From an uncultured Granulicella sp. (GTDB lineage Bacteria > Acidobacteriota > Terriglobia > Terriglobales > Acidobacteriaceae): DNA of 64,000 nucleotides. Numbering within the stretch: the stretch's first letter is position 1; each line of letters starts with the position of its first letter. Under the pieces are notes generated by a model. The model was not told where the DNA came from and did no database searches. It saw only the letters and a program-made list of their open reading frames with translations. The translations under genes were made by a program, and so were the position numbers. Shown here piece by piece: positions 1 to 64,000 of this stretch. The stretch covers positions 1,351 through 65,350 of the forward strand of contig CAIZFH010000285.1 in assembly GCA_903932155.1 (NCBI GenBank). Reading direction: 5' to 3'.

Positions 1-1
1 T

Positions 2-970
2 CCCATTTATGTGGCAATGGGCAACAACGACACCGGCTGCGGCGATTACGGACTGGACGCCACGCACGACGCGTTTCTGGGGCTGATTGCCAATATTGTG
101 TCTGAGGCGCTGCCCGCTGCCGATCGCGCCGATGTGCTGCGTGACTTTGCATCGGGAGGAAACTACACCGTTCCTCTGGCCGCGATACCGCACACTCGTC
201 TGATTGTGCTGGACGATGTCTTCCTATCCGGCAAGTACATTACCTGTTCCGGCAAATACGACCCTAGGCCGGCAGTCGCGCAACTGACATGGCTCGCCAG
301 ACAACTTGCTTCGGCGCGACTACAAAAAGAGCAGGTGTGGGTGATGGGTCACATCCCACCCGGTGTCGATGTGTACGCAACGGCGCGCAGGTCCGGCAAC
401 CTCTGTGGCATGAAACCTCAGATGTTCTTAGGGTCGGAAGACTTTGCCGAGTTGCTTGCGCGCAACGCAGACATCGTCCGGCTGGGGCTGTTTGGCCACA
501 CCCACGCCGACGAAATGCGGTTGCTGACTCCTGAGTCCAACTCCACGATGCAAACAGTGCAAAGCATGCTGGGAGTACCGCTGAAGAGTGTTGCTTCGAT
601 CACGCCGATTCATGGCAATCTACCAAGCTTCACAGTGGCCTCGATCGACCCCGCGAACGCTACTTTGGACGACTACACCGTCTACATGGCTTCGAACTCT
701 ACCGGCATAGGGACTACCTGGTCGAAGGAGTATACCTACTCCACGACGTACCACAAGCCTACCTATGACGCGGTTGCCGTGAAGCAATTAATGGGGGAGT
801 TTGAAAACGACCACGGCGCCAAGTCCGCGGCCAGCCAGGCTTATATACACAACTTCTTCCCTGGCGAGCTCTCGCCTATTCTGCAGCTTGCGTGGCCACA
901 GTATGTCTGCTCGCTAGACCACGACTCCGCAAAAGATTTCAGCACGTGCGCGTGCGGCGCGACAAAATAA
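2..970 (+). CDS. metallophosphoesterase, acid-sphingomyelinase-like phosphodiesterase family (5' end cut by window edge)
   Basis: Frame is open back to position 2 with no upstream stop. Blocks MGNND, GHIPPGVDVY and LFGHTHADEM match calcineurin-like/ASM-like metal-binding motifs. Stop at 968-970. Confidence 0.75.
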   Translation, partial: PIYVAMGNNDTGCGDYGLDATHDAFLGLIANIVSEALPAADRADVLRDFASGGNYTVPLAAIPHTRLIVLDDVFLSGKYITCSGKYDPRPAVAQLTWLARQLASARLQKEQVWVMGHIPPGVDVYATARRSGNLCGMKPQMFLGSEDFAELLARNADIVRLGLFGHTHADEMRLLTPESNSTMQTVQSMLGVPLKSVASITPIHGNLPSFTVASIDPANATLDDYTVYMASNSTGIGTTWSKEYTYSTTYHKPTYDAVAVKQLMGEFENDHGAKSAASQAYIHNFFPGELSPILQLAWPQYVCSLDHDSAKDFSTCACGATK

Positions 971-1033
971 TTCATAGATAAGCCTGCGATTCTAGAGCGG
1001 AACGGAGCACCCTCGACCACTCTGGCAAGCAAG

Positions 1034-1042
1034 TGATACGAT
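1034..1042 (+). promoter_or_regulatory. extended -10-like motif TGATACGAT upstream of esterase paralog 1
   Basis: TGnTAnnnT pattern ending exactly 44 nt before ATG 1087. The same motif and spacing recur before paralogs 2 and 3. Confidence 0.4.
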
Positions 1043-1086
1043 TTTTCCGATCGCACCCGATCTACTTCAAAGCAGAAGGAAACATC

Positions 1087-2496
1087 ATGCGCAGATTGTT
1101 CGGCTCTGTCCTCGCCCTCGTTCTCACAGTCACCTTTGCCCAGGCCCAGACAGCACCGCCGACGGCGACAACAGCACCAGCCACACCAGCAGCTCGTCGA
1201 GCCCCCCAGGCACCGCAAGCGCAGCAACCGACTTATTCCGTCCCGCCGGCACTGAAGAGTACCGTGACCTACGTTTGCGGCCCTGCGACGAAGGGCGGTA
1301 CCTCCCTGACCACCAACAGCATTTATTCCGAGAGCGCGCCTGGCTGGGATCTAAAGACCGCACCCAAGTTGGCGAACGGCGTCTGCTCTTCGGACACGCC
1401 TTACTTCTTTTCCATCGCGGTACCGGAGGGCAACTACCGCGTGGAAGTCGCACTGGGGGGCAGCGCGGACTCAGTGGTCACCGTCCGCGCCGAAGCGCGC
1501 CGCCTGATGCTGGAAAAAATTGCCGTCAAGGCCAACGCTGGTGCTGTCAAACGCTTTGACGTAAACGTGCGCGTTGCGGAGTTCAAGAACCCGGATGGGA
1601 GCGTGAGCCGCGTCCACCTGAAACCGCGCGAGTACGGCAACCTGAACTGGGACAATAAGCTGACCATCGAGTTTAACGGCACCAATCCCAGCTTCCGCGC
1701 CATTTCGATTACGCCGCTGACAGGATCGCATATTGATACCGTTGTGTATCTTGCGGGCGACTCCACGATGGTGGACCAGGACAGCACTCCATGGGCTTCG
1801 TGGGGACAACAGCTCCCTCGCTTTTTCCAATCCGGCGTGGTATTTGCGAATAACGCCGAATCCGGCGAGACGTCTGCATCCTTTCTGAGCGAGTTGCGCT
1901 TTGCCAAGGTGATGTCTGTGATCAAGCCGGGCGATTACTTTTTCATGCAGTTCAACCACAACGACCAGAAGGCAGGCGCGGTGACGCTGGAGAGGTACAA
2001 ACAGATTCTGACCGACTTTGCCGCGCAGGTGCGGTCGAAGGGCGCGATCCCTGTAATCGTGACGGCACAGCACCGCAGGAGCTTCGACGACTCAGGGCAT
2101 ATTACGAACTCTCTGGGCGACTATCCACAGGCCGCGCGCGATGTGGCCGCAGCTTACCAAATCCCGCTGATCGACCTGACGGCGATGAGCAAGGTTCTGT
2201 TCGAGGCGATGGGTCCCGACGGCACCAAGAACGCCTTCATGTACTACCCCGCCAACACCTTCCCCGGACAGACCATGAACTACGCCGACAACACTCATTT
2301 CAATAGCTACGGCGCGTATGAGCTGGCGCGTTGCATTGTGAAAGGAATCCACGAGGACAAGATGACGTTCTCTCTGCTGATCGATCCCTCCGTGCCGGAG
2401 TTCGATCCTGCGAAACCAGACCCGTTTGCCACCTTCTCGCTGCCCAATACACCTATCATGCGCAACGAAGATGTGACCAAGATTCCGCAGACGTAG
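1087..2496 (+). CDS. secreted SGNH/GDSL hydrolase, CE12 rhamnogalacturonan acetylesterase-like (paralog 1)
   Basis: Signal peptide MRRLFGSVLALVLTVTFAQAQ from ATG 1087 (AAGGA upstream; track start 1033 adds a non-signal extension). Pro/Ala linker, then an N-terminal beta-rich domain (PEGNYRVEVALGG). SGNH blocks GDSTM, NNAESGE, FNHNDQ, DNTHF. Confidence 0.85.
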   Translation: MRRLFGSVLALVLTVTFAQAQTAPPTATTAPATPAARRAPQAPQAQQPTYSVPPALKSTVTYVCGPATKGGTSLTTNSIYSESAPGWDLKTAPKLANGVCSSDTPYFFSIAVPEGNYRVEVALGGSADSVVTVRAEARRLMLEKIAVKANAGAVKRFDVNVRVAEFKNPDGSVSRVHLKPREYGNLNWDNKLTIEFNGTNPSFRAISITPLTGSHIDTVVYLAGDSTMVDQDSTPWASWGQQLPRFFQSGVVFANNAESGETSASFLSELRFAKVMSVIKPGDYFFMQFNHNDQKAGAVTLERYKQILTDFAAQVRSKGAIPVIVTAQHRRSFDDSGHITNSLGDYPQAARDVAAAYQIPLIDLTAMSKVLFEAMGPDGTKNAFMYYPANTFPGQTMNYADNTHFNSYGAYELARCIVKGIHEDKMTFSLLIDPSVPEFDPAKPDPFATFSLPNTPIMRNEDVTKIPQT

Positions 2497-2613
2497 GGAT
2501 TTAGAAGTTGATTACGGACCGCAACGGCCACGGAAGCTGGCTTCCTGAGCCAGCCTTGAGCGTCAACACGGAACGACGTGAGATTCGTCCACTCGACCGG
2601 GCAGGGCGGAAGG

Positions 2614-2622
2614 TGCTACGAT
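2614..2622 (+). promoter_or_regulatory. extended -10-like motif TGCTACGAT upstream of esterase paralog 2
   Basis: Part of the 17-mer GTGCTACGATTCCCCCG, which is identical to the copy at 4231-4247. Ends 44 nt before ATG 2667. Confidence 0.4.
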
Positions 2623-2666
2623 TCCCCCGGTCGCAACAGAAACGCTTTACCCCATAAGGAATTGAC

Positions 2667-4157
2667 ATGCGCAGCTTACCCGCCTCACTACTTACCTTCT
2701 CCCTCACCCTCACGATCGGACTTGCCCATGCGCAGAGTGCTCCACCTCCGACACCTGCTGCACCAGCATTGGCAGCACCGGGAGCACCGGGAGCGCCTGG
2801 TACGCCGGGAGCTCCGGGAGGGCGTGGCGGGGCACGGCCTGCAGCGCAAGCACAGCCTACGTATCCTGTGCCGCCGGCTCTGACTGGGCCCGTGACGTTG
2901 ACCTGCGGAGCCAAGAAGAAGGGCGCTACTACGCTGAGTGCAAGCAGTGTGTACTCCGACAGCGCCGCAGGTTGGGACCTGAAGACCGCGCCGACAGTGG
3001 AGAAAGGGAGCTGCACGTCGGATAAGCCCTTCTACTTTTCCATTCCGGTGCCTGAGGGCAACTACCGCGTGACGGTAGCGTTTGGCGGACCGGTGGATTC
3101 CGTCAACTATGTACGCACCGAGGTGCGGCGGTTACAGCTGGAAAAGATATCGGTGAAGGCCAAGGGATCGGTCACAAAATCCCTTGACGTGAATGTACGG
3201 GTGGCGGAGTTCAAGAACCCGGACGGGACCCAAGGCAAAGTCCGCCTGAAGCCGCGCGAGTACGGCATTCCGAACTGGGACAATAAACTGACACTGGAGT
3301 TCAACGGAACCAACCCAAGCTTCCACTCGATTACGGTTACTCCGTTGGTGGGCGCGCTGGCGGAGCCGGTTGTATATCTGGGCGGCGACTCGACGATGGT
3401 GGACCAGGACGGCACAACCTGGTCCGGCTGGGGACAGCCGCTGCCGCGCTTCTTCCTGCCCGGCGTGGTGGTTGCCAACAACGCCGAGTCCGGTGAGTCT
3501 TCGACGTCTTTCCAGGGAGAGCAGCGCTTCCCGAAGATTCTGTCCACGCTCAAGCCGGGGGACTATTTCATTGTGCAGTTCGCGCACAACGACCAGACGC
3601 TCAATGCGCGCACCAATGAACCGGCGGTGCCGATCGATCGCTACAAGCAGGTGATGACGGAATTTGTGAACCAGGTACGGGCCAAGGGCGCCATTCCAGT
3701 GATTGTGACGGCCCAGGAGCGCAGAACGTTCGACGCCAGTGGACACATCACCAACTCGCTGGGCGACTATCCGCAGGCATCGCGGGATGTGGCGGCGGCC
3801 ACCCATGCCGCGCTAATCGATCTGACGGCGATGAGTACAACGATGTTCGAGGCGATGGGTCCGGATACGGCGCTGCTGGCTTTCCATGCTCCGGACACGA
3901 CTCACTTTAGCAACTACGGCGGATATGAGCTGGCGCGCTGCGTGGTGCTGGGGATTATTCAGAACAAGCTGCCGCTGGCAAAGTTCGTCGATCCGGCATA
4001 TGCCAAGTTCGACCCAGCCAAGTTCGACCCGGCGGCCACTTTCTATCTGCCGATGAGCCCGGAACCGCCAAGGGGGAACGGTGCGATGGCGCCGCCGGCC
4101 AATGGAGCACCGACGGCACCGGCAGCACCGGCGATGCGACCGGCAGGACAACCTTAG
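2667..4157 (+). CDS. secreted SGNH/GDSL hydrolase, CE12 rhamnogalacturonan acetylesterase-like (paralog 2)
   Basis: Signal peptide MRSLPASLLTFSLTLTIGLAHAQ and a collagen-like APGAPGAPGTPGAPGGRGG linker. Same domain order as paralog 1. Blocks GDSTM, NNAESGE, FAHNDQ, DTTHF. Pro/Ala-rich C-terminal tail. Confidence 0.85.
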   Translation: MRSLPASLLTFSLTLTIGLAHAQSAPPPTPAAPALAAPGAPGAPGTPGAPGGRGGARPAAQAQPTYPVPPALTGPVTLTCGAKKKGATTLSASSVYSDSAAGWDLKTAPTVEKGSCTSDKPFYFSIPVPEGNYRVTVAFGGPVDSVNYVRTEVRRLQLEKISVKAKGSVTKSLDVNVRVAEFKNPDGTQGKVRLKPREYGIPNWDNKLTLEFNGTNPSFHSITVTPLVGALAEPVVYLGGDSTMVDQDGTTWSGWGQPLPRFFLPGVVVANNAESGESSTSFQGEQRFPKILSTLKPGDYFIVQFAHNDQTLNARTNEPAVPIDRYKQVMTEFVNQVRAKGAIPVIVTAQERRTFDASGHITNSLGDYPQASRDVAAATHAALIDLTAMSTTMFEAMGPDTALLAFHAPDTTHFSNYGGYELARCVVLGIIQNKLPLAKFVDPAYAKFDPAKFDPAATFYLPMSPEPPRGNGAMAPPANGAPTAPAAPAMRPAGQP

Positions 4158-4231
4158 GACATTTTCGCAACTTATTGCGACCCGTCAACGTCTGCAAACC
4201 ACAGGCGTGCTAGACCGCTCTGTGCCACAAG

Positions 4232-4240
4232 TGCTACGAT
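4232..4240 (+). promoter_or_regulatory. extended -10-like motif TGCTACGAT upstream of esterase paralog 3
   Basis: Same 17-mer as at 2613-2629. Ends 44 nt before ATG 4285. Confidence 0.4.
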
Positions 4241-4284
4241 TCCCCCGATTGAACGAGATTCAATTCCCAGCAGAAGGAAAACCT

Positions 4285-5709
4285 ATGCGCAGTTTGTCTG
4301 GCCCACTACTCGCCCTCGCCCTAACCGTCAGCCTTGCCCACGCGCAGACTGCTCCTCCGGCCGCTCCAGCCGCACCGGGAGCAGCCGCGCCGAGAGCGCC
4401 GAGAACTCCGGGCGCACCGGGAGCACCGGGCGCGGCACGACCGTCTCCGTTTGCATCGGCAACGCCGCAACCTGTGTTTCCCATTCCGCCAGCGCTCAGT
4501 GGGCCGGTGACGTTCAACTGCGGAGTCGCGAAGAAAGGCACGACTGCGGTGACCGCGAGCAGCGTGTACAGCGAGAGCGCGGCGGGCTGGGACATCAAGA
4601 CCACTCCCAAGGTCGAGGGCGGAATCTGCTCGTCCGATAAGCCGTTCTACTTCTCCATGGCGCTACCCGAGGGCAACTACCGCATCACTGTGGCGTTCGG
4701 CGGCAATGAAGAATCGGTGAATACGGTCCGCACCGAAGCTCGCCGGTTGACACTGGAAGGCGTTGCGGTAAAGGCCAAGGCCACGGTGACAAAATCCTTT
4801 GACGTGAACACGCGAGTTGCCGAGTACAACAACCCGGACGGGACGCCCAGCAAAGTCCGCCTGAAGAGCCGCGAGTACGGCAATCTGAACTGGGACAATA
4901 AGCTGACGATCGAGTTCAACGGGACTAACCCGAGCTTCCACTCCATCGAGATTACGCCTCTGGTGGGGGCGAAGGCCGAGCCGGTTGTGTATCTGGCGGG
5001 CGACTCCACGATGGTGGATCAGGACACTGATCCCGGGGCCTCGTGGGGACAACAGCTTCCGCGCTTCTTCCTGCCCGGCATAGTGATCGCCAACCACGCC
5101 GAATCCGGCGAGACCTCCGCGTCCTTCCAGGGCGAGCTGCGCTTCGCCAAGGTGATGTCGATCATCAAGCCGGGCGACTACTTCTTCATGCAGTTCAACC
5201 ACAACGACCAGAAGCCGGGCGCTGTGCCTCTGGACCGGTACAAGCAGATCCTGGCAGATTTTGCCAAGCAGGTGCGGGCCAAGGGTGCGACGCCGGTGAT
5301 TGTGACCGCGCAGCACCGCAGGACCTTCGACGCAAGCGGCCATGTCACCAACTCGCTGGCGGAGTATCCGCAGGCAGCGCGCGACGTAGCTGCCGCCAAC
5401 AATATCGCGCTGGTCGACCTTACGGCGATGAGCAAGGTGCTGTATGAGGCGGAGGGGCCTGAGGGTTCCAAGCACCTCTTCAATGGAACCGACATCACCC
5501 ACTTCGACAACTACGGTGCGTACGAGCTGGCACGGTGCATTGTGCATGGCATCCGCGAAGCCAAGATACCCATTGCGAAGTTCCTCGATCCCACTGTGCC
5601 AGACTTTGATCCTGCGAAGTTCGATCCGTTTGAGAAGTTCACACTGCCCGGATCGCCGAATGGCAGACGGCCCGGCGGCCCGCCACTACCAGTTGATGAT
5701 CAACTGTAG
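4285..5709 (+). CDS. secreted SGNH/GDSL hydrolase, CE12 rhamnogalacturonan acetylesterase-like (paralog 3)
   Basis: Start moved to ATG 4285 (signal peptide MRSLSGPLLALALTVSLAHAQ, AAGGAAAA upstream); the track start 4081 would overlap paralog 2. Blocks GDSTM, NHAESGE, FNHNDQ, DITHF. Confidence 0.85.
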   Translation: MRSLSGPLLALALTVSLAHAQTAPPAAPAAPGAAAPRAPRTPGAPGAPGAARPSPFASATPQPVFPIPPALSGPVTFNCGVAKKGTTAVTASSVYSESAAGWDIKTTPKVEGGICSSDKPFYFSMALPEGNYRITVAFGGNEESVNTVRTEARRLTLEGVAVKAKATVTKSFDVNTRVAEYNNPDGTPSKVRLKSREYGNLNWDNKLTIEFNGTNPSFHSIEITPLVGAKAEPVVYLAGDSTMVDQDTDPGASWGQQLPRFFLPGIVIANHAESGETSASFQGELRFAKVMSIIKPGDYFFMQFNHNDQKPGAVPLDRYKQILADFAKQVRAKGATPVIVTAQHRRTFDASGHVTNSLAEYPQAARDVAAANNIALVDLTAMSKVLYEAEGPEGSKHLFNGTDITHFDNYGAYELARCIVHGIREAKIPIAKFLDPTVPDFDPAKFDPFEKFTLPGSPNGRRPGGPPLPVDDQL

Positions 5710-5736
5710 ATAATAGTAATTGCAAGAACGAAGAGG

Positions 5737-5769
5737 CCCACATTGCGCAGAGTGCGATGTGGGTTTTTT
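5737..5769 (+). terminator. intrinsic terminator after esterase paralog 3
   Basis: Hairpin CCCACATTGCGCA-GAG-TGCGATGTGGG followed by TTTTTT. Confidence 0.7.
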
Positions 5770-5818
5770 CGTGTGACAGAAGCCGGATTGCGAAATGCGA
5801 ACTTCCTGCTGGCTGCAA

Positions 5819-7039
5819 TCAGCTCCTGGGTTTCTTGCCGAGCAGCCCACGATACAGCTCAACCGTCTGCGCGGCGATGGCCTGCCAGGAGAAGGTCTCT
5901 TCGACGCGCTTGCGTCCTGCCGCGCCGAACTTCGTACACAGGGCTGGGTCGGCCATCAACCGGGAGATGGGGGCGGCCAGATCGCGTGCGAAGCGGGCTG
6001 CGTCGAGCGGGAAGCCTGTGACTGGATCGGCATCGAAGGGCACCAGGAGGCCCATATCACCGTCGACAACCACTTCGGGAATACCGCCCACCGCGCTGGC
6101 TACCACGGGCGCACCACAGGCCATGGCTTCGAGGTTGATGATGCCGAAGGGCTCGTAGACCGACGGACAGCAGAAGACGCGGCAGTGGGAGTAGAGCTGG
6201 ATGGCCTCGACGCGAGTGACCATCTTCTCGATCCATACGATCCTGCCACCGGCGGCGCGCGCTGCCTCAACACCTGCGCGCATTTCGGCGGCAATCTCAG
6301 GGGTATCAGGCGCGCCCGCGCAGAGCACTACCTGCATCCCTGCGGGCAGATGCTTTACCGCATCGACCAGATGCACGACGCCCTTCTGGCGAGTGATGCG
6401 ACCGACAAAGAGAACGTAGGGCGCGGACGGATCGACGCCATACTTCAGCAGCGCGTCCGTTGCCGAGGTCTTGCGATACTCCGCAACGTCGATGCCGTTG
6501 TAGATGACATGCACACGCGCCGCGTCCACCTGGGGGTAGGCGCGCAGGATGTCGTCACGGGTGCCACGCGAGACGGCGATGATGGCGTCGGCGTCGAGGA
6601 TAGCTGTGCGCTCCATCCAGGAGCTCATGGCGTATCCCGAGCCAAGCTGCTCGGCCTTCCAGGCACGCAGCGGCTCCAGGGAGTGGGTGGTCAGGACAAA
6701 GGGAATCCCGTAGAGCTTTTTGGCCAGAAATCCCGCCATGGCCGCGTACCAGGTATGGGTATGTACGATGTCGATCTGCGCCAGGTCCTTCATCTGCGCC
6801 AGGTTCAGGGCCAATGCATCGACGGCAGTCTTGAATTTGGCGTCGCACCCGGCAGTGACCTCCGGCGGCGGCTGATCGCCGCGCACATGGAGGTTACCGG
6901 TGTCGAGCCGTTGCGTACCCCAGCAGTGCACCTCAACCTCGATCAGGCGGGCAAGCTCGCGGCTCAGGTACTCCACATGTACTCCCGCGCCGCCATAGAC
7001 TTCTGGGGGAAACTCCCGTGTTATCAAGCCAACCCGCAT
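5819..7039 (-). CDS. glgA: GT4 glycogen synthase, Corynebacterium/Mycobacterium GlgA (GlgM, maltose-1-phosphate synthase) type
   Basis: MRVGLITREFPPEVYGGAGVHV, HSLEPLRAWKAEQLG, FVGRITRQKGV and PSVYEPFGIINLEAMA are near-colinear with the actinobacterial GT4 GlgA/GlgM family (recalled, not searched). Start set at ATG 7039, preceded by GGTGGGGAG. Confidence 0.85.
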   Translation of the reverse strand: MRVGLITREFPPEVYGGAGVHVEYLSRELARLIEVEVHCWGTQRLDTGNLHVRGDQPPPEVTAGCDAKFKTAVDALALNLAQMKDLAQIDIVHTHTWYAAMAGFLAKKLYGIPFVLTTHSLEPLRAWKAEQLGSGYAMSSWMERTAILDADAIIAVSRGTRDDILRAYPQVDAARVHVIYNGIDVAEYRKTSATDALLKYGVDPSAPYVLFVGRITRQKGVVHLVDAVKHLPAGMQVVLCAGAPDTPEIAAEMRAGVEAARAAGGRIVWIEKMVTRVEAIQLYSHCRVFCCPSVYEPFGIINLEAMACGAPVVASAVGGIPEVVVDGDMGLLVPFDADPVTGFPLDAARFARDLAAPISRLMADPALCTKFGAAGRKRVEETFSWQAIAAQTVELYRGLLGKKPRS

Positions 7040-7274
7040 CGCGCTCCCCACCTCGTAGATTCAGGAATCCTCGCAACAGGATACGCCTTGAAAGATGCAT
7101 TCCCCATGGTCTAGCGTGATTTAGCAGTTCGGAGAGCGACAAAACCACCCGCAGTCAGCAATAATGGGTGCGCCGAAACTCAGAACACGCGGCAGCCGTC
7201 TCTGCATAAAAGCCCCAATTTTGGCATCAACGAACGACGCAGCAGAGATACTGCGAAACGAATTCCTGGAGAAC

Positions 7275-10139
7275 ATGATGAACCAGCACCCTCGCACGCC
7301 AGCCCTTCGCACGCTACTCGCCACACTACTCCCCTGCACCGTTGTCGCGCTTGTGTTATCTGCGGTGTGCGGCGCACAGCCCACGGCAAAGCCCGCTGCC
7401 TCTGCGAAGGCCACAGCAGGGGTCACTGCGACAACCGTTGCACCCTCGCTTACTGCTCTGCGGGCGACCTTTGCAAATCCCCCGAGCCAGACGCGCCCGA
7501 TGGTTCGCTGGTGGTGGTTTGGCCCCGCCGTGGTGAAGCCTGAGCTCCTGCGCGAACTACAGCAGATGAAGGCAGCCGGCGTTCAGGGAGCGGAGATTGC
7601 CTTCGAATATGCCGAGGTGCTGGACGATCCGGCGAAGGGCCTGAAGAACCTTACGTTCCTATCCCCGGAGATGCTGGACGACGTGGCATACGCGCAGGCG
7701 GAGGGTCGCAAGCTGGGATTGCGCATCGACCTCACCCTCGGCTCCGGCTGGCCGTATGGTGGCCCCAATACCCCGCTGGCCGAGGCCATCACAGACATCC
7801 GAGTCACCCAGGTTCCTGTGCCTGCGGGTGCTACTTCCGTAACATTGCCCAGTCTTCGAGAGGGCGAATCGCTGATATCCGCTGACATTGCCGACGTAGT
7901 TGCAAGTTCGCCGGCACCAGTGCTCGCTCCAGCGCCAGGAGGAGGTTTAGCAGGCCGTGGCGGACGCGGCGGACGTGGCGGCGGCCCGGAGGCGGCTGCG
8001 TTTGATGCAACCTCCGCCAAACCGCTCAACGTCTCCGGCAGCACAGCCGCGGTTATAGCCGGCAACAAGCCTCGCACTGCGCTCTTCTTCATCCAGAGCC
8101 ATCCGCGAATGCAGGTGAAGCGCGCCGCCGTGGGTGCCGAGGGCTTTGTACTGGACCACTTCTCGCACGATGCCGTCTCCCACTATCTACAGAAGGTCGG
8201 GACGCCTCTGATCGGCGCATTCGGATCGACCCCGCCTTATTCCATCTTCTCCGACTCGCTAGAGGTGGGCGGCTCCGACTGGACCCCCAATCTGCCGGCC
8301 GAGTTCCTGAAGCGTCGCGGCTACGATCTGATTCCCCACCTTCCGGAGCTTGCCGCCGGAGGCAGCGTTGCCGCCGACACGGTACGCCACGACTACGGGG
8401 AGACGCTGACCGATCTGGTAAACGAGAACTACCTGACGCAGCTTACGAACTTTGCCGTTGCCCATCACACCAAGTTCCGCTCGCAAAGCTACGGAGAACC
8501 GGCAGTGGACTTCTCCAGCCAGAACATTGCTTCGCTGACCGAGGGCGAAGGACCGCAGTGGCGGGCCTTCTCCACCCTGCGCTGGGCCAGCTCCGCTAAC
8601 CATGTGTTCAACCATGTAGTCACTTCCGGCGAGACGTTTACCTGGCTTCACTCGCCGGTGTTCCGCGCCATTCCGCTGGACATGAAGGTCGAGGCCGACA
8701 TCGACTTCATCATGGGCGAAAACCAGATTTTATGCCACGGCTGGCCCTACTCTCCTCCGGACAGCGAGGTGCCTGAGCCAGGCTGGAGCCTGTACGCTGC
8801 GGCTTCGTTCAACAACCACAACCCGTGGCACCCCGTGATGCCGGCAGTGACGGCATACATCGGGCGGATGAGCTACCTGCTGCAGCAGGGCAAGCCCGCT
8901 AATCAGGTGGCCGTTCTGATGCCCACCGACGATGCGTGGGCCACCTTTGCACCGGGGCGTGCTTCTGTGACCGCTGACATGAGCCGCTATGTTACCCCGG
9001 AGTTGATGTCCACCATCCTGTCGGCTGGATATAACGTCGACTTTATCGATGCGAAGGCAATCAACAAGGTAGGCATGGGTACCCACCAGATTCTGCTGCT
9101 GCCTAGCACGGAACGCATGCCGGTGGAGACGCTGAAGAAGATTGCCGCGTACGTGGCCGGCGGCGGCAAAGCGATTGCGTATGGCCATCTGCCCACACTC
9201 ACCCCCGAAGGCAAGCCGTTGGGAGATGCGGGTGCGGACACCTCTGAAATAGCACTTATTGCCGATGCGGCCAGCCTCACCCAGGCGCTGCACAACGCCG
9301 CAAAGCCCGACTTCCAGTTCAGCGCCACCGACGACGCAACGGTCACTCATCTTGGCTTTATCCGGCGCAAGCTGGCTAACGCTGATATCTACCTGGTGGT
9401 TAACACATCGAATCAGCCCATCGATACTTCGGCAACTTTCGCCACAACGCATAAGTTTGCCGAAGAGTGGGATGTCGACAACGCGGTCGCATCCGCCGCG
9501 TCTGCAACCGGACAGAGCATCCACCTGGACGCCTATGGATCGCGCGTATTCGTGTTCAGCGACACGCGTTCAATCGCCAAGCCCTCCTCAGAACCATCGC
9601 ACCAGTTGGCTGACCTGAGCGGCGACTGGAAGGTAAACTTCGTGGGGCTTACAAAGAGCGTCCAGGAAGCGACACCCAGCGACTGGATTGCCGATCCATC
9701 GACGATTCACTACTCGGGCGAAGGCATCTATACACGGGACTTCACTCTTCCCGCTGCGCCATCCGGCCCCGTCTTCCTACAGCTAGACGGAGGCAAGGCA
9801 GAGCCTGCTCCTGCTCGCGCCACACATCTTGCAGCGTACTACGACCCGCCGATCCAGGCGGCCGGACTGGTACTCATCAACGGCAAATCGGCAGGAGCGC
9901 TATGGCACCCACCCTACCGGCTCGACATATCCAAGCTGCTGAAGCCTGGCGTGAACCACATCGAGATTGATGTGTACAACACCGCGCTGAACGCCTGGTC
10001 TGCGCTACCTCCGCACAACTATGCTCCGCTGATCGCCAAGTATGGGGACAAGTTCCAGATGCAGGACCTGAACCTGGTTGCCCCCGTTTCTTCCGGTCTG
10101 CTTGGCCCCATACACCTAATGAGCGTGGAGAGTAAATGA
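7275..10139 (+). CDS. secreted glycoside hydrolase, GH106 (alpha-L-rhamnosidase)-like
   Basis: Signal peptide from ATG 7275 (GGAGA upstream). N-terminal FANPPSQTRPMVRWWWFGP motif and C-terminal jelly-roll (LVLINGKSAGALWHPPYRLDIS). The family call is from motif memory. Contains an RGG-rich insert. Confidence 0.6.
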   Translation: MMNQHPRTPALRTLLATLLPCTVVALVLSAVCGAQPTAKPAASAKATAGVTATTVAPSLTALRATFANPPSQTRPMVRWWWFGPAVVKPELLRELQQMKAAGVQGAEIAFEYAEVLDDPAKGLKNLTFLSPEMLDDVAYAQAEGRKLGLRIDLTLGSGWPYGGPNTPLAEAITDIRVTQVPVPAGATSVTLPSLREGESLISADIADVVASSPAPVLAPAPGGGLAGRGGRGGRGGGPEAAAFDATSAKPLNVSGSTAAVIAGNKPRTALFFIQSHPRMQVKRAAVGAEGFVLDHFSHDAVSHYLQKVGTPLIGAFGSTPPYSIFSDSLEVGGSDWTPNLPAEFLKRRGYDLIPHLPELAAGGSVAADTVRHDYGETLTDLVNENYLTQLTNFAVAHHTKFRSQSYGEPAVDFSSQNIASLTEGEGPQWRAFSTLRWASSANHVFNHVVTSGETFTWLHSPVFRAIPLDMKVEADIDFIMGENQILCHGWPYSPPDSEVPEPGWSLYAAASFNNHNPWHPVMPAVTAYIGRMSYLLQQGKPANQVAVLMPTDDAWATFAPGRASVTADMSRYVTPELMSTILSAGYNVDFIDAKAINKVGMGTHQILLLPSTERMPVETLKKIAAYVAGGGKAIAYGHLPTLTPEGKPLGDAGADTSEIALIADAASLTQALHNAAKPDFQFSATDDATVTHLGFIRRKLANADIYLVVNTSNQPIDTSATFATTHKFAEEWDVDNAVASAASATGQSIHLDAYGSRVFVFSDTRSIAKPSSEPSHQLADLSGDWKVNFVGLTKSVQEATPSDWIADPSTIHYSGEGIYTRDFTLPAAPSGPVFLQLDGGKAEPAPARATHLAAYYDPPIQAAGLVLINGKSAGALWHPPYRLDISKLLKPGVNHIEIDVYNTALNAWSALPPHNYAPLIAKYGDKFQMQDLNLVAPVSSGLLGPIHLMSVESK

Positions 10140-11644
10140 GCTTAGTAGCAGAGGCAAATCGAGGTACCCCACCGCCTACCCAGAGATTGGCGAAGCGTCT
10201 AGCTTCCAAGGCGTGGGGTGCTGCGTTTTGCAGTTGGGCGCTGCTACTGCCCCTCATCCTGATGCTTCCGTCTATCGCCAGCGCTGCGAATAACACCGTC
10301 TTTGTCAATGACTTTGGAGCTAAAGGTGATGGCACTACTTTAGACACCGTTGCCATTCAGAAGACGATCGACATGGCCGCGCCCAAGAAGCAGACCGTCA
10401 GCTTCAAATCGGGAACTTACCTTACCGGGGCGATTTTTCTCAAGACCGGCGTCACGCTGGATGTTCCAGAGGGCGTCACCCTTACGGGCTCACAGAATAT
10501 CGCCGACTACCCGGAGCACGCGACGCGCATCGCCGGGATCGAGATGACGTGGCCCACGGCGATGATCAACATCCGCGACGCAAACGACGTGACGCTCACC
10601 GGCAAGGGCACCATCGACGGAAATGGGGCGGTGTGGTGGAAGGTATACAACGACCTGCGCGCCGCGTACACGCCCAAGGGCCTGCGCTGGGCCTCCGACT
10701 ACGACGCCAAGCGCGTGCGCCTCACTCTGATCCAGAATTCCTACAATGTCCACTTCGGCGGAGGCATCTCGCTGAAACGTTCCGGCTTCTGGACGATGCA
10801 GGTACTGTACTCGCACGATGTGGTGATCGACGGCGTTATCATCCGCAACAACGAAGGCGGACGCGGCCCCTCGACCGATGGCATCGACATCGACTCCTCC
10901 CACGACATCGATGTATCACACGCCGACATCGATGCCAACGACGATGCGCTGTGCCTGAAGTCCGGGCGAGACTCGGATGGTCTGCGCGTCAACCGCCCCA
11001 CCTACAACATCAAGATCCACGACTCAGTGATTCGGCGCGGGGCCGCAGCGCTCACCGTAGGCAGCGAGACCTCCGGCGGTTTCCACAACATCGAGGCGTG
11101 GAACCTGACCGCCGAATCCGGAGCGGGCAACGGAGTCCTCTTCAAGAGCGCGCACACCCGAGGCGGTACAGCCACTGACATCCGCATCCACGACCTCACT
11201 CTGACCGGCGTCGCCATTCCCATCAGCATGACAATGAACTGGAACCCCAGCTATAGTTACGCGGTGCTGCCTCCGGGCATGGATATCAAAGCTTCACCAC
11301 CCTACTGGGTACCCCTGACCACGCCGGTCTCGGATGCACAGGGCCGTCCGCACTTCTCCGGCGTACACATCTGGAACATCAAGGCCACGGGCGCGCGACG
11401 TGCGTTTTCGGTGGAGGCCTATCCGGACGCCCCACTGACCGGCTTCAAATTCGACCACCTGGATATTGAATCGGCAAGCGCAGGGTCCATAGCAGACGCC
11501 AAGGATTGGAGTTTCGCGGACGACAAGTTCACCATCACCGACGGCAGCGCGGTGAAAGTGACGGACTCGAGCAACGTCACTGGCCTGCCGGCGTCTTCTC
11601 CCCCAGTACCAGCGGCAAAGCCCATCGCAACCCCAGCTCAGTAA
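10136..11644 (+). CDS. glycoside hydrolase family 28 (polygalacturonase/rhamnogalacturonase-like)
   Basis: ATGA overlap with the upstream stop. NNTVFVNDFGAKGDGTTLDT N-terminus. GH28 blocks STDGIDID, DANDDALCLKSG, GSETSGG, LFKSAHTRGG. A TTG near 10184 is an alternative start that gives a cleaner signal peptide. Confidence 0.85.
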   Translation: MSLVAEANRGTPPPTQRLAKRLASKAWGAAFCSWALLLPLILMLPSIASAANNTVFVNDFGAKGDGTTLDTVAIQKTIDMAAPKKQTVSFKSGTYLTGAIFLKTGVTLDVPEGVTLTGSQNIADYPEHATRIAGIEMTWPTAMINIRDANDVTLTGKGTIDGNGAVWWKVYNDLRAAYTPKGLRWASDYDAKRVRLTLIQNSYNVHFGGGISLKRSGFWTMQVLYSHDVVIDGVIIRNNEGGRGPSTDGIDIDSSHDIDVSHADIDANDDALCLKSGRDSDGLRVNRPTYNIKIHDSVIRRGAAALTVGSETSGGFHNIEAWNLTAESGAGNGVLFKSAHTRGGTATDIRIHDLTLTGVAIPISMTMNWNPSYSYAVLPPGMDIKASPPYWVPLTTPVSDAQGRPHFSGVHIWNIKATGARRAFSVEAYPDAPLTGFKFDHLDIESASAGSIADAKDWSFADDKFTITDGSAVKVTDSSNVTGLPASSPPVPAAKPIATPAQ

Positions 11645-11694
11645 CCACGCTGCGAACCGCTCTCGCGTCGAGTATCCTGAGCGCAGACCGCTAG

Positions 11695-12513
11695 ATGATG
11701 CGCAAGCCCAAACTCGGCCAGCACTTTCTCGTCGACCAGACCGCGCAGCGGGCCATTGTGGACGCGTTGGGCGATATATCTGCTCGTACGGTCATCGAGA
11801 TCGGCCCGGGGCACGGAGCCATCACAACGATCCTTGCCGCACGCTGCAGACGGCTGATTGCTATTGAAGTCGATGTCGCATTGGCCGCCGAGCTGCGCTT
11901 CCGTATGCGCGCCGAATCCCACGTTGAAATTGTGGAAGCAGACGTTCTCGAAGTGGACCTCGGAGCGCTGGTGCCTGCGGGCGAGAGCGCGGATGTCGTC
12001 GGCAATCTGCCGTACTACATCACCTCGCCAATCCTGATGCGGCTGTTTGCAGCCGGAGCACGCGGACTGCTGGCGCGCGCCGTGGTGATGATGCAGCGCG
12101 AAGTGGCGGACCGGTTGAGTGCCGAGCCCGGCTGCCGTGAGTACGGCCTGCTCTCGGCAACTACACAGATCTATGCGCGCGTGGAGAGGATGTTCAACTT
12201 GCCGCCCGAGGCTTTCTCGCCGCCGCCGGAGGTATTTTCGTCTGTACTGCGATTAGAGTTTGCGTCACGCTTCCGCGAGTTGGGAGTGGATGCCGTAGGC
12301 TTCGATACATTTCTTCGCGCGTGTTTCGCGCAGAAGCGCAAGACGCTGGCGAACAATCTGCTCTCTGCGGGCCACGGAAGCGTGCGTAGCTATACGGCGG
12401 ACGAGCTGCGTGAAGTTTGGCCTGGAGAGGTTCCACCACTGGCGCGTGCCGAGTCGCTTGCCCTGGAGACGCTGGCTGCGCTGTACCGGGCACTCCGCCA
12501 AAGCGCGGAATAG
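11695..12513 (+). CDS. rsmA: 16S rRNA (adenine1518/1519-N6)-dimethyltransferase
   Basis: KLGQHFLVDQ, EIGPGHGAIT and GNLPYYITSPI are classic KsgA/RsmA motifs. Confidence 0.9.
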   Translation: MMRKPKLGQHFLVDQTAQRAIVDALGDISARTVIEIGPGHGAITTILAARCRRLIAIEVDVALAAELRFRMRAESHVEIVEADVLEVDLGALVPAGESADVVGNLPYYITSPILMRLFAAGARGLLARAVVMMQREVADRLSAEPGCREYGLLSATTQIYARVERMFNLPPEAFSPPPEVFSSVLRLEFASRFRELGVDAVGFDTFLRACFAQKRKTLANNLLSAGHGSVRSYTADELREVWPGEVPPLARAESLALETLAALYRALRQSAE

Positions 12514-12517
12514 GCAG

Positions 12518-13288
12518 CTACTGCTCGGCTTGCTGCTTCTGTGCTGGAACCAATGTCAGCAGTGCATCGGCGCGTGTGCGAGCGCGCTGCATGACTTCTG
12601 GGTCAGCGGCGATGGAGTGCAGTGTCTCCGCGATGGATTGCATTTCGATGGCATGTCCGTCTGCTACCTCGCGGCTGAAGCTCTCCAGTTCGGCGTCCAG
12701 GCCGAGCCGGTCGTAGCGATGCAGATAGTCCAGTTTGCGGCCCTCGTCCAATGTTTCGGCAATGCGCTGGAAGATATCGGTGAGGGTCTGTAGATCCTTG
12801 TTCTCAGTGTAGTTGTAGTCGCAGGAACCGATGACGCCGTTCATGCCAGTGTAGGTGAGCGTCTTCTTGCCTGTGTCGGCAACGTTCTTCGCCGCGTAGG
12901 CGCAGGCGATCTTGAAGTGATTCAGACTGCCGGCAAGAGCGAAGACCTTAGTGACAGTGGGGGGAGAGAGATGAAACATCTTCAGGCCAAATGGTTGCGG
13001 AGATGGAGAAGGATCGGCATGGCCAGCCGACATCGGCAATTCCTCGCCCGCATACGAACCCACTCCTGCATTCGTAATATCGAGGCGATAACGTGGCACT
13101 TGCAGGCCGGGACGTTCGAAACGCAACTCCACGGAATCGGGCGCTCCGTCAAAATGAGCGACCTGAACTGGAGCCCCAACTGCCGTGGGCGCGGGTGTCT
13201 TCTGCTGAGCATGCAGGTAGGCGGTGGATGATGCAGTCAAGAGCGCGGCGAGCAAAGCGACCATCATACCAAGACGACGAGATCTCAC
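12518..13288 (-). CDS. hypothetical secreted protein
   Basis: Signal peptide MRSRRLGMMVALLAALLTASSTAYLHAQQ. Start overlaps the ruvC stop by 4 nt. No family recognised. Confidence 0.6.
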   Translation of the reverse strand: MRSRRLGMMVALLAALLTASSTAYLHAQQKTPAPTAVGAPVQVAHFDGAPDSVELRFERPGLQVPRYRLDITNAGVGSYAGEELPMSAGHADPSPSPQPFGLKMFHLSPPTVTKVFALAGSLNHFKIACAYAAKNVADTGKKTLTYTGMNGVIGSCDYNYTENKDLQTLTDIFQRIAETLDEGRKLDYLHRYDRLGLDAELESFSREVADGHAIEMQSIAETLHSIAADPEVMQRARTRADALLTLVPAQKQQAEQ

Positions 13289-13794
13289 CGGTTCGCTCCT
13301 TGCAACAGCAGCGTCTGCGAGGTGTGGATGTGGCAGATGGCGATGGCGAGGGCGTCTGCTGCGTCTGGCGAGTCGGGTGGGCTGTCGAGCGCGAGCAGAC
13401 GAGTCACCATAAACTGCACCTGCTCTTTGGCGGCCAGCCCGTAGCCAGTGACCGAGGATTTTATGGAGAGCGGGGCGTACTCAGCCACAGTGAGACCGCA
13501 TGTAGCAGCGGCCAGCATTGCGACTCCTCGCACCTGGCCGAGTTTGAGCGCGGACTTGGCGTTGGCGGAGAAGAAGACCTCCTCGATGGCCACGCAATCC
13601 GGCGCATGCATCGTCATCAGCGCAGTCAACTCCCGGTAGACCTGTGCCAAGCGCAGCGGCGTTTTCTCTTTTTTATTGAGGCGAATTGTCCCGGCGACGA
13701 CGTGTACGAGCCGAGGCTCGCGCGTGGCGTAATCCATCTCCACCACGCCATAGCCGGTGTACTCCGTCCCGCAGTCAATGCCAAAGGCCCGCAT
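13285..13794 (-). CDS. ruvC: crossover junction endodeoxyribonuclease RuvC
   Basis: MRAFGIDCGTEYTGYGVV N-terminus, AIEEVFF, and a C-terminal DAADALAIAICH motif. Confidence 0.9.
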   Translation of the reverse strand: MRAFGIDCGTEYTGYGVVEMDYATREPRLVHVVAGTIRLNKKEKTPLRLAQVYRELTALMTMHAPDCVAIEEVFFSANAKSALKLGQVRGVAMLAAATCGLTVAEYAPLSIKSSVTGYGLAAKEQVQFMVTRLLALDSPPDSPDAADALAIAICHIHTSQTLLLQGANR

Positions 13795-13860
13795 GGGAGA
13801 AGTCTATCTTAGTACGAAACCAGGGGGAGAGTGACCAACAACTAACTTTGTTTATTCGGC

Positions 13861-14052
13861 TTATTTATTCTGCCAACCGTGAATAATGCTAACGAAAAAA
13901 ACTTCAATAATCCAGAAGGCCAGCGACAGCAATGCAAACACATGGAACGAATGCCATGGAATGATCTTCAGGGCCAACAGGAATACATAGGCGATATAAA
14001 TGATTTTGGTTGGTGTAAAAAGCGTAGCAGGAAACTTGCAACCTTCTACCAT
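13861..14052 (-). CDS. small hydrophobic (two-TM) protein in an AT-rich islet
   Basis: 63-aa ORF with a strong SD (GGAGGATAATC-ATG). Two hydrophobic stretches (IIYIAYVFLLALKII, FALLSLAFWIIEVFFVSII). Possible TTGCGG-N17-TATATG promoter upstream. GC roughly 40% against ~60% in the flanks. Confidence 0.55.
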   Translation of the reverse strand: MVEGCKFPATLFTPTKIIYIAYVFLLALKIIPWHSFHVFALLSLAFWIIEVFFVSIIHGWQNK

Positions 14053-14227
14053 GATTATCCTCCGTTAGAAGCTTGACGACATACCCGTTGACCGTAGGCA
14101 TATACGGGATATGTCATTATCCCGCAAGCTTTCAGCTATTTTTAAATACCTATGATCGGGAACTTACTTAGATACCATCTGAATATAAGTAGTTACGGGA
14201 TGGAGGCGAGGGAATAAATCTTACTTC

Positions 14228-14998
14228 TTACTTAGAGATACCCTGCAGCGGCGAGCTGGCGGTAGCGTAGAGACGGCGCGCCATGCGGCCTGCGAGGAAA
14301 GCCTGACGGCCCGCGAGGACACCGTGCCGCATAGCCTCGGCCATCAGAATGGGGTTGTGGGCCTCGGCGATGGCGGTGTTCATCAGTACACCATCGAAGC
14401 CAAGCTCCATGGCGAGAGTGGCATCGGAGGCCGTGCCCACGCCGGCGTCGACGATGAGCGGGACTTCGGTGATGAGTTCGCGCAGGATGCGAAGGTTGGC
14501 GGTGTTCTGTAGGCCGAGGCCGCTGCCGATAGGTGCTCCGAGAGGCATGACGGCTGCTGCGCCGGCGTCGATAAGGCGATGGGCGTAGACGATGTCGTCA
14601 GAGGTGTAGGGCAGAACGGTGAAGCCCTCCTTGACCAGTACTCGGGTGGCCTCCAGTGTGGCCTGAATGTCGGGATAGAGAGTTGGTTTATCGCCGATGA
14701 CCTCAATCTTGACCCAGTCGGAGAGTCCCACTTCGCGACCGAGACGTGCCGCGCGAATCGCCTCGTCCGCCGTGAAACAGCCTGCGGTGTTGGGAAGCAG
14801 AAAGTAGCGCTTGGGATCGATGTAGTCGAGTAGCGACTCGGAGGAACGGTCGAGGTTGACACGGCGCACGGCTACTGTGACCATCTCCGCACCAGAAGCC
14901 TCGATGGCGGCCTTGGTCTGGGGACCATCCTTGTATTTCCCTGTTCCAACTATGAGGCGAGAGTTGAAGGTGCGACCTGCGATGACGAGAGATTCCAT
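14228..14998 (-). CDS. thiG: thiazole synthase
   Basis: [23 protein letters not shown] and [13 protein letters not shown] motifs; typical length of 256 aa. Confidence 0.92.
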
Positions 14999-15013
14999 GA
15001 GGGAAGTTTACTA

Positions 15014-15041
15014 GGTTCGAGGTTCAAGGTTCGAGGGAAAG
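15014..15041 (+). repeat. heptad microsatellite GGTTCGA GGTTCAA GGTTCGA GGGAAAG
   Basis: Direct reading: 7-nt period with a purine-rich tail. In complement orientation it lies within the thiG leader. Confidence 0.8.
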
Positions 15042-15077
15042 ACAAAAACACAAAACCCGCACCAGTGTAGCGCGGGC
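15042..15077 (-). terminator. intrinsic terminator-like hairpin upstream of thiG (minus strand)
   Basis: Minus-strand RNA CCCGCGCU-ACACU-GGUGCGGG (8 bp including 2 GU pairs) followed by UUUUGUGUUUUUGU. Lies 44-80 nt upstream of the thiG ATG. Confidence 0.55.
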
Positions 15078-15215
15078 TTTGCGGCGGTGAACTGTTGAGA
15101 TTGACCTGAGGCGTCCTAACTCAGACGGGCCTCGGCGCGGAAGTACTGCGAACGCCTGGACTAGAGCAGGACGCTCTAAGCCTCAGTCACCTCACGAAGC
15201 GTTGTGCAACTGTTG
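15078..15215 (-). promoter_or_regulatory. structured leader or small RNA candidate upstream of the thiG-proximal terminator
   Basis: Long-range pairing CUGAGG..GCGUCC with GGACGC..CCUCAG (15106-15116 with 15169-15186) encloses further GC-rich helices. No coding potential. Confidence 0.3.
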
Positions 15216-15364
15216 CTGTCAATTTTCATAGGCTGGACCATCCTCCTTTCCCGTGTAGGAAGAATGTATCGCCGATATTGTGGAAAAGCAAGTATGCGAC
15301 TCGCACGGACCGATGATTAAGCATCGTATGGAATGGCTGTTGCATCTTGAGCCGGGAGGCACGA

Positions 15365-15583
15365 ATGAAACCTTTAACCATTGTTGGATTACTACTGATT
15401 GTGCTCGGCATCCTCGGATTTGCCCTGGGCGGCGTGAGTTATACGCATGAGAAGCAGGACGCAAAGATCGGGCCGCTGGAGATCGACCATCAGTCGACGA
15501 ATACGATACCTATTCCACCGGTACTAAGCGGGATAGCGCTGGTAGGTGGAATTGCGCTGGTAATAGTGGGGAGTAAAGGCTGA
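15365..15583 (+). CDS. small two-TM membrane protein
   Basis: ATG 15365 preceded by GGGAGG. MKPLTIVGLLLIVLGILGFALGG and LSGIALVGGIALVIVG are hydrophobic helices. Confidence 0.65.
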   Translation: MKPLTIVGLLLIVLGILGFALGGVSYTHEKQDAKIGPLEIDHQSTNTIPIPPVLSGIALVGGIALVIVGSKG

Positions 15584-15804
15584 GACGTACCGAGGAGACT
15601 GACATGGGGGCCCATATTTGAGTTGGCATATACCCTATGGGGATATGTTATATTGCCTCAGATGGCGAGAAGCAAGCCGTCGTACAACAAATTAGGGCGG
15701 CACATTTCAGGATGACTGTTTGCACCCCATTCATACGGCTCAGTCCGGATAAAGACTGGATGCTATCTCTCCCCTGGCTATATAAGACACAGGCAGCTCT
15801 GCTG

Positions 15805-17244
15805 ATGCGGTCTCTGCTGGTTGTATTGCTCTTTTGCCCAGCGGCAGGCGAGGTCGCGGCACAGGCCTCGGGTTCACCGGCCCAAGAGACAGCGCATTCG
15901 ACAAGTGTGCAGCCTAAGCCGCATGCCGCTGGCCAGCCAGAATCTCTGACGATGTTTCCTCATCTCGACGGCACGCGGTATTACATCGCCGGACAGGCCA
16001 ACATCATCTTCCAGGCACATGGGCCGTTCCACTCGCCGTATGAGGGTATGAACAGCATGCTGGGGCGGGGGGAGTACAAGACGTCGCTGATCGGCACGCT
16101 GTATATGGGCGCGGAGCTGGTGCGAAACCCGGCGCGCCATCTGGAGGCTATCTACGACGAAGAGTCTGCCGGTGGGCGCGGCATCAGCGAAGCACTGGGG
16201 CTGGCAGGATTTACAAATCTGGACGTTGTGCGCAATCCCAATCTGGGCCCCACGCCTTATATGGCACGCGTGCAGTTGCATCAGACAATTGGCTTCTCAA
16301 GCAAGAGGGTGGATGCGGCGCGCGGACCGTTCTCGCTGGCGACCGAGGTGCCCGAGCGGCGGCTGGAGCTGCGCGTGGGCAAGATAGGGTTGCCGGATTT
16401 CTTCGACCTGAACAGCATCGGCACCGACAGCCACTTGCAATTTATGAACTGGACGGTGGACAACAACGGCGCATGGGACTACGCCGCCGACACACGCGGC
16501 TATACCTACGCCGCCATAGTGGAGTATGACGATAAGTACTGCTCCGCGCGCTACGGGCTGGCGTTGATGCCGACGGTAGCCAATGGGATCGATCTCGACT
16601 GGAGCCTTAAACGCACCAGCGGTCAAAACATGGAGTTCGAGTGGCGTCATGGCCTGCTGGGCGGACTGCTATCGCCTGAACACAAGGGAGTGATCCGCCT
16701 GTTGGGCTACGTCAACCATGCCAACATGGGCCTCTATCGTGCGGCGAATGCGGCGTATCTGGTGGGAGTGGACATGACGCCGGACATTACGAAGCATGAG
16801 ACGTTTGGCGCGGTGAAGTACGGCTTCGGCATGAACACCGAGCAGGAGCTGACAGCGGACCTGCGCGTCTTCGGACGTTTCGGATGGAACGAGGGGCAGC
16901 ACGAAAGCTACGCGTACACCGAAGTGGATCAGACAGTTGAACTGGGCGGCGACTTTGCGATCAGGCAATGGGGACGCGCCAGCGACAAGGTTGGGATGGC
17001 GTTCGTCTCGAATGCCATCAAGCGTGACCACCAGGAGTACTTGAAACTGGGCGGGGTAGGATTCTTGCTGGGCGATGGCAAGCTGAACTACGCGCGCGAA
17101 GACATTTTTGAGGGCTACTACACGCTGCATACCTGGCGCGGCCTTTACTACGCGCTGGATGCGCAGTACATTGTCCATCCCGGCTACAACCAGGAACGCG
17201 GGCCGGTACTGGTGGAGAGCGTGCGGATGCACGTGGACTTCTAG
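15805..17244 (+). CDS. carbohydrate-selective porin, OprB family
   Basis: FMNWTVDNNGAWDYAADTRGYTYAAIVEY and the overall beta-barrel pattern. Start chosen at ATG 15805 for the signal peptide MRSLLVVLLFCPAAGEVAAQA. The ORF is open from 15637, so the start is uncertain. Confidence 0.75.
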   Translation: MRSLLVVLLFCPAAGEVAAQASGSPAQETAHSTSVQPKPHAAGQPESLTMFPHLDGTRYYIAGQANIIFQAHGPFHSPYEGMNSMLGRGEYKTSLIGTLYMGAELVRNPARHLEAIYDEESAGGRGISEALGLAGFTNLDVVRNPNLGPTPYMARVQLHQTIGFSSKRVDAARGPFSLATEVPERRLELRVGKIGLPDFFDLNSIGTDSHLQFMNWTVDNNGAWDYAADTRGYTYAAIVEYDDKYCSARYGLALMPTVANGIDLDWSLKRTSGQNMEFEWRHGLLGGLLSPEHKGVIRLLGYVNHANMGLYRAANAAYLVGVDMTPDITKHETFGAVKYGFGMNTEQELTADLRVFGRFGWNEGQHESYAYTEVDQTVELGGDFAIRQWGRASDKVGMAFVSNAIKRDHQEYLKLGGVGFLLGDGKLNYAREDIFEGYYTLHTWRGLYYALDAQYIVHPGYNQERGPVLVESVRMHVDF

Positions 17245-17252
17245 AGTTTCCA

Positions 17253-17294
17253 GGTTCTAGGTGCTAGGTTCGAGGTTGAGGCAACGGGAAGACC
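17253..17294 (+). repeat. heptad microsatellite GGTTCTA GGTGCTA GGTTCGA GGTTGAG GCAACGG GAAGACC
   Basis: Direct reading. Ends 13 nt before the prepilin peptidase GTG. Confidence 0.75.
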
Positions 17295-17307
17295 GTATAC
17301 TTCATGC

Positions 17308-18252
17308 GTGACATTGCTTTACCAATACGAGCTGCTCGGATTTGTTCTTGGACTGCTGTTTGGCAGCTTTCTGAACGTGTGCATCTCGCGGCTACCGGCG
17401 CGCCGCTCCATCGTGAAGCCGCGCTCACACTGCTCGGCTTGCGGCCATCACATCCGCTGGATCGACAATCTGCCAGTGTTGAGTTGGATGATGTTGCGTG
17501 GGCGCTGCCGGGACTGCAAAGCACGAATTTCGTGGCGCTATCCAGCAGTGGAACTGCTCACAGGGCTGTGGTTTCTTAGGTTTTTTTCTGATACATACGA
17601 CATCTTTGCGGGGACCGCTAACACAGACCTTCTGTTATGGATTTGGTGGGGTCAACATTGGACCCTCCTTCTAAGCCAGTTCATCCTCGGCTTTTTGCTG
17701 ATTGGGCTAATGGTGATGGACTGGCAGACGCAGCGGCTGCCGGATGCGTTCACGCTGACCGGGATCGGCATCGGCTTCTTGCTGACCTGCGTGCAGGCGT
17801 TCTTTCTGGCACCGGGCGAGGGTGACATTGTGCTCGACACGACGCACCAGCTTCGGCTCTCCAGTCCTGGGAGCTTTGCGTCGCAGGGGAACGTCTTTCT
17901 GACCGGCACGGAGGCACTGATTATGGGCCGCTTTGCGGCCATCGCCGGCGCTGCGTTGATTCTGCTCACGGTGCGCTGGGGATACAAGGCACTGCGCAAA
18001 CGCGACGGCATGGGCCTGGGTGATGTGAAACTACTGGCTATGATCGCCGCGTTTCTAGGCTTCAGGGAGACATTGTTGGCCCTGTTTGTTGCTGTACTTG
18101 CGGCCAGTATCTACGGCATCCTATTGCTCGCCCGGCGACAGGCCAGTGGAAACAGCAAACTGCCGCTGGGCAGCTTTCTGGCGGCCGGGGGGCTGTTCAG
18201 CGCACTGTGGGGGCCGCGAATCGTGGAATGGTATGTGAGCTTGCTGCGATAG
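17308..18252 (+). CDS. pilD: prepilin peptidase (A24 family, leader peptidase/N-methyltransferase)
   Basis: FLNVCISRLP, zinc-finger-like CSACGHHIRWIDNLPVLSWMMLRGRCRDCK, and GLGDVKLLAMIAAFLG. Confidence 0.88.
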   Translation: MTLLYQYELLGFVLGLLFGSFLNVCISRLPARRSIVKPRSHCSACGHHIRWIDNLPVLSWMMLRGRCRDCKARISWRYPAVELLTGLWFLRFFSDTYDIFAGTANTDLLLWIWWGQHWTLLLSQFILGFLLIGLMVMDWQTQRLPDAFTLTGIGIGFLLTCVQAFFLAPGEGDIVLDTTHQLRLSSPGSFASQGNVFLTGTEALIMGRFAAIAGAALILLTVRWGYKALRKRDGMGLGDVKLLAMIAAFLGFRETLLALFVAVLAASIYGILLLARRQASGNSKLPLGSFLAAGGLFSALWGPRIVEWYVSLLR

Positions 18253-18298
18253 TAGCTGGCTGCATTGCGCGGAAACAGCCCAGTATGCGTGCTTCTGC

Positions 18299-18327
18299 TT
18301 GACACTTGACCGCCTCAAAACTAGAGT
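18299..18327 (+). promoter_or_regulatory. sigma70-like promoter TTGACA-N17-TAGAGT for the nuo operon
   Basis: Perfect -35 at 18299-18304, a 17-nt spacer, and -10 TAGAGT at 18322-18327, only 12 nt before the nuoA ATG. Confidence 0.45.
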
Positions 18328-18339
18328 CAAAGATGGCGC

Positions 18340-18747
18340 ATGACGAGCTACCCATACATTTGGAACTACCTACCGCTGGCGCTTCATATCGCGGGCGCGC
18401 TGGGCATTGCCGGCGGCATGGTAGCGGCTTCGTACCTCATCGGCAGGCACAGAAACTATCGAACAAAACTTGACCCCTATGAGTGCGGCATGGATCCGGT
18501 GGGCGACTCGCGAGGCCGCTTCTCCGTGCGTTTCTACATGGTTGCGATGCTGTTTATCCTGTTCGACGTGGAGGCTGTGTTCATGCTTCCATGGGCTGTT
18601 ATATTCCGCCGTCTGCCTGGCATTACGGGATCGGCGATGTTCGGCTTCTGGGAGATGCTGGTGTACCTCGGCTTCGTTGCCGTTGGCCTGTTTTATGTGT
18701 GGAAGAAGGGCATTCTGAACTGGTCGTACGACCGGGGAGACCAATAA
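18340..18747 (+). CDS. nuoA: NADH-quinone oxidoreductase subunit A
   Basis: YECGMDPVGDSRGRFSVRFYMVAMLFILFDVE motif; 135 aa. Confidence 0.92.
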   Translation: MTSYPYIWNYLPLALHIAGALGIAGGMVAASYLIGRHRNYRTKLDPYECGMDPVGDSRGRFSVRFYMVAMLFILFDVEAVFMLPWAVIFRRLPGITGSAMFGFWEMLVYLGFVAVGLFYVWKKGILNWSYDRGDQ

Positions 18748-19239
18748 ATGTACGACCCTGCGAGCGCGATCAACGGCAAGACTGACGTCTTCTCGGCTAT
18801 GGCAGAGAACCCCGCCGTGGTAGCGCTGACTGAGCTAGCCGCGGATGCGAAGTTCGACCGCAATGAGCTGACGATAACGGTGGCGCGAGAGAACATAGTC
18901 GCCGCGTGCGAGGCGGTGAAGGCCGCCGGATACAACTTTTTCGAGGACGTGACGGCAGTGGACTGGTATCCGCAGGAGCCGCGCTTCCAGCTTTCGTATC
19001 ACATCGTGTCGCACAGCCTGAAGCAGCGGGTTCGGCTGCGCGTCCTACTGGACTCCAGCGATGCGAGCATTCCATCCATCACTTCGGCATGGCCCTCGGC
19101 AAATTTTTACGAACGCGAGGTCTTCGACCTCTTCGGGATCGATTTTCCAGGCCATCCGCGCCTTACCCGCATTATGATGCCCGAGAACTGGCAAGGCCAT
19201 CCGCTGCGCAAAGACTACCCGGTGGAAGGTTACAGATAA
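18748..19239 (+). CDS. nuoC: NADH-quinone oxidoreductase subunit C
   Basis: ANFYEREVFDLFGIDFPGHP..LRKDYP motif. ATG directly abuts the nuoA stop (TAAATG). Confidence 0.92.
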   Translation: MYDPASAINGKTDVFSAMAENPAVVALTELAADAKFDRNELTITVARENIVAACEAVKAAGYNFFEDVTAVDWYPQEPRFQLSYHIVSHSLKQRVRLRVLLDSSDASIPSITSAWPSANFYEREVFDLFGIDFPGHPRLTRIMMPENWQGHPLRKDYPVEGYR

Positions 19240-19243
19240 GACA

Positions 19244-19278
19244 GGTACGAGGCACAAGGTTCAAGGTAAAGGCAAAGA
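19244..19278 (+). repeat. heptad microsatellite GGTACGA GGCACAA GGTTCAA GGTAAAG GCAAAGA
   Basis: Fills the nuoC-nuoD spacer and ends 4 nt before the nuoD ATG. Confidence 0.75.
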
Positions 19279-19282
19279 CGCT

Positions 19283-20542
19283 ATGGCACCGGTTGCAGCA
19301 CCCGACAGAATCACCCCCGGAGTGGAAGACGTCGTAGCCGACGCGAAGCTGCACGCCGGAATGGGCTCGGGCGAGCACTCCATGGTGCTTAACATGGGCC
19401 CGCAGCATCCGTCGACCCACGGCGTGCTGCGCCTGGTAATTGAACTGGATGGCGAGATTGTGGTGGCGCTTGCCCCGGACATCGGCTACCTGCACACTGG
19501 CATCGAGAAGACATGTGAGGCGAAGTTCTACCAGCAGGTGGTGCCGCTGACCGACCGCATCGACTATCTGTCTCCGATGACCAACAACCTGGCTTACTGC
19601 CTGGCGGTGGAGAAGCTGTTGGACCTGGAGATTCCGGAACGCGCGCAGCTCATCCGCGTGCTGCTGAACGAGATCACGCGCATCCAGTCGCACCTGGTGT
19701 GGCTGGGTACGCATGCCATGGACATCGGCGCGCTGACCATGTTTCTATACTGCTGGCGCGAGCGCGAGGCCACGCTGCGCATCTTCGAGGCGGTCAGCGG
19801 ACAGCGCATGATGACCAGCTACTTCCGCATTGGAGGCCTTGCGCTGGAACCGCCGATGGGATTCTATGAGTCGATCCAGACGTTCCTGGACAGCATGCCC
19901 GCTCACATCGACCAGTACGAAAATCTACTTACCGGCAATCCAATATGGATGGGACGGCTGAAGGGCGTGGGAACGCTCTCAGCGGCGGACGCGATTGCAC
20001 TGGGAGTGACCGGACCTCCGCTGCGCGCCAGTGGCGTGGACTGGGACCTGCGCCGCGATATGCCCTACTCCGGTTACGAAAGGTTCAAGTTTGATGTGCC
20101 AGTGAGCAACGTCGGCGATGTGTGGGCACGCTACACCGTGCGCATGTTGGAGATGCGCGAGAGTGTAAAGATTTGCCTGCAGGCGATGGGCATGCTGAAG
20201 GGAATGACCGGGCCGATTGTGGCCGACGCGCCCAAGATCGTGCTGCCCAACCGCGAGAAGATGAAGACCGAGATGGAGGCTCTGATCCATCACTTCAAAA
20301 TTGTGACCGAGGGATTCGGAGTCCCCGCCGGCGAAGTTTATCAGGCGGTGGAGAGCCCGCGCGGCGAGATGGGATACTACGTCGTCTCGGATGGGACGGC
20401 CAAGCCATATCGCGTGCACATGCGGAATCCGAGCTTTGCAACGTTGCAGGCCCTGGAGACGATGTGCAAAGGACGGCTCATCGCGGATGTGGTCGCGGTG
20501 ATTGGAAGCATTGATATTGTGCTGGGGGAGATCGATCGCTAG
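19283..20542 (+). CDS. nuoD: NADH-quinone oxidoreductase subunit D
   Basis: NMGPQHPSTHGVLRL, YLHTGIEK, ESPRGEMGYYV motifs. Confidence 0.93.
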   Translation: MAPVAAPDRITPGVEDVVADAKLHAGMGSGEHSMVLNMGPQHPSTHGVLRLVIELDGEIVVALAPDIGYLHTGIEKTCEAKFYQQVVPLTDRIDYLSPMTNNLAYCLAVEKLLDLEIPERAQLIRVLLNEITRIQSHLVWLGTHAMDIGALTMFLYCWREREATLRIFEAVSGQRMMTSYFRIGGLALEPPMGFYESIQTFLDSMPAHIDQYENLLTGNPIWMGRLKGVGTLSAADAIALGVTGPPLRASGVDWDLRRDMPYSGYERFKFDVPVSNVGDVWARYTVRMLEMRESVKICLQAMGMLKGMTGPIVADAPKIVLPNREKMKTEMEALIHHFKIVTEGFGVPAGEVYQAVESPRGEMGYYVVSDGTAKPYRVHMRNPSFATLQALETMCKGRLIADVVAVIGSIDIVLGEIDR

Positions 20543-20550
20543 GAGGAGAC

Positions 20551-20736
20551 ATGTTAGGTCCATTGAGTACAGAGGACAGACGACTACAACACGTTGGAAA
20601 ATTGCCTAAGGAGACCAGGGACTATCTGAACTCCAAAAAGCCATCCACGGTACAAGTAATACTTTGGGGACTTTCAGTGTTCGGACTTTTTGGCTGCATC
20701 ATTGTGCAACTGATTCGGGAAATTTTCAGGTCTTGA
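20551..20736 (+). CDS. small single-TM protein inserted between nuoD and nuoE
   Basis: ATG preceded by AGGAGGAG, which overlaps the nuoD stop. C-terminal hydrophobic helix VQVILWGLSVFGLFGCIIVQLI. Low GC (~44%). Confidence 0.5.
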   Translation: MLGPLSTEDRRLQHVGKLPKETRDYLNSKKPSTVQVILWGLSVFGLFGCIIVQLIREIFRS

Positions 20737-20810
20737 TCAATACAGCAGTCCATTGCGAGCTTTTGATCTCGTGGACTTCCCTGCTCCGGTCGTATGCGGC
20801 GGCACACGGG

Positions 20811-21029
20811 ATGAGCAGAGCGCAGCAGGCGGTGATTGAAGTTGGTGTCGATGAGATTGTGGTGCGGTACGGAAGCAAATGGATTCGCTTCACGTACGGT
20901 GAGATGGAATCGAGCGACGGGAACAAATCTCCCTTCGCGCTGAACGAGGACGGAACGGTAACGCTGGACGGTAAGATGGAAGAGATGGACTTTGCAGCCG
21001 AACGGGTAACGCGGGAGTTGATGCAGTGA
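20811..21029 (+). CDS. small acidic hypothetical protein translationally coupled to nuoE
   Basis: 72-aa ORF from ATG 20811. Its stop overlaps the nuoE GTG (GTGA). The track ORF extends to 20664 but that part overlaps the preceding mini-gene. Confidence 0.4.
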   Translation: MSRAQQAVIEVGVDEIVVRYGSKWIRFTYGEMESSDGNKSPFALNEDGTVTLDGKMEEMDFAAERVTRELMQ

Positions 21030-21526
21030 GCACGGTGACCAAATCGATCTTTACACCGGAGTTGGCGGCCTACTTCGACAGGCTTGTGACGGTCTATCCG
21101 CTGAAGCGTTCGGCGCTGATCCCCATGCTGCTTTACTCGCAGGACGAAGTGGGCTACGTGTCGGAGGCTGTGATTCAGGAGATCGCAAAGCGGCTGGACC
21201 TGTTCGATTTGGATGTACGCTCGGTGCTGAGCTACTACTCCATGCTGCGGACGAAGCCCGCGGGCAAGTACAACGTGCAGGTGTGTACCAACATCAGCTG
21301 CATGTTGCGCGGTGGGTACGAGATTCTGGACCACTGTAAGCGGAGGCTGGGCATCGAGCATAAGCAGACCACTGCGGACGGGATGTTCTCGCTGGAGGAG
21401 GTGGAGTGCATCGGCGACTGCTGTTCCGCACCTGCCATGCAGGTGAACTACGAGTTTCACGACGAGTTGACGCCGCAGAAGGTGGACGAAATTCTAGATG
21501 AATACGCCGCGGAGGACAGGAAGTAA
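21026..21526 (+). CDS. nuoE: NADH-quinone oxidoreductase subunit E
   Basis: VCTNISCMLRGG and ECIGDCCSAPAM 2Fe-2S motifs. Confidence 0.92.
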   Translation: MSTVTKSIFTPELAAYFDRLVTVYPLKRSALIPMLLYSQDEVGYVSEAVIQEIAKRLDLFDLDVRSVLSYYSMLRTKPAGKYNVQVCTNISCMLRGGYEILDHCKRRLGIEHKQTTADGMFSLEEVECIGDCCSAPAMQVNYEFHDELTPQKVDEILDEYAAEDRK

Positions 21527-22860
21527 TGCCGCGACTTGTATCCCATCCAGATGAGGTCATCGTATTGAAGCGGCGCTTTGGCCAGGGCGCGGCGAAGATC
21601 GACCGGTACATTGCGCTGGACGGCTACGCGGCGGCGCAGAAGGCCATTGCGCAGGGCAAAGATGCCATGCCGGGATGGATCATCGACACGATGAAGGCAA
21701 GCGGGCTGCGCGGGCGCGGAGGCGCTGGATTTCCAACGGGAATGAAGTGGAGCTTTGTGCCGAAGACCTCTGCCAAGCCGAAGTATGTGCTGGTGAACGG
21801 CGACGAGAGTGAACCGGGAACCTGCAAGGACCATATGCTGTTCCGCGAAGACCCGCACGCGGTGATCGAGGGCACGATAATAGCGGGGCTGGCCATCGGC
21901 GCGAAGACAGGTTTTATCTATCTGCGCGGCGAGTATCGTACTCTGCTGAACATTATGGAGCATGCGGTTGCCGACGCTTACGCGCGCGGTTTCCTGGGCA
22001 AGAACATCTTTGGCTCCGGGCTGGGCTTCGACATTATTACGCAGACGGGCGCAGGCGCGTACGAGGTTGGCGAAGAGTCGGCGCTGATGGAGTCGCTGGA
22101 GGGCAAGCGCGGCGTGCCACGGATACGGCCGCCGTTTCCGGCGGTGGTCGGGCTATATGGCGGGCCGACGATCATCAATAACGCGGAGACCATCGCCAAT
22201 GTGCCGCACATCTTGCTAATGGGCGGAGAGGCCTACTGCCAGCTGGGCTCGGAACGCAATGGCGGGACGCGGCTGTTCAGCATCAGCGGCCATGTGGAGC
22301 GTCCCGGCGTGTACGAGCTGCCCATGGGCTACCCACTGCGCAAGGCGATCTACGAGGTTGCGGGTGGAATCCTTGGTGGCAAAGAGTTGAAGGCTGTAGT
22401 GCCCGGCGGGGCGTCCTGCCCGGTACTGCGCGCCGACGAGATCGACATTGGCCTCGACTTCGACCAGTTGGCCAAGTGCGGATCTATGCTGGGGTCGGGC
22501 GGAATTGTGGTACTCGATGAGACAGTGTCGATCGTTGAGTTCGCGCTGCGCACCATCAAGTTCTATCAGCACGAGAGCTGCGGATGGTGCATTCCCTGCC
22601 GCGAGGGCACTGACTGGATCAAGAAGACGCTGACCCGCGTGTACGAGGGCGGCGGCGCGAAGAAGGACATCGAGACCGTGCAATACGTCGCGGAAAACAT
22701 GATGGGACGGACGTTCTGCCCGTTTGGCGACGCGGCGGCGATGCCCACGCTGGGATTCGTAAAGAAATTTCGCAAAGAATTTGAAGACTATATCGAAGGT
22801 AAGAAGGCAGGCACGCCATTGATGACCGAGGAGCACATTTTGGTTGGTGCTGGACATTGA
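21526..22860 (+). CDS. nuoF: NADH-quinone oxidoreductase subunit F
   Basis: GLRGRGGAGFPTG FMN site, ESCGWCIPCREG 4Fe-4S motif, and a TAATG junction with nuoE. Confidence 0.93.
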   Translation: MPRLVSHPDEVIVLKRRFGQGAAKIDRYIALDGYAAAQKAIAQGKDAMPGWIIDTMKASGLRGRGGAGFPTGMKWSFVPKTSAKPKYVLVNGDESEPGTCKDHMLFREDPHAVIEGTIIAGLAIGAKTGFIYLRGEYRTLLNIMEHAVADAYARGFLGKNIFGSGLGFDIITQTGAGAYEVGEESALMESLEGKRGVPRIRPPFPAVVGLYGGPTIINNAETIANVPHILLMGGEAYCQLGSERNGGTRLFSISGHVERPGVYELPMGYPLRKAIYEVAGGILGGKELKAVVPGGASCPVLRADEIDIGLDFDQLAKCGSMLGSGGIVVLDETVSIVEFALRTIKFYQHESCGWCIPCREGTDWIKKTLTRVYEGGGAKKDIETVQYVAENMMGRTFCPFGDAAAMPTLGFVKKFRKEFEDYIEGKKAGTPLMTEEHILVGAGH

Positions 22861-22874
22861 GCAATCGCGGACTC

Positions 22875-22997
22875 ATGATCGTCATTCTTCTCGTGCTGGT
22901 CTTTGCAGTCTTTGTTCTATGCGTACTGGTCTGCTCCAGAATGCAACACCGAAGCGCCGATCAGCAGATTTTAATTCAGAGGTCTCACCAGAATTGA
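22875..22997 (+). CDS. candidate 40-aa hydrophobic mini-protein between nuoF and nuoG
   Basis: My own translation: MIVILLVLVFAVFVLCVLVCSRMQHRSADQQILIQRSHQN. Below the ORF-track cutoff, low GC, no clear SD. Confidence 0.3.
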   Translation: MIVILLVLVFAVFVLCVLVCSRMQHRSADQQILIQRSHQN

Positions 22998-23020
22998 ACG
23001 CGGCAGGAGCAGGGATTTAG

Positions 23021-25462
23021 ATGGCTGATGTAACCATTACCGTCGATGGCAAGAAGATCACCGCACCCGCGGGCACGCTGCTGATTGAGGTGTGCAAGAC
23101 CGCGGGCATCGAGATTCCTGCCTTCTGCTACTATCCCGGCCTTAGTCTGCAGGCGGCATGCCGCATGTGCGTGGTGCGCCAGGAGAAGGTGCCGAAGCTG
23201 CAGACCGCATGCACAACGCAGATTGCCGAGGGACAGGTCTTTTTCACCGACACGCCGGAGGTGGTGCAGGCGCGCAAGGCCACGCTACAACTTCTGCTGG
23301 GTAACCATCCCCTGGACTGCCCGGTGTGCGATGCGGGCGGCGAGTGCGAGCTGCAGGACATGACCTTCAAGTACGGCGCGGCGGACAGCTTCTATGCCGA
23401 GCCGAAGAACCATCGCGAGGAGCAGAAGTGGTCGCCTGTGGTGTACTTCGACCGGCCGCGCTGCATCCTGTGCTACCGCTGCGTGCGCGTGTGCGGCGAG
23501 GGGATGGATGTGTTCGCGCTGGCTGTGGAGAACCGCGGCTCGTCGTCCATCATTGTGCCGAACGTGCCGGCGCAGCTCGCGCCCGACAACCTGGCGCAAC
23601 TGGACTGCGAACAGTGTGGCATGTGCATTGACATATGCCCGGTAGGTGCTTTGACCAGCGGAACATATCGCTACAAGACACGACCGTGGGAGATGAACCA
23701 CGTTGCCACCGTTTGCACCCACTGCGGCGATGGATGCAAGACGACGCTCGGAGTGCGCTCTACCTCCGATGGATCGCAGATTGTGCGCGGCGACAACCGC
23801 GACAAGTCCGGCATCAACGGTGATTTTCTGTGCAACAAGGGACGCTACGCATTCGACTTCGCCAACAACAGCGAGCGCATCACCCAGCCGCTGGTGCGCC
23901 AGCCCAATGGCGAGCTGAAGCCTGTCAGTTGGGAGGAGGCGCTCACCTATGTGGGTACGAAGTTTGCTGAACTGCTGAACACGCACGGCGGCAGGAGCTT
24001 CGGCGTAATCGGCGGCAACCGCCTGACCAACGAAGAGGCGTACCTGCTGCAGAAGTTTGCGCGCTCCGTGCTACACACCAACAACATCGACCACCATCGC
24101 ACGGCAGACTATGCTGCCTTTGCACAATCCCTGGCCGGCACTGCGGGCCGTGGTGCGTCACTTCGCGATACGCTAATCGCGAAGGCCGTTCTGCTAGTGG
24201 GAGGCGATCCCACCAACCAAAATCCAGCCACTGCGTGGAACCTGCGCAGCAACGTTCGCCACAACGGTGCAAGGCTTTATATTGCGAATATTACGGAAAT
24301 TAAGTTGCGCCGCCAGGCCAGGGCCTTCCTGCATGTGGCGGAATATGGCTACGGCGCGCTGGCCGAGTACCTCGCGGGCGACGACTCTACGTCCAGTTCT
24401 GTGACACCCGATAGCGCAGCTCTGGCCAGCTTCCGCGATGCGCTCAGGAGTGAAGAGTCGCTGCTGATTCTTATCGGCAATGAACTGCGCGGCGCGGAGT
24501 TGAAGCGACTGATCGATTTTGGGTTGACGATTCCAGGTGCTAAGTTTGCCCTGCTGGCTGACTACGCCAATTCACGTGGTGCCGCCGACATGGGCCTGCT
24601 CCCCGACCTACTGCCCGGCTATACACACATTGGACCCATCGACACTGCGGACCCAGCCAGCCGGATTGCACTTGAGTACCACTCGCCCACCTCGCCCGGC
24701 CTCGACCTGTTGGAGATCTTCGACGCCGCCACCGTAGGCAATCTATCCGCGCTTTACGTGGCCGGTGCCAATCCTGTTGCACGCTACGACGTTGATCCGG
24801 CTACCCTCAAGAACACTTTTATTGTAGTGCAGGATATGTTCCTCACTGAGACGGCCGTGCTGGCTGACGTCGTGCTGCCCGCCGCAAACCTATATGAAAA
24901 ATCCGGATGCGTAAGCAACAGTTACGGGGACTTGCAGCAGGTAAAGAAAGCCGCAGACCGCGCTGGCGTGCGCAGCGACTTCGAGATGATCGTGCGCATC
25001 GCCGACAAGATGGGAGCGGATGTTCGCAAGCTGGTCCCGTTTGGTCCTGGCTCCAATTCCGAGGGGATCAGTGCCGACATGGGTCAAACGCGCGGTGCAG
25101 AGTCCGGCGAGGCTGATCGTCACGCCGTTTGGCTAACAGCCAACAACTTGGAGCCGCGCCTCAGTCCCTTCGATCCCAGCGCCATGCTGGACGAAATTCA
25201 GCGGCTTGTTCCGGGCTACAAGCTGCTGCGCCTGCAACTGCTCTCGGGCAACGACCAGCACTTGTCGCCCGCAGCTGTACCCATCCGCGATGACGCGGGC
25301 CTGGTGCAGATCAGCAACCGCCGCGACCTGGTGCTGCCGGCCAACGATACTCTGTTCACCTCCGGCTCGCTCACACGCTACTCCGCGAGCCTCAACGACC
25401 TGCAACAAAACCAGCTGCGGCAACCTATTATCCAGATTGACAACAAGACAGTAGTGGACTAG
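23021..25462 (+). CDS. nuoG: NADH-quinone oxidoreductase subunit G
   Basis: N-terminal 2Fe-2S ferredoxin fold (CYYPGLSLQAACRMC), HPLDCPVCDAGGECELQ, CEQCGMCIDICPVGAL, and a molybdopterin-like domain. Confidence 0.92.
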   Translation: MADVTITVDGKKITAPAGTLLIEVCKTAGIEIPAFCYYPGLSLQAACRMCVVRQEKVPKLQTACTTQIAEGQVFFTDTPEVVQARKATLQLLLGNHPLDCPVCDAGGECELQDMTFKYGAADSFYAEPKNHREEQKWSPVVYFDRPRCILCYRCVRVCGEGMDVFALAVENRGSSSIIVPNVPAQLAPDNLAQLDCEQCGMCIDICPVGALTSGTYRYKTRPWEMNHVATVCTHCGDGCKTTLGVRSTSDGSQIVRGDNRDKSGINGDFLCNKGRYAFDFANNSERITQPLVRQPNGELKPVSWEEALTYVGTKFAELLNTHGGRSFGVIGGNRLTNEEAYLLQKFARSVLHTNNIDHHRTADYAAFAQSLAGTAGRGASLRDTLIAKAVLLVGGDPTNQNPATAWNLRSNVRHNGARLYIANITEIKLRRQARAFLHVAEYGYGALAEYLAGDDSTSSSVTPDSAALASFRDALRSEESLLILIGNELRGAELKRLIDFGLTIPGAKFALLADYANSRGAADMGLLPDLLPGYTHIGPIDTADPASRIALEYHSPTSPGLDLLEIFDAATVGNLSALYVAGANPVARYDVDPATLKNTFIVVQDMFLTETAVLADVVLPAANLYEKSGCVSNSYGDLQQVKKAADRAGVRSDFEMIVRIADKMGADVRKLVPFGPGSNSEGISADMGQTRGAESGEADRHAVWLTANNLEPRLSPFDPSAMLDEIQRLVPGYKLLRLQLLSGNDQHLSPAAVPIRDDAGLVQISNRRDLVLPANDTLFTSGSLTRYSASLNDLQQNQLRQPIIQIDNKTVVD

Positions 25463-25477
25463 AAACTGAGAGACCCC

Positions 25478-26539
25478 GTGAACCACCTGACCGATTTCGA
25501 AGTCTTCCTCATGCTGAGCGTGCTTAAGGTGGTGGTGGTGCTGGTGATCACGCTACTGGGCGTGGCATACACGGTGCTGTTGGAGCGCAAGTTACTGGCG
25601 CGCATGCAGAACCGCTGGGGTCCCAGCCGCGTCGGCCCCTTCGGCCTGTTGCAGCCGCTTGTGGACGGCGCCAAGAGCTTCCTGAAGGAAGATATGAACC
25701 CGCTGGCGGTGGAGCGGCCGCTGTTTATTCTGGCACCTATTATTGCTCTTGGTTGCGCGCTTATCTCCGTCTCCGTGGTTCCATTCGGCGCAGTTACCCG
25801 CGTGCGAGGCGTGGATCTATTCCAGATTGCCAATGTCAATATCGGCCTGTTGGTGATCCTTGGAGTAACGTCGATCGGTGTTTATGGCATCACGCTCTCC
25901 GGCTGGTCGTCAAACAATAAATACTCGCTTCTCGGCTCGCTTCGTTCCACTGCACAGGTGATCAGCTACGAGCTTGCGCTAGGCCTATCGCTGGTCGGCG
26001 TCGTGCTACGCGCGCAGTCACTCAACCTGCGGGTCATCGTGGACAGCCAGTCCGCCCACGGGGCGCTCTCCTGGAATATCTTCGGCGGCTTTCAGTTCGT
26101 TGCCTTCTTTATCTACCTGATGGCAGCCTTTGCCGAGACCAACCGCGCTCCCTTCGATCTGCCCGAGGCGGAGAATGAACTGGTAGCGGGCTATCACACC
26201 GAGTACAGCTCCATGAAGTTTGCCATGTTCTTCATGGCCGAGTACGCCAACATGATTACGGTAAGCTGCGTGGCTACACTTTTGTTCCTGGGCGGCTCAA
26301 CCAGTATCTTCGGACACATCTTCGACGGCATTCTGAATACACCCATTGCGAACGCGATTTTTCCGGTCTGCTGGTTCGTGGCCAAGGTCTTCGCATTTCT
26401 TGCTCTCTACATTTGGGTGCGGGCCACTCTGCCGCGCTTCCGCTACGACCAATTGATGAGTTTCGGCTGGAAATTCCTGCTGCCGCTCGCCATGGCCAAC
26501 ATCATCGTCACCAGCTTAGTTCTCGCGGTGCGGGGCTAA
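25478..26539 (+). CDS. nuoH: NADH-quinone oxidoreductase subunit H
   Basis: LERKLLARMQNRWGPSRVGPFGLLQPLVDG and AETNRAPFDLPEAE..LVAGYHTEYS motifs. Confidence 0.93.
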   Translation: MNHLTDFEVFLMLSVLKVVVVLVITLLGVAYTVLLERKLLARMQNRWGPSRVGPFGLLQPLVDGAKSFLKEDMNPLAVERPLFILAPIIALGCALISVSVVPFGAVTRVRGVDLFQIANVNIGLLVILGVTSIGVYGITLSGWSSNNKYSLLGSLRSTAQVISYELALGLSLVGVVLRAQSLNLRVIVDSQSAHGALSWNIFGGFQFVAFFIYLMAAFAETNRAPFDLPEAENELVAGYHTEYSSMKFAMFFMAEYANMITVSCVATLLFLGGSTSIFGHIFDGILNTPIANAIFPVCWFVAKVFAFLALYIWVRATLPRFRYDQLMSFGWKFLLPLAMANIIVTSLVLAVRG

Positions 26540-26631
26540 CTCCGCTCTGCTTTACAATCAGAGTAACCACAACGATTTATTGACTGATTTAGACAATATT
26601 CCATGTCTTTCAGAAGGATTGACGGAAGCTC

Positions 26632-27138
26632 ATGCAACTGGCTCTCTTCATCGTGTTTGGCGCGCTGGCCCTGGGCGGGGCACTGAACCTGCTGCTACAG
26701 CGCCATCCCATATACAGCGCACTATCTCTGGTGGTGGTGATGATGTCGCTGGCTGTGCTGTACTGGTCGCTGGGCGCGGAGTTTCTGGCAGCCGCACAGG
26801 TCATCGTCTACTCGGGCGCCATCATGGTGCTGTTTGTCTTCGTCATTATGCTGCTGAACGCTGGCAAAGAGGAGCAAACGCAAGGCAGCCGCGCCGCGTA
26901 CTCGGTTGGGTTCCCAGGTGCCGCAGCCATCTTCTGCCTGCTCAGTTTTGTTTTTCTGTCGGAGCGCGGGTCGCTACAAAGCACCAACATCGGCGGCGAC
27001 CTAAGCAGTGCAGTGGATAACATTGCCGTACTGAGTGCAATGCTGTTTACCCGGCAATTGCTGCCCTTTGAGGTAACGTCCGTCCTGATCCTGGTGGCAA
27101 TTCTGGGCGCGGTTGTATTGGCGCGGAGGGAGCAATAG
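26632..27138 (+). CDS. nuoJ: NADH-quinone oxidoreductase subunit J
   Basis: 168-aa polytopic protein with [22 protein letters not shown], in the canonical position before nuoK. Confidence 0.88.
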
Positions 27139-27139
27139 C

Positions 27140-27442
27140 ATGGTACCCACCGCCTATTACCTCGTCCTCGCAGCGATGCTCTTCTCCATCGGAATTGCCG
27201 CTTTCCTGATCAAACGCAATGTGATTACGATCTTTATTTCCATCGAACTGATGCTCAACGCCGTCAACCTGACCTTTGTCGCCTTTGCCCACATGTGGCA
27301 CCAGGTGAGCGGACAGATATTCGTCTTCTTCGTGATGGTGGTGGCCGCCGCCGAGGCCGCAGTCGGACTTGCCATTATCCTTTCCATCTTCCGTACCCGC
27401 CAGACACTTAACGTGGACGAGATCGACTTGATGAAATCATGA
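27140..27442 (+). CDS. nuoK: NADH-quinone oxidoreductase subunit K
   Basis: Start at ATG 27140, just after the nuoJ stop. [11 protein letters not shown] and [11 protein letters not shown] motifs. Confidence 0.9.
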
Positions 27443-29427
27443 ACTCCATGCCCGCGAGTTATATCTGGTTCATTCCGCTGCTGCCCTTCGCCGGCTTCCT
27501 GATTAACGGAACGCTGGGGCGAAGGCTTCCGCGTGTGGTTGTCAGCTCTGTGGCGTTGTTCTTCACAGCTGTGCCGGCTGCCCTCGTCGCGTGGCTGTGG
27601 GCAACGATGTGCACTGCGAGCGCGCCGAGTTCCGTGGATTCCGTAATTCGCCCCTATGGATATGACTGGATCAACATCACAGGCCTGCATGTCGACTTCG
27701 CCTTCACGGTCGATCACCTGACGTTGATCATGCTTGCTGTGGTTACCGGAGTCGGATTTCTCATCCACATCTACTCGGTTGGATACATGGCGCACGAGGA
27801 GGGATATTGGCGTTTCTTCGCGTACCTTAATCTCTTTATGTTCTTCATGTCCGTGCTGGTGCTTGCGGCAAATTTCCTGCTGCTCTTTGTCGGCTGGGAG
27901 GGCGTGGGTCTCTGCTCGTATCTTCTGATCGGCTTCTACTTCAAGAAGACCTCCGCTGCAGTCGCGGGGAAAAAGGCCTTTATCGTCAATCGCGTCGGCG
28001 ACTTCGGATTTCTGCTGGCGATGTTTCTGCTGATCGTTCACTTTGGCAGCCTTAGTTTCAAGGAAGTGTTTGCCACCCTGGCTCAGAATCCGGAGTGGCA
28101 GCAACAGGGCGCACACTTCCTGCCCGCAATCGCACTGCTGTTGCTGCTGGGCGCGGCAGGCAAATCCGCACAGATTCCGCTGTACATTTGGTTGCCCGAC
28201 GCGATGGAAGGCCCGACACCTGTCTCCGCACTGATCCACGCGGCCACGATGGTGACGGCCGGAGTTTACATGGTGGCGCGTTGCCATCCGCTTTTCGACA
28301 GTTCGCCGCTGGCGCTCACGGTGGTAGCGGTTATCGGTGCGGCTACTGCGATCGTTGCGGCCTCGATCGGCATGGTGCAACACGACATCAAACGTGTGTT
28401 GGCCTACTCCACCATCTCACAGCTTGGCTACATGTTTCTGGCCTGCGGAATGGGGGCCTACGCCGCGGGAATCTTCCACCTACTGACACACGCCTTCTTC
28501 AAGGCGCTGCTGTTCCTGGCGGCTGGATCGGTGATTCACGCGCTCTCCGGTGAGCAGGACATGCGCAACATGGGCGGTCTCTGGCGCAAGATTCCGGTCA
28601 CCTTCTGGACGATGACCGCGGGCGTCTTCGCGATAGCAGGCATTCCGCCGTTTGCGGGTTTTTTCTCCAAGGACGAGATTCTCTACCGCACGTTTACCAG
28701 CAGCAATCCGCTGCATATTGTTCTGTGGCTGGTTGGCCTGCTGACAGCGGGTTTGACTTCGTTCTACATGTACCGTCTCTGGTTCAAGACTTTCTTTGGT
28801 GAGCAGCGCACTAAGCAGAGTGGAGATGGTTACCCCCACAGCGTTCATGAGTCCTCGTGGATTATGCTGCTTCCGCTGGTAATTCTTGCGGTTCTATCGG
28901 TGATTGGTGGTTGGATTGGCATTCCCGCTGCACTGGGTGGAAACAACGGAATCGAGCACTTTCTGGATCCTGTCTTCGCCAACAGTGCGGCCAACGAAGC
29001 TGTAACTGCAAGCGGTCATGGCCTCGAACTGGTGCTTGCGCTCATCTCCGTTCTGGTTGCAGTGGCCGGTTTCTACTTCGCATACCTCTTCTACTACGAG
29101 AAACCCGGTACGGCTTCCGCACTTGCGCAGCACAACCCAGCCACATACAAGCTGGTGAAGAACAAGTACATGGTTGATGAGTTATACAGTGCATTTCTTA
29201 TTACTCCGCTGCTGATGTTTACACGGGGCGTACTGGAGTTGATGGTCGATCAAGGACTAGTGAATGGTTCGGGCGCAGTAGCGGGCGCAACTACACGTGG
29301 GCTTGCCTGGATCACACGCAAGCAGATTTCTGGCAACATCCGCTCCTACGCCGGATGGCTGGCCATTGGCGCAGCCGCAGTAATTACCGCAATGGTCTTT
29401 GGCGATGCACTGAAGGGACTTCTATGA
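27439..29427 (+). CDS. nuoL: NADH-quinone oxidoreductase subunit L
   Basis: ATGA overlap with nuo[15 protein letters not shown] and [32 protein letters not shown] motifs. Confidence 0.93.
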
Positions 29428-29434
29428 GGACACG

Positions 29435-30994
29435 ATGAATATCGACCCCATCATTCTGACCCTCATTGTCTTCTTCCCGCTGGCAGGCGCGCTGTTGCTG
29501 GCCCTGCTGCCCGACCGCGGCAGGACTATGCAGTGGGCCGCGTTGGCAGTCACACTGGTCACCTTGGGGCTCACGCTGCATCTGCCGTTCCACTACTCAT
29601 ACGCGAGTCCTGCGGGCAGCTTTCAGTTTGAGCAGAATGTGCCGTGGATTTCAGCGCCCGCCATCCGCTACCATCTCGGCGTCGATGGCCTCTCGATGTG
29701 GCTGATGGTTCTTACCGGACTGCTGGCACCGCTCGGCGTACTGATCTCGTGGCGAGCCGTCGACAGCCGCAAGAAGCTTTTTTATGTCCTCTTTCTGCTG
29801 CAGCAGGTCGCGATGATGGGCATCTTCGCCTCGCTGGACATGTTCCTCTACTACGCGTTCTGGGAGATGTCGCTGGTTCCGATGACGTTGTTGATCGCCA
29901 CGTTTGGTCGCAGTGAATACCGGCGCCGCGCCGCCATTAAATACTTTCTCTATGCCTTTATTCCCTCGGCGTTGCTGCTTGTCGCTATGCTGTGGCTGTA
30001 CGCGCAGACCGGGACTTTCGACCTGCCGAAGCTGGCTGCACTGGCCGCCGGAAACGCGATCTCGCCTAACACCACAGCACTTTGGCTCGCATCACTCGGA
30101 TTTCTTGTTGCCTTCTCTGTCAAGGTGCCTGTCTTTCCGCTGCATGGATGGCTGGTGGACGCAATCGCCGAGGCGCCGACCGCAGCCGTGATGGTGCTCG
30201 CTGGCAAGACCGCACTCTACTCCATGATGCGTTTTTCGCTTGCCATCTTCCCCGAGCAGTCCCACCGCGTCGCACCGCTGATGATTGCGCTGGCGGCCAT
30301 CGGCATTGTGTACGGGGGGTTGCTGGCATTAGTGCAGCACGATCTGAAGAAGCTGGCCGCCTACTCCACGCTGGGTCAGCTCAGTTTCATTGTTCTCGGC
30401 ATCTTTAGCTTTACCGTTGCGGGACTGGATGGCGGCATCTACCAGATCCTCAACGAGAGCCTTGCCGGAGCTGCGTTCTTTATGCTACTTGGCCTGCTAT
30501 ACGAACGCTATGGCAGCTACGACATGCGCCAGTATGGCGGGCTGGCGCAGAAATTGCCCTGGGTGGTCACGATGTTCGTGCTGGTTTCGCTGTCCATTAT
30601 CGGCTTGCCCATGCTGAACAGCTTTGTTGGAGAGTTCCTAATCCTCTCCGGCTCCATGCAGTCCGGCTTTGCACACCATCATCTGTGGACCGCTGTAGCG
30701 GCCACTGGGGTCATTTTGAGCGCAGCTTACATGCTGCGGATGATTCAGCGCGTCTTCTACTGCGAGTTGGGCACTAAGTCACAGGCGGTGACGGCTTGGG
30801 ACCTGGACGCGCGTGAGCACCTGGCGCTGTGGCCCATGGTTGCCCTGTTCCTGACGATGGGCGTCGCGTCGCCGCTGTGGATGCGCGCCATCGACAGCTT
30901 TGGCGCTGCGGCAGCCAGTCGTCTTGCGTCCGTGCAATGTACGGCACCCACTGAAACTCCATCGCTTCCAACCACCTCTGGAGGCGTACACTGA
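29435..30994 (+). CDS. nuoM: NADH-quinone oxidoreductase subunit M
   Basis: Antiporter-like subunit with [12 protein letters not shown] and [21 protein letters not shown]. Confidence 0.92.
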
Positions 30995-32517
30995 TGCCCC
31001 TTTCCGCCTCCTTGACTGCGCTGCTGCCCGAATATGTGCTCACCCTGACCGGTGTCCTCATCATGCTGATTGAGGCTGTGTTGAAGCCTGGAACCAGCCG
31101 CAAGCCGCTTGGCTGGCTGGCCATCGCAGGCACGACGGTTACCGGCATCCTTAGCTTCTATCAGCTTCATCTGGGCGTTCTCACCGCCTTCAGCGGCAGT
31201 ATTCAGGTGGACGCCTTCAGCATCTTCTTCCATCTTCTGATCGGCTCGGTGGTGGTGGCCACACTGCTTGGCTCGCTGGATTATTTTGAAAGCAACGCTG
31301 GCGAATACTATGCGCTGGTGCTGTTCGGCGCGGTGGGCATGATGCTGATGACCTGCTCGGTGGAGCTGCTGATGGTCTTCGTCGGACTGGAGATATCCTC
31401 GATCTCGACCTATATTCTGGCTGGCTTCCGCAAAGGCGAAGGCACGGCTGTGGAGTCGTCGATCAAATACTTCCTTCTCGGTTCGTTTGCCACTGCGTTC
31501 TTTCTGTATGGCATTGCGCTGGCTTATGGAGCGACGGGGTCCACCAGCATTGCCGGCATCTCCGCCGGACTTGGTTCGAGCGCGACACCACGCATGGCCT
31601 TCCTGGCACTTGCGATGATGCTAATCGGACTCGGCTTCAAGGTATCCGCAGCACCCTTCCATCTATGGACGCCGGACGTATACCAGGGAGCGCCCGCGCC
31701 GGTGGTAGGGCTGATGTCTACCGCGCCCAAGGCCGCTGCGTTCGCGGTGTTGCTGCGCGTCACGTTCTGTGGTTTTCCACCGCTGATGCAACACCGGTGG
31801 TCGATGCTGTTATGGGGCCTGGCCGCGCTCTCCATGACCATTGGCAACCTGGGAGCGCTGAAGCAGACAAACGTGAAGCGCATGCTTGCCTACTCCAGCA
31901 TTGCCCACGCGGGATACCTGCTGGTGGCCTTCAGCGCGCTTGCTCCGGCGGGAATAGCCGCAGCGTGCTTCTACGCCCTTTCCTACGCCGCGATGAACGT
32001 TGGTGCCTTCGCCGTGGTGACCCAGGCCGGCGGGTACAAAGAGACACTTCGCAGCTTCGAAGATTATCGGGGCCTTGCAATACGCCGTCCTGTGCTGGGC
32101 TTCCTGCTGGCGTTCTTGCTGCTCTCGCTGGTCGGGATACCGTTTACCGGCGGATTCTTCGGCAAGTTTTACGTCTTCAGCGCAGCGATCCAGGCCGGCC
32201 ATGTCTGGCTTGCCATCATCGGCCTGATCAATAGCGGAGTGGCTTGCTATTACTACCTGAGACTACTGAGCTCGGTGTACACCAAACCGGTAGAGTCTGC
32301 GTCAGTGGCAACTTTCGACCCAACTCCTGTAGTCAGCGTGCCCGCTGGCATAGGCCTGGCACTGGCCGCGGCCGCCACGCTGATGCTGGGTATCATGCCG
32401 GGCCACGTCCTCCATCTGGCCAATTACGCCAGCTCGAGCCTGCGTATAACCTCTGCACAGGTCCCACCAAGCGCGCCATTTACAAGCGTAACGCCACTTA
32501 CAAACCAGCCTAAATAG
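30994..32517 (+). CDS. nuoN: NADH-quinone oxidoreductase subunit N
   Basis: TGATG junction with nuo[21 protein letters not shown] motif. Confidence 0.92.
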
Positions 32518-32576
32518 CCCTTCAAGGCACTTCTGAGCCGCTTTTTTGCAGGGAATCGCACAGGCAGTAATTTTAT

Positions 32577-34181
32577 GTGGCGTACGTCACAACAATTACT
32601 TTACTGTGGCATTACAATTCAGACGCTGCTTCAGAGCACATCCGATCCATATATAAATTCACAGCGAGCGTGCCGACCGTGACCTCTCTTCCCGCAAAAC
32701 ATTGCCGCTTTATTCTTGCATCCCTACTCTTTTTCATCTGTTTCGTATCTCTCGGCCGAGCGCTGGTCGCTCCTCACTTAGTTACTGCGGACCGGATCGC
32801 AGATGCCGACCGGATTGCGCAACTGGAGAAGCAGGTAGCCGAGAACAAGGCCGCTATGGCAGCTTCAGCGGCAACTGCGGCAGTTGCAACGGCGACGGCA
32901 CAATCGACCGGTGACAACGCGTGGGTACTGACCAGTGCACTGCTGGTGCTAATGATGACAGGTCCAGGGCTGGCGCTGTTCTACAGCGGCCTGGTGCGCA
33001 AGAAGAACGTTCTGGGCACAATGATGCAGAGCTTTGGAATGATGGCGGTCATCACGCTGCTATGGGTCGTCTGCGGCTACTCGCTGGCCTTCGGGCCAGG
33101 CAATGCGATCATCGGCGGACTGCACAATGCGTTTCTGCACGGTGTTGGACTGACACCTAATCCGGCCTACGCGCCCACCATCCCCGAACAGAGCTTCATG
33201 ATCTACCAACTGATGTTCGCCATCATCACTCCAGCGTTGATCGCCGGGGCCTTCGCGGAACGAATGAAGTTCTCCGCCATGTTACTTTTCTCCGTGCTTT
33301 GGGCGTTGCTGGTCTACTGTCCCGTAGCGCACATGATCTGGGGCATCGGCGGATTGATGAACGCTTCCGGCGGAGGGCGTTTTCCTACTCTCGATTTTGC
33401 CGGAGGAACGGTGGTACACATTACCTCGGGTGTGTCGGCGCTGGTGACGGCACTGTACCTGGGCAAGCGGCTTGGCTACGCCAAGGAACCACCCACTCCG
33501 CACAGCATGGTTCTGTGCTTCATTGGAGCGGGGCTGTTATGGGTGGGCTGGTTCGGCTTCAATGCGGGCAGTGCGCTGGGTGCTGGGCCGCTGGCCACCA
33601 GCGCGTTCGTCAACACGCAGTTTGCGGCTGCGGCGGGCGCAATCGCCTGGGGTGCGGCAGAATGGATACGCAGCGGTAAGCCTAGCGCGCTAGGTGCAGT
33701 CTCCGGCGCGGTGGCGGGATTGGCGACCATTACGCAGGCAGCCGGTTTTGTTCAGCCACTCTCGGCGGTTCTGATCGGATTGATTGCCGGAGCCGGATGC
33801 TTCTTTATGGTGGTCAAAGTTAAGGGATGGTTTGGTTATGACGACTCACTGGACGCCTTCGGTGTGCATGGGGTAGGTGGAACAATGGGTGCGCTGCTGA
33901 CTGGCATCTTTGCCAGCTCGGCAATCAACCCTATCTTCGGCAAAGATGCGGCAGGTCATCTGCGACCCACGGGCTGGGTGGACGGCAACCCCATACAGGT
34001 GCTGCATCAGTTGACAGCGGCGGCGATCGGATGGGGATTCGCCATTGTGGGAACACTGGTGATTTTGTTCCTTGTAGATCATCTGATTGGGCTGCGAGTA
34101 ACGGAAGACGATGAGTTGCAGGGGCTGGATCTGTCGCAACACGGCGAACAGGGCTACGACTGGGAGACTAACGCCTCGTAG
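32577..34181 (+). CDS. amt: ammonium transporter (Amt family)
   Basis: GPGLALFYSGLVRKKN, DFAGGTVVHITSG and GFNAGSA motifs. Maximal ORF given. In-frame GTGs at 32670/32679 would give a conventional signal-like N-terminus, so the start is uncertain. Confidence 0.85.
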   Translation: MAYVTTITLLWHYNSDAASEHIRSIYKFTASVPTVTSLPAKHCRFILASLLFFICFVSLGRALVAPHLVTADRIADADRIAQLEKQVAENKAAMAASAATAAVATATAQSTGDNAWVLTSALLVLMMTGPGLALFYSGLVRKKNVLGTMMQSFGMMAVITLLWVVCGYSLAFGPGNAIIGGLHNAFLHGVGLTPNPAYAPTIPEQSFMIYQLMFAIITPALIAGAFAERMKFSAMLLFSVLWALLVYCPVAHMIWGIGGLMNASGGGRFPTLDFAGGTVVHITSGVSALVTALYLGKRLGYAKEPPTPHSMVLCFIGAGLLWVGWFGFNAGSALGAGPLATSAFVNTQFAAAAGAIAWGAAEWIRSGKPSALGAVSGAVAGLATITQAAGFVQPLSAVLIGLIAGAGCFFMVVKVKGWFGYDDSLDAFGVHGVGGTMGALLTGIFASSAINPIFGKDAAGHLRPTGWVDGNPIQVLHQLTAAAIGWGFAIVGTLVILFLVDHLIGLRVTEDDELQGLDLSQHGEQGYDWETNAS

Positions 34182-34185
34182 TGCT

Positions 34186-34908
34186 TCAGTAGCCGTTGGC
34201 CAGTAGGGCCTCGACGGTGAGCTCGCGCCTGGAAGCATCGGCCAGCGCGCGGCTCTCCGCGTACTTGGCCATCACATCCACCTCGATGTTCACCCGCATT
34301 CCCGGGGCCAGCGTGTGCAGGTTGGTGGCGGAGTAAGTGTGGGGCAGAATAGCAATCCAAATTTCATCGCCCTCGATGCCTGCAACTGTGAGGCTGATTC
34401 CCTCCACCGCAATGGAACCTTTCATAACCACATAGCGCAGGAGTGGTTGAGGCAGGCTCAGGCGGATCACCCAGTCGGTCAACCCGGCGCCTGCCTGTGA
34501 TGAGTCCGACTGATTCCAATTGCACTGTGCGAGGACTTGCTGGCCTCCTGGAGGTACGGGTTCGATTGCCAAGAGCGTACCGGTACCATCGACATGGCCC
34601 TGGACTACATGGCCGCCCAGCGGCGAGCCGGCCGCTGTAGGCAACTCCAGGTTGACCAGCGAGCCTGGAAGCAAGCGGGAGAGCGTAGTGCGTGCGATGG
34701 TCTCCGACGCCAGGTCTGCCGAGAAGCAGGGAGGAAAGGCAAGGGGCTCGATGTCCAACGCGGTGAGGCAGACGCCGCAGACCGCGACGCTGCCGCCCAG
34801 ATGCAGGCGCTGGACTATGCCCGGAGCGGCAATGGTGAGCCGCGCCGCGCCACCTGTCGGGGTAAACGAGAGAACTTTGCCTGTTGTCTCAATCAGTCCT
34901 GTAAACAT
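34186..34908 (-). CDS. ribE: riboflavin synthase alpha chain
   Basis: MFTGLIETTGKV, GSVAVCGVCLT and KGSIAVEGISLTV duplicated-barrel motifs. Carries a ~23-aa insertion relative to E. coli RibC. Confidence 0.9.
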   Translation of the reverse strand: MFTGLIETTGKVLSFTPTGGAARLTIAAPGIVQRLHLGGSVAVCGVCLTALDIEPLAFPPCFSADLASETIARTTLSRLLPGSLVNLELPTAAGSPLGGHVVQGHVDGTGTLLAIEPVPPGGQQVLAQCNWNQSDSSQAGAGLTDWVIRLSLPQPLLRYVVMKGSIAVEGISLTVAGIEGDEIWIAILPHTYSATNLHTLAPGMRVNIEVDVMAKYAESRALADASRRELTVEALLANGY

Positions 34909-34930
34909 ATCTCTAGCCTAGAACATCTGC

Positions 34931-34958
34931 TCTTCCTCGTGCCGAACCTCGTGCCTCA
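34931..34958 (-). repeat. degenerate heptad-like repeat in the ribE/ppk divergent spacer
   Basis: Minus-strand reading is GGCACGA GGTTCG GCACGA GGAAGAG. Plus strand shows TCGTGCC twice, at 34937-34943 and 34949-34955. Confidence 0.45.
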
Positions 34959-35051
34959 GCATAGCCACCAGGCGAATTTTTCGCGTAAGCGAAATTGACT
35001 AAAGTATTATTTTCTTTCCGGCTCGGGTGCGGTAGTCTCATAGAGCCGTAT

Positions 35052-37298
35052 ATGCCTGATAAGAAACCATCCTCCGTGCAGTCCAGCCACGCCGACAAGC
35101 CGGTTAAGGCAACGCCCTCAGCAGTGAAGCGCACCCATGGCAGGTCTCTTACCGAAGCGCTGAAGCCAGAGGCGAAGACACCACAAACAAAAAGACCATC
35201 TTCGGTAAAGGTGGACGCGCACAAGCCGAAGAGTCTTTTTTTCGACCGCGATGAGAGCTGGATGCTGTTCAACCAGCGAGTGCTGGAAGAGGCGGAGGAC
35301 GCCTGCAATCCGCTGCTGGAGCGTGTGAAGTTCCTGGCAATTACGGCGAGCAATCTGGACGAGTTTGTGGAGATCCGCGTGGCCAGCCTGCTGCAGCGGA
35401 TTGAGGACGGGTTCGATCAGCCGCAGCGCGCGGACGGGGGCGGACTGACGCTACAGCAGCGGCTGGATCGGTTGAGCGTGGTGCTGCACAACTTTGTAGA
35501 CGCACAGTACAAGTGCTGGAGCCGGAAGCTTCGGCCCGCGCTGGCGGCGGAAAAGATCCGCATTCTGGACTGGAAGCAGTTGGACGAACGCGCGCGCGAG
35601 TATGCGCTCCGCTTTTACGAGACCGAGGTGGATCCGCTGCTGACGCCGGTAACCATCGACCCGTCGCATCCGTTCCCGCGAGTGCTGAACAAGGCGCTGT
35701 GCATCGCTCTGCTGCTGCATTCCAAACGCAAGACAAGGGCAATGCCCAAGCCTGTAGCATCGCTGGGGGTGGTGACGGTGCCGCGCGCTCTGCCACGCCT
35801 GGTAGCGCTGCCCAGCGAGAAGGGATGCTTTGACTTTATACTGCTGCACAAGCTGATCGAGTCGCAGGTGGAGCGGATGTTCCGCGGATATGAGGTACTA
35901 TCGCGCGCGGCATTCCGGGTGACTCGCAACAGCAATCTGTACCTGCAGGAGGAGGAGTCACGCAGTATGCTGGAGAGCGTCCGGGCTGAGTTGTATAACC
36001 GACGCAAGGGCGACGCCGTACGGATGGAAATTGAATCTACCGCTGCGCCAGAGATTGTAGAGCGGCTGCGTACCAACTTCGAGCTCGACAAGTGGCAGGT
36101 GTTCCTTACCGAATCTCCAGTGAACCTGACTCGGCTGATGGTCCTGCCTGGGTTGGTGTCACGGCCCGAGTTGAAATATAGCGAGTTTCATGGCCGCCAC
36201 TACCACCTGGCATCCAAGTCGAAGAATCTGTTCGACGAGCTGCGCTCTCATGACATTCTGTTGCACCACCCGTACGACTCGTATGCCACGGTGGAGGAGT
36301 TCATCGAATCCGCGGCCGCGGACCCCGCCGTCGTATCCATGAAACAGACGCTATACCGTACCAGCGACGACTCACCGCTGTTCAATGCGCTGACCGAGGC
36401 CGCGCAATCGAAGGAGGTGACGGTGGTGGTGGAGTTGATGGCGCGCTTCGACGAGGCCTCCAACATCCGATGGGCGCGCGAGATGGAGGACGCAGGTGTG
36501 GGCGTCTTCCTGGGTATCCTGGGGCTGAAGACGCACTGCAAGCTGGCGCTGATGGTGCGGCGCGATCCAGATGGCGTAATTCGACGCTACGCACACCTGG
36601 GCACGGGCAACTACAACTCGGTTACCGCGCGACTATACACCGACATCAGCCTGCTGACGGCGCGGCCTGAGATCACATCCGCCATCCAATCAGTATTTCG
36701 TTACCTGACTGCTGAATCGGACGTTGAGAGCTATGCGCCGCTGCTGGTGGCGCCGCTAACGCTGGCGCCCTCGTTGCTGCAACTGATTGGCCGCGAAACC
36801 GCGCACGCGAAGGTGGGAAGGCCGTCGGGTATTGTAGCCAAGATGAACGCACTGCTGGATCGCGCCACGATCGAGGCCCTGTACGAGGCTTCGAATGCGG
36901 GTGTGGAGATCGATCTGATTGTTCGCGGCATGTGCAGCCTGCGACCTGGCGTGAAAGGACTGAGCGAACGCATTCGAGTGCGATCGATTGTGGGACGATT
37001 CCTGGAACACAGCCGCATCTTCAGCTTCACGAACGGTGGCCATCCGGAGGTGTTTTGTGGCAGTGCGGACTGGATGCCGCGCAACCTGGTGGAGCGCTCG
37101 GAAGCAGTCTTCCCCGTGGACGATCCGGCGCTGTCGGAACGGCTGCGCAATGAGATTCTGGCTGCGTATCTGGCGGACAATACCAAGGCTCGACTGCTGC
37201 AACCTGATGGAAGCTATGTGCGCGCACCACAGAACAGCACGGCATTCAATGCACAAGAACGTCTGATGCAGCTATCCAGGAACGGACACCATTTGTGA
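35052..37298 (+). CDS. ppk1: polyphosphate kinase 1
   Basis: FDRDESWMLFNQRVLEEA, LERVKFLAITASNLDEF and HLGTGNYN; two PLD-like C-terminal domains. Start ATG 35052 preferred over 34995. Confidence 0.9.
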   Translation: MPDKKPSSVQSSHADKPVKATPSAVKRTHGRSLTEALKPEAKTPQTKRPSSVKVDAHKPKSLFFDRDESWMLFNQRVLEEAEDACNPLLERVKFLAITASNLDEFVEIRVASLLQRIEDGFDQPQRADGGGLTLQQRLDRLSVVLHNFVDAQYKCWSRKLRPALAAEKIRILDWKQLDERAREYALRFYETEVDPLLTPVTIDPSHPFPRVLNKALCIALLLHSKRKTRAMPKPVASLGVVTVPRALPRLVALPSEKGCFDFILLHKLIESQVERMFRGYEVLSRAAFRVTRNSNLYLQEEESRSMLESVRAELYNRRKGDAVRMEIESTAAPEIVERLRTNFELDKWQVFLTESPVNLTRLMVLPGLVSRPELKYSEFHGRHYHLASKSKNLFDELRSHDILLHHPYDSYATVEEFIESAAADPAVVSMKQTLYRTSDDSPLFNALTEAAQSKEVTVVVELMARFDEASNIRWAREMEDAGVGVFLGILGLKTHCKLALMVRRDPDGVIRRYAHLGTGNYNSVTARLYTDISLLTARPEITSAIQSVFRYLTAESDVESYAPLLVAPLTLAPSLLQLIGRETAHAKVGRPSGIVAKMNALLDRATIEALYEASNAGVEIDLIVRGMCSLRPGVKGLSERIRVRSIVGRFLEHSRIFSFTNGGHPEVFCGSADWMPRNLVERSEAVFPVDDPALSERLRNEILAAYLADNTKARLLQPDGSYVRAPQNSTAFNAQERLMQLSRNGHHL

Positions 37299-37311
37299 GT
37301 TGAAAGCTCTT

Positions 37312-38451
37312 TCACTCCCACGGATCGTGCAGAAGGCCTGTAATGCAAAGGTCCGCGCCAAAGGTTGTGCGGGTAATGTTCTTTAGTGATTGCTGCAACT
37401 GAGATGGCGAGACGAATCCGGAGGCAAACGGAATTGCACCTTCGCCGAGATTTGTAGGTGCATGGAAGAGCACAACTTTGTCCACAAGCTTCTGCTCAAG
37501 GAAGGCGCCGTTCAACTGCGAACCGCACTCCAGCAGGACGCTAAGGATATTCCGAGTGGCAAGAGCATCCAGCACAGCGCTGAGATCGAGCCGATTCTTT
37601 AACTGCGCGATGTGGAGAACAGCGACGCCGGCAGCCACGAGTGCGGCAGTGCGATCCGGATCGGCGCGCGTACCGCAGAGGATGAGCACGTCGTTCTGCG
37701 CCGAGCGCACAAGCTGCGAATCGAGCGGTATGCGCAGGCGCGAATCGAGCACCACGCGCTGAAGAGGGCGACGGCGCGGCACGTTGCTGCGGTCGGTGAG
37801 CAGCGGGTCGTCGGCAAGCACCGTGCCAATGCCGGTCAATACTGCATCCGACGCGTGGCGCATGCACTGCGCCTGGGCGCGCGCTTCCGGCCCGGTAAGC
37901 CAGTGCGGCTGGCGAGTGGCTCGCGTGGAGACAGGAGGCGCAAGCATTCCATCCGACGAGAGCGCTGCTTTCAGGGTCACCTGCGGATGACCGGTGCGGA
38001 TGAACTGTGCGAAGGCGTCGTTGATTTCGCGCGCATCGGACTGCAAGACACCGACCGCGACGTCGATGCCTGCTGCTCGCAACCGAGCAATACCACGTCC
38101 GCTGACCTGCCGGTTGGGATCAGTGGTGGCTACGATCACGCGCCGCACACCAGCCGCGATCAACGCATCGGAGCACGGACCGGTGCGTCCGTGATGACTG
38201 CATGGCTCCAGAGTGACGTAGGCAGTAGCGCCTCGAGCGCTGTCACCTGCAACACGGAGAGCAACAATTTCGGCGTGGTCCAACTCATCGTAGATGTGCG
38301 CGCCTTCGCCGACGACTTTGCCATCGCGCACAAGGACGCAGCCAACCTGTGGATTGGGTGAGGCAAGTCCTTGCGTTCCGCGCGCCAGCTCCAATGCGCG
38401 GAGCATGAACCGCTCGTCGAGTTGTTCACGCGATTGTCCGAAATCTTCCAC
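37312..38451 (-). CDS. ribD: bifunctional riboflavin biosynthesis protein RibD (deaminase/reductase)
   Basis: HAEIVAL and [14 protein letters not shown] deaminase zinc motifs, plus a C-terminal reductase domain. Confidence 0.9.
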
Positions 38452-38471
38452 GCTGACCTCTTACTTTTGCC

Positions 38472-39455
38472 CTACTTCACCATGGAATCGACGAAGGCGG
38501 CGCTGTCGAAAGGCAGGATGTCTTCCATCTTCTCGCCCACGCCGACGAATTTTACCGGTAGGCCAAGTTCGGTGGCAATGGCCAGGACGATGCCGCCCTT
38601 GGCCGTGCCGTCGAGTTTGGTCAGAACAATTCCAGTGACGCGCGCCGCTTCGGTAAAGAGCCGAGCCTGCTGCAGGCCATTCTGCCCGGTGGTCGCGTCC
38701 ATCACAAGCAGCGTCTGGTGGGGCGCGCCGGAAACCAGCCGCTCGGCGGTGCGACGCATCTTGTCCAGCTCCTTCATCAGGTCGGTCTTGGTGTGCAGGC
38801 GGCCCGCCGTATCGACGATCAGAACATCGGTGCCGCGCGCCCTGGCCGCCATACACGCGTCGTAGAGCGCCGCCGAGGGATCGCCGCCGGTTTTGGTCTT
38901 GATCATGGGCACATCGCAACGCGCGGCCCACACCTCAAGTTGCTCGATGGCTGCGGCGCGAAATGTGTCCGCCGCGCAGAGCAGCACGGAGCGGCCTTGC
39001 GCAACGTAGAACGATGCCAGCTTGCCAGCGGATGTGGTCTTGCCAGTTCCATTGACACCGACCATCATGATGACTTCAGGCGAGGCGACGGGAGCCGCAT
39101 CCTCGTTTGCCACTGCGTCGAGGACGGACTTCAACTCGAGCTTCAGAAGATCTTTGAGCTGCTCGCCACTCTCGATACCCTGATGCAAACCGCGCTGCCG
39201 GAGGTTTTCGATGATGGTGCGCGCAGTGGAGCTACCGATGTCGGCGGCCAGCAGAACCGACTCCAGCTTAGCGAGCGAAGTCTCATCGACCTCGCGGGTG
39301 AGGGCAAGGACGGAACCGATGGATTCAGAAAAGGAGTCGCGGGTACGCGCCACCGCCTGCCGCATGCGGTCGAATAGTCCGCGCGGTTGTAAGTCCGTGC
39401 CTACCTCAGATGTCTCGGAGTCTGAAACGCGCTTGCCAAAGAGAGAAAAAGCCAT
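38472..39455 (-). CDS. ftsY: signal recognition particle receptor FtsY
   Basis: [21 protein letters not shown], and [13 protein letters not shown]-GTPase motifs. Confidence 0.92.
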
Positions 39456-39503
39456 GAGATGTCTAGTTTAGCAATCGGAGCCGAGTACCGTTGATGGCGG
39501 CTG

Positions 39504-40493
39504 CTATTCATCCTTGCCGGGGCGGGTCATCAACTCGTGGATAGCCACTTTGGGGCTCTTGCCGCGGTGCAGGATGGCGTCCATCTGCTCTGTGATGGGC
39601 ATCTCAACTTCGTAGCGCGCGGCTAGCCCCAGCGCGGCCGCGGTACTGAGGACGCCTTCGGCGACCTTGCCGTTCATCCCTTCAAGAATCTCGCTCAGTC
39701 TGTGCCCCTTGGCCAGTTCGATGCCAACCATGCGATTGCGGGAGAGCGATCCTGTACAGGTGAGCACCAGGTCGCCCAGCCCGGAGAGTCCGGCCAGTGT
39801 CTGTCTTCGCCCGCCGCAGGCGACGGCCAGGCGGGTAATCTCGGCAATGCCGCGCGTAATGAGTGCAGCCGCCGCGTTGTTTCCCAAATCGAGCCCATGT
39901 ACGATACCAGCGGCCAGCGCAATGACGTTCTTGAGGGCCCCGCCCAGCTCTACACCGGTAACATCTTCATTCGTGTAGAGGCGCAGCGTAGGCGAGCTGC
40001 ACGCTTTTTGGATGGCTTGGGCTACCGCAGGAACACCGGCGGCGACAATTGCCGTGGGAATACCGGCGGCAACTTCGGCGGCAAACGACGGGCCGCTGAG
40101 CACTCCGCATGGATTCTCCACCACCGACGCAATCACCTGTGACATGCGCAGCAGACTTGTCTCTTCCAGCCCTTTGGTGGCGCTAACGACAATTTGCTCG
40201 TATGTCAGCAAAGGGGCAATCTGCCCAAGAACGCCACGCAGATGTTCTGAAGGAGTGACACAGAGGACGATGTCCGCCCCTTCGACCGCAGCCGCCAAGT
40301 CCGACGTAAACAGCACATCCGCCGGTACGGCATAGCCAGGCAGGAAGAGGGAGTTGACTCCCGTCCGCATCATCTCCTCTGTCAACTCCGGAAGGAATGA
40401 CCACAGCACAACAAAGTGGCCTCCGCGACGCGCCAACGAAATTGCCAGCGCCGTTCCCCACGCGCCCGCGCCCAAAACCCCAATCCGGCTCAT
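39504..40493 (-). CDS. gpsA: NAD(P)H-dependent glycerol-3-phosphate dehydrogenase
   Basis: Start at ATG 40493 (MSRIGVLGAGAWGTALA, GGAGG upstream, 4-nt overlap with the plsY stop). The track extension to 40820 overlaps plsY. Confidence 0.9.
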   Translation of the reverse strand: MSRIGVLGAGAWGTALAISLARRGGHFVVLWSFLPELTEEMMRTGVNSLFLPGYAVPADVLFTSDLAAAVEGADIVLCVTPSEHLRGVLGQIAPLLTYEQIVVSATKGLEETSLLRMSQVIASVVENPCGVLSGPSFAAEVAAGIPTAIVAAGVPAVAQAIQKACSSPTLRLYTNEDVTGVELGGALKNVIALAAGIVHGLDLGNNAAAALITRGIAEITRLAVACGGRRQTLAGLSGLGDLVLTCTGSLSRNRMVGIELAKGHRLSEILEGMNGKVAEGVLSTAAALGLAARYEVEMPITEQMDAILHRGKSPKVAIHELMTRPGKDE

Positions 40494-41113
40494 GCCTCCG
40501 CCTCTCCCGATCCCGATCCAACTCCAAAGCGGCTCTCCGTGCCACTCATTAGTCGCCGTATGTTGCCATGATGCTTGACGATAATCAACAGAGGAATAAA
40601 CAGAAAACCGAATTTGACCATGGGTGTATGCTGTGCCACAAAGTAAAAGCCGAAGAGCGGAAATGCTGCGGAGCCAATAATCGATGCTAGCGAGACGTAG
40701 CGCGTGAAAGCAAAGACCACAGCAAAGACCAGCAGAATCCCAACCGCCGACGGCCATGTGAGGGCAATAAAGACACCCAGCGCACTGGCCACTCCCTTGC
40801 CTCCGCGAAAGCCAAGCCACAGCGGAAAGACATGGCCTAGGACGGCTGCAATCGCGGCAGCCACCTGCACGTCGTAGACACCCGGTACAAGATGACGCGC
40901 AATCACCACCGCGGCATAGGCTTTGCCGATATCAAGCAGGAGTGTGACTACGCCGAGTTTGGTACCACCGGAACGGGCCACATTGGTAGCGCCGATGTTT
41001 CCGCTTCCCTGCTGGCGTATGTCCTTCCTGCGGAAGAGGCGTACAAGTAGATAGCCGAAGGGGATAGATCCCAGCAGATAAGCGATCGAGATGGAGAGAA
41101 GCCAGGGATTCAT
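40490..41113 (-). CDS. plsY: glycerol-3-phosphate acyltransferase PlsY
   Basis: YLLGSIPFGYLL and GSGNIGATNVAR motifs. Confidence 0.92.
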   Translation of the reverse strand: MNPWLLSISIAYLLGSIPFGYLLVRLFRRKDIRQQGSGNIGATNVARSGGTKLGVVTLLLDIGKAYAAVVIARHLVPGVYDVQVAAAIAAVLGHVFPLWLGFRGGKGVASALGVFIALTWPSAVGILLVFAVVFAFTRYVSLASIIGSAAFPLFGFYFVAQHTPMVKFGFLFIPLLIIVKHHGNIRRLMSGTESRFGVGSGSGEAEA

Positions 41114-41184
41114 GGACGAGTTATTTTCATCCTCAAAAGTCTATCAAGACTGGGAAGGATCTGTGCGGCGATGGCAGTATTCGA

Positions 41185-42459
41185 TCACATCCGCTCTATC
41201 AGGCTGCGGCGCAACAACTCCAGTGCGTGCTGGCTGGCCCACAGGCGAACCCGCTCGCGGTCGCCAGAGATGTTGAGTTCCGAGACCGAAGTGCCGCCGG
41301 AGAGCCCGGAATAGGAGATTGCGATATACACCAGGCCGATGGGTTTGTTTGCGTCCGGCCCCGGCGCGCCAGGGCCTGGCCCTGCGATGCCGGTGATACC
41401 GATTCCTACTGAGGCACCCGTGCGGCGGCAAATACCCTCGGCCAGAGCGCGCGCCACCGGCTCGCTCACTGGTCCTTCGGTGCGCACCAACTCTTCCGGG
41501 ACCTCGGCGAAAGTGGTCTTAAGCCTGTCCGCGTAGACCACCGCTCCGCCAAGGAAATAACGCGAGCTGCCGGGTACCGCCGTGAGCCGCTGGGCCAGAA
41601 GGCCTCCGGTGCAGCTTTCGGCCGCGGCCAACGTCATGTGGCGCAGGCCAAGCATCAGCAGAACGACCTCCTCAAGCGACTCGCCGTGCGAGGAGAAGAC
41701 AGCCTCGCCCATCTTCTGTTCGATTGTTTCAGCAAGTTCGTCGACGCGGGCCTGCGCCTCGGCCTCGGTCGGCTTTGAGCAGACGAAATGCAACTGAATC
41801 TCGCCTGAGCCGGCCAGAATCGTAGTATCGACATCCTTGAATTTTTTGTAGATGGGCGCGGTCTGAGCATCCACCTTGGACTCCGGCAGCAGGGCCATGC
41901 GCAAGATGCGGCGTGCCATGTGGCGTTCCGGCAGGGTGGCGATAAGTCTTGGGCGGCACTCGGCCTCGAACATAGGCTTCAACTCGTTGGGCGGCCCGGG
42001 TAGCAGGACCACAATCTTGCGGTGACGGCCCACCACGGTGTCGATGTACTGGCCAGGTGCGCTGCCGTTGACGTTCTGCATCACCTCGGCGCCTTCGAGC
42101 ACGTCGGCCTGGCGGGAATTGTTCTCCGGCATGGTCATGCGCCGCGCGGCAAAGCGCTTGTACATGGCGGTAAGGATCTGCGGGTCGCGGCGGAGTGTCA
42201 GACCAAGTGCCGCGGCTACGGCCTCGCGGGTCAGATCATCCTCGGTGGGGCCGAGGCCGCCGGAGAAGATCACGATGTCTGCGCGCTCCAGGGCCACGCG
42301 GGCTGCGCCGGTAAGGTCTTTGAGGTTATCGCCGACGATGGTTTTAAAGGCGACGGAGACACCAAGCTCGTTGAGCCGTGCCGTCAGGTAGAGCGAGTTG
42401 GTGTCCTGCCGGAAGGGAGTTAGCATCTCCGATCCGGCAGCAATAATCTCAGCGATCAT
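41185..42459 (-). CDS. cinA: competence/damage-inducible protein CinA (MoCF-like domain plus NMN amidohydrolase domain)
   Basis: MIAEIIAAGSEMLTPFRQDTNS and GGLGPTEDDLT, with a C-terminal AESCTGGL PncC-type domain. Confidence 0.9.
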   Translation of the reverse strand: MIAEIIAAGSEMLTPFRQDTNSLYLTARLNELGVSVAFKTIVGDNLKDLTGAARVALERADIVIFSGGLGPTEDDLTREAVAAALGLTLRRDPQILTAMYKRFAARRMTMPENNSRQADVLEGAEVMQNVNGSAPGQYIDTVVGRHRKIVVLLPGPPNELKPMFEAECRPRLIATLPERHMARRILRMALLPESKVDAQTAPIYKKFKDVDTTILAGSGEIQLHFVCSKPTEAEAQARVDELAETIEQKMGEAVFSSHGESLEEVVLLMLGLRHMTLAAAESCTGGLLAQRLTAVPGSSRYFLGGAVVYADRLKTTFAEVPEELVRTEGPVSEPVARALAEGICRRTGASVGIGITGIAGPGPGAPGPDANKPIGLVYIAISYSGLSGGTSVSELNISGDRERVRLWASQHALELLRRSLIERM

Positions 42460-42527
42460 GATCTATCCACAAATGCATGTGCCGCACATCTCGATGCGAT
42501 GGAGCCTACGACTGCACACCAGCCAAT

Positions 42528-43634
42528 CTACACCAGCCGGCGACCCTCAATGTCCAAAGCAATATGGTACAGCGCGTCGCGGGTGGCGAGCGCGGCGCAT
42601 CCCTCGTTCAGAAACGCCAGCCCCACCAGATTGTTCCCGGAGACGGCGAGCGACACCTGGCGCTGCGGCGTGATCCTGACAATACCGCGCTGCCCGGCGA
42701 GCGATGCGGCAACATACAGGTTGCCATCCACGTCGAAGGCCATACCCTGCGCGCGACCCAGTCCCTGATAGAAGACGGTAGTGCGCCCGTCACGGTCGAT
42801 GGCGTATATGGACTGGTTGCTGGAGGTGGTGGGCCCAGTGACAAAGAGCGTGCCCTCGTCGTTGAAGGCGAGGTGGTAGGCCGCCATGCTAGGCTCCAGC
42901 GTTGCATATACGAATATCTGGCGATCGCTGAGCGTACCACCCTCAAGCCCTCCGCCCTGTGCCACCTTGAAGATGGTTCCCGAACGGTCTCCGACAAAGA
43001 GGTTGCCGTCTCGGTCGAAGGCGATGCCTGTTGCGATGCCCATGCCCTCGGCGTAGGTAGTGGCCACGCCATCTGGCGCTATACGATAGACCGTGCCTTC
43101 AGCGCGCGAGCTGGCGTAGAGATAGCCATTGGCGTCAAAGGCAAGACCAGTAGCATTTAGGATACCGCGCACGAAGGGTCGCATTTGCATATCGCGTGCA
43201 ATGGAGTAAATCGAGACGGAAACACCCTGCCCGCGGGCGCCGGAGAATGTGACGTATACGTTGCCATCTGCATCCACTGCTGGGTTAGCCACAGGATGTA
43301 GTCCCTCAGACATGGGCACGGCGACGCGCAGGTCCAGCGCATTGCTTGCACCGCCGCCCGCTCGTTGTAGCACCACTGGGCCGGAGATGGCACCGTTGGG
43401 AATCTGAATCATGGTGCGCTGCGGCCTGCTAAGCGTGAGATATGCCTGTGTGTCGCCCACAGTGACCGTCGGCAAAACACGCGCCGCACTGGGGCCATCC
43501 GGAGCTCCCTGTAGGCCAGTGCCGTGCAACTCCACTTCGCCGCCGGGCAGGGCTGCAGGCGGTATAAGGGATCGAAGCCGCGGAGCCTCAGCCTTCGTAC
43601 TTCGAGTTCCAGCACCATGCAACAAAGGAGTCAT
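42528..43634 (-). CDS. IPT/TIG-like domain plus NHL / six-bladed beta-propeller repeat protein
   Basis: N-terminal GGEVELHGTGL Ig-like segment, followed by repeated G.A.D..GN.YV/F..D motifs. Confidence 0.65.
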   Translation of the reverse strand: MTPLLHGAGTRSTKAEAPRLRSLIPPAALPGGEVELHGTGLQGAPDGPSAARVLPTVTVGDTQAYLTLSRPQRTMIQIPNGAISGPVVLQRAGGGASNALDLRVAVPMSEGLHPVANPAVDADGNVYVTFSGARGQGVSVSIYSIARDMQMRPFVRGILNATGLAFDANGYLYASSRAEGTVYRIAPDGVATTYAEGMGIATGIAFDRDGNLFVGDRSGTIFKVAQGGGLEGGTLSDRQIFVYATLEPSMAAYHLAFNDEGTLFVTGPTTSSNQSIYAIDRDGRTTVFYQGLGRAQGMAFDVDGNLYVAASLAGQRGIVRITPQRQVSLAVSGNNLVGLAFLNEGCAALATRDALYHIALDIEGRRLV

Positions 43635-43673
43635 CTCACCCTCAGCGTAGCTCGGCCAGCGCCGCAGCGCAAA

Positions 43674-44183
43674 CTACAGCCAGCGGGAGATGAGTAGACC
43701 GACCGCCAGCGCGAGTGCTCCCGCTGCCACGTCATCCAGCATGATTCCGGTGCCTTCGGGCAGATCCTCCAGCTTACGGATGGGCCATGGCTTCCAGATA
43801 TCGAAGAGGCGAAAGAGCAGCAGGGCGAGTACCGCGTGCTGCCAGTCGGGACGGATTGCGATAAGCGCGATCCACTGGCCGGCAACCTCATCGACGACCA
43901 CAAATCCCGGGTCTTCGCGTCCAGATTCGCGTGCCACAAGGGTGGACGCGGGAATGCCGATCAGGGTAATAAGCAGCGCGGCCACGGCAGTTGCGATGGC
44001 TAGTGAGAAGTGTTGCGGATGGAACAAGTGCGCTGCGGCATACCACAGCAACACCGCCGCTACCGAGCCGTATGTTCCCGGCCCCGGCTTCATCCGCCCC
44101 GCGCCGAACCACGTCGCCAGAACCCACGCCCAGCGCGTCTTACGCGCGCTCTCCAGTCCAACAATTCTCTTCCCATGCGGCAT
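43674..44183 (-). CDS. pgpA: phosphatidylglycerophosphatase A
   Basis: FGAGRMKPGPGTYGS, VVDEVAGQW and FRLFDIWKPWP motifs. Start ATG 44183 avoids overlap with yacG. Confidence 0.85.
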   Translation of the reverse strand: MPHGKRIVGLESARKTRWAWVLATWFGAGRMKPGPGTYGSVAAVLLWYAAAHLFHPQHFSLAIATAVAALLITLIGIPASTLVARESGREDPGFVVVDEVAGQWIALIAIRPDWQHAVLALLLFRLFDIWKPWPIRKLEDLPEGTGIMLDDVAAGALALAVGLLISRWL

Positions 44184-44187
44184 CAGT

Positions 44188-44418
44188 TCACACCCCCCTA
44201 CCGCTGGTGGAATCGGAACGTTCGCGGTCACGTAGACCGTCCAGTTCGTCTAATAAATCAGGATCGTGGATCGGCGAGCTGACGACGTAGCCGCCACTGG
44301 CCCACTTGCCCAGGTCGATGACGCGGCAACGGTCGGAGCAGAAGGGAAAGTCCTCGCTCTCGGCCAACACAATCGTGCGGCAGGTGGGACATCGCAGCGT
44401 CTTCAGCTTCTTCGCCAT
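44188..44418 (-). CDS. yacG: DNA gyrase inhibitor YacG (zinc finger)
   Basis: CPTC..(x17)..[14 protein letters not shown] motif; 76 aa. Confidence 0.8.
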
Positions 44419-44494
44419 ACATCCATTCTAGAAGCGTGGTTGCCACAAGCCAAACACTTCGCCCATTGCAACAGAATGCAGTTTAACCAATCCA

Positions 44495-45730
44495 TCAATT
44501 TGTGAAGTTTACCGTCCGCCACTCGCTCAACGCTATCTGGCCATCCTTGCCGACAGCCCAAATACGCCAGCGATGCGGTTGCATCCCCTGACCGAACGGC
44601 ACCAACATACGAACCGCATCTCCATACTGTTTCGGATTCACAAATGCAATCGAAGAGGGACTCCACTGCTTATACTCACACTTAGGACAGCTGAATTGCG
44701 ACTCCACCAGGTACACCGCCGGCCGAGGCGTAGTCTGCTGCCAGGACATATCCTGCTTGGGAAAGCGCATCTGCCGCTCGCCATCGAATGGCTCAAGCAA
44801 AGTCGGCACACCAGGAGGCACGCCAAGGCCCTGCGACAACCCCAGCCGAATGAAGTTGTCAGCCTGGTTCATGGATAGCTGAAACGGGATACTCTGCTGC
44901 AGTAATAACACCTTCCATCCATCGTCGCGCTTGCGCAACACGAGGAAAGTATTCAACGGGCCGGAGCAGACAACCTGCCCACCGTGTATGTTCTCATTGT
45001 ATGCAATGTCCAGGATGGCGAGATTCCCATTCCCGAAGATGAATCGCACCACGGGCTCGAACAGTTCAACGATGTTGCCACAGACTGCGTTCTGGACTGG
45101 CAAATCGATGAGTCCCGCATCTGGATCCATCGTTGGATTGGTTTTTATGTGATTGTCTAGGTTTTGGACCGCGCTTGCAGCTGCTGCCTCGATCTGACTT
45201 CTGTCGCTGGCCGACAATGAGTTGGCAGGAATGCGCGGTGCCGCCCAGTGCGGATCATCATTCAACCAGCGCACGAAGGCAAGCGCAGTAGGGGGATGCT
45301 CCCCCTGCATCATCATGAACCACCAGCCCCGCGATGGTGCAAATCGCGGCTGGCCGATCATCTGCACCACGGATTGCTGCGCAATCATCGGATTCGCCTG
45401 CATCCGGTTGTCTACAAATACCACGTCCGGCAGCGTACCCTGCGTTCGCTCCCACACCAGCGCAGAAATAAAATCCTGGGGGGCCACCAGCCGGTAGGTG
45501 ACGTGTAGTTGGGGAAAGTCCTTGGCCAACGCTACCCGAATTGCGCGCCAGTCAAGGTAGGACGCATTCCCGGACTGCCAGACTGTCAAGCTGCCCGTCC
45601 GCAAACTTGCCAGCGGATCGGACGTGGCAGCCGTCTGTTGCGCGTTGGTTGTGATGCAGAAGAATGGGAGCCACAGAAGACCACCCAGGAAAACCCGGAG
45701 ACACAATGCAAGTCGCGAAAAGCAGTACAT
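44495..45730 (-). CDS. hypothetical secreted multi-domain protein
   Basis: Signal peptide from ATG 45730 (MYCFSRLALCLRVFLGGLLWLPFFCITTNAQQ). No family recognised with confidence. Confidence 0.6.
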   Translation of the reverse strand: MYCFSRLALCLRVFLGGLLWLPFFCITTNAQQTAATSDPLASLRTGSLTVWQSGNASYLDWRAIRVALAKDFPQLHVTYRLVAPQDFISALVWERTQGTLPDVVFVDNRMQANPMIAQQSVVQMIGQPRFAPSRGWWFMMMQGEHPPTALAFVRWLNDDPHWAAPRIPANSLSASDRSQIEAAAASAVQNLDNHIKTNPTMDPDAGLIDLPVQNAVCGNIVELFEPVVRFIFGNGNLAILDIAYNENIHGGQVVCSGPLNTFLVLRKRDDGWKVLLLQQSIPFQLSMNQADNFIRLGLSQGLGVPPGVPTLLEPFDGERQMRFPKQDMSWQQTTPRPAVYLVESQFSCPKCEYKQWSPSSIAFVNPKQYGDAVRMLVPFGQGMQPHRWRIWAVGKDGQIALSEWRTVNFTN

Positions 45731-45814
45731 GAGGCCCTCAATACATTTGTGCGAAAGACCAACTAGTCTGACGCACATAGCATACTCCAGTGGGTCTGTT
45801 CGATGGCGGAGAAA

Positions 45815-46690
45815 TTACAGTCCATAAACTTTAATCGCAGTTCCGCCAAATATTGCAGATTGCTCCGCCTCGCTGAATCCAGCGAAGTAGCTGTGCAGTA
45901 GCTCGAACCACCGTGCGTACTCAGTGGCCAGCAGGCAAACTGGCCAGTCCGAGCCAGCCATCAACCGCGACGGGCCAAAGGCTTCTACAACGACATCGAG
46001 ATACGGCTTCAGCGTTGCAAGAGAGCTGGCACGGACGGGGTCGGTATGCCAATCCGCCTCCATCACCATGCCGGAAAGCTTGCACCACACGTTCTCCCGC
46101 TGGCCCAGCTCGCGCATGCGCGCGGCCCAGGGCTCAAGCTGCCCCGCGGCGATCAGCGGCTTGGCAATGTGGTCCAGCACAAACGGCTGCCGCGGGTGCT
46201 CGTCCACAAAATAGATGGCGTCCTCCAGGTGGCGCTCGAAGATCAGAATCTCGTACACCAGCCCACTGTCCACCAGGGTGCGGATGCCGGAGTTGAAGTC
46301 TTCGCGCAGGATGTAGTGCTCGTCCGGCTCGTCCTGGATCACATGGCGCAGCCCCTTCAGCTTGGCGCGCCCGTCGAACTCCTCCATCACGCCGGGAAAC
46401 TCCTCGCCCGCAATCGGTGCCCAGCCGACAACGCCCCGAATCGCATCGGTTGCGTCAGCCATGTCGAGCAGCCAGCGCGTCTCGTCCAGTGTCTGGCGCG
46501 CCTGCACGGCAACGGTACCGTCGATGCACGCCGATGCCATCGCAGCCTTCAGATCGCCGGGCAGATAATCGCGACGCAGCACGGACATATCCTCGTCGAT
46601 CCAGCCATACTCCACCGCCGAGTAGCTCCAGAGGTGGTGATGCGCATCGATCGTCTCAACCTTCGCGTTCACAGCCTCATTCAAGTGCAT
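45815..46690 (-). CDS. amidohydrolase 2 family (lactonase/decarboxylase-like TIM barrel)
   Basis: IDAHHHLW metal motif near the N-terminus and GSDWPV near the C-terminus. Confidence 0.75.
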   Translation of the reverse strand: MHLNEAVNAKVETIDAHHHLWSYSAVEYGWIDEDMSVLRRDYLPGDLKAAMASACIDGTVAVQARQTLDETRWLLDMADATDAIRGVVGWAPIAGEEFPGVMEEFDGRAKLKGLRHVIQDEPDEHYILREDFNSGIRTLVDSGLVYEILIFERHLEDAIYFVDEHPRQPFVLDHIAKPLIAAGQLEPWAARMRELGQRENVWCKLSGMVMEADWHTDPVRASSLATLKPYLDVVVEAFGPSRLMAGSDWPVCLLATEYARWFELLHSYFAGFSEAEQSAIFGGTAIKVYGL

Positions 46691-46716
46691 GACTCCCGAA
46701 AACAAATCCCCACCGG

Positions 46717-46935
46717 TTACTTCTTGCTATACAGCAGGTCCTTGATCGCCTGACGCCGGGCTGCGTTGGCCTCGCGCGAACTCTTCAACTCGTCGGCGTC
46801 CCTGCGCGTTTTTCCGGAAGGGGCATCCATTTCAGGCACGCTGCACTTGGGGCAGCGATTTGCAAATCCGGGCTTGTCCGGCTTCAGCTCGAACTCCTCT
46901 TCACACACCACGCAGATTTTGATTGGGAATGACAT
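46717..46935 (-). CDS. small zinc-ribbon protein
   Basis: CVVC..(x19)..CPKC with a basic C-terminal tail. Start ATG 46935. Confidence 0.5.
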   Translation of the reverse strand: MSFPIKICVVCEEEFELKPDKPGFANRCPKCSVPEMDAPSGKTRRDADELKSSREANAARRQAIKDLLYSKK

Positions 46936-47007
46936 TTCTTTCCATAATACGACGCTCGGCATCGCATGAAAACCCATCCATACCAGCGTTGTTTCAAAGG
47001 AACTGTG

Positions 47008-48207
47008 CTATCCCATTGCGATCTCCACCAGCGCCGTGGGCGCGTCCACGGTGCGCTTTAGCTGGCCGCAGGCGGCGTAGATGTCGCGGCCACGGGGCTT
47101 GCGCGTAAACGTTGGAATACCGCCGTCGATTAGCATGCGATGAAATACAGCGACATCGGCGGGCGCAGGCTCGTTCAATTCGATGCCGGGGCCGGGGTTC
47201 CAGACGATCAGGTTCACCTTGGCCTTCATTCCGGCCAACAACTTCAGCACCTCGCGCGCGTGCTGGGGCTGATCGTTTACGCCGCCCAGCAGGACGTACT
47301 CGAAGGTCACATACTCCCGCTTGCCGAATGGGATCGTGCGCAGCGCGTCCAGTAGTGCGGCGATGTTCCATTTCTTTGTCACCGGCATGATCTGCTCACG
47401 CACCTCGTCGTTGGGTGCGTTCAGACTAAGCGCCAGCTTGGGCCGAATGGGCTCGTTCGCAAAACGCAAGATCCCAGGCAGGATTCCCGAGGTAGACACC
47501 GTCATGCGCGACTCGGGTATGCCCATGGTGCGCAGCAGATGGACGCTCTTCATGAAGGCGTCGTAGTTGAGGAAGGGTTCGCCCATACCCATAAAGACGA
47601 GGTTGATGCGCGATGGCGTCTGGACACCGCGCCCGCTGCCAATGCGCACTCGCTGACGGTTGAGCACGGCGGCCACCTGACCGGCGATCTCGCCCGCAGT
47701 GAGGTTGCGCCTCATGCCGAGCTTCGCGGTGAGGCAAAACTGGCAGTTGACCGCGCAGCCCACCTGGCTGGAAATGCAGATGGTCGCGCGCTTGTACTGC
47801 TGTTCCCTGTTGCCTGTTCCCTGTTCGCCGGCCTCTTCTTCCAACGCGGCCTGGCTGCCATCGCCGCGCTCGCCGCCGTCGCCATCGGGCATCCACACGG
47901 TCTCCACGGTCTCGCCGTCGGCCATGCGCATCAGGTATCTCTCGGTGCCGTCCACCGAGCGCGTTGCCTGGGCTATCTCCGGTAGACCCACAATGTAACC
48001 CTCGGCGACGAGTCGCTGGCGCAGGTCTTCAGGAAGTGTGGTGATCTCGTCCAGCGTCTGTAGGCGCTGCTTGTAGAGAGCGTCGGCCAACTGCATGGCG
48101 CGGTACTTAGCCAGGCCGAGCGACGCGACCACGCCGCATAGCTCATCGGGCATCAACCCGAAGAGCGGGAGCGGCTGCGTCTCAGTTGTGATGTGATCCT
48201 TCACCAT
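47008..48207 (-). CDS. rlmN: 23S rRNA/tRNA (adenine-C2)-methyltransferase RlmN (radical SAM)
   Basis: ISSQVGCAVNCQFCLT radical-SAM cluster and GMGEPFLNY. Start ATG 48207; the track extension to 48408 overlaps the upstream gene. Confidence 0.9.
   Translation of the reverse strand: MVKDHITTETQPLPLFGLMPDELCGVVASLGLAKYRAMQLADALYKQRLQTLDEITTLPEDLRQRLVAEGYIVGLPEIAQATRSVDGTERYLMRMADGETVETVWMPDGDGGERGDGSQAALEEEAGEQGTGNREQQYKRATICISSQVGCAVNCQFCLTAKLGMRRNLTAGEIAGQVAAVLNRQRVRIGSGRGVQTPSRINLVFMGMGEPFLNYDAFMKSVHLLRTMGIPESRMTVSTSGILPGILRFANEPIRPKLALSLNAPNDEVREQIMPVTKKWNIAALLDALRTIPFGKREYVTFEYVLLGGVNDQPQHAREVLKLLAGMKAKVNLIVWNPGPGIELNEPAPADVAVFHRMLIDGGIPTFTRKPRGRDIYAACGQLKRTVDAPTALVEIAMG
47800..47827 (-). 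repeat. heptad repeat (GAACAGG)x4 inside rlmN coding sequence
   Basis: Plus strand reads CTGTTCC CTGTTGC CTGTTCC CTGTTCG. Encodes part of GEQGTGNREQQ. Confidence 0.75.
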
Positions 48208-48232
48208 GGCTACACCCAGTTTACTTGCCCAG

Positions 48233-49117
48233 TCAGGGAGTATCGCCCTGGACGTAGAGCACGGGCCCGCCGGGATGGAGCTTCCGAGCCAGCTTTTCCG
48301 CATCCTTTTGACTGACCGGCTGAACACTGATGGGGGATGCCAGGTAGAAATCCATCTGCGATTCGGCCGGTAACTGGAGTACCGGCCTGGGCGCTGCCAC
48401 TGCCGCAACCGCGACTATACCGGCCCCGACTGCTGCCCCCGCCGCCATGTCCTTGGCATTACTGGCTGGCGTAGGCCCGCCCTTAGTTGCGCGGGCGCTG
48501 ACGACGCCCCCGGCGATTGCGCCAATCACAGCGCCGCCTTCGAAGTCCGTTGCGGTCGGCTTCTCCTTGCTCGTTCCCTGGGCCCTCAAGTGATATGTAA
48601 AAAGCGGATAGGTATTATCGCCGAGGGACAGTGTGTCGAGTTTGAGCATCAGTTCGGGGCTTCCAGTCATCGCCCCGGCCTTCCTGGTCTCGATTACCTC
48701 GCCGAGAATCGTTGCACCGCGCGGAATAGCCAGCTCATGGTTGACAATCACGTTCTGGCTCACCGTGAAGAACACCGGCGCGCCTGCTTTCGACTGAGAG
48801 CTGCTTAAGGGCTGGTCTGACATCACCCGTATCAATGTGTTCTCAAGGACTGTGACGTGCGTTCCAGGAGTGCCGTAGGAGAGGGTTAGCGGTTGCGATG
48901 AGGAGGAGGATGACTGCCCCTGCAAAGAATCGGGAATTTGTTCGCTAGGTTGTCCCGGGCTGGCGACCGAAGAAGATGAATTCTGCAACTCCGCCCCGCC
49001 GCCAGGAGCAGGAGCTAGAACCGGTTCCTGAGCGAAGCCGGCAACCCCACTGAAGGCGACTATAGCGACTAAGGCTCCAATATGGGCAGAAAGCTCTCTT
49101 TGTAGCCGACTGAACAT
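48233..49117 (-). CDS. hypothetical secreted protein with Ser-rich linker and glycine-zipper segment
   Basis: Signal-like N-terminus, SSSSSS tract, GGAVIGAIAGGVVSA and AAGAAVGAGIVAVAAVAA. Confidence 0.6.
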   Translation of the reverse strand: MFSRLQRELSAHIGALVAIVAFSGVAGFAQEPVLAPAPGGGAELQNSSSSVASPGQPSEQIPDSLQGQSSSSSSQPLTLSYGTPGTHVTVLENTLIRVMSDQPLSSSQSKAGAPVFFTVSQNVIVNHELAIPRGATILGEVIETRKAGAMTGSPELMLKLDTLSLGDNTYPLFTYHLRAQGTSKEKPTATDFEGGAVIGAIAGGVVSARATKGGPTPASNAKDMAAGAAVGAGIVAVAAVAAPRPVLQLPAESQMDFYLASPISVQPVSQKDAEKLARKLHPGGPVLYVQGDTP

Positions 49118-49257
49118 GCTGCATATCCCCCAATCCCTGATCCGCGTTCTTCCGTGTGAGTTCGTGGTCGTCCCTCTCCAATTAACCTATACCCCAACCA
49201 GCGGCACAGGCGTCCAACATTAAGGCACTGTGACACAATAAAGCTTCGAGGAGCCGC

Positions 49258-50571
49258 ATGTCCGCTATCCCCATCCCAACCGCCGCAAGCGAATCGCCCA
49301 CACGCAATATCCGCCGGACTGTGCTGCCGAATGGCCTGCTGGTGCTGACGGAGAGGATGCCGCAGGTGCGCTCGGTGTCGATGGGGGTATGGCTCGCCTC
49401 CGGCTCACGCGACGAGCCGCTGGAGCTGAATGGCATCTCACATTTCGTCGAGCATATGGTGTTCAAGGGAACGACCACACGGAACGCGCAGCAGTTTGCG
49501 CGCGAAGTGGATTCCATCGGCGGCAATCTGGACGCATTCACTGGAAAAGAGAATATCTGCTTTAATATCAAAGTTTTAGATGATAATATTGCACCGGCAC
49601 TTGATCTTATCTCCGACCTTGTTCTGCATCCCACTTTTACCCCGGAAGACATCGCACGCGAGCAGGGCGTGATTCTGGAGGAGATCAAAATGGACGAGGA
49701 CAGCCCCGACTACCTTGTCCACGAAACGTTTACGCAGAACTTCTGGAAGGGTGACGCGCTTGGCCGTCCAACCCTGGGTACTGTAAAGAGCGTCTCCGGC
49801 TTTACGCAGCCGGCGGTATTCGATTTTTATGCCAGCCGCTTTACGCCGTGCAACATGGTCTTCTCCGCAGCCGGACACCTGGACCATGACGATTTCGTCG
49901 CTCAGGTGGCAGAAGCTTTTAGCGGACTAGGTGCCAGCAGTGGTTCGCCGTTCGCAAAGCACCCTGCGCCCGCGACTTTTGCCAACATCACACTGAAACG
50001 TAAGAAATCGCTGGAGCAGGTGCAGCTATGCCTGGGCGTTCCAGCACCGCCGGTGGATTCGCCTACACGCTACGCGATGTATCTGCTGAACTCGATGCTG
50101 GGAAGCGGAATGAGTTCACGTCTGTTCCAGACCATTCGCGAGGACCGCGGCCTGGCCTACTCCATCTACTCGGAGGCGAGCCCATTCCGGGACACCGGAG
50201 CCCTGAGCATCTACGCCGGGACCTCGGCGGATAAGACTCTAGAGGTGATTCAGCTTACGATAGGCGAACTGCGACGTCTGAAAGAAGATACTGTACACGA
50301 GGCTGAGTTGAAGCGGGCCAAAGATCAACTCAAGAGCAACATCGTGCTTGGCCTGGAGTCGTCGTCCAGCCGCATGTCGAACCTCGCACGGCAGGAGATG
50401 TACTTTGGCCGCTTCTTCGCGGTGGACGAGATCATCGCCGAGGTGGAAGCCGTCAATGCCGTGGATGTTCAGATGCTGGCCCGCCAGCTCTTCCGCCCCG
50501 AGGCGATCGCATTGACCGTTCTCGGCAACCTTGGCAACCTGGACGTGACGCGCGAAGCACTGGCCTGTTGA
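49258..50571 (+). CDS. M16 family zinc peptidase (insulinase-like)
   Basis: GISHFVEHMVFKGT (HxxEH) motif; two-domain length of 437 aa. Confidence 0.88.
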   Translation: MSAIPIPTAASESPTRNIRRTVLPNGLLVLTERMPQVRSVSMGVWLASGSRDEPLELNGISHFVEHMVFKGTTTRNAQQFAREVDSIGGNLDAFTGKENICFNIKVLDDNIAPALDLISDLVLHPTFTPEDIAREQGVILEEIKMDEDSPDYLVHETFTQNFWKGDALGRPTLGTVKSVSGFTQPAVFDFYASRFTPCNMVFSAAGHLDHDDFVAQVAEAFSGLGASSGSPFAKHPAPATFANITLKRKKSLEQVQLCLGVPAPPVDSPTRYAMYLLNSMLGSGMSSRLFQTIREDRGLAYSIYSEASPFRDTGALSIYAGTSADKTLEVIQLTIGELRRLKEDTVHEAELKRAKDQLKSNIVLGLESSSSRMSNLARQEMYFGRFFAVDEIIAEVEAVNAVDVQMLARQLFRPEAIALTVLGNLGNLDVTREALAC

Positions 50572-50587
50572 GCCGCGCCCTGTTAGA

Positions 50588-50607
50588 GTTTCAATCGAGA
50601 TTGAAAC
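50588..50607. promoter_or_regulatory. perfect 8-bp inverted repeat GTTTCAAT-CGAG-ATTGAAAC
   Basis: Lies between the M16 stop and the pilin-like ATG (23 nt upstream of ATG 50631). No T-tract. Confidence 0.3.
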
Positions 50608-50630
50608 GCACATCTCGCAGCAGAGGAACC

Positions 50631-51164
50631 ATGAAGAACACCCAACGTACCTTGAACCAAGAACCTCGGACCTCGAACCTTGAACTGGGCTTCACATTGA
50701 TCGAACTGTTGATTGTGATGTCGATCATGCTGATCATCATGGCATTTGCCGTCCCGCAGATGCTGAAGGTGAAGAAGACGGCGGACGAGGACTCCGCCAT
50801 ACAGACCCTGCGCACCATCGGATCTGCGGAGGCCAGCTTTAACTCCGCGTATCCGGGCACGGGCTATGCCTGTCCGCTGGCTTCGCTAGGCGGCGACCCC
50901 AAGTCCGGCGCTCCGTCAGCCACGGCCGCCCAGTTGATCGATCCCGCGCTGGCCACCAGCGGACAGAAGTCGGGCTACACGTTCACCGTCACCTGCGGAA
51001 CTAAAGTCACCGTCAACAATCAGGATATGTACACCTCGTACACCCTGACCGCCGTGCCCCAGACGGTAGGCAAGACAGGCGACCGCGGCTACTGCTCCGA
51101 CGAGAACGACATCATCAAGTTCGACCCAACTGGAGCGACCAACTGCACCCAGTCGATACAGTAG
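50631..51164 (+). CDS. prepilin-type N-terminal cleavage/methylation domain protein (type IV pilin / pseudopilin-like)
   Basis: G|FTLIELLIVMSIMLIIMAFAVPQ class III signal. ATG 50631 preceded by AGAGGA. Unusually long 20-aa leader encoded by heptad repeats. Confidence 0.85.
   Translation: MKNTQRTLNQEPRTSNLELGFTLIELLIVMSIMLIIMAFAVPQMLKVKKTADEDSAIQTLRTIGSAEASFNSAYPGTGYACPLASLGGDPKSGAPSATAAQLIDPALATSGQKSGYTFTVTCGTKVTVNNQDMYTSYTLTAVPQTVGKTGDRGYCSDENDIIKFDPTGATNCTQSIQ
50645..50686 (-). repeat. six imperfect heptads (complement of GGTWCRA) inside the pilin leader-peptide coding region
   Basis: Plus strand reads ACGTACC TTGAACC AAGAACC TCGGACC TCGAACC TTGAACT. Confidence 0.8.
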
Positions 51165-51190
51165 CGCTTGAGCCTGTCATTCTGAACACA

Positions 51191-51838
51191 GTGAAGAAAT
51201 CCCGCATTTCGCGCGTACTCCCCCTGCTGCTCGTGCTCTTGTTTGCGACGCAGATGCATGCGCAGGATAAGGTGCTGATCCGCCGCGTGGACGACCACTA
51301 TAACCACCTTCACACCCTGCGCGCCCACTACACCGAGCACTATACCGGCATGGGCATGGACCGCAGCGAGAGCGGAACCGTTACCCTTAAAAAGCCCGGT
51401 CTTATGCGTTGGAGCTACGACACGCCCGCAGGCAAAATCTTTGTGCTGGACGGGAAGTACGCGTGGTTCTACTCGCCCGACGATGCGCAAATATCGCGAG
51501 CACCGGCCAAGCAACTGGACGATCTCCGTTCGCCCCTGCGCCTGCTGCTGGGACACACTCAGCTTGCCAAGGAGCTGGACCAGATAACCACTGCGCCCGA
51601 CGGCGCGAATTTCATGATCACTGGTGTGCCCAAAGGTATGGAGCAGCGCGTTCACCTTCTGACACTTATTGTCGACGCAAGCGGCGTTATCGAGCGCATG
51701 AAGCTGGAAGAAGCGGACGGCGCCACCACGGAGTTCACCTTCAGCGCCATCGAAGAGGATATCCCGCTTCCACCTTCGGAGTTCATCTTCACACCGCCTC
51801 CGGGAATCCCCGTCGTCACCGCGCAGCCCCCGATCTAG
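51191..51838 (+). CDS. lolA: outer-membrane lipoprotein carrier protein LolA-like
   Basis: Signal peptide, then GTVTLKKPGLMRWSY and GKIFVLDGKYAWFYSP LolA-type motifs. Confidence 0.75.
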   Translation: MKKSRISRVLPLLLVLLFATQMHAQDKVLIRRVDDHYNHLHTLRAHYTEHYTGMGMDRSESGTVTLKKPGLMRWSYDTPAGKIFVLDGKYAWFYSPDDAQISRAPAKQLDDLRSPLRLLLGHTQLAKELDQITTAPDGANFMITGVPKGMEQRVHLLTLIVDASGVIERMKLEEADGATTEFTFSAIEEDIPLPPSEFIFTPPPGIPVVTAQPPI

Positions 51839-51847
51839 AACAGTTGG

Positions 51848-52639
51848 TTGCAATGTAATAATGGATCTATCAAGTTAAGCGCGCGCAGATCCGTGCAGAA
51901 GAGCAGCCTTCGAGTGAGTCCCGCCATCAAGCCTAAAATCCTTAGCACCGCTGATTTCCACGCAACCGTTCATTCACTGGCACCCCAGACCGCCGTCTTT
52001 GACTGCGACGGTACATTGTGGTCGGGAGACGCCGGCACAGGCTTCATGCGCTGGAGCATCGAGACTGGGTTGCTGTCTCTTGAGGCCATCAACTGGCTCA
52101 ATGAGCGCTACCGCAGCTATCAGCGTGGCGAGGTTAATGAGATCGAAATATGCGGCGAAATGGTGCAGGTGTACCACGGGCTGCGCGAGAGCAAGGTGCG
52201 CGCCGCTGCTACCGAGTTTTTCAGTACACGCATCGAGAAAAATATATTCCCGGAGATGCTCACCCTGATCCATCAACTGCAAGCTCGCGGCTGCGATATA
52301 TGGGCCGTCAGTTCCACCTGCGACTGGGTGGTGGAAGAGGGCGCGCGCCGATTCGAGATTCCTCCAGAACGCGTTCTGACCGCGCGCGTGGCCGTAGTGG
52401 ATGGCGTAGTGACTCGCACTGTGATCGACGTTCCCACCGACGAGGCCAAGGTGACAGCCCTGGAGCGCGTGGGCATCACTCGGCCCGATGCCGTCTTCGG
52501 TAACTCCATCCACGACGTCGCGATGCTTGCCACAGCCCGCCGCGCCTTCCCCATCGACCCCACGCCGGCCCTGCTGGAGCGTTGTACATGTGAAGGATGG
52601 CCGGTATATTACCCCGAATCAGTGACTCCAAAACACTAA
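51848..52639 (+). CDS. HAD-superfamily hydrolase (subfamily IB-like)
   Basis: AVFDCDGTLW motif I and a late GNSIHD motif. Start uncertain (TTG 51848; in-frame GTGs at 51893/51914). Confidence 0.7.
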   Translation: MQCNNGSIKLSARRSVQKSSLRVSPAIKPKILSTADFHATVHSLAPQTAVFDCDGTLWSGDAGTGFMRWSIETGLLSLEAINWLNERYRSYQRGEVNEIEICGEMVQVYHGLRESKVRAAATEFFSTRIEKNIFPEMLTLIHQLQARGCDIWAVSSTCDWVVEEGARRFEIPPERVLTARVAVVDGVVTRTVIDVPTDEAKVTALERVGITRPDAVFGNSIHDVAMLATARRAFPIDPTPALLERCTCEGWPVYYPESVTPKH

Positions 52640-52642
52640 TTT

Positions 52643-53686
52643 ATGCTGCTTGAAGGACTGTACATCCCGCTGACCACCCCCTTCCATACGGATGGACGGC
52701 TTAATTTGCCCAAGCTGGCCGCTAACGTCGCGCGCTATACGAAGACTGCCGCTGCGGGAATGATTGTCCTCGGTGCGACCGGCGAACCGACTCTGTTGAG
52801 CGACGAGGAGACGCACGATGTGCTGCACGTTGTCGCACAGACCGCCGAGGCGGAGAATGTTCTTATCGTCGGCGTCTCCCGTGATAGCGTCCGCGCCACG
52901 CTCGCACTGGCCGAACTCGCCGCCGAGATGCTGTACGACTCGATCCTGGTCGGAGTGCCAACTATTCTGGCCGGCAAAGACGATAGCCGCGAGCTTCTGC
53001 TCTACTTCCAGGCTGTCGCCGACCGGACACCTCTGCCGGTCGTGCTGCTCAGCGACGCTGCGCGACGCATTCCGATAGACGCCATCGTAGAGCTTGCCGC
53101 CCATCCTCATATCCTCGGGATGATGGTCAATGCTGGCAGCCCTGCGGAGATCGAAGCCATTCTGCGTCGCACCTCCGACATCCGCCGCGAAGTGGTCGTT
53201 ACGCCTGTGTTCAGCGCTGTTACTGCGCGCATGAAGGCCGCTGCTAGCCCCCTATCGGCAACCTTCCTCTCCGCGAATTCACTTACCGTGAATCTGGCCT
53301 CATCGATCGTATCGCCGCCTTCGCCTCCAGCCCTGCGGTCGCGCACAAAATCTGTTGGCTTCCAAATCCTGACCGGCAATACCCAAGCAATCCTCGACGG
53401 TCTGCGCGCCGGTGCTTCAGGTGCCGCGCCTGCTATGGCTGCGTGTGCTCCGCAGGCTTGCTATGAGGTGCTGGCCGCATGGAAGGATAACGACCAGCCG
53501 CTGGCCGAAGAGAAGCAAGACCGCCTGCGCGTTGCCTCGCGCCTGTGCGAAGCAGGAATCGGCAATCTGAAGTATGCCTGTGAGTTAAACGGCTACTTCG
53601 GCGGCCGGCCGCGCCTGCCGCAGCTTCCGCCCACGGGCGAGCAACGCGCCGCTCTTGAGCAGTGGATGACGCTACTTCGCAACTAG
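52643..53686 (+). CDS. DapA/N-acetylneuraminate lyase family protein, apparently lacking the catalytic lysine
   Basis: LYIPLTTPF..GMIVLGATGEP matches the DHDPS N-terminus. By eye alignment to E. coli DapA, K161, Y133 and Y107 are replaced. Carries a low-complexity insert. Confidence 0.65.
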   Translation: MLLEGLYIPLTTPFHTDGRLNLPKLAANVARYTKTAAAGMIVLGATGEPTLLSDEETHDVLHVVAQTAEAENVLIVGVSRDSVRATLALAELAAEMLYDSILVGVPTILAGKDDSRELLLYFQAVADRTPLPVVLLSDAARRIPIDAIVELAAHPHILGMMVNAGSPAEIEAILRRTSDIRREVVVTPVFSAVTARMKAAASPLSATFLSANSLTVNLASSIVSPPSPPALRSRTKSVGFQILTGNTQAILDGLRAGASGAAPAMAACAPQACYEVLAAWKDNDQPLAEEKQDRLRVASRLCEAGIGNLKYACELNGYFGGRPRLPQLPPTGEQRAALEQWMTLLRN

Positions 53687-53826
53687 CAACAACCTCCCTG
53701 CGTTGCCATAACGGGAGCATTTAGAATACCCTCACCAGACAATTCATATGACGCAGGCACAAACAACGCGACGTGATTACTCCGTCGGCGCAGCTCTCGG
53801 CCTAAAAGATTAAGATAGGAGGAACC

Positions 53827-54768
53827 ATGTCCATTGAACCTGTCCGTGTCGCCCTGATCCAGATGGCCTGCGTTGCCTCCGTGGCGGAAAACCTCGACCA
53901 CGCTGCCGAGATGGTACGCCAGGCCGCACGCGATGGAGCGCAGATCGTCTGCCTGCCCGAGCTCTTCCGTGCGCAATACTTCTGCCAGCGCGAAGACCAC
54001 CGTCTATTTGCGCTGGCCGAGTCGATCCCCGGCCCTTCGACAGCACGTCTTTCCGCAGTCGTACGAGAGGCGAAAATCACGCTGATCGCCTCCCTATTCG
54101 AGCGGCGCGCGCCCGGCATCTACCACAACACGGTCGCTGTGCTCGACCACGCATCAGCCGAGCCCGACAACATCGCCGGCCTCTACCGTAAAATGCATAT
54201 CCCAGACGACCCGCTATATTACGAGAAGTTCTACTTCGCTCCCGGCGATCTGGGCTTCCGCGCCATCCCCAGCAGCCACGGTCCAATCGGAGCTTTGATC
54301 TGCTGGGACCAGTGGTTTCCAGAGGCAGCACGGCTAACCGCGCTGATGGGTGCCGAGACGATTTTCTACCCCACAGCTATCGGCTGGCACCCCAGCGAGA
54401 AGGCGGAGTTCGGCACGGCGCAGTACTCGGCATGGAAGGCCATCCAGCGCGCTCACGCCATTGCCAACGGAGTCTTCGTCTGCGCCGTCAACCGCGTGGG
54501 CCACGAGCACGGCGACGTTCTGCTGGACGGAATGGAGATTCAAGGCCCCGGCGACCACACGCCAGCGAATGGTATCGAATTCTGGGGCGGCAGTTTCATC
54601 TGCGACCCCTTCGGGCGCATTCTGGCGCAGGCATCTCATAACCAGGAAGAGATTCTAACCGCTACGCTCGACTCCGCGCTTGTGGAGACCACGCGCCAGC
54701 ACTGGCCGTTCTTACGCGACCGCCGCATCGACGCCTACGCCAACATCACCCGTAGGATGCTGGATTGA
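53827..54768 (+). CDS. aguB: N-carbamoylputrescine amidase (carbon-nitrogen hydrolase family)
   Basis: [25 protein letters not shown] and [12 protein letters not shown] motifs. Strong SD TAGGAGGA. Confidence 0.85.
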
Positions 54769-54800
54769 TTGCAAACCAAGAATCGCGAGTTGAGGACGAG

Positions 54801-55217
54801 ATGAAGAGTCATACCGAGTACCTGGTCTTTGAGACGAAAAAGCATAGGGAAATGGTCCATATTACCGACGAAGTGGAGCGGATTGTGGAACGCAGCGGTG
54901 TGCGGGACGGCTTGTGCTTTGTATCGCCGATGCACATTACGGCGGCGGTGTATGTGAACGACCTCGAGAACGGATTGATCGAGGACATCGGGAAGTGGCT
55001 GGAGGAGTTGGCGCCTGCGCGACTGGAGTACAAGCACCACAGGACTGGCGAAGACAACGCAGATGCGCACCTGAAGTCGCTGTTGCTGCATCACGAGACA
55101 ACCATGCCGGTGACCAATGGCCGACTGGACCTGGGCACATGGCAGCGCGTCTTCTATGCCGAGTTCGACGGCCAGCGCCGCAAACGCGTAATTGTCAAGG
55201 TACTGGGCGTGGAGTAA
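54801..55217 (+). CDS. yjbQ: YjbQ/UPF0047 family (secondary thiamine-phosphate synthase-like)
   Basis: [24 protein letters not shown] and [18 protein letters not shown] motifs. Start ATG 54801. Confidence 0.85.
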
Positions 55218-55412
55218 GTGGTGGAACGTACAGATTCCGTGATGCTTGAACTAACCCCCGTATGTAGAAGCGGCATCCGAACATTTACGTCTCCAAATCG
55301 AGACATAACGTGCCTGGATTCGCGATTCATTACAGGCATCTGCTCACATTTGACGCGATAGTACAGCGAGTCTACGCTTTGGGTGGAGTGGAAATTAGAT
55401 CGGGAATTCAGG

Positions 55413-56555
55413 ATGAGAGAAACCTTGATTGACAGCATGAAGCATCATAATTCCGCCGCGGAAACGAGGCGTCATCTCTTCTATGAAACCTCGCATTCAC
55501 CGGCCCTTGCAGACCTGGTAGGGTACGAAAAAGCCAGGGATATCGTTGACTTCTGTTTCATAGCCAACCCCTATTACCCAACCCGCGAGATGTTGGAGGA
55601 CATGCAGAATAGCCTGCCCAACCTGATCAAATCCTACCCTTCTAGCAATCCGATACTGAGCCAGAATAATCTGGCGGCGGTCCTGCATGTCGATCCAGAA
55701 AGGCTGATCATCGGCAACGGAGCGACAGAACTGATCGCCCTGATGGATATGACTTTAATTGACCGTATTGGAATACCTATTCCCACATTCGGCGAGTACA
55801 TCGAAAAAATGAAGGACATGCGGAACGCCGAATTGTACTCGCTCGATCCGGGTCAACGGTACAAACTGCATCTAGATGACTATCTAGCCTGGGCACAGGC
55901 GCGAAAGCTGGCATGTCTGCTGGTAATCAATCCGGGTAATCCGACGGGGCAATTCATTCCGTTCGAAGAAATGGTGGAGTTTCTGCAGCAGGCTCGCGAT
56001 CTGGAACTCGTAATCGTTGACGAATCATTTATCGATTTTGCAGGCGACCCTGTTCCGAGTTTGCTTCCGATTGCCGACCAATTTACGAATCTGCTGATTG
56101 TTCGCAGCATGAGCAAGCATTGCGGCGTTCCTGGATTGCGCCTGGGTTACTGCTATAGCGCCAATCTGTATATTCTTAACCGCTTGCGCCGTTTCGTGCC
56201 CACCTGGAATTTAAATACTTTGGCGCAGTATTTTCTTTCTCTTCTTCTCGACTCCGATGACGTCTATCACCAGTGCCGTAAGAGGTTGATAGGGGACGTC
56301 AGTTGTCTATACGAAGCTCTGCTTACAATCCCTGGCTTGGACGTCTATCCTACCGGCGCAAACTTCGTGCTCTTCAAAATCAAAAATGGAATGACTGCTA
56401 CAGAACTCCAAACACGACTGCTGGTCGAGAACGAAATGTATGTACGCGACTGCTCGAATAAGCTTGGCATGGACATGTCACATATCCGCGTTGCATCACA
56501 GGGCCGCGAGAAGGATGCCCGCCTGGTGGAAGCGCTGCGGAGTATCTTCCTATGA
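55413..56555 (+). CDS. class I/II PLP-dependent enzyme (HisC/CobD-like aminotransferase or decarboxylase fold)
   Basis: NPGNPTG and SMSKHCGVPGLRLGY (PLP lysine). Low GC (~48%). Start uncertain (GTG 55383, ATG 55413, ATG 55437). Confidence 0.8.
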   Translation: MRETLIDSMKHHNSAAETRRHLFYETSHSPALADLVGYEKARDIVDFCFIANPYYPTREMLEDMQNSLPNLIKSYPSSNPILSQNNLAAVLHVDPERLIIGNGATELIALMDMTLIDRIGIPIPTFGEYIEKMKDMRNAELYSLDPGQRYKLHLDDYLAWAQARKLACLLVINPGNPTGQFIPFEEMVEFLQQARDLELVIVDESFIDFAGDPVPSLLPIADQFTNLLIVRSMSKHCGVPGLRLGYCYSANLYILNRLRRFVPTWNLNTLAQYFLSLLLDSDDVYHQCRKRLIGDVSCLYEALLTIPGLDVYPTGANFVLFKIKNGMTATELQTRLLVENEMYVRDCSNKLGMDMSHIRVASQGREKDARLVEALRSIFL

Positions 56556-57286
56556 AGCGCCCCATCGTTGTTGTCTGCTCCCGTCAAACAACTCGGAAAA
56601 ACAAACTCATCGATTACGTCGGCGAGTTGCATCTAGAGCTTCTAATCAATTTTCATACTCTGCCAGTTATTGTCCCCGTCGTAGCTGGCACTCCTGATTG
56701 CCTGCCCCAATACATGGAGTCCATGAACGGGCTCTTGCTAGTGGAAGGAGATGACGTTGAACCGAAACGATATGCGGCTCGGAAAACCAACTTTCAGTAT
56801 CTTGAAAAGACGCATCCCCTGAAAGACGAAATTGAGATATGCCTGCTACACCATGCATTACTTCGTAAGATCCCCGTTCTGGGAATATGTCGCGGATCGC
56901 AATTGTTGAATGTGGTATGCGGCGGTACGCTATTCGGCGATGTACAAAAGGAAACAGGCTCGAATCGTCCACATATCGACTATCAGAATTACGACACGTA
57001 CAGGCATCCCGCTTATGTAGTTCCCGGCACGCCGCTGGCACGCTGGTATCGCAGGAAAACACTGTCTGTGAACAGCTATCACCATCAGGGAATTCGCAAG
57101 TTGGCGGATCGCTTCCGTCCTATGGCGTATGCAGATGACGGTTTGATCGAAGCCTATCATGATCCTGAATCTGCCTTCCTGGTAGGACTTCAATTTCATC
57201 CCGAACGCATGTTGAACGAATATGCTGGGAATTTGAAGGTGTGGAAGGCTTTCACCTCTGCGGTGCATAACACTCAAAAGCTATAG
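56552..57286 (+). CDS. class I glutamine amidotransferase-like hydrolase, peptidase C26 / PuuD (gamma-glutamyl-GABA hydrolase) family
   Basis: GICRGSQLLNV (Cys nucleophile), NSYHHQGI, GLQFHPE. ATGA overlap with the upstream PLP gene. Low GC. Confidence 0.8.
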   Translation: MKRPIVVVCSRQTTRKNKLIDYVGELHLELLINFHTLPVIVPVVAGTPDCLPQYMESMNGLLLVEGDDVEPKRYAARKTNFQYLEKTHPLKDEIEICLLHHALLRKIPVLGICRGSQLLNVVCGGTLFGDVQKETGSNRPHIDYQNYDTYRHPAYVVPGTPLARWYRRKTLSVNSYHHQGIRKLADRFRPMAYADDGLIEAYHDPESAFLVGLQFHPERMLNEYAGNLKVWKAFTSAVHNTQKL

Positions 57287-57304
57287 TCGCTCGCGTGACC
57301 GCTC

Positions 57305-59311
57305 TTACCGCGTCGCCGTTGCCTCGTCCTTGTAGAACTCGGCGATCTCAGCGGCGTATTTCTTCTCCACCACGCGGCGCTTCAGCTTCATGCTGGGGGT
57401 GAGTTCGTCGGTCTCCACGGTCCACTCATCGGGAACCACAGCAATGCGTTTGATCGTCTCATAGGGTGCCAGCGTTGCATTCAGCTCATCGACGATGCGC
57501 TGGTAGCGCGCCACCACTTGCGGCACCTGCACCAGCGCCTTGCGATCGCCTGCAGGGTAGACGACGCCCTTCACCCGCGCCCAGTTCTCAAGGATGGCGA
57601 AGTTGGGCGATATAAGCGCGCAGGCGAACTTGTGCTTATCGCCGACCAGCGCGGCGTTGCCCACCAACATGTGGGCCTTCAGTTTGTTCTCGATCGGCTG
57701 CGGAGCAATCATCTTGCCGCCGCTGGTCTTCAGCATCTCCTTCTTGCGGTCGGTGATGGAGAGGAAGCCGTCGGCGTCGATGTGACCAATGTCTCCGGTG
57801 CGAAACCACCCATCCACTGTGAAGGCATGCGCCGTCTCCTCTGGCTTGTTCCAGTAGCCGCGGAAGACCGAAGGTCCGCGCACCTCCAGTTCGCCGTCCG
57901 GCGCGAAGCGCACCTCGACATTCTGTAGCACCGGCCCCACCGTTCCGATGCGATAGCGCAGCGGATCATCCACCGCAATCAGCGGCGAGGTCTCGGTGAG
58001 TCCATAGCCCTCGAAGATGCGAATCCCCACGTCGGCGAACCAACCTGCCGTATCCATTCCCAGCGGCGCGCCACCCGAGACGAAGAACTTCACCTTCCCG
58101 CCAAACGCCGCGCGAATCTTGGAGAAGACCAGCTTGTCTGCTATATATTGCGACCATTCTTTTACAGCAGCATAGACCGTATAAGACAACAAGCCTGCCA
58201 GACAGAAGATAAAAACAAGCGAGACCGTAAGGGTCAAGCGGTCGTGCTGCCCTGTTTTAATGCTCCTGAAAATATTGAACAACCAGAAAAACAGGAATAG
58301 TCCCCATAGAAGACGACCAACCCTGTGTAGATTTATCCATCGTGAAGATCGCTTCCCTGCCATCGTCTCGTCTCGATGACTTCGCCCAACGCGGAGCGCC
58401 CAGTTAAGAATAATTTTCTTTGCACCGTGCGACTTGCCCTCGATGCTCTGGCGGATCTTCTCATAGACACGTGGCACGGCCACCAGCAGCGTGGGCCGCA
58501 CCTGCTTCATCGCCGTGGCAATCTGGTCGAACTTAGGACAGTAGGCCAGTGTCACGCGCTCGTTCATCAGCGCGTAGTCCAAGTGGCGCGCCGTGACATG
58601 GGAGAGCGGAAGAAACGAGATGCAGCTATCCTCCTCGGTAAAGCCAAAGGGCCGCGTCGACAAGGTGAAATTGCTTGCCAGGTTGCCGTGGGTCAACATG
58701 ACGCCCTTGGGCTCGCCAGTGGTGCCAGAGGTGTAGATGATGGTTGCCAGATCCTCTGGTTGCACAGAGCGCGCCCGCGCGTCGAAATCCTCGTCACGCG
58801 CCTGCATTGTCTCCGCATTTTTCATCAATTCTGTAAAACTCTCTACCGGGAAAGGATATCCCGCGCCTTGATTGTGAGAGGTTGGTTCATTCATCACCAC
58901 CACGCGTTCAAGCGCTGGCAACTCGCCCGCCTCGCGCAGCTTCTCCACCTGCTCCCACGACGAGACCACGGCAACCTTCGCGCCGGAGTCGCGCAACATG
59001 TACCCCACTTGTTCCGGAGTCAGCGTCATGTAGAGCGGCACATCGACCGCGCCCAGCGCCAGCACGGCGAAGTCCGTCACCGGCCACTCCCAGCGGTTCT
59101 CGCTGACGAGCGCCACGCGATCGCCCTTAGCTACTCCCCATGCCTCCAACCGCGCCGCCAGCGCGCGCACCCGGCCATAAGCCAGCGCCGCCGTAATCGG
59201 CTTCCATTCGCCATCCACCCCCACGCTCGCGTCCAACCACCGCCAGACCACCTTGTCGCCACGTCCGCTCACCTTCAGAAACGCGTCGTTGATCGTCCTG
59301 ACATCCTGCAT
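57305..59311 (-). CDS. long-chain fatty-acid--CoA ligase (AMP-forming, FAA1/COG1022-like) with an internal two-helix hydrophobic insertion
   Basis: IIYTSGTTGEPKGVMLTH, GYGLTETS, WFRTGDIG, and a C-terminal TPSMKLKRR. Start ATG 59311. Confidence 0.85.
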   Translation of the reverse strand: MQDVRTINDAFLKVSGRGDKVVWRWLDASVGVDGEWKPITAALAYGRVRALAARLEAWGVAKGDRVALVSENRWEWPVTDFAVLALGAVDVPLYMTLTPEQVGYMLRDSGAKVAVVSSWEQVEKLREAGELPALERVVVMNEPTSHNQGAGYPFPVESFTELMKNAETMQARDEDFDARARSVQPEDLATIIYTSGTTGEPKGVMLTHGNLASNFTLSTRPFGFTEEDSCISFLPLSHVTARHLDYALMNERVTLAYCPKFDQIATAMKQVRPTLLVAVPRVYEKIRQSIEGKSHGAKKIILNWALRVGRSHRDETMAGKRSSRWINLHRVGRLLWGLFLFFWLFNIFRSIKTGQHDRLTLTVSLVFIFCLAGLLSYTVYAAVKEWSQYIADKLVFSKIRAAFGGKVKFFVSGGAPLGMDTAGWFADVGIRIFEGYGLTETSPLIAVDDPLRYRIGTVGPVLQNVEVRFAPDGELEVRGPSVFRGYWNKPEETAHAFTVDGWFRTGDIGHIDADGFLSITDRKKEMLKTSGGKMIAPQPIENKLKAHMLVGNAALVGDKHKFACALISPNFAILENWARVKGVVYPAGDRKALVQVPQVVARYQRIVDELNATLAPYETIKRIAVVPDEWTVETDELTPSMKLKRRVVEKKYAAEIAEFYKDEATATR

Positions 59312-59377
59312 GCAAAGCCCTCCAATCACTGCCCGGAAATGGCCCCATCCAGCCTACGCCGGCTAAATGCAAACGAA

Positions 59378-60775
59378 CTAGCAGCGAACGATCTTCTCGG
59401 ACGCGATACCCTTGGTGGCATTGCGCGTGTCTACAACCAGTCGCGACTGTTTCACAATTGCCGCGTAGTCGTAGTCGGAGTGGTCGGTCATAATCAGCAC
59501 GCAGTCGTACTGCTGTAGGTCAATCAGCGGCGTGGACGTCATATTCAGGTTGTAGTGGCGGCCCCGGCCCACCGTAGGGAAGTAGGGATCGTTGTATGCC
59601 ACCTCGGCCCCGTGCTCGCGCAGCAGTTCGATCACAGTTAACGAGGGCGACTCGCGCAGGTCGTCAATGTCTTTCTTGTAGGCCATGCCCAGCATCAGGA
59701 TATGCGCGCCGTTCATCGACTTTTTGTGTCCGTTCAGTGCCATGGCAACATACTGCACTACATGCGCGGGCATCGCCTCATTTACCTCTCCGGCCAGTTC
59801 GATGAAGCGAGTGTTGAAGTCGTATTCGCGGGCCTTCCAACTGAGATAGAACGGGTCAATAGGGATGCAGTGCCCGCCCAGGCCCGGCCCCGGATAGAAG
59901 GGCTGAAACCCGAATGGTTTGGTGGAAGCCGCGTCGATCACCTCCCAGATGTCCACGCCCATGCGCAGCGAGAGCAACTTAAGTTCGTTGACCAGCGCTA
60001 TGTTGACGCAGCGGTAGATGTTCTCCAGAAGCTTGGTCATCTCCGCCACACGGGTGGAAGAGACGCGTACCGCGCGGGTAAATATACCCTCGTAGAGGGT
60101 TGCCGCAAGCTCGGTGGCGATGGCCTCGTGCCCGCCCACCACCTTGGGAATGTCGCGCCGCGCCACGGTGACATTGCCGGGATCTTCGCGCTCCGGGGAA
60201 AATGCCACATAGAAGACGCCGCGTTCTGCCGCGGCTTCCCTGCCCTGTACCTTCAATCCCTGCGAGCTGCCCACCTCCAGCACGGGAATCAACAGCTCCT
60301 CGGTCGTCCCCGGATAGGTTGTGCTCTCCAGCACCACTAACTGACCTTCACGAATCCATGGCGCTACAGCCTTGGCAGTATTCTCCACAAAGCTCAGGTC
60401 CGGCTCACGATGCTCGGTCAAAGGCGTAGGAACGCAGAGAATAATGGCGTCCTGGTCCGACAGGCAGGCAAAATCCGTAGTAGCAGAAAAACCCTGTTGC
60501 CGTGCAGTCGCGATCTCTGTCGGCAGAATACGTAGGATGTAGGATCGGCCAGCTTCCAGGTCGTCCACTTTTTTTGTGTCATTGTCGAAACCCGTCACTT
60601 TAAATCCGGCCTCGGAGAAGAGCAGTGAGAGAGGCAACCCAACATATCCCAGTCCGATGACACCAATCCGGGCGGTGCGTGCCCGGAGTCGATCAAGACG
60701 TTTCTGGGCGATCAGCGGCAGGACAACTTGGTTTGATTTTGGCTGGCTGGTCTTAGGCAGGTTGGGATTCGGCAT
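59378..60775 (-). CDS. nucleotide-sugar 6-dehydrogenase (UDP-GlcNAc/ManNAc dehydrogenase, WbpA/WecC/TviB-like)
   Basis: IGVIGLGYVGLPLS Rossmann motif and GPGLGGHCIPIDP catalytic Cys. Start ATG 60775. Confidence 0.85.
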   Translation of the reverse strand: MPNPNLPKTSQPKSNQVVLPLIAQKRLDRLRARTARIGVIGLGYVGLPLSLLFSEAGFKVTGFDNDTKKVDDLEAGRSYILRILPTEIATARQQGFSATTDFACLSDQDAIILCVPTPLTEHREPDLSFVENTAKAVAPWIREGQLVVLESTTYPGTTEELLIPVLEVGSSQGLKVQGREAAAERGVFYVAFSPEREDPGNVTVARRDIPKVVGGHEAIATELAATLYEGIFTRAVRVSSTRVAEMTKLLENIYRCVNIALVNELKLLSLRMGVDIWEVIDAASTKPFGFQPFYPGPGLGGHCIPIDPFYLSWKAREYDFNTRFIELAGEVNEAMPAHVVQYVAMALNGHKKSMNGAHILMLGMAYKKDIDDLRESPSLTVIELLREHGAEVAYNDPYFPTVGRGRHYNLNMTSTPLIDLQQYDCVLIMTDHSDYDYAAIVKQSRLVVDTRNATKGIASEKIVRC

Positions 60776-60893
60776 GATCCCGATTATCGCATTCAGTCCC
60801 ATACAAGGAGCGCAATTTCATGTACTCGTACAACCATTCGCACTATCCGGCGACGAATATCCTATAAAATTCGACCAGCCGAATAGAAGGACC

Positions 60894-61943
60894 ATGCCGC
60901 CACCTGCGCAGAAATACATCTCCGTGAACCTTGATCTGCTGCGCTCAGTCGCGGTGATGGCGGTCTTCTTCGCTCATCTAAGCGGTGCCATGCATAATCG
61001 CAACTGGGGCAGCCTTGGACGGTTTGGCGTCATTCTCTTCTTCGTACACACAAGTTTCGTCCTGATGGCCTCGCTGGAACGACTGGACAAGCCGGATGAG
61101 AGCGCCCGCTCGCTGGCGCTGGCCTTCTGGATTCGCAGGTTCTTCCGCATCTACCCGCTTTCCGTGCTGTTTGTGCTTCTCGTACCGATCTTCCACATCC
61201 CATCCGATCCGGGGCTGACCTATTCGTGGATCGGCATCAAGGATTTCTTCTCCAACCTTGCGCTGACCCAGAACCTGACCTATAGCAACGACATTCTGAG
61301 CCCTCTGTGGAGCCTGCCGCTGGAGGTGCAGATGTACCTCCTGCTTCCCTTCGCGTACCTTGCAATCCGCGGCAACCGGCGCTTCCGTTCGCTCGCCTTA
61401 TGGGGCCTCTCGGTGGTATTGGCGCTTACTATGCCGCACATCTCGGAGCGGCTCGATGTTTTTCTCTACGCTCCATGCTTTACCTCGGGCATCGTCGCCT
61501 ATGATCTGATTCGCAGCCAACGCTGGAACTGGAAGCTGCCGGCATGGGTGTGGCCTATCGGCATCTTCGCCATGATCGCCCTGTTTGGCCCGCACGACAA
61601 TATCAACCTGCCCACTAAGATCGTCCGGGCGTGGGTGCTGTCGTTATTGCTGGCCCTACTCTACGCAAACGTTCGCGAGGGCCGGCCCAATTGGATACAT
61701 CACATTTTTCACTGGATTGCCGAGCACTCCTACGGAATCTACCTTAGTCATATTGTTGTGTTCTGGATCGTCTTTTACCGGATGGCTTTGTTTCCACAGT
61801 ATGTGCGATACGCAGCCCTGTTGATTGGCGCAATGGGCATTCCGGCCCTACTGTATGTGTCCCTGGAAAAGCCGCTGATCCTGGCAGGTGCCCACGTTGC
61901 CAGACGCTTGCTGCGACGCTCCGCGGAGAGCAATTCTCACTAG
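60894..61943 (+). CDS. acyltransferase family 3 (polysaccharide O-acyltransferase) membrane protein
   Basis: Start ATG 60894 (AGAAGGA upstream); the track extension is antisense to the dehydrogenase. LDLLRSVAVMAVFFAHL and FFVHTSFVL motifs; about 10 TM helices. Confidence 0.8.
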   Translation: MPPPAQKYISVNLDLLRSVAVMAVFFAHLSGAMHNRNWGSLGRFGVILFFVHTSFVLMASLERLDKPDESARSLALAFWIRRFFRIYPLSVLFVLLVPIFHIPSDPGLTYSWIGIKDFFSNLALTQNLTYSNDILSPLWSLPLEVQMYLLLPFAYLAIRGNRRFRSLALWGLSVVLALTMPHISERLDVFLYAPCFTSGIVAYDLIRSQRWNWKLPAWVWPIGIFAMIALFGPHDNINLPTKIVRAWVLSLLLALLYANVREGRPNWIHHIFHWIAEHSYGIYLSHIVVFWIVFYRMALFPQYVRYAALLIGAMGIPALLYVSLEKPLILAGAHVARRLLRRSAESNSH

Positions 61944-62035
61944 CCGATGTAGGCGGGGCCGAACATCCGCGTTGTATATCTGGATTCGCTATACGATGGG
62001 ACGGCATGCATGCGGAGTATTCTGAGTGGGCATCC

Positions 62036-63001
62036 ATGTCACGCTACCTGATCACAGGAATCGCAGGATTTATCGGCTCAACCCTGGCCCATACGCTGGT
62101 GGAACAGGGGCACGAAGTGCGCGGCATCGACAACCTGAGCACCGGCAATCTGGACAACCTGTCCGGCCTTGGAAATCGAATCGACTTCCGCCAGGTCGAC
62201 CTACAGGACGTCGCTGGGATGCAGTCCGCATGCGAGGGCATGGAATTCATCCTGCACCAGGCAGCGCTGGCCAGCGTTCCCCGCTCGGTGAAGGACCCGC
62301 TTTCGTCCCACCAGTCGAACCTTAACGGCACGCTGACCCTGCTGATCGCTGCGCGCGACGCAGGTGTGCGACGCATCGTTTATGCAGCGTCGTCATCGGC
62401 CTATGGAGACCAGCCCACCCAGCCCAAACATGAGGAGATGCCGCCGCTTCCCCTCTCGCCCTATGCAGTGCAGAAGTTGGCGTGCGAATACTATCTACAG
62501 GCCTTCTACCGAAGTTATGGGCTGGAGGCAGTTTGCCTTCGCTACTTCAACATCTACGGCCCGCGTCAGGCAGCCGACTCGCCATACTCCGGCGTCATCG
62601 CCAAATTCACAACCTCGATGATGGCTGGCGAGACGCCGACCATCTTTGGGGACGGCATGACAAGCCGCGACTTTACCTACATAGATAACGCAGTCAGCGC
62701 CAACCTTTTGGCATGCCAGGCACCAAGTTCCGTGGCCACCGGTCGAGTTTTTAATATTGGCACGGGAGAGAGCCACACGCTCAACGAGGTGTACGCGGCC
62801 ATCGCTAGCGTACTCGGTTTCAGCGGCAAGCCTATTTATGGATTTCCCCGCGCCGGCGATATCCGTCACTCGCTAGCCGATATTAGCCGCGCAACCAAAG
62901 AGCTTGACTACCAGCCCATGGTTCACTTTCGCAATGGTCTGCAGAAGACTGTGGCCTGGTACGTGTCCGAGAAAGAGAAAAAAGAAGCCGCGGCTCTATA
63001 A
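62036..63001 (+). CDS. NAD-dependent UDP-GlcNAc/UDP-GlcNAcA 4-epimerase (WbpP/TviC-like SDR)
   Basis: ITGIAGFIGS, HQAALASVPRS, YAASSSAYGD, SPYAVQK and GDIRHSLADIS are colinear with WbpP (recalled). Confidence 0.85.
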   Translation: MSRYLITGIAGFIGSTLAHTLVEQGHEVRGIDNLSTGNLDNLSGLGNRIDFRQVDLQDVAGMQSACEGMEFILHQAALASVPRSVKDPLSSHQSNLNGTLTLLIAARDAGVRRIVYAASSSAYGDQPTQPKHEEMPPLPLSPYAVQKLACEYYLQAFYRSYGLEAVCLRYFNIYGPRQAADSPYSGVIAKFTTSMMAGETPTIFGDGMTSRDFTYIDNAVSANLLACQAPSSVATGRVFNIGTGESHTLNEVYAAIASVLGFSGKPIYGFPRAGDIRHSLADISRATKELDYQPMVHFRNGLQKTVAWYVSEKEKKEAAAL

Positions 63002-63025
63002 CGTAATAGCGTCGCGTCCCTGTCG

Positions 63026-64000
63026 TTATTGCAACTTCAGTAACTCTTGGCCTGCATCCCTCCCCGTCTGGCCTGTGGGGTCCAGTGCCGCGGCACGTTT
63101 CAGATGTAGTATGGCGTTGGGTTTGTCTTTCATCTTGCTATAGGTCAACCCCAGGTGGAGTTGCATCGAGGGATTGTCCTGGTTGGTCTTCAGCGCTTCT
63201 TCCAGAAGGTCTCGCGACACATAGTAGTTGCCTTTGAAGTAGAAGACCCAGGCAAGTGTATCGGCTGTGTGCGGCGAGTCCGGCAATGCGTGTCGCGCTT
63301 TCTGCGCCAGGGTGAGCGCAACATCGACATTCTTATTGTTTTGCACCATCAGATAGGCAAGATTGTTGGCTGCAATCGCATTGTTGGTGTCCATCTGAAG
63401 TGCCTTCTGATAGTCTTCCATCGCCTTCGACTGGTCACCCTTGGCCTCCTGCAACGATCCGATCATCTGCCACGCATGGGAATCGTTGGGATGCGAACCG
63501 AGCCAGGTTTGCCAGGTTGCGATGGCGGGATCGACATCATTCATACCGATCTCAGCCCGCGTATAAATATTGACCGCGTCGATGCTTGCGGGATTGAGTT
63601 GCATAGCCTTCTGCGAGCTGGCAAGGGCTCCCTTAAAGTCCTTGATCTGCAATTGAATAGCAGCCAGATCGGAGTAGAATCCTGCATTGCCCGGTTCCTT
63701 GGTAATCTGTGCCTGCATCCGCTGTATCGCCATAGCAGGCTGGTTCGCTTGCAGATCATACGCCGCCAGCATACCCAGTGCTCGAACCGAGTTGGGATCT
63801 TTGTCGAGCGACTTTTGAAGCAATACCTTACCCTCGGCAATATGTCCCTGGGCTAACTGTAGCTCGGCCATTTGCAGATACACCGCAGAGTTATCCGGAC
63901 TCATCTTGACTACTGTCTGGTAATCTGCCTGGGCCTTGTCGTACTCCTTGCGGCTAGCCTCCGCCGTGCCCCGCCACAGATAGGCTCCGATAAAGTCCGG
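63026..64000 (-). CDS. tetratricopeptide-repeat protein (N-terminus beyond window end)
   Basis: Frame stays open from 63904 to 64000 (..DKAQADYQTVVKMSPDNS..). Multiple TPR units. Possibly an exopolysaccharide-associated TPR protein. Confidence 0.75.
   Translation of the reverse strand, partial: PDFIGAYLWRGTAEASRKEYDKAQADYQTVVKMSPDNSAVYLQMAELQLAQGHIAEGKVLLQKSLDKDPNSVRALGMLAAYDLQANQPAMAIQRMQAQITKEPGNAGFYSDLAAIQLQIKDFKGALASSQKAMQLNPASIDAVNIYTRAEIGMNDVDPAIATWQTWLGSHPNDSHAWQMIGSLQEAKGDQSKAMEDYQKALQMDTNNAIAANNLAYLMVQNNKNVDVALTLAQKARHALPDSPHTADTLAWVFYFKGNYYVSRDLLEEALKTNQDNPSMQLHLGLTYSKMKDKPNAILHLKRAAALDPTGQTGRDAGQELLKLQ

Follow-up and report, generated by a model that had tools for sequence, protein, structure and literature searches.

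Background

Cyanobacterial STRR sequences, reportedly described by Mazel and colleagues in 1990, are tandem heptamers in intergenic DNA. The opa genes of Neisseria carry phase-variable CTCTT repeats in the region coding for the signal peptide. Among the long simple sequence repeats (LSSRs) of prokaryotes studied by Mrázek, Guo & Shah (2007), as they are summarised in PMC4679880, period 7 is the most abundant class of simple-sequence repeats (SSRs); these repeats are described there as intergenic, longer than expected by chance and polymorphic in unit number, and are attributed to polymerase slippage. In marine Beggiatoaceae, cyanobacteria and Bacteroidetes, TAACTGA repeats of two to six copies were found ahead of the starts of genes without a Shine-Dalgarno sequence, within a few nucleotides and mostly in forward orientation (MacGregor 2015, PMC4679880). 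GGGNATC repeats of Xanthomonas and Nostoc contain GGG or GGGG tracts, for which quadruplexes have been demonstrated, and tend to be antisense in the 50 bp ahead of ORFs and sense in the 50 bp that follow stop codons (Rehm et al. 2015, PMC4692102). Nostoc also has TTTTGAA/TTCAAAA heptamer repeats near start codons (bioRxiv 10.1101/2022.06.06.494920), while the 5' UTR of H. influenzae hmw1A holds a phase-variable (ATCTTTC)n repeat in long perfect tracts of 11 or more units (PMC12721329).

Here we analyse tandem GGTTCRA repeats in a 64,000-nt stretch of DNA, hereafter the window, and in its relatives. The host of the window is a soil or peat member of the Acidobacteriaceae. No description of GGTTCRA repeats or of such repeats in Acidobacteriaceae was found in the searchable literature, and matches to the unit are incidental; for instance, a P. 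gingivalis paper with many GGTTCAA matches contains single occurrences in oligonucleotides and no arrays.

Tandem arrays in the window

The initial annotation had grouped five loci into one dispersed family. Four of them are true (GGTTCRA)n tandem arrays, the complement of the unit being TYGAACC. Array 1 (15013..15036, G-rich on the plus strand and antisense to thiG) reads AGGTTCG AGGTTCA AGGTTCG AGG, or 3.4 units, and includes three perfect plus-strand units, GGTTCGA GGTTCAA GGTTCGA. Array 2 (17246..17281, plus strand, sense) comprises five imperfect units, GTTTCCA GGTTCTA GGTGCTA GGTTCGA GGTTGAG, followed by the purine tail GGCAACGGGAAGACC up to 17294. The units of array 3 (19244..19278, plus strand, sense) are degenerate (GGTACGA GGCACAA GGTTCAA GGTAAAG GCAAAGA), and array 4 (50645..50686, G-rich on the minus strand) has six imperfect units that read as TYGAACC on the pilA coding strand. 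Two arrays are thus in sense orientation, one is antisense and one coding. The purine-rich tail, initially described as usual after the arrays, is genuine in three.

The fifth locus (34931..34958, minus strand), upstream of ribE, had been taken for a degenerate copy of the array. We rejected it as a family member: it is a 12-nt direct duplication, GGCACGAGGNNN twice over, holding one chance GGTTCGG. None of the repeat tools picks it up, and the ribE upstream regions of relatives whose RibE orthologues were compared have no array.

A two-unit pattern with up to two mismatches matched 10 times in the window versus 0.99 ± 0.99 expected from 100 shuffles, where the highest count was 4, an excess far beyond chance. 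Self-similarity at lag 7 was seen in five regions, versus none for lags 8 and 10–15, and TRF made period-7 calls at 15013, 17244 and 50649. Independent ENA, JGI and Logan assemblies give the same array sequences, which excludes an assembly artefact. No Rfam family was found in the whole window at the gathering threshold; at E ≤ 10, positions 14950–15700 gave weak terminator-like similarity to leader families only, and no TPP riboswitch was seen upstream of thiG. ARAGORN reported no tRNA, although GGTTCGA resembles a T-arm, and the units are contiguous, with no unique spacers between them as a CRISPR would have. The earlier view that the arrays are neither CRISPR nor tRNA is supported.

Gene context and variation among relatives

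Array 1 is 15 nt from the ATG of thiG, which encodes thiazole synthase (14228..14998, minus strand; Pfam ThiG, E = 8e-108). It lies between the U-tract of an intrinsic-terminator-like hairpin (15049..15083, minus strand, 16 pairs), which is conserved among relatives and whose T-run abuts the array, and a conserved GTAAACT box; the −10-like TAAACT within this box (15005..15010, minus strand) is 6 nt upstream of the ATG. Array 1 is unchanged in five strain contigs and is identical at 22 of 24 positions (92%) in relatives L131 and L135, whereas only 54% of the four-fold degenerate sites of thiG agree between the window and L131. Because slippage alone is not expected to keep a three-unit array so well, selection or gene conversion is implied. 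In other lineages the place of array 1 is taken by GTTGCAG or CAGTTGT units, and in L129 the thiG site carries (CAACTGA)n in the mRNA sense, one base from TAACTGA.

Array 2 is located in the spacer between OprB and an A24-family prepilin peptidase (17308..18252, plus strand; Pfam A24_N_bact and Peptidase_A24), with its tail ending 13 nt before the GTG at 17308. A contig of a sister strain (L002) has one additional GGTGCTA unit. The array is kept in L128 and L131 and absent in L126, L129 and L130, while L132 and L133 have GGTTGTT/AGTTGTT arrays at the site instead. A TATACT box precedes the peptidase gene (17296-17301, plus strand), and the layout TAnACT-N6-7-start is common to thiG, the prepilin peptidase and, in relatives, ruvC. 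Arrays 1 and 2 are both found just upstream of this box, which looks like the −10 element of leaderless genes and could serve as a promoter. Since it suggests leaderless thiG and peptidase transcripts, these two arrays may lie outside the transcript. Of the called genes, only about half are preceded by an SD-like motif, and neither thiG nor the peptidase has one.

Array 3 fills the spacer between nuoC (18748-19239, plus strand; Pfam Complex1_30kDa) and nuoD (19283-20542, plus strand; matched by NuoD homologues) in the nuo operon and ends 4 nt before the nuoD ATG. Its tail, AAAGGCA, is conserved at 10–17 nt before the ATG and is probably a weak Shine-Dalgarno sequence of nuoD. Spacer and array are limited to the clade of the window (NuoD identity of about 86% or more), with L134 and L135 as exceptions. 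In most other Acidobacteriaceae the two genes overlap at TAATG/TGATG and no array is present; L130 also has no array, and its genes are intact. Comparison of these junction sequences shows that array 3 was inserted where the two genes ancestrally overlapped at TAATG. Within the clade the array comprises anywhere between about 2 and 8 GGTTCRA-type units, or between 4 and 11 phased units if the degenerate tail is counted, and in nine lineages GG is invariant while positions 3–7 vary. This range, together with the extra unit of array 2 in the sister strain, bears out the earlier suggestion that the repeats are slippage-prone.

Array 4 lies inside a pilin gene, as had been proposed. The gene, pilA (50631..51164, plus strand), encodes a type IV pilin of 177 aa with the leader MKNTQRTLNQEPRTSNLELG and a cleavage site before FTLIELLIVM; a GAGGA Shine-Dalgarno sequence stands ahead of its ATG. 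The coding strand of the array, ACCTTGA ACCAAGA ACCTCGG ACCTCGA ACCTTGA AC, translates as TLNQEPRTSNLEL, and the array is read as repeats of the LEPRTSN type that lie in the cleaved leader peptide of the prepilin. Leaders of this type occur in most of about 230 orthologous PilA sequences examined. Orthologues without the array have leaders of 11 aa, and overall leader length ranges from 11 to 53 aa among near-identical mature pilins. These leaders use CGA wherever TTGAACC would yield an in-frame TGA. The Granulicella locus L040 is in frame, and so are L458–L461.

The designation of the arrays as elements of 5' leaders was accordingly too narrow, as array 3 is intercistronic and array 4 coding, and arrays 1 and 2 may lie outside any transcribed leader. 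The claim that the arrays adjoin start codons is true within Acidobacteriaceae: array-to-start distances are 4–27 nt in the window and 6–20 nt in other members of the family.

Unit turnover and distribution beyond the window

Orthologous sites hold different heptamers in different lineages, namely GGTTCGA, GGTTGCT, AGTTGTT, GTTGCAG and CAGTTGT. Such turnover of the unit at fixed sites is the hallmark of tandem units evolving in concert. In 774 kb of DNA from Acidobacteriaceae, tandem arrays of period 7 outnumber those of any other period, with 21 arrays versus 4 for period 8, 7 for period 6 and 15 for period 9. In 852 kb from genomes carrying GGTTCRA, 256 period-7 arrays were found versus 29 for period 8, and more than 100 other heptamer units were present.

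At least 120 genome loci in many phyla contain (GGTTCRA)3, and most of them are intergenic: among the matches listed, 88 of 125 arrays lay between genes in sequence that is 15% non-coding (p = 5e-43). The gene context of 220 arrays from other genomes was assigned by a crude greedy-ORF model, no gene finder being used; in other genomes, 43 of the arrays among the matches listed abut stop codons versus 29 that abut start codons. The commonest copy number among these matches is four to five, a mode confounded by the requirement for at least three perfect units. An inverted (TYGAACC)n partner follows within 150 nt in 24/125 genome arrays among the matches listed and in 19/95 viral-contig arrays, and the G-rich arm comes first in these pairs by 43 to 1 (again among the matches listed). 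In viral contigs (GGTTCRA)3 was counted 87 times, versus 9, 19 and 20 for composition-matched permuted heptamers. Being 4–10 times commoner than these, the GGTTCRA unit is favoured, for which neutral slippage gives no explanation.

Within Acidobacteriaceae the arrays follow an orientation rule, being sense in stop-to-start junctions and antisense upstream of first genes. This rule and the consistent spacing of 6–20 nt from start codons hint at function.

Proposed explanation and alternatives

We regard it as probable that these loci represent microsatellite-like heptanucleotide SSRs of the LSSR/STRR kind, which are driven by slippage and survive in freely variable sequence. Slipped-strand mispairing at replication would create the arrays and alter their length; it would also homogenise the units within one array and let the unit drift between lineages. 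Survival would be confined to places where sequence may vary, namely gene-boundary spacers and the cleaved PilA leader peptide. Because the unit is strand-asymmetric (three G to one C, or the reverse), a transcribed array should be unable to pair with itself and would form a structure-poor spacer. In sense orientation it would supply phased AGG, and at nuoD the conserved AAAGG tail might take over from the lost stop/start coupling. In antisense orientation a C/A-rich unstructured stretch would stand beside the start codon or core promoter. In pilA, a change by one unit in the LEPRTSN-coding array would shift the reading frame. A role of the arrays in translation or phase variation is possible.

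A broader reading, which we hold to be rather unlikely, would unite GGTTCRA/TYGAACC and heptamers of the TAACTGA/CAACTGA type in a functional, cross-phylum class of cis-elements that obeys transcript-level rules; in Acidobacteriaceae, the heptamer array of the pilA leader would in addition switch type IV pili by frameshifting. Three rules of this kind can be read in the data: G-rich mRNA occurs after stops and inside operons, C-rich mRNA only ahead of first genes, and inverted pairs begin with the G-rich arm (43 to 1 among the matches listed). The pattern would fit avoidance of Rho-loading sites or recognition by a conserved factor.

We give about the same low credence to dedicated translation-initiation elements, that is, ribosome stand-by or enhancer sites, or sites for RNA-binding proteins (S1, Csp, CsrA-like), which would define a regulon of genes without a good Shine-Dalgarno sequence; the initial annotation had proposed such roles, and MacGregor had the same idea for TAACTGA. 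Close spacing to start codons, the absence of an SD-like motif at thiG and the peptidase, the lack of structure in the arrays and the conservation of the thiG array far above synonymous sites all suit such elements, as do (CAACTGA)n at the L129 thiG site, one base off the TAACTGA unit (PMC4679880), and the effects ascribed to heptamer repeats near start codons in Nostoc (bioRxiv 10.1101/2022.06.06.494920). However, the arrays are found in both orientations, so no single RNA motif can be the signal, and unrelated heptamers replace the unit at the same site. Array 2 is missing from the closest relative, L126, and array 3 from L130 and most of the family, yet the genes are intact. Across phyla, among the matches listed, stop codons are abutted more often than start codons (43 vs 29), and if thiG and the peptidase are leaderless, as TAnACT suggests, their arrays would be outside the transcript.

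Slightly less credible still are contingency loci, where gain or loss of units would switch or tune expression, above all in pilA, where one unit causes a frameshift; in promoters or 5' UTRs copy number would tune expression, as for (ATCTTTC)n of H. influenzae hmw, which provides the precedent (PMC12721329). The pilA array has the placement of a contingency locus, in the leader-coding region of a surface and phage-receptor protein and with a unit length of 7 mod 3 = 1, and the variable leaders of near-identical mature pilins and the length polymorphism of array 2 point the same way. In L214, four perfect units leave the ATG 65 nt (mod 3 = 2) from the mature frame, and one more unit would restore it; however, L214 and L215 come from assemblies of long-read style, where an error of 1 nt would look just as out of frame, and L215 is too error-ridden to read. 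Gene calls of 147–148 aa looked like frameshifted OFF alleles, but the one looked up (P0280) is an open frame with other repeats, its short call being a gene-caller artefact, and no verified OFF allele was found among the pilA orthologues examined. Furthermore, no two adjacent units of the pilA array in the window are identical, which should make slippage there rare; the 177-aa allele is shared by all four near-identical strain contigs, and the housekeeping genes thiG and nuoD would be odd targets for phase variation.

Sites acting in the DNA, either phased protein-binding sites or −35-like hexamers (TTGAAC in TYGAACC, CTGACA in CAACTGA) upstream of TAnACT −10 boxes, are improbable. Occurrence in both orientations is what a double-stranded DNA site predicts, array conservation is above the neutral level, and TAnACT stands 6–7 nt before the thiG, peptidase and ruvC starts with arrays immediately upstream; by eye, CTGACA lies 18 nt upstream of TAAACT in L129. 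Because a strict sigma-70 scan detected no promoter at arrays 1 and 2, the idea of a −35/−10 pair depends on the TAnACT motif. By eye, moreover, the spacing from the candidate −35 to TATACT varies between 14 and 20 nt among orthologues. Array 3 lies within an operon and array 4 within a gene, and at a period of 7 bp neighbouring sites point to different sides of the helix.

G-quadruplexes are more doubtful again. At least four phased GG tracts could form two-tetrad quadruplexes in DNA or RNA, and the invariant GG of the nuoC-nuoD arrays in nine lineages would agree with this, as would the copy-number mode of four to five among the matches listed, were it not confounded by the three-perfect-unit requirement, and an orientation bias like that of GGGNATC, sense after stops and antisense before starts (PMC4692102). 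However, the units in the window offer GG only, not four or more runs of at least 3 G, and with 5-nt loops would give weak two-tetrad structures; the replacement units AGTTGTT and CAGTTGT have no GG.

REP/MITE-like hairpins or transcription terminators, suggested by the inverted partners that could form long hairpins elsewhere (24/125 genome arrays among the matches listed and 19/95 viral-contig arrays), are refuted for the window and hardly credible overall, as none of the four arrays has an inverted partner, all four fold less stably than shuffled controls (z +0.5 to +1.75), contrary to the REP-like RNA structure first proposed, and no Rfam match exists.

Implications

The arrays provide several natural experiments. 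In the essential nuo operon, an array inserted between nuoC and nuoD broke their translational coupling and has since come to differ widely in unit number; the thiG array of three units is conserved far above the neutral rate; and in the pilin leader of many Acidobacteriaceae an array is read as protein (LEPRTSN). Such arrays also call for caution in annotation, as they shift gene-start calls and inflate 'leader peptides'. If Rho or ribosome biology underlies the orientation rules, such repeats would offer a simple and portable handle on expression in poorly studied soil bacteria.

Comparison with known repeat systems

The initial annotation stated that no annotated feature explains the arrays, and it did not recognise in them the known heptanucleotide-SSR phenomenon (PMC4679880, PMC4692102). 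The arrays are tandem 7-nt units beyond chance, with unit-number polymorphism, a predominance of period 7 and a non-coding bias. They share with LSSRs, as summarised in PMC4679880, head-to-tail 7-nt units, an intergenic position, the dominance of period 7 and variation in unit number; in contrast to the LSSRs described there, they are short (3–6 units) and tight at gene boundaries.

The TAACTGA family is similar in that its heptamer repeats lie near starts and are scattered over distant phyla. However, the unit in the window is GGTTCRA, with the near-match CAACTGA found only at the thiG site of L129, and the present arrays occur in both orientations and also in an operon spacer and a coding sequence. 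GGGNATC and GGTTCRA repeats are both dispersed, enriched in non-coding DNA, variable in unit number and biased in orientation, but GGTTCRA has only GG, and strong quadruplex formation by it seems unlikely.

STRR and Nostoc heptamers are, like the present arrays, dispersed intergenic tandem repeats often near starts or promoters, and Nostoc TTCAAAA differs at two positions from the rotated unit TTCAAGG. The cyanobacterial repeats belong to another phylum, have other units and often form much longer arrays. With hmw and opa the pilA array shares an SSR beside or in the leader region of a surface gene and a unit length that is not a multiple of three; in contrast, the tracts of the window are short and imperfect, and switching has been demonstrated for hmw and opa, whereas a verified OFF allele was not found here.

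Heptamers near starts are thus known from cyanobacteria, Beggiatoaceae, Xanthomonas and Haemophilus, while the GGTTCRA unit and the phylum are new. GGTTCRA arrays are a new example of a known bacterial heptamer-repeat phenomenon and not a new kind of element.

The GGTTCRA arrays

Four of the five loci that the initial annotation had assigned to a family of GGTTCRA repeats (complement TYGAACC) were supported by repeat finding, by a unit-by-unit scan (at least three units, each with at most two mismatches) and by shuffled controls. Array 1, upstream of thiG, was delimited by Tandem Repeats Finder at 15013-15036 with period 7 and contains three perfect units at 15014-15034 in the unit scan. Array 2, upstream of the prepilin peptidase gene, spans 17244-17281 (period 7) or 17246-17280 (five units) by the same two methods. 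The unit scan placed array 3 (three units) at 19244-19264 in the nuoC-nuoD spacer, while array 4, inside pilA, was found at 50649-50685 (period 7) and, as six units on the minus strand, at 50645-50686. A shuffled-null comparison, run on the window, gave 10 matches to the two-unit pattern GGTTCRAGGTTCRA (at most two mismatches) versus 0.99 +/- 0.99 (maximum 4) in 100 shuffles preserving dinucleotides. Self-similarity at lag 7 marked five regions of the window; lags 8 and 10-15 marked none. The array sequences agree exactly across independent ENA, JGI and Logan assemblies, which excludes assembly artefacts. The fifth locus, 34931-34958 near ribE, was rejected as a family member: none of the detection methods used found a repeat array there, and it is a direct duplication of 12 nt (GGCACGAGGNNN x2). 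The start codon of RibE is correctly placed (N-terminus MFTGLIETTG), and no array was found upstream of ribE in four orthologous contigs.

The four loci are heptanucleotide microsatellites. The reading we lean towards is that they are slippage repeats, with units arising and changing by slippage, which would be restricted to gaps at gene boundaries where sequence change is tolerated. They would serve there at most as structure-free spacers, and the pilA copy is read through as protein.

Length variation and unit turnover

A near-identical strain contig (one SNP in 160 nt) carries one additional GGTGCTA unit in array 2. Of 80 orthologous nuo loci retrieved with NuoD as the query, most have overlapping nuoC and nuoD genes (TAATG or TGATG). 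A spacer occurs only in the window's clade (NuoD identity of ~86% or more), with the exception of one locus (L134, 91%) that has kept TGATG. Where present, the spacers are filled with sense units, ~2 to 8 of GGTTCRA type or 4 to 11 phased units once the degenerate tail is included, and every array terminates in a conserved AAAGGCA 10-17 nt 5' of the ATG. The longest array, with 11 phased units, lies in the 177-nt spacer of L137, which also holds REP-like hairpins. Since most relatives have the overlap and only the window's clade has a variable array, array 3 was inserted into a junction that was ancestrally coupled in translation, and the array has since expanded and contracted. The proposal of a slippage-prone tract is thus upheld by polymorphism in unit number, both between strains and among nuoC-nuoD spacers. 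Beyond the weak SD-like AGG/AAAGG that sense orientation would add, dedicated translational control by the arrays has a lower probability.

REP-like hairpins (GGGGCTAAAGCCCC and GCCGGCACTAAAGTGCCGGC) are inserted at the same nuoC-nuoD junction in L135 and L137, the former without a heptamer array. The nuo cluster (18340-20542) reads nuoA, nuoC, nuoD, with no nuoB between nuoA and nuoC, and this order is the same in all fetched relatives.

The OprB-peptidase spacer contains GGTTCGA-type units in the window and two relatives (L128, L131), GGTTGTT/GGTTGCT in L132 and AGTTGTT in L133; the array is absent from the closest relative, L126. Upstream of thiG, AGGTTCG x3 is found in the window, L131 and L135, GTTGCAG in L126 and CAGTTGT in L129. 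Likeness among the units of one array, combined with differences between orthologous arrays, is a hallmark of concerted evolution by slippage. In 774 kb of Acidobacteriaceae DNA, period 7 is the commonest tandem period, with 21 arrays of at least 2.8 copies versus 4, 7 and 15 for periods 8, 6 and 9.

The pilA array as coding sequence

The pilA gene starts at an ATG at 50631, preceded by a GAGGA Shine-Dalgarno sequence, and encodes the leader MKNTQRTLNQEPRTSNLELG, which is cleaved ahead of FTLIELLIVM. We sampled ~230 PilA orthologues (120 best matches with 67-100% identity, plus members of ten 90% clusters), and most have LEPRTSN-type leader repeats, which result from translating three TYGAACC units cyclically (21 nt = 7 codons). 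The leader Arg is nearly invariant because CGA sits where TTGAACC would give an in-frame TGA, and the Ser/Leu position varies (TCG/TTG). Array-less orthologues have 11-aa leaders (MKTKFRTADEG) and share the N-terminal MKTxxRT. Leader length ranges from 11 to 53 aa among nearly identical mature pilins, and alternative inserts include a tandem repeat of 18 nt, translated as PQILAS x4, and a REP-like insert read as LSFRSEAEES; the leader-coding segment is therefore a landing pad for small repeats. Other small repeats replace the heptamer array there in loci L458-L461 and in PilA proteins P0243, P0298 and P0285. The REP-like insert there reads LSFRSEAEESA. With such repeats in place, gene callers set the start wrongly at the internal MSIMLII.

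As a unit of 7 nt does not divide into whole codons, a one-unit change would frameshift the pilin, much as repeat-unit changes shift the reading frame in Neisseria opa. The single out-of-frame case, L214, in which 65 nt separate the ATG from the mature frame, stems from an assembly of long-read style where a 1-nt error may account for it, and the remaining candidates are artefacts. Phase variation of pilA is a less probable reading. A second heptamer array, (CTGTTCC)3.9 at 47800-47826, is read in frame within an RlmN-like radical-SAM gene (47008-48408, minus strand), where it codes for AGEQGTGNREQQ in the stretch separating the RlmN_N and Radical_SAM domains.

Gene context and structure

Pfam supports ThiG, A24 prepilin peptidase, NuoA, NuoC, OprB porin, RibE and Ppk in the window, and its NuoD is 87-91% identical to NCBI proteins titled 'MAG: Acidobacteriaceae bacterium', which places the window in an Acidobacteriaceae genome. 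About half of the 76 called genes have an SD-like motif. In its place, a TAnACT box stands 6-7 nt before the start of thiG, ruvC, the A24 peptidase gene and one rRNA methyltransferase gene. Array 1, on the opposite strand to thiG, is flanked by an intrinsic-terminator-like hairpin (15083-15049, minus strand; 16 pairs and a T-run) and by a conserved GTAAACT box whose end is 6 nt from the ATG (TAAACT-N6-ATG, 15005-15010, minus strand). Array 2 follows the OprB stop codon and precedes the peptidase GTG, immediately 5' of TATACT-N6-GTG (17296-17301, plus strand). The ruvC versions read TACACT/TAGACT, and boxes also precede ruvC, thiG and the A24 peptidase gene in L126, L129 and L130. Their distance from the start would suit the -10 box of leaderless mRNAs, but a strict sigma-70 scan found no full promoter at arrays 1 and 2. 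If the leaderless reading is correct, arrays 1 and 2 occupy a promoter-upstream zone and not a 5' leader. The placement in 5' leaders given by the initial annotation is too narrow: array 4 is coding, array 3 is internal to an operon (filling a 43-nt spacer), and arrays 1 and 2 may be promoter-upstream. Binding to the arrays at the DNA level is rather improbable.

At four-fold degenerate sites, thiG of the window is 54% identical to that of L131 (151 sites) and 42% identical to that of L126. The 24-nt thiG array is identical at 22/24 positions among the window, L131 and L135, and a period-7-like repeat occupies the site in 5/5 aligned lineages. Neutral decay would not have left a three-unit repeat so well conserved, which indicates either selection or gene conversion between the dispersed arrays, the data fitting both.

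Beside this array, a conserved structured thiG leader (15046-15230, minus strand) has a long GACUGAGGC...GCCUCAGGUC pairing and ends in the 16-bp terminator hairpin and U-run. It is kept in relatives whose synonymous sites are saturated. No Rfam family matches it and it is no TPP riboswitch; it is a candidate for an attenuator or riboswitch of thiazole synthesis that is as yet unclassified.

All four arrays fold more poorly than shuffled controls (z +0.5 to +1.75), with better folding in 197/200 shuffles for the pilA region, and are predicted to be structure-poor segments. These scores rule out REP-like hairpins and speak against the suggested role as REP-like RNA elements. Quadruplex formation is also unlikely.

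Distribution, orientation and pairing

A wider scan, using one genome per GTDB species, found (GGTTCRA)3 in at least 120 loci, where about 2 are expected by chance (a rough estimate from pattern length and collection size). The matches listed come from Acidobacteriota, Desulfobacterota, Bacteroidota, Planctomycetota, Verrucomicrobiota, Chloroflexota, Omnitrophota, Patescibacteria, Firmicutes (Desulfosporosinus), Cyanobacteria and several Proteobacteria, and have 3-32 units per array (mode 4). By a crude greedy-ORF model, 88 of 125 listed arrays are intergenic, though coding regions make up 85% of the sequence (p = 5e-43). Array-carrying genomes contain 256 period-7 arrays in 852 kb versus 29 of period 8, and 152 of the 256 consist of more than 100 other heptamer units. 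Viral contigs contain 87 stretches with (GGTTCRA)3, versus 9, 19 and 20 for three composition-matched permutations and 107 for the published unit (TAACTGA)3. Given these counts and the many other heptamers, GGTTCRA is one favoured unit inside a general heptamer phenomenon.

Among the matches listed in other genomes, the G-rich strand is sense near stop codons (32 vs 11, p = 0.002) and antisense near start codons (21 vs 8, p = 0.024). Viral contigs show this bias less strongly (16 vs 12 near stops, 16 vs 10 near starts). An inverted (TYGAACC)n follows within 150 nt after 24 listed genome arrays and 19 viral-contig arrays; the reverse order was seen once in the listed genomes and never in viral contigs. 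Both rules could reflect avoidance, within transcription units, of C-rich unpaired untranslated RNA as a putative Rho loading site. In Acidobacteriaceae, sense arrays occupy co-directional stop-to-start junctions (arrays 2 and 3; L056, L092, L084, L007), and antisense arrays precede first genes by 6-16 nt (thiG, L026, L031, L076).

Composite (GGTTCRA)n-loop-(TYGAACC)n elements are spread over many phyla, and among the matches listed the G-rich arm leads in 43 vs 1 (for instance L015 6642-6720, L053, L098 and L109, within the range L013-L121, and viral loci L216-L302). Dissimilar heptamer arrays (CCATTTA, ACATTAC, CGCATTA) that abut one another also occur, among them telomere-like GGTTAGG/GGTTTAG units in L006 and L118. 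Across the window, GC skew is positive at 12-24 kb (three plus-strand arrays) and negative at 44-64 kb (minus-strand pilA array); orientation may follow the replication or skew strand, a relation that is not significant with four arrays.

Comparison with known heptamer repeats

Our literature search found no published description of GGTTCRA arrays or LEPRTSN pilin leaders. The orientation bias in other genomes has the same direction as the one published for GGGNATC repeats (PMC4692102). Among the long simple sequence repeats of many prokaryotes, heptanucleotide repeats form the most abundant class, with polymerase slippage invoked (Mrázek 2007, as cited in PMC4679880). TAACTGA repeats lie immediately 5' of start codons in Beggiatoaceae, cyanobacteria and Bacteroidetes (PMC4679880), Nostoc TTTTGAA/TTCAAAA repeats close to start codons alter reporter expression (bioRxiv 10.1101/2022.06.06.494920), and (ATCTTTC)n in the H. 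influenzae hmw 5' UTR tunes expression via an RNase III hairpin (PMC12721329). GGTTCRA in Acidobacteriaceae extends this already known phenomenon with another unit.

Follow-up and report, generated by a model that had tools for sequence, protein, structure and literature searches.

Stand-alone nuoB and nuoI genes as the probable complement of a complex I operon lacking both genes in an Acidobacteriaceae genome

The window analysed here, a stretch of 64,000 nucleotides of acidobacterial DNA, very probably contains most of the genes for an ordinary NADH-oxidising complex I of 14 subunits (NDH-1); the gene set is split, with nuoB and nuoI located elsewhere in the genome as solo genes. The source genome is an Acidobacteriaceae MAG (class Terriglobia) of a soil acidobacterium, assembled in 319 contigs with an estimated contamination of 3.56%. 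Genes for each of the 14 core subunits, NuoA-N, are present: 12 in the operon of the window, that for NuoB on contig C214, and that for NuoI on contig C48 and again on contig C204. The split layout is real, ordinary and already recorded.

Twelve canonical nuo genes were identified by Pfam and NCBIfam scans at positions 18340-32517 of the window, in the order nuoA-C-D-(orfX1, orfX2)-E-F-G-H-J-K-L-M-N (Table 1). All 12 are intact and gave full-length family matches, and a domain search found the N-module in the operon, with NuoE, NuoF (FMN and NADH domains) and NuoG. In a canonical single nuoA-N operon of the E. coli and Thermus type nuoB is situated between nuoA and nuoC, and nuoI between nuoH and nuoJ; neither gene is found at these places in the window. 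The stop codon of nuoA abuts the nuoC start codon, leaving no space for nuoB, and only 92 nt separate nuoH from nuoJ. These junctions, the set of 12 genes and the lack of NuoB and NuoI motifs in the ORFs of the operon had been described in a first-pass annotation made from the sequence, and all of these observations held. In a six-frame search of the whole assembly there was no match to Oxidored_q6 (NuoB) on the contig that contains the window (C285), and the sole match of the NuoI model on this contig was weak (21 bits) and corresponded to the ferredoxin domain of nuoG. No cryptic or remnant nuoB or nuoI was found inside the operon by these family and motif searches. The putative promoter preceding nuoA is so close to the start codon that the mRNA would have hardly any leader or none. 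The start codon of nuoK is more likely the ATG at 27140 (1 nt past the nuoJ stop, yielding 100 aa) than the TTG from which the ORF was called.

Table 1. Features of the nuo operon and its surroundings in the window
Feature	Position	Strand	Basis
Putative sigma-70-like promoter, TTGACA-17-TAGAGT	18299..18327	+	Consensus scan, 10/12 matches; 12 nt 5' of nuoA ATG
nuoA, 135 aa	18340..18747	+	PF00507, E 5.9e-37
A/C junction TAAATG	18745..18750	+	Sequence: TAA 18745-18747, ATG 18748-18750
nuoC, 163 aa	18748..19239	+	PF00329, E 8.7e-44; TIGR01961 136.5 bits (cut-off 122.45)
nuoD, 419 aa	19283..20542	+	PF00346, E 6.7e-118; TIGR01962 578 bits (cut-off 459)
orfX1, 61 aa, one hydrophobic stretch, non-canonical	20551..20736	+	No Pfam/NCBIfam match
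orfX2, ~99 aa	20733..21029 (longest ORF from 20664)	+	No Pfam/NCBIfam match
nuoE, 166 aa	21026..21526	+	PF01257, E 3.8e-51
nuoF, 444 aa	21526..22860	+	PF01512, PF10589, SLBB domains
nuoG, 813 aa	23021..25462	+	Fer2_4, NADH-G_4Fe-4S_3, Fer4_Nqo3, Molybdopterin domains
nuoH, 353 aa	25478..26539	+	PF00146, E 1.3e-120
H-J spacer, 92 nt, without nuoI	26540..26631	+	Sequence
nuoJ, 168 aa	26632..27138	+	PF00499, E 1.6e-37
nuoK	27113..27442 (ORF, from TTG 27113)	+	PF00420, E 3.5e-29
nuoL, 662 aa	27439..29427	+	PF00361, PF00662, PF01010
nuoM, 519 aa	29435..30994	+	PF00361, E 1.2e-58
nuoN, 507 aa	30994..32517	+	PF00361, E 3.5e-71

A genome-wide search for homologues of the two missing genes and for a second nuo cluster turned up both. 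The single canonical stand-alone nuoB is at C214:1797-2417 on the minus strand. Its product scored 257.8 bits with NF005012 (cut-off 116) and 239.6 bits with TIGR01957 (cut-off 142.7), matched Nqo6 of Thermus thermophilus with E 8e-69, and has kept the GLACCAIEMM, SMGACA and VPGCPP segments with all four cysteines that ligate cluster N2 (CCxxE...C...CP). A stand-alone nuoI was found at C48:22779-23282. The encoded protein scored 170.4 bits with NF004537 (cut-off 163) and 125.4 bits with TIGR01971 (cut-off 113.05), matched T. thermophilus Nqo9 with E 4e-41, and contains both CxxCxxCxxxCP motifs (N6a/N6b), CVACYLCAAACP and CIFCGYCVEACP. Thus, the proposal of the first-pass annotation that a different locus provides NuoB and NuoI was supported, by proteins that are canonical by the NCBIfam cut-offs. 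Boxes that match the -10 consensus occur 6-9 nt before the start codons of both solo genes. Relatives have the same gene order around nuoB (glnD, outer-membrane protein, nuoB, outer-membrane protein). No such conservation was seen for nuoI: within ~3.3 kb around the solo nuoI of relatives, neither the upstream UbiD-family gene nor the downstream AhpC/TSA gene of the present genome was found. The second stand-alone nuoI, on C204, matches the C48 gene in the coding region alone (81% nucleotide identity); its flanks are unrelated, so the two are not strain variants of one locus. It may be a true paralogue or a bin contaminant, the latter suspected from the single solo nuoI of the same-genus genomes.

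The layout was compared among 77 independent acidobacterial loci, which included complete chromosomes; outside Terriglobia the sample comprised 20 loci and was non-exhaustive. Across Terriglobia the gap between nuoA and nuoC did not exceed 126 nt in any of the pairs (59/59), and that between nuoH and nuoJ was 316 nt or less in 72 of 75. Every Terriglobia locus examined had the layout without nuoB and nuoI, including that of Terriglobus roseus DSM 18391; closed chromosomes such as NC_018014, NZ_CP132939 and OZ255826 are among those in which it was seen. What the first-pass annotation had taken for an unusual arrangement is the norm of the class, and it was tabulated earlier (Hausmann et al. 2018). 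The present gene set is of the same Terriglobia type, with nuoA-nuoC and nuoH-nuoJ adjacent, nuoEFG in the operon, and intact nuoB and nuoI elsewhere. Canonical and conserved NuoB and NuoI were present in every genome checked. The complete genome of T. roseus DSM 18391 encodes one NuoD (1.858 Mb), one NuoB (1.775 Mb) and one NuoI (1.567 Mb), all unlinked, and the same 1:1:1 ratio was found in Granulicella G004, in G005 and in the same-genus genome G105; in these four genomes the solo genes are thus the only possible partners of the operon. Values of dN/dS were between 0.03 and 0.13 for nuoA, C, D, F, H and J and for the solo nuoB and nuoI; the ratios are rough since dS was above 1. By this measure purifying selection on the solo genes is strong.

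The present genome is less simple than that of T. roseus: besides the solo genes it contains NuoB/NuoI paralogues in a cluster on C265 and in another on C16, and the nuoI copy on C204. The pairing of the solo genes with the operon therefore rests on phylogeny and on the comparison with the simpler genomes. Both solo proteins have their orthologues in the solo NuoB and NuoI of other Terriglobia (72-88% identity to relatives). In the trees the solo NuoB proteins formed one clade (support 98/95), apart from the 11-subunit clusters; its sister group (94/88) was the NuoB encoded within the two nearest 14-gene operons. The solo NuoI proteins formed a clade as well (99/89); it was joined (95/86) by the solo NuoI of a non-Terriglobia acidobacterial genome (G070), within the 14-subunit-type group. 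Judged from these positions, the solo genes belong to the 14-subunit-type lineage and not to the second, 11-subunit cluster of the genome. Taking trees and synteny together, nuoI seems to have been the first of the two genes to leave the operon: the departure of nuoI would predate the split of Terriglobia from the G070 lineage, and that of nuoB would have followed later, on the Terriglobia stem. In another genome from a different acidobacterial class (G079) the operon has the composition A-C-D-H-J-K-L-M-N and likewise lacks nuoB and nuoI, which lie side by side 2.6 Mb from the operon. Both G079 genes fall within the 11-subunit clades, which indicates an independent relocation, here from a different operon type.

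Two small ORFs are located between nuoD and nuoE. For orfX1, tblastn at 1e-8 gave no match in relatives. The start of orfX2 is likely the TTG at 20733, which overlaps the stop codon of orfX1 (TTGA), and its own stop overlaps the GTG start of nuoE (GTGA). orfX2 is conserved in Acidobacteriaceae, with tblastn matches at the D-E position in 29 related loci and a dN/dS of 0.155 relative to a same-genus genome. The H-J spacer contains an AAGGA Shine-Dalgarno-like site 5' of nuoJ and, at 26551-26559, the motif TTTACAATC, which an alignment of 14 loci showed to be conserved in orthologous spacers. The window is not enriched for TTTACAATC (8 matches with at most one mismatch, 5.85 expected), so the interest of the motif lies only in its conservation in the orthologous spacers. 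The spacer may thus contain an internal promoter or another regulatory element. In three relatives nuoH and nuoJ are separated by inserts of 1.4-1.6 kb. In two of them (L030 and L040) the insert is an opposite-strand gene for a membrane protein of ~280 aa and in the third (L051) an IS transposase, contents which rule out a nuoI hidden there.

Alternative readings of the operon were weighed against a split set for an ordinary enzyme. As a possible source of the two subunits the first-pass annotation had named a second, 11-subunit-type nuo cluster. Such a cluster does exist in the genome (A-B-C-D-I-H-J-K-L on C265 and M-M-N on C79) and has its own nuoB and nuoI, but that the operon draws on it is very unlikely. 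The NuoB and NuoI of the C265 cluster are only 59% and 29% identical, respectively, to the solo proteins and fall into well-supported separate clades, and the strong purifying selection on the solo genes (see above) also speaks against this reading. Furthermore, T. roseus, Granulicella and the genomes G005, G105 and G054, with one NuoD or NuoH and no second cluster, have all kept the solo genes. An atypical assembly had also been considered in that annotation. It would be a complex I-like enzyme that either does without N2 and N6a/N6b or has orfX1 and orfX2 in their place, and the presence of two non-canonical ORFs in the operon, one of them conserved in the family, could be taken to favour it. 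We regard it as hardly credible. No Fe-S motif was found in either ORF and the orfX2 alignment has no conserved cysteines, so that orfX2 cannot stand in for NuoB or NuoI; with orfX1 unconserved, neither would be able to bind Fe-S clusters. Deeper Terriglobia lack both ORFs (D-E gap -22 to ~65 nt) and still show the identical layout, every genome checked has its canonical NuoB and NuoI, and NuoD exceeds the equivalog cut-off. Least probable of all, to a practically negligible degree, is an artefact, be it a chimeric or mis-joined assembly at both junctions or a degenerating operon, both of which had been named as conceivable at the outset. The fragmentation and the estimated contamination of the MAG would be compatible with mis-assembly, but identical junctions recur in dozens of independent assemblies among the 77 loci, closed chromosomes included, and decay is contradicted by intact, full-length genes and low dN/dS.

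A different question is whether the separation of the two genes is itself functional, with NuoB and NuoI regulated on their own so as to gate-keep the assembly of the Q-module, or exchanged among several complex I-like scaffolds. This is consistent with the -10-like boxes of the solo genes, with the two solo nuoI copies of the present genome, with the MAGs of Hausmann et al. (2018), in which several operons lacking nuoB and nuoI accompany several solo nuoB and nuoI copies, and with G079, where the identical two subunits have gone from a different operon type by independent relocation. On the other hand, most genomes have a 1:1:1 ratio, for which a neutral break-up of the operon and later vertical inheritance would account equally well, and the C204 copy is possibly a contaminant; we consider a functional role unlikely. 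Judged from trees and gene order, detachment seems to have happened at least twice, in the Terriglobia 14-subunit lineage (nuoI, then nuoB) and, as a nuoB/nuoI pair, from the 11-subunit operon of G079. That the loss of exactly these two genes from complex I operons is a recurrent, selected trait and not neutral erosion is an unlikely proposition. If it were true, the solo genes, independently promoted and probably leaderless, would allow control over Q-module assembly or the mixing of NuoB/NuoI paralogues among several complex I-like scaffolds; the recurrence bears on the bacterial control of complex I assembly only if it is proved to be regulatory.

Returning to the split set for an ordinary complex I, the operon nuoACD-orfX1-orfX2-EFGHJKLMN would provide 12 subunits, the solo NuoB from C214 cluster N2, and the solo NuoI from C48 (and its C204 copy) clusters N6a and N6b. 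The two solo proteins would join the operon-encoded subunits in trans and complete the Fe-S chain from NADH to quinone. The -10-like boxes suggest that each solo gene is transcribed separately, probably into a leaderless mRNA, and nuoJKLMN may have a promoter of their own, as the conserved spacer motif and the insertions tolerated in relatives would allow. For annotation, completeness tools or readers that view the operon alone will wrongly score the complex I of Terriglobia as incomplete or crippled; its nuoB and nuoI are to be sought genome-wide. The evolutionary interest is modest, and lies in the apparent loss of nuoI before nuoB and in the independent detachment of the identical two genes from a different operon type.

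In Thermus all 14 subunits are encoded in a single nqo operon, unlike in the present genome. Among solved structures, T. thermophilus Nqo1-14 (PDB 2fug, 4hea) matches the solo NuoB and NuoI best and shares all Fe-S ligands with them. The closest precedent is in the peatland Acidobacteria MAGs SbA1-7 (Hausmann et al. 2018, ISME J 12:1729, PMC6018796, Supplementary Results and Table S2b), where nuoACD(EFG)HJKLMN operons were listed with nuoB and nuoI on other scaffolds and with nuoEFG in one operon per MAG. These operons are also from Terriglobia, lack the same two genes and have the same gene order; the layout was tabulated there without discussion, whereas the present genome is a different Acidobacteriaceae MAG and the present analysis goes further by placing the solo genes in trees and proposing the order of loss (nuoI before nuoB). 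Apart from that listing, no explicit discussion of acidobacterial operons without nuoB and nuoI was found in the literature; Eichorst et al. (2018) do not mention nuo. The 'split' or 'NUO14minus' clusters (Degli Esposti 2015, Genome Biol Evol 8:126, PMC4758237) likewise distribute a NUO14-type set over more than one locus, but Acidobacteria are not mentioned in the main text of that paper, and in the present case exactly two single genes, no sub-cluster, are detached. In NUO-2 of Nitrospina gracilis (Luecker et al. 2013, PMC3578206) nuoB2 is outside any operon and most other subunits are clustered, as here. NUO-2 differs in that nuoI is kept in nuoACHIJKLMN, nuoEGD are clustered separately and cofactor binding follows altered patterns; in contrast, the Terriglobia enzyme looks canonical.

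Twelve complex I genes (nuoA, C, D, E, F, G, H, J, K, L, M and N) make up the operon of the window; all are full-length Pfam family matches and passed the NCBIfam cut-off wherever this was tested. Between nuoA and nuoC, stop and start codon run together as TAAATG (18745-18750), and 92 nt separate the end of nuoH (26539) from the start of nuoJ (26632). In a six-frame search of the assembly, no NuoB-family match was found on C285, the contig carrying the window, and the only NuoI-model match on this contig was a 21-bit one inside nuoG. The description in the first-pass annotation, an operon of 12 genes but without nuoB and nuoI, thus proved correct in all details by the junctions, the family scans and the six-frame search. 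The longest nuoK ORF has a TTG start at 27113, which gives a 26-nt overlap with nuoJ; translation more plausibly begins at the ATG at 27140, 1 nt past the nuoJ stop.

The window spans C285:1351-65350 and, judged by related loci, comes from a member of the Acidobacteriaceae (class Terriglobia). The assembly (3.88 Mb, 319 contigs, 97.7% complete) contains three NuoB-family and four NuoI-like genes in total, some of them stand-alone ("solo") genes. The solo NuoB scored 257.8 bits on NF005012 (cut-off 116), aligned with T. thermophilus Nqo6 over the entire core (E 8e-69) and has all N2 ligand motifs intact (GLACCAIEMM, GACA, VPGCPP). The solo NuoI encoded on C48 scored 170.4 bits on NF004537 (cut-off 163), matched Nqo9 with an E of 4e-41 and has both CxxCxxCxxxCP motifs. 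The earlier proposal that NuoB and NuoI are supplied from another locus was therefore right: dedicated solo genes with intact Fe-S motifs are present. The nuoI on C204 is 79.5% identical in amino acids to the C48 copy (dN/dS 0.11) and has unrelated flanks; genomes G093 and G105 of the same genus have a single solo nuoI each. The C204 gene could be a paralogue specific to this strain or else a contaminant of the bin, whose contamination is estimated at 3.56%.

Coordinates of complex I-related genes and signals (window positions without contig prefix)
Feature	Position	Strand	Remarks
nuo operon	18340-32517	+	12 genes
orfX1	20551-20736	+	between nuoD and nuoE
orfX2	20664/20733-21029	+	between nuoD and nuoE, ~99 aa
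solo nuoB	C214:1797-2417	minus	206 aa, stand-alone
solo nuoI	C48:22779-23282		167 aa counted from ATG, stand-alone
second solo nuoI	C204:76-564	minus	stand-alone, 2.2-kb contig
-10-like TATACT box	C48 upstream of 22779; C204 upstream of 564		loci of relatives with such or similar boxes: L107-L112, L137, L139
second cluster, without nuoEFG	C265:423-7865	minus	A-B-C-D-I-H-J-K-L; one B, one I
M-M-N piece	C79:2254-6698	minus	two nuoM genes and nuoN
third cluster	C16:6824-14126	minus	two NuoL/Mrp-like, NuoH-, NuoC-, NuoD- (29% identity), NuoI- and NuoB-like genes

A scan with one genome per species yielded 80 loci surrounding NuoH relatives; 77 of them were acidobacterial. Among these 77, the nuoA-nuoC distance was at most 126 nt in all 59 loci having both genes, and the nuoH-nuoJ distance at most 316 nt in 72 of 75. 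The three wide H-J gaps are occupied by a membrane-protein gene on the opposite strand in L030 and L040 and by an IS transposase in L051; nuoI was sought in these three gaps and was not there. Because several of the loci are on closed chromosomes (Terriglobus roseus DSM 18391, NC_018014; Tunturiibacter gelidiferens, NZ_CP132939; Edaphobacter and Granulicella MAG chromosomes) and others come from deep Terriglobia (Korobacteraceae, Sulfotelmatobacter, Acidiferrales), the mis-joined assembly that the first-pass annotation had considered is excluded. This arrangement extends across the class and has been inherited vertically. Decay of the operon, the other case considered there, is rejected by the dN/dS values computed against a same-genus genome, which are rough owing to saturated synonymous sites and all far below 1: 0.047 (nuoA), 0.072 (nuoC), 0.118 (nuoD), 0.083 (nuoF), 0.128 (nuoH) and 0.112 (nuoJ), with 0.079 and 0.080 for solo nuoB and solo nuoI.

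T. roseus has one NuoD (in the operon, 1.858 Mb), one NuoB-family (1.775 Mb) and one NuoI gene (1.567 Mb), mutually unlinked. The same 1:1:1 pattern was found in Granulicella G004 and G005 and also in G105, where the single NuoB is on a different contig from the single NuoH and the only NuoI lies at a distance of 270 kb from the operon. With these copy numbers, no B or I other than the solo genes is available to the operon in these genomes. The solo proteins of our genome are 72-88% identical to those of relatives, comparable to the operon subunits, and the surroundings of nuoB are conserved (glnD, PKD-domain outer-membrane protein, nuoB, paralogous outer-membrane protein). In maximum likelihood trees all the Terriglobia solo NuoBs form a single clade (98/95). 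Its sister group (94/88) consists of the in-operon NuoBs of two genomes, the non-Terriglobia acidobacterium G070 and a MAG labelled Clostridia, whose 14-gene operons are the two nearest retaining nuoB. The solo NuoI clade (99/89) groups with the solo NuoI of G070 (95/86), within NuoIs from 14-gene operons. The second cluster suggested earlier as donor does exist (on C265), but its B and I, like those of other 11-subunit clusters, fall outside the solo clades in both trees, and it is therefore rejected as the source. We predict an ordinary 14-subunit complex I, with B and I coming from dedicated solo genes.

T. gelidiferens has an orthologue of the solo nuoB and, besides it, another nuoB-like gene (~5.0946 and ~5.5592 Mb; L102/L105, L103/L104), the latter only 54% identical to our solo NuoB. 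Both match the family as two pieces in different frames, apparently through frameshift or sequencing error. At ~1.78 Mb this genome has an additional nuo cluster, complete and with B and I genes of its own.

Most sampled acidobacterial operons outside Terriglobia have the canonical order A-B-C-D-(E-F-G)-H-I-J-K-L-M-N. In the operons nearest in sequence to those of Terriglobia, from G070 and the 'Clostridia' MAG (L089), the order is A-B-C-D-E-F-G-H-J-K-L-M-N, with nuoB retained and nuoI missing; the gene for the 14-type NuoI of G070 stands alone on a different contig. From this we infer that nuoI was the first to leave the operon lineage and that nuoB followed later, on the Terriglobia stem. 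In G079, another acidobacterium from outside Terriglobia, the only operon reads A-C-D-H-J-K-L-M-N; its nuoB and nuoI adjoin each other 2.6 Mb away, and both proteins are placed in 11-subunit clades, apparently a second, independent detachment (loci L134, G079:C1:841520-842369, and L125). That precisely these two Fe-S subunits became detached, stepwise and recurrently, is the sole mildly intriguing residue.

orfX1 and orfX2 matched no family in Pfam and NCBIfam scans, and an alignment showed them to lack conserved cysteines. orfX2, with the core ELWxSWASLLRSYAAAHGL...EEMDLAAE, is kept between nuoD and nuoE in 29 loci from Acidobacteriaceae and Terracidiphilus (dN/dS 0.155), chained by stop/start overlaps to orfX1 (TTGA) and nuoE (GTGA); deeper Terriglobia lack it, and nuoD adjoins nuoE there. 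It is possibly a lineage-specific accessory or assembly factor.

A consensus scan found a TTGACA-17-TAGAGT match (18299-18327) ending 12 nt before the nuoA ATG. A TATACT box ends 6-9 nt before the solo nuoI ATG in both our copies and in 7 of the 10 relatives examined; these genes lack a Shine-Dalgarno sequence, and a similar box precedes several solo nuoB genes by 6-9 nt. Judged from sequence, this fits leaderless single-gene transcripts, and mRNAs with no leader or almost none may be common in this group. The motif TTTACAATC (26551-26559) occurs in 12 of 13 orthologous Acidobacteriaceae nuoH-nuoJ spacers; its conservation, and the gene or IS tolerated in this spacer in L030, L040 and L051, suggest that nuoJKLMN may have an internal promoter of its own.

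The M-M-N piece on C79 probably continues the C265 cluster, giving A-B-C-D-I-H-J-K-L-M-M-N. In this order, shared by G093 (cf. L141), nuoI precedes nuoH and nuoM is doubled, which resembles Chloroflexus Caur_1976-1987. The hydrogenase-4/Mrp-like cluster on C16, which runs past the contig end and accounts for one B and one I-like gene of the assembly total, probably encodes a group-4 hydrogenase or a complex of the Mbh/Mrp type.

The split layout is already recorded in the literature: nuoB and nuoI are on other scaffolds in Table S2b of Hausmann et al. 2018 (PMC6018796). 'Split' and 'NUO14minus' are categories of nuo clusters in Degli Esposti 2015 (PMC4758237). A further likeness is to NUO-2 of Nitrospina (PMC3578206), where nuoB2 is unlinked, as nuoB is here.

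Follow-up and report, generated by a model that had tools for sequence, protein, structure and literature searches.

The heptanucleotide array at 50645-50686 is real and above chance, and it is one member of a dispersed family, (TNGNACC)n with the complement (GGTNCNA)n. Positions refer to the window, which is the whole stretch of 64,000 nucleotides that was analyzed. The array is probably a tolerated, perhaps length-providing, repeat passenger in the cleaved leader of a predicted type IV prepilin, and neither an ON/OFF switch nor a mask of the Shine-Dalgarno (SD) sequence. Heptanucleotide repeats such as STRR, TAACTGA and their relatives have been known in bacteria for decades, and we know of no established function for them. 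At this locus, two paralogs and more than 200 orthologs, heptad repeats would be translated as a piece of a signal peptide and then cut off with it.

The Array Within a Predicted Prepilin Leader

The array and the elements around it are as follows.

50588-50607, plus strand: small, conserved inverted repeat, GTTTCAAT-cgag-ATTGAAAC, in the 5' untranslated region
50622-50627, plus strand: SD sequence AGAGGA, invariant in a 4-sequence alignment; its GAGG core ends 4 nt before the ATG
50631-51164, plus strand: PilA-like type IV prepilin gene, ATG to TAG, 177 aa, flanked by M16 peptidase and LolA-like genes
50631-50690, plus strand: 20-aa leader segment; the ATG and the AGAGGAAC SD are conserved in the alleles and in the genus ortholog L002
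50645-50686, plus strand: array of six imperfect heptads of the TNGNACC family, in sense orientation and mostly in register with the arrays of orthologous alleles

An earlier note on this DNA had read six in-phase heptads here, ACGTACC TTGAACC AAGAACC TCGGACC TCGAACC TTGAACT, and the reading is exact. Tandem Repeats Finder (TRF) reports a period of 7 with 5.3 copies and a score of 39. The window contains 10 matches to a two-unit heptad pattern, whereas 1.07 are expected and none of 100 shuffles reaches 10. The arithmetic of the note also holds, as 42 nt keep the frame and the gain or loss of one unit would shift it. The array is translated in frame as ...RTLNQEPRTSNLEL.

The open reading frame (ORF) 50631-51164 begins with MKNTQRTLNQEPRTSNLELG, and FTLIELLIVMS follows the cleavage site. 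In class III signal peptides, the leader is hydrophilic and has Gly as its last residue, and a run of about 21 hydrophobic residues that includes Glu5 comes after it (Berry and Pelicic, 2015, PMC4471445). The window pilin has the same layout, with MKNTQRTLNQEPRTSNLELG before and FTLIELLIVMSIMLIIMAFAV after the cleavage site, Gly at -1, about 21 hydrophobic residues and Glu at +5. It scores 26.7 bits against PF07963 (N_methyl, cut-off 21.2) and 25.7 bits against TIGR02532 (cut-off 16.3). The Gly codon is at 50688 and the heptads lie between it and ATG 50631, in the translated leader of a predicted prepilin, upstream of the G/F cleavage site. The gene order M16-pilin-LolA-HAD-DHDPS is kept in metagenomic contigs. 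In the 4-sequence alignment, the 5' untranslated region of the pilin gene is better conserved than the leader, and the arms of its inverted repeat each resemble one heptad unit (GGTTCAA / TTGAACC). A sigma-54 promoter was considered by eye from an upstream TGGC...GC. It was dropped because the spacing is wrong and the stretch belongs to the end of the M16 peptidase gene.

The window also encodes the peptidase that would cut off the leader, and an array of the family lies next to the peptidase gene.

17308-18252, plus strand: predicted prepilin peptidase (A24_N_bact 1.1e-36, Peptidase_A24 5.1e-13)
17244-17281, minus strand: array found by TRF, read on the plus strand as GGTTCTA GGTGCTA GGTTCGA GGTTGAG, between the stop of the upstream gene and the start of the peptidase gene

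The earlier note had placed a repeat of the same family in the leader of this peptidase. The repeat exists, but it is in the intergenic 5' region, 27 nt upstream of GTG 17308, in the opposite orientation (GGTNCNA) and outside the peptide.

If translation of the pilin began inside or after the array, for example at TTG 50652, the array would be 5' untranslated sequence. This TTG is in frame with the pilin ORF, and most members of the heptad family are non-coding. However, it is not conserved, being missing in orthologous alleles where AGAGGAAC-N-ATG is kept, and no purine-rich SD precedes it, so TTG 50652 was rejected as a start. There is no in-frame ATG, GTG or TTG between the array and the Gly codon, and the frame is open from the conserved ATG in every allele on reliable contigs. 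An untranslated array is thus extremely unlikely.

The 20-aa leader had been called unusually long. Published leaders range from 6 to 26 aa overall and reach 18 aa in type IVa pilins (PMC4471445), and the window leader exceeds the latter value. Paralogous pseudopilins go further, with leaders of 38 aa and apparently up to about 70-80 aa that are made of repeat elements. Within the genus, the length is ordinary: orthologs from 24 genomes start at a homologous M(N/K/T) codon and have leaders of 12-23 aa without any heptads. The array is therefore rejected as the cause of the long leader, and the comparison showed that a long and hypervariable predicted leader is a trait of the gene family across the genus, independent of the array. 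Class III leaders can accordingly be long, hypervariable and built of repeat-element DNA, and for this reason leader length and sequence would be poor classifiers in this phylum.

A Dispersed Heptanucleotide Family

About 69 (TNGNACC)n arrays of at least three units are found in the 3.9-Mb genome, and there are none in each of three Markov-3 shuffles. The host is a soil or peat acidobacterium. The arrays are mostly intergenic and tight against gene ends; by our own home-made gene calls, 58 of the 69 are outside called genes or at their edges. They have no orientation bias, with 24 sense and 24 antisense arrays at gene 5' ends and 20 and 28 at 3' ends. Two further members in the window illustrate this position; the gene labels are our own reading of the translations.

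15013-15036, minus strand: heptad array TCGAACC TTGAACC TCGAACC, about 65 nt upstream of the probable ATG (about 14948) of a thiG-like gene
19244-19264, minus strand: heptad array filling the spacer between two same-strand genes, nuoC-like and nuoD-like

The longest ORF of the minus-strand thiG-like gene, 14228-14998, begins 15 nt from its array. The family is lineage-specific. A four-unit search gave 41 matches here, 6 in a single congeneric genome (G020) and 0 in 39 other relatives, and the reversed control pattern gave 0. Four-unit arrays are absent genome-wide in 23 of 24 genus-level relatives.

The TNGNACC family is an STRR-like "long simple sequence repeat" (LSSR) family. Heptanucleotide LSSRs, including cyanobacterial STRR, occur in dozens per genome, mostly intergenic, are abundant in some lineages and absent from close relatives, and have no assigned function in the account of Mrazek et al. 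(2007) as relayed in PMC4679880. Measured against that summary, the TNGNACC arrays are similar in being short tandem 7-nt arrays, present in dozens, mostly intergenic and lineage-restricted. They differ from it in that the unit is degenerate, with two free positions, the arrays are short (3-10 units) and imperfect, and a subset is translated in frame as a prepilin leader peptide. A second relative is the TAACTGA direct repeat of marine Beggiatoaceae, cyanobacteria and Bacteroidetes, which is concentrated just upstream of start codons; a few "reverse" copies are translated in frame into LSVISYQ-type peptides, and the repeat was proposed to act in translation (MacGregor, 2015, PMC4679880). Both are heptamer direct repeats of which some are translated, whereas TNGNACC differs in sequence and has no orientation preference in this genome. 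An association with class III signal peptides is not described for the TAACTGA repeats (PMC4679880). A search of a literature collection by representative TNGNACC heptamers and their complements, and by peptide motifs, found no description of the repeat.

The Leader Evolves as a DNA Repeat

The array was followed through about 40 metagenomic alleles of the pilin gene. About half of them have it, for the most part in the same register; because the alleles share ancestry, these counts are not independent events. A metagenome scan for the exact locus with a variable gap of 15-45 nt gave 0 matches. Alleles that are less than 1% diverged have equal unit numbers and differ by point changes only. Distant alleles differ in the number of recognizable units (3-7) and in leader length (15-34 aa). 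Alleles that are 4-7% diverged in the mature part may bear unrelated leaders, which are of the heptad type, TNLAITRPQRYRDLG, or a REP-like SFRSEAEESA type. The closest allele, L170, is 94% identical and 6 nt shorter; no array can be recognized in it, and the rest of the gene is intact. A natural array-free leader reads MKTIARTLTTRRTQLELG.

Pairwise differences among 9 alleles separate the leader from the rest of the protein. In the mature part, the differences at codon positions 1, 2 and 3 are 0.082, 0.057 and 0.347. At the fixed heptad positions of the array they are 0.231, 0.225 and 0.228, with no codon signal (p = 0.15). The N positions of the array differ more than the fixed ones (0.456 vs 0.228, permutation p = 0.0025). 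The most variable sites are heptad positions 2 and 4, where changes are mostly non-synonymous. Fixed heptad positions change more slowly, and N positions faster, than synonymous sites. The heptad also imposes rare codons, since CCT accounts for 12% of Pro codons and CGA for 7.6% of Arg codons genome-wide. The variation tracks heptad and not codon positions, and therefore no protein-level selection acts on the predicted leader, which was shown to evolve as a DNA repeat and not as a protein.

A (SNLEPRT)n-type leader might still be selected as a peptide, for recognition by the peptidase, for targeting or as a released product. The motif LEPRTSNLE recurs directly before (E/D)-x-G/F in many orthologs of two pilin families, and the GAA of the last unit gives an acidic residue at -3, which is found also in array-free orthologs. 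The recurrence is explained, however, because every frame of a TCGAACC repeat yields the same cyclic peptide. In GspG-like leaders, antisense arrays do just as well, with a peptide of another sequence (GSRFEVR), and many close alleles have unrelated leaders. The equal differences at the three codon positions rule out protein-level selection on LEPRTSNLE itself, and a peptide-level function of any of these kinds is highly improbable.

Phase Variation and Masking of the Shine-Dalgarno Sequence

The Neisseria opa genes contain CTCTT pentamers as a "coding repeat" in the signal-peptide region, in tracts that are long, perfect and polymorphic and that include OFF alleles. The window array resembles those tracts: its unit length is not divisible by 3, and its position, after the start codon but before the mature part, means that a change in unit number would shift the frame. 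Slipped-strand mispairing of one 7-nt unit could then toggle the pilin ON and OFF, which was the suggestion of the earlier note. The length variation among distant alleles would agree with such a contingency (phase-variable) locus, and cleaner tracts do occur elsewhere: the second pilin of L216 has four identical TCGAACC units, and L169 and L193 each have two adjacent identical units. In the window, in contrast to opa, the units are imperfect and neighbouring ones are never identical (adjacent identity 4-6/7, best pair 6/7). Unit numbers are shared among close alleles, and where alleles differ in length, they do so by 3, 6 or 15 nt, none of which is a multiple of 7 or 21. The frame was checked in about 37 alleles on reliable contigs, and none is out of frame. 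The only shifted allele (L176) is on a nanopore contig in which the neighbouring gene is also broken. The many similar arrays in the genome, mostly non-coding and in both orientations, likewise disfavour a slippage switch. Among the observations that would speak against the switch, the note had named an invariant unit number across strains and reads together with a leader conserved by purifying selection. We find that unit number is constant among close alleles only and that the peptide is not under such selection. Among the roughly 40 metagenomic alleles we found no evidence of an on/off switch, and this role appears very unlikely.

Masking of the SD sequence by the CCUC cores of the array, which had been proposed as the other function, fared no better. 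Predicted RNA folds of 50575-50720 (146 nt, z = +0.17) and 50612-50700 (89 nt, z = +1.11) are no more stable than those of shuffles. The SD-CCUC pairing appears only in the minimum-energy structure, which has an ensemble frequency of 0.0016, and it is absent from the centroid.

Arrays and Prepilin Genes

Three ORFs of the genome pass the N_methyl/TIGR02532 cut-offs, and all three bear a sense array that ends 2-16 nt before the Gly codon. By our gene calls, about 0.8% of genes have a sense array at the 5' end, and three of three prepilins by chance would have a probability of about 6e-7. In related contigs (287 kb), about 18 arrays are in a pilin leader vs 2 elsewhere, which is an enrichment of about 50-fold over other gene boundaries. 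Heptad-derived leader peptides (LEPRTSNLE, RFEVRGSRF) are found in 54 of 118 PilA-like orthologs (46%), and in GspG-like orthologs in 26 sense plus 20 antisense cases of 118 (about 37%). The mature parts have 0 (PilA-like) and 2 (GspG-like) such peptides. Arrays persist in leaders across alleles that are about 35% different at synonymous sites.

Paired inverted arrays in this genome are always arranged as 5'-(GGTNCNA)n...(TNGNACC)n-3', and the pairs form hairpins with heptamer arms. In the pseudopilin paralogs the whole leader is such a hairpin, translated. Computed folds of these leaders reach -49 to -60 kcal/mol (z = -3.5 to -4.8). These hairpins begin 1-23 nt downstream of the ATG in the first pseudopilin gene (L216, L217 and, at C245:21820, G000) and 44 nt downstream in the second pilin of L217. 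Their predicted stability hints at a possible cis-acting role in those genes. The window locus holds the sense arm only, a solo 3' arm without a partner.

Arrays and hairpins just after the start codon could be cis-regulatory and would then control prepilin translation or mRNA stability. They could do so through intramolecular structure, through pairing with complementary arrays transcribed elsewhere, or through a heptad-reading protein; the window array would be a solo arm that acts in trans or via a binding factor. The sense arrays beside the Gly codon in all three prepilin genes, the enrichment over other gene boundaries, the stable hairpins close behind the pseudopilin ATGs and the retention of arrays in about 40% of more than 200 orthologs from two unrelated pilin families all argue for such a role, as do the family array upstream of the prepilin peptidase gene and the slow change of the fixed heptad positions. 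An independent case comes from the distant ortholog G026/L166, where the leader contains another heptad family, CAGTTAT/CAGTCAT, which is the complement of TAACTGA itself (MVRQFSVISHQLSV...). On the other hand, the arrays show no genome-wide orientation bias and flank unrelated thiG-like and nuo-like genes, and the window array has neither a partner arm nor a predicted structure. The 94%-identical allele lost its array with the gene otherwise intact. Turnover of units by slippage would slow the fixed positions equally well. In G020, the only genus relative with the family, no arrays are associated with pilins: the ortholog of the pilin there is degenerate or carries a frameshift, and the single N_methyl gene encodes a leader of 9 aa and has no array. 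No arrays beside pilin motifs were found in other phyla among 120 loci from a scan of genome contigs. We consider cis-regulation by the arrays possible, though rather unlikely.

The passenger reading of the window array, which we prefer, would work as follows. The hydrophilic leader from the start codon to the G/F site may be the one segment of a prepilin gene in which such DNA can be accommodated, and the prepilin peptidase would remove it on the cytoplasmic side. Whichever frame is read, a (TCGAACC)n repeat is expected to give one cyclic peptide, SNLEPRT, which is hydrophilic and free of stops, so an array that is in frame would do no harm. Selection would then act on the length, openness and hydrophilicity of the leader, on E/D at -3 and on G at -1, and not on its sequence. 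Slippage and ectopic exchange between arrays may keep regenerating consensus units. Such regeneration would account for the excess of differences at N positions, and their deficit at fixed positions, relative to synonymous sites. Tolerance alone would not explain the enrichment of arrays in prepilin leaders. If the enrichment reflects only tolerance and selection for length, the locus is still a clear case of a coding region that behaves like intergenic DNA.

A broader proposal is that prepilin and pseudopilin leaders of Acidobacteriaceae are a preferred and maintained niche for heptamer elements, which would act as cis-regulatory modules for subunits of the pilus and of type II secretion and would be translated and then discarded by the prepilin peptidase. 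We regard this as unlikely. The elements would either form RNA or DNA hairpins directly after the start codon or be solo arms, whose partner would be a complementary array or a protein that reads heptads, for example one of the PF05635 family; in this more specific form too the proposal is a doubtful one. If true, it would give the long-unexplained STRR-type heptamer repeats a first concrete and testable function. The locus offers a compact system for this: it has a single gene with a single leader that would be cleaved, and natural alleles that have or lack the array, in which the effect of the array on expression can be tested. PF05635 is the "23S rRNA intervening-sequence protein" family of four-helix-bundle proteins. 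No PF05635 gene is near the window array. The genome has three PF05635 genes, each with inverted heptad arrays on its two sides; those around one of them (C55:11401-11715) are degenerate TNGNNCC-type arrays, the loose form of the TNGNACC family.

The Array and the Leader of the Pilin Gene

The PilA-like prepilin gene carries six heptads between its ATG and the G|F cleavage site, accurately described in the earlier note. Tandem Repeats Finder recovers them as a repeat of period 7 with 5.3 copies, and the protein scores above the N_methyl and TIGR02532 cut-offs. For a consensus of two units the window yields 10 matches where 1.07 are expected, and none of 100 shuffles reaches 10. A repeat of the same family does accompany the prepilin peptidase gene, as had been claimed; it lies upstream of the start and not in the leader.

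Pilin array, peptidase gene and further arrays in the window

50645-50686, plus strand: ACGTACC TTGAACC AAGAACC TCGGACC TCGAACC TTGAACT, read from the sequence
50631 (ATG) to 51164: open reading frame enclosing the array, product MKNTQRTLNQEPRTSNLELG|FTLIELLIVMS...
17308-18252: peptidase A24 (prepilin peptidase) gene
27 nt upstream of the peptidase start: further array, in opposite orientation to the pilin array
Upstream of a minus-strand gene reading as thiG-like: further array
Between genes reading as nuoC-like and nuoD-like: further array

Class III leaders are known with lengths of 6-26 aa (PMC4471445). In 24 genomes of the genus, the orthologs have hypervariable leaders of 12-23 aa that end in (E/D)-x-G|FTLIELLIVMS, and no heptads are present in any of them. 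The long leader is independent of the array. The pilin 5' UTR is conserved better than the leader between alleles. It contains an inverted repeat, GTTTCAAT-cgag-ATTGAAAC, at 50588-50607, which may serve the pilin gene as an operator or as an RNA element.

A Lineage-Specific Family of Heptad Repeats

The heptads belong to a degenerate family, TNGNACC in the sense orientation and GGTNCNA in the antisense. The draft genome that contains the window (3.88 Mb, 319 contigs, 59% GC) has 69 arrays of three or more units, against none in each of three Markov-3 shuffles. By a home-made gene call, 58 of the 69 lie outside genes or at their extreme edges, and many fill the spacer directly against a start or stop codon. 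There is no orientation bias relative to flanking genes (24 sense and 24 antisense at 5' ends; 20 and 28 at 3' ends), and all four inverted pairs run 5'-(GGTNCNA)n...(TNGNACC)n-3'. The longest arrays, of 17 and 6 TAGTACC units, sit at contig ends (C62:35069-35187 and C24:2-43). These repeats probably break the assembly, and the count of 69 is therefore a lower bound.

Four perfect units occur 41 times in this genome, 6 times in G020, a relative of the same genus, and in none of 39 other relatives, while a reversed control pattern gave no match throughout. The family is lineage-specific. A scan of genome contigs was also made without the control pattern, so that no excess can be read from it; among the matches listed, perfect arrays of at least five TNGNACC units occur in many phyla, including Pseudoalteromonas, Shewanella, Vibrio, Streptomyces, Verrucomicrobiota, Bacteroidota, and other Acidobacteriaceae. 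Arrays of a single heptad with 5-22 units (TAGAACC, TCGAACC, TTGAACC, TAGCACC, TGGCACC, and others) are also found among those matches, and the first four of these taxa stand out for them. In kind, the window array belongs with the prokaryotic heptanucleotide simple-sequence repeats and with the TAACTGA repeats (PMC4679880). A literature search found no paper on TNGNACC arrays or LEPRTSN-type leaders.

An Association of Arrays with Prepilin Leaders

The N_methyl/TIGR02532 cut-offs are passed by only three ORFs of this genome. One is the window gene; the other two are pseudopilin genes that follow a secretin on contig C245. In all three, a sense array ends 2-16 nt before the Gly codon. Sense arrays occur at the 5' end of about 0.8% of called genes, so that three out of three would arise by chance with a probability of about 6e-7. 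In related metagenomic contigs (287 kb), about 18 arrays fall within the pilin leader, compared with 2 at all other places. Sense-type peptides are found in 54 of 118 leaders of PilA-like orthologs; among 118 GspG-like pseudopilin leaders, 26 are sense-type, 20 antisense-type (e.g. MVDRFEVRGSRFEV...), and 2 both. Heptad-type matches in the mature parts of the two families number 0 and 2. The association is not repeated in G020, the one relative with the TNGNACC family.

The C245 pseudopilin pair (C245:21774-22570) has leaders built from repeats. The 38-aa leader of the first gene (ATG 21820) combines a sense arm with a decayed antisense one, and its RNA folds at -49 kcal/mol (z = -4.8). In the second, a sense array of 10 units precedes G|FTLLELMIV; no stop interrupts the frame upstream as far as an ATG that overlaps the preceding stop codon (ATGGTAA), so that the implied leader is about 71 aa long. 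At two related loci, L216 and L217, the first pseudopilin leader is at the DNA level a complete heptamer-armed hairpin, ordered ATG-A, (GGTTCRA)4-5, a loop of 28 to about 70 nt, a sense TCGAACC-type arm, 7-15 nt, and the Gly codon. That of L216 translates as MRFKVRGSRFKVRRKAGYRRFSLEPRTSNLEPDAG|LTLVELIIC, and the second pilin of L217 has a like hairpin farther from its ATG. RNA folds of this type reach -54 to -60 kcal/mol (z = -3.5 to -3.9). A distant GspG-like ortholog (L166, G026:C19) has the leader MVRQFSVISHQLSVRRPQRRSLG|F, for which the coding units are CAGTTAT/CAGTCAT heptads, complementary to the published TAACTGA repeat (PMC4679880). It provides an independent example, from another taxonomic family of the same order, of a prepilin leader with a heptamer array inside it.

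The Heptad Is Conserved, Not the Peptide

A protein search returned many close relatives of the window pilin (67-94% identity), about half with LEPRTSNLE-type leader peptides. DNA was recovered for about 40 distinct metagenomic alleles, all in a common neighbourhood of M16 peptidase, pilin, LolA, HAD, and DHDPS. In about 20 of them the leader contains three or more TNGNACC units, which mostly keep one register relative to the Gly codon, as in L169 (TCGCACC TCGCACC TCGAACC TCGCACC TCGAACC TCGAACT). The nearest allele to the window, L170 (94% identity), is 6 nt shorter and has no recognisable array. Allele leaders range from 15 to 34 aa. Pairs less than 1% diverged have equal unit numbers and are one or two point changes apart; in pairs 4-7% diverged in the mature region, the leaders can be wholly unrelated.

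Mean pairwise difference in a gap-free alignment of nine alleles

Mature part, codon positions 1 / 2 / 3: 0.082 / 0.057 / 0.347
Array, whole length (42 nt): 0.293
Array, fixed heptad positions at codon positions 1 / 2 / 3: 0.231 / 0.225 / 0.228
Array, mean of the fixed positions: 0.228
Array, free positions (2 and 4): 0.456

The mature pilin is under strong purifying selection at the protein level. In the array, the differences among the nine alleles show no dependence on codon position (p = 0.15) and a clear one on heptad position (permutation p = 0.0025): conservation is of the heptad and not of the peptide. Compared with synonymous sites, free positions differ more and fixed positions less, a contrast that would be the expected product of unit turnover by slippage or ectopic exchange; it does not require selection and is also compatible with it.

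A palindromic element encoding ...SFRSEAEESA... or a GGGTGCCCCA...-type inverted repeat is translated in other leaders (L194, L197, and L205, PilA-like; L154, L156, and L159, GspG-like), and the prepilin leader seems to collect several kinds of intergenic-repeat-like sequence. The G020 ortholog of the window's pilin (L143, G020:C8:319200-320300) looks degenerate, with a short leader (MKESSSG), loss of Glu5 (GFTVLQVV), and a frame change before the conserved globular part.

Interpretation

Two mechanisms had been proposed for the array. Masking of the Shine-Dalgarno sequence by CCUC/CCUU cores finds no support in predicted RNA folds, which are no more stable than shuffles (z = +0.17 for 50575-50720; z = +1.11 for 50612-50700), and the pairing is not in the centroid. 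Coding repeats are found in the opa genes of Neisseria, and the window array bears a superficial likeness to them, but it lacks defining features of a contingency locus. It has no adjacent identical units, close alleles do not differ in unit number, and no OFF alleles were found: all alleles on reliable contigs are in frame with an MKT/MNT start, the sole frameshifted one (L176) being on a nanopore contig where the adjacent M16 gene is broken too. We therefore consider phase variation very unlikely. Initiation downstream of ATG 50631 is equally hard to credit, because the in-frame TTG at 50652 is not conserved among alleles and the window gene has no other start codon from the array to the Gly codon. 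The Shine-Dalgarno sequence and ATG (AGAGGAAC-C-ATG) are kept in the genus ortholog L002 and most metagenomic alleles, and the array is translated.

The recurrent leader peptide might suggest a function of its own, which we regard as highly improbable. (TCGAACC)n encodes the stop-free cyclic peptide SNLEPRT in all three frames, and this is why the 'motif' recurs; the heptad also dictates the codons, rare ones included (CCT, 12% of Pro codons; CGA, 7.6% of Arg codons). The reading we favour, with moderate confidence, is that the array is a solo sense arm of the TNGNACC family, situated in a leader whose length, openness, and hydrophilicity are constrained and whose sequence is not. It would be translated, then removed by the prepilin peptidase, and repeat dynamics would keep it recognisable. 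Tolerance alone is insufficient for the enrichment and persistence of arrays in prepilin leaders, and since it leaves both unexplained, a cis-regulatory role is retained as a serious, if rather improbable, rival.

Other Heptad Arrays

The genome has three PF05635 (23S rRNA intervening-sequence protein) genes, each between inverted heptad arrays of differing type.

C30:7709-8026: arrays GTGGATA/TATCCAC
C55:11401-11715: arrays GGNNCNA/TNGNNCC, degenerate, a loose form of the TNGNACC family
C154:11925-12239: AGGGAAC-type units and their complement

The units that bracket the C154 gene resemble the CTGTTCC repeat, of which the window has four units in tandem at 47800-47826 (TRF score 47).
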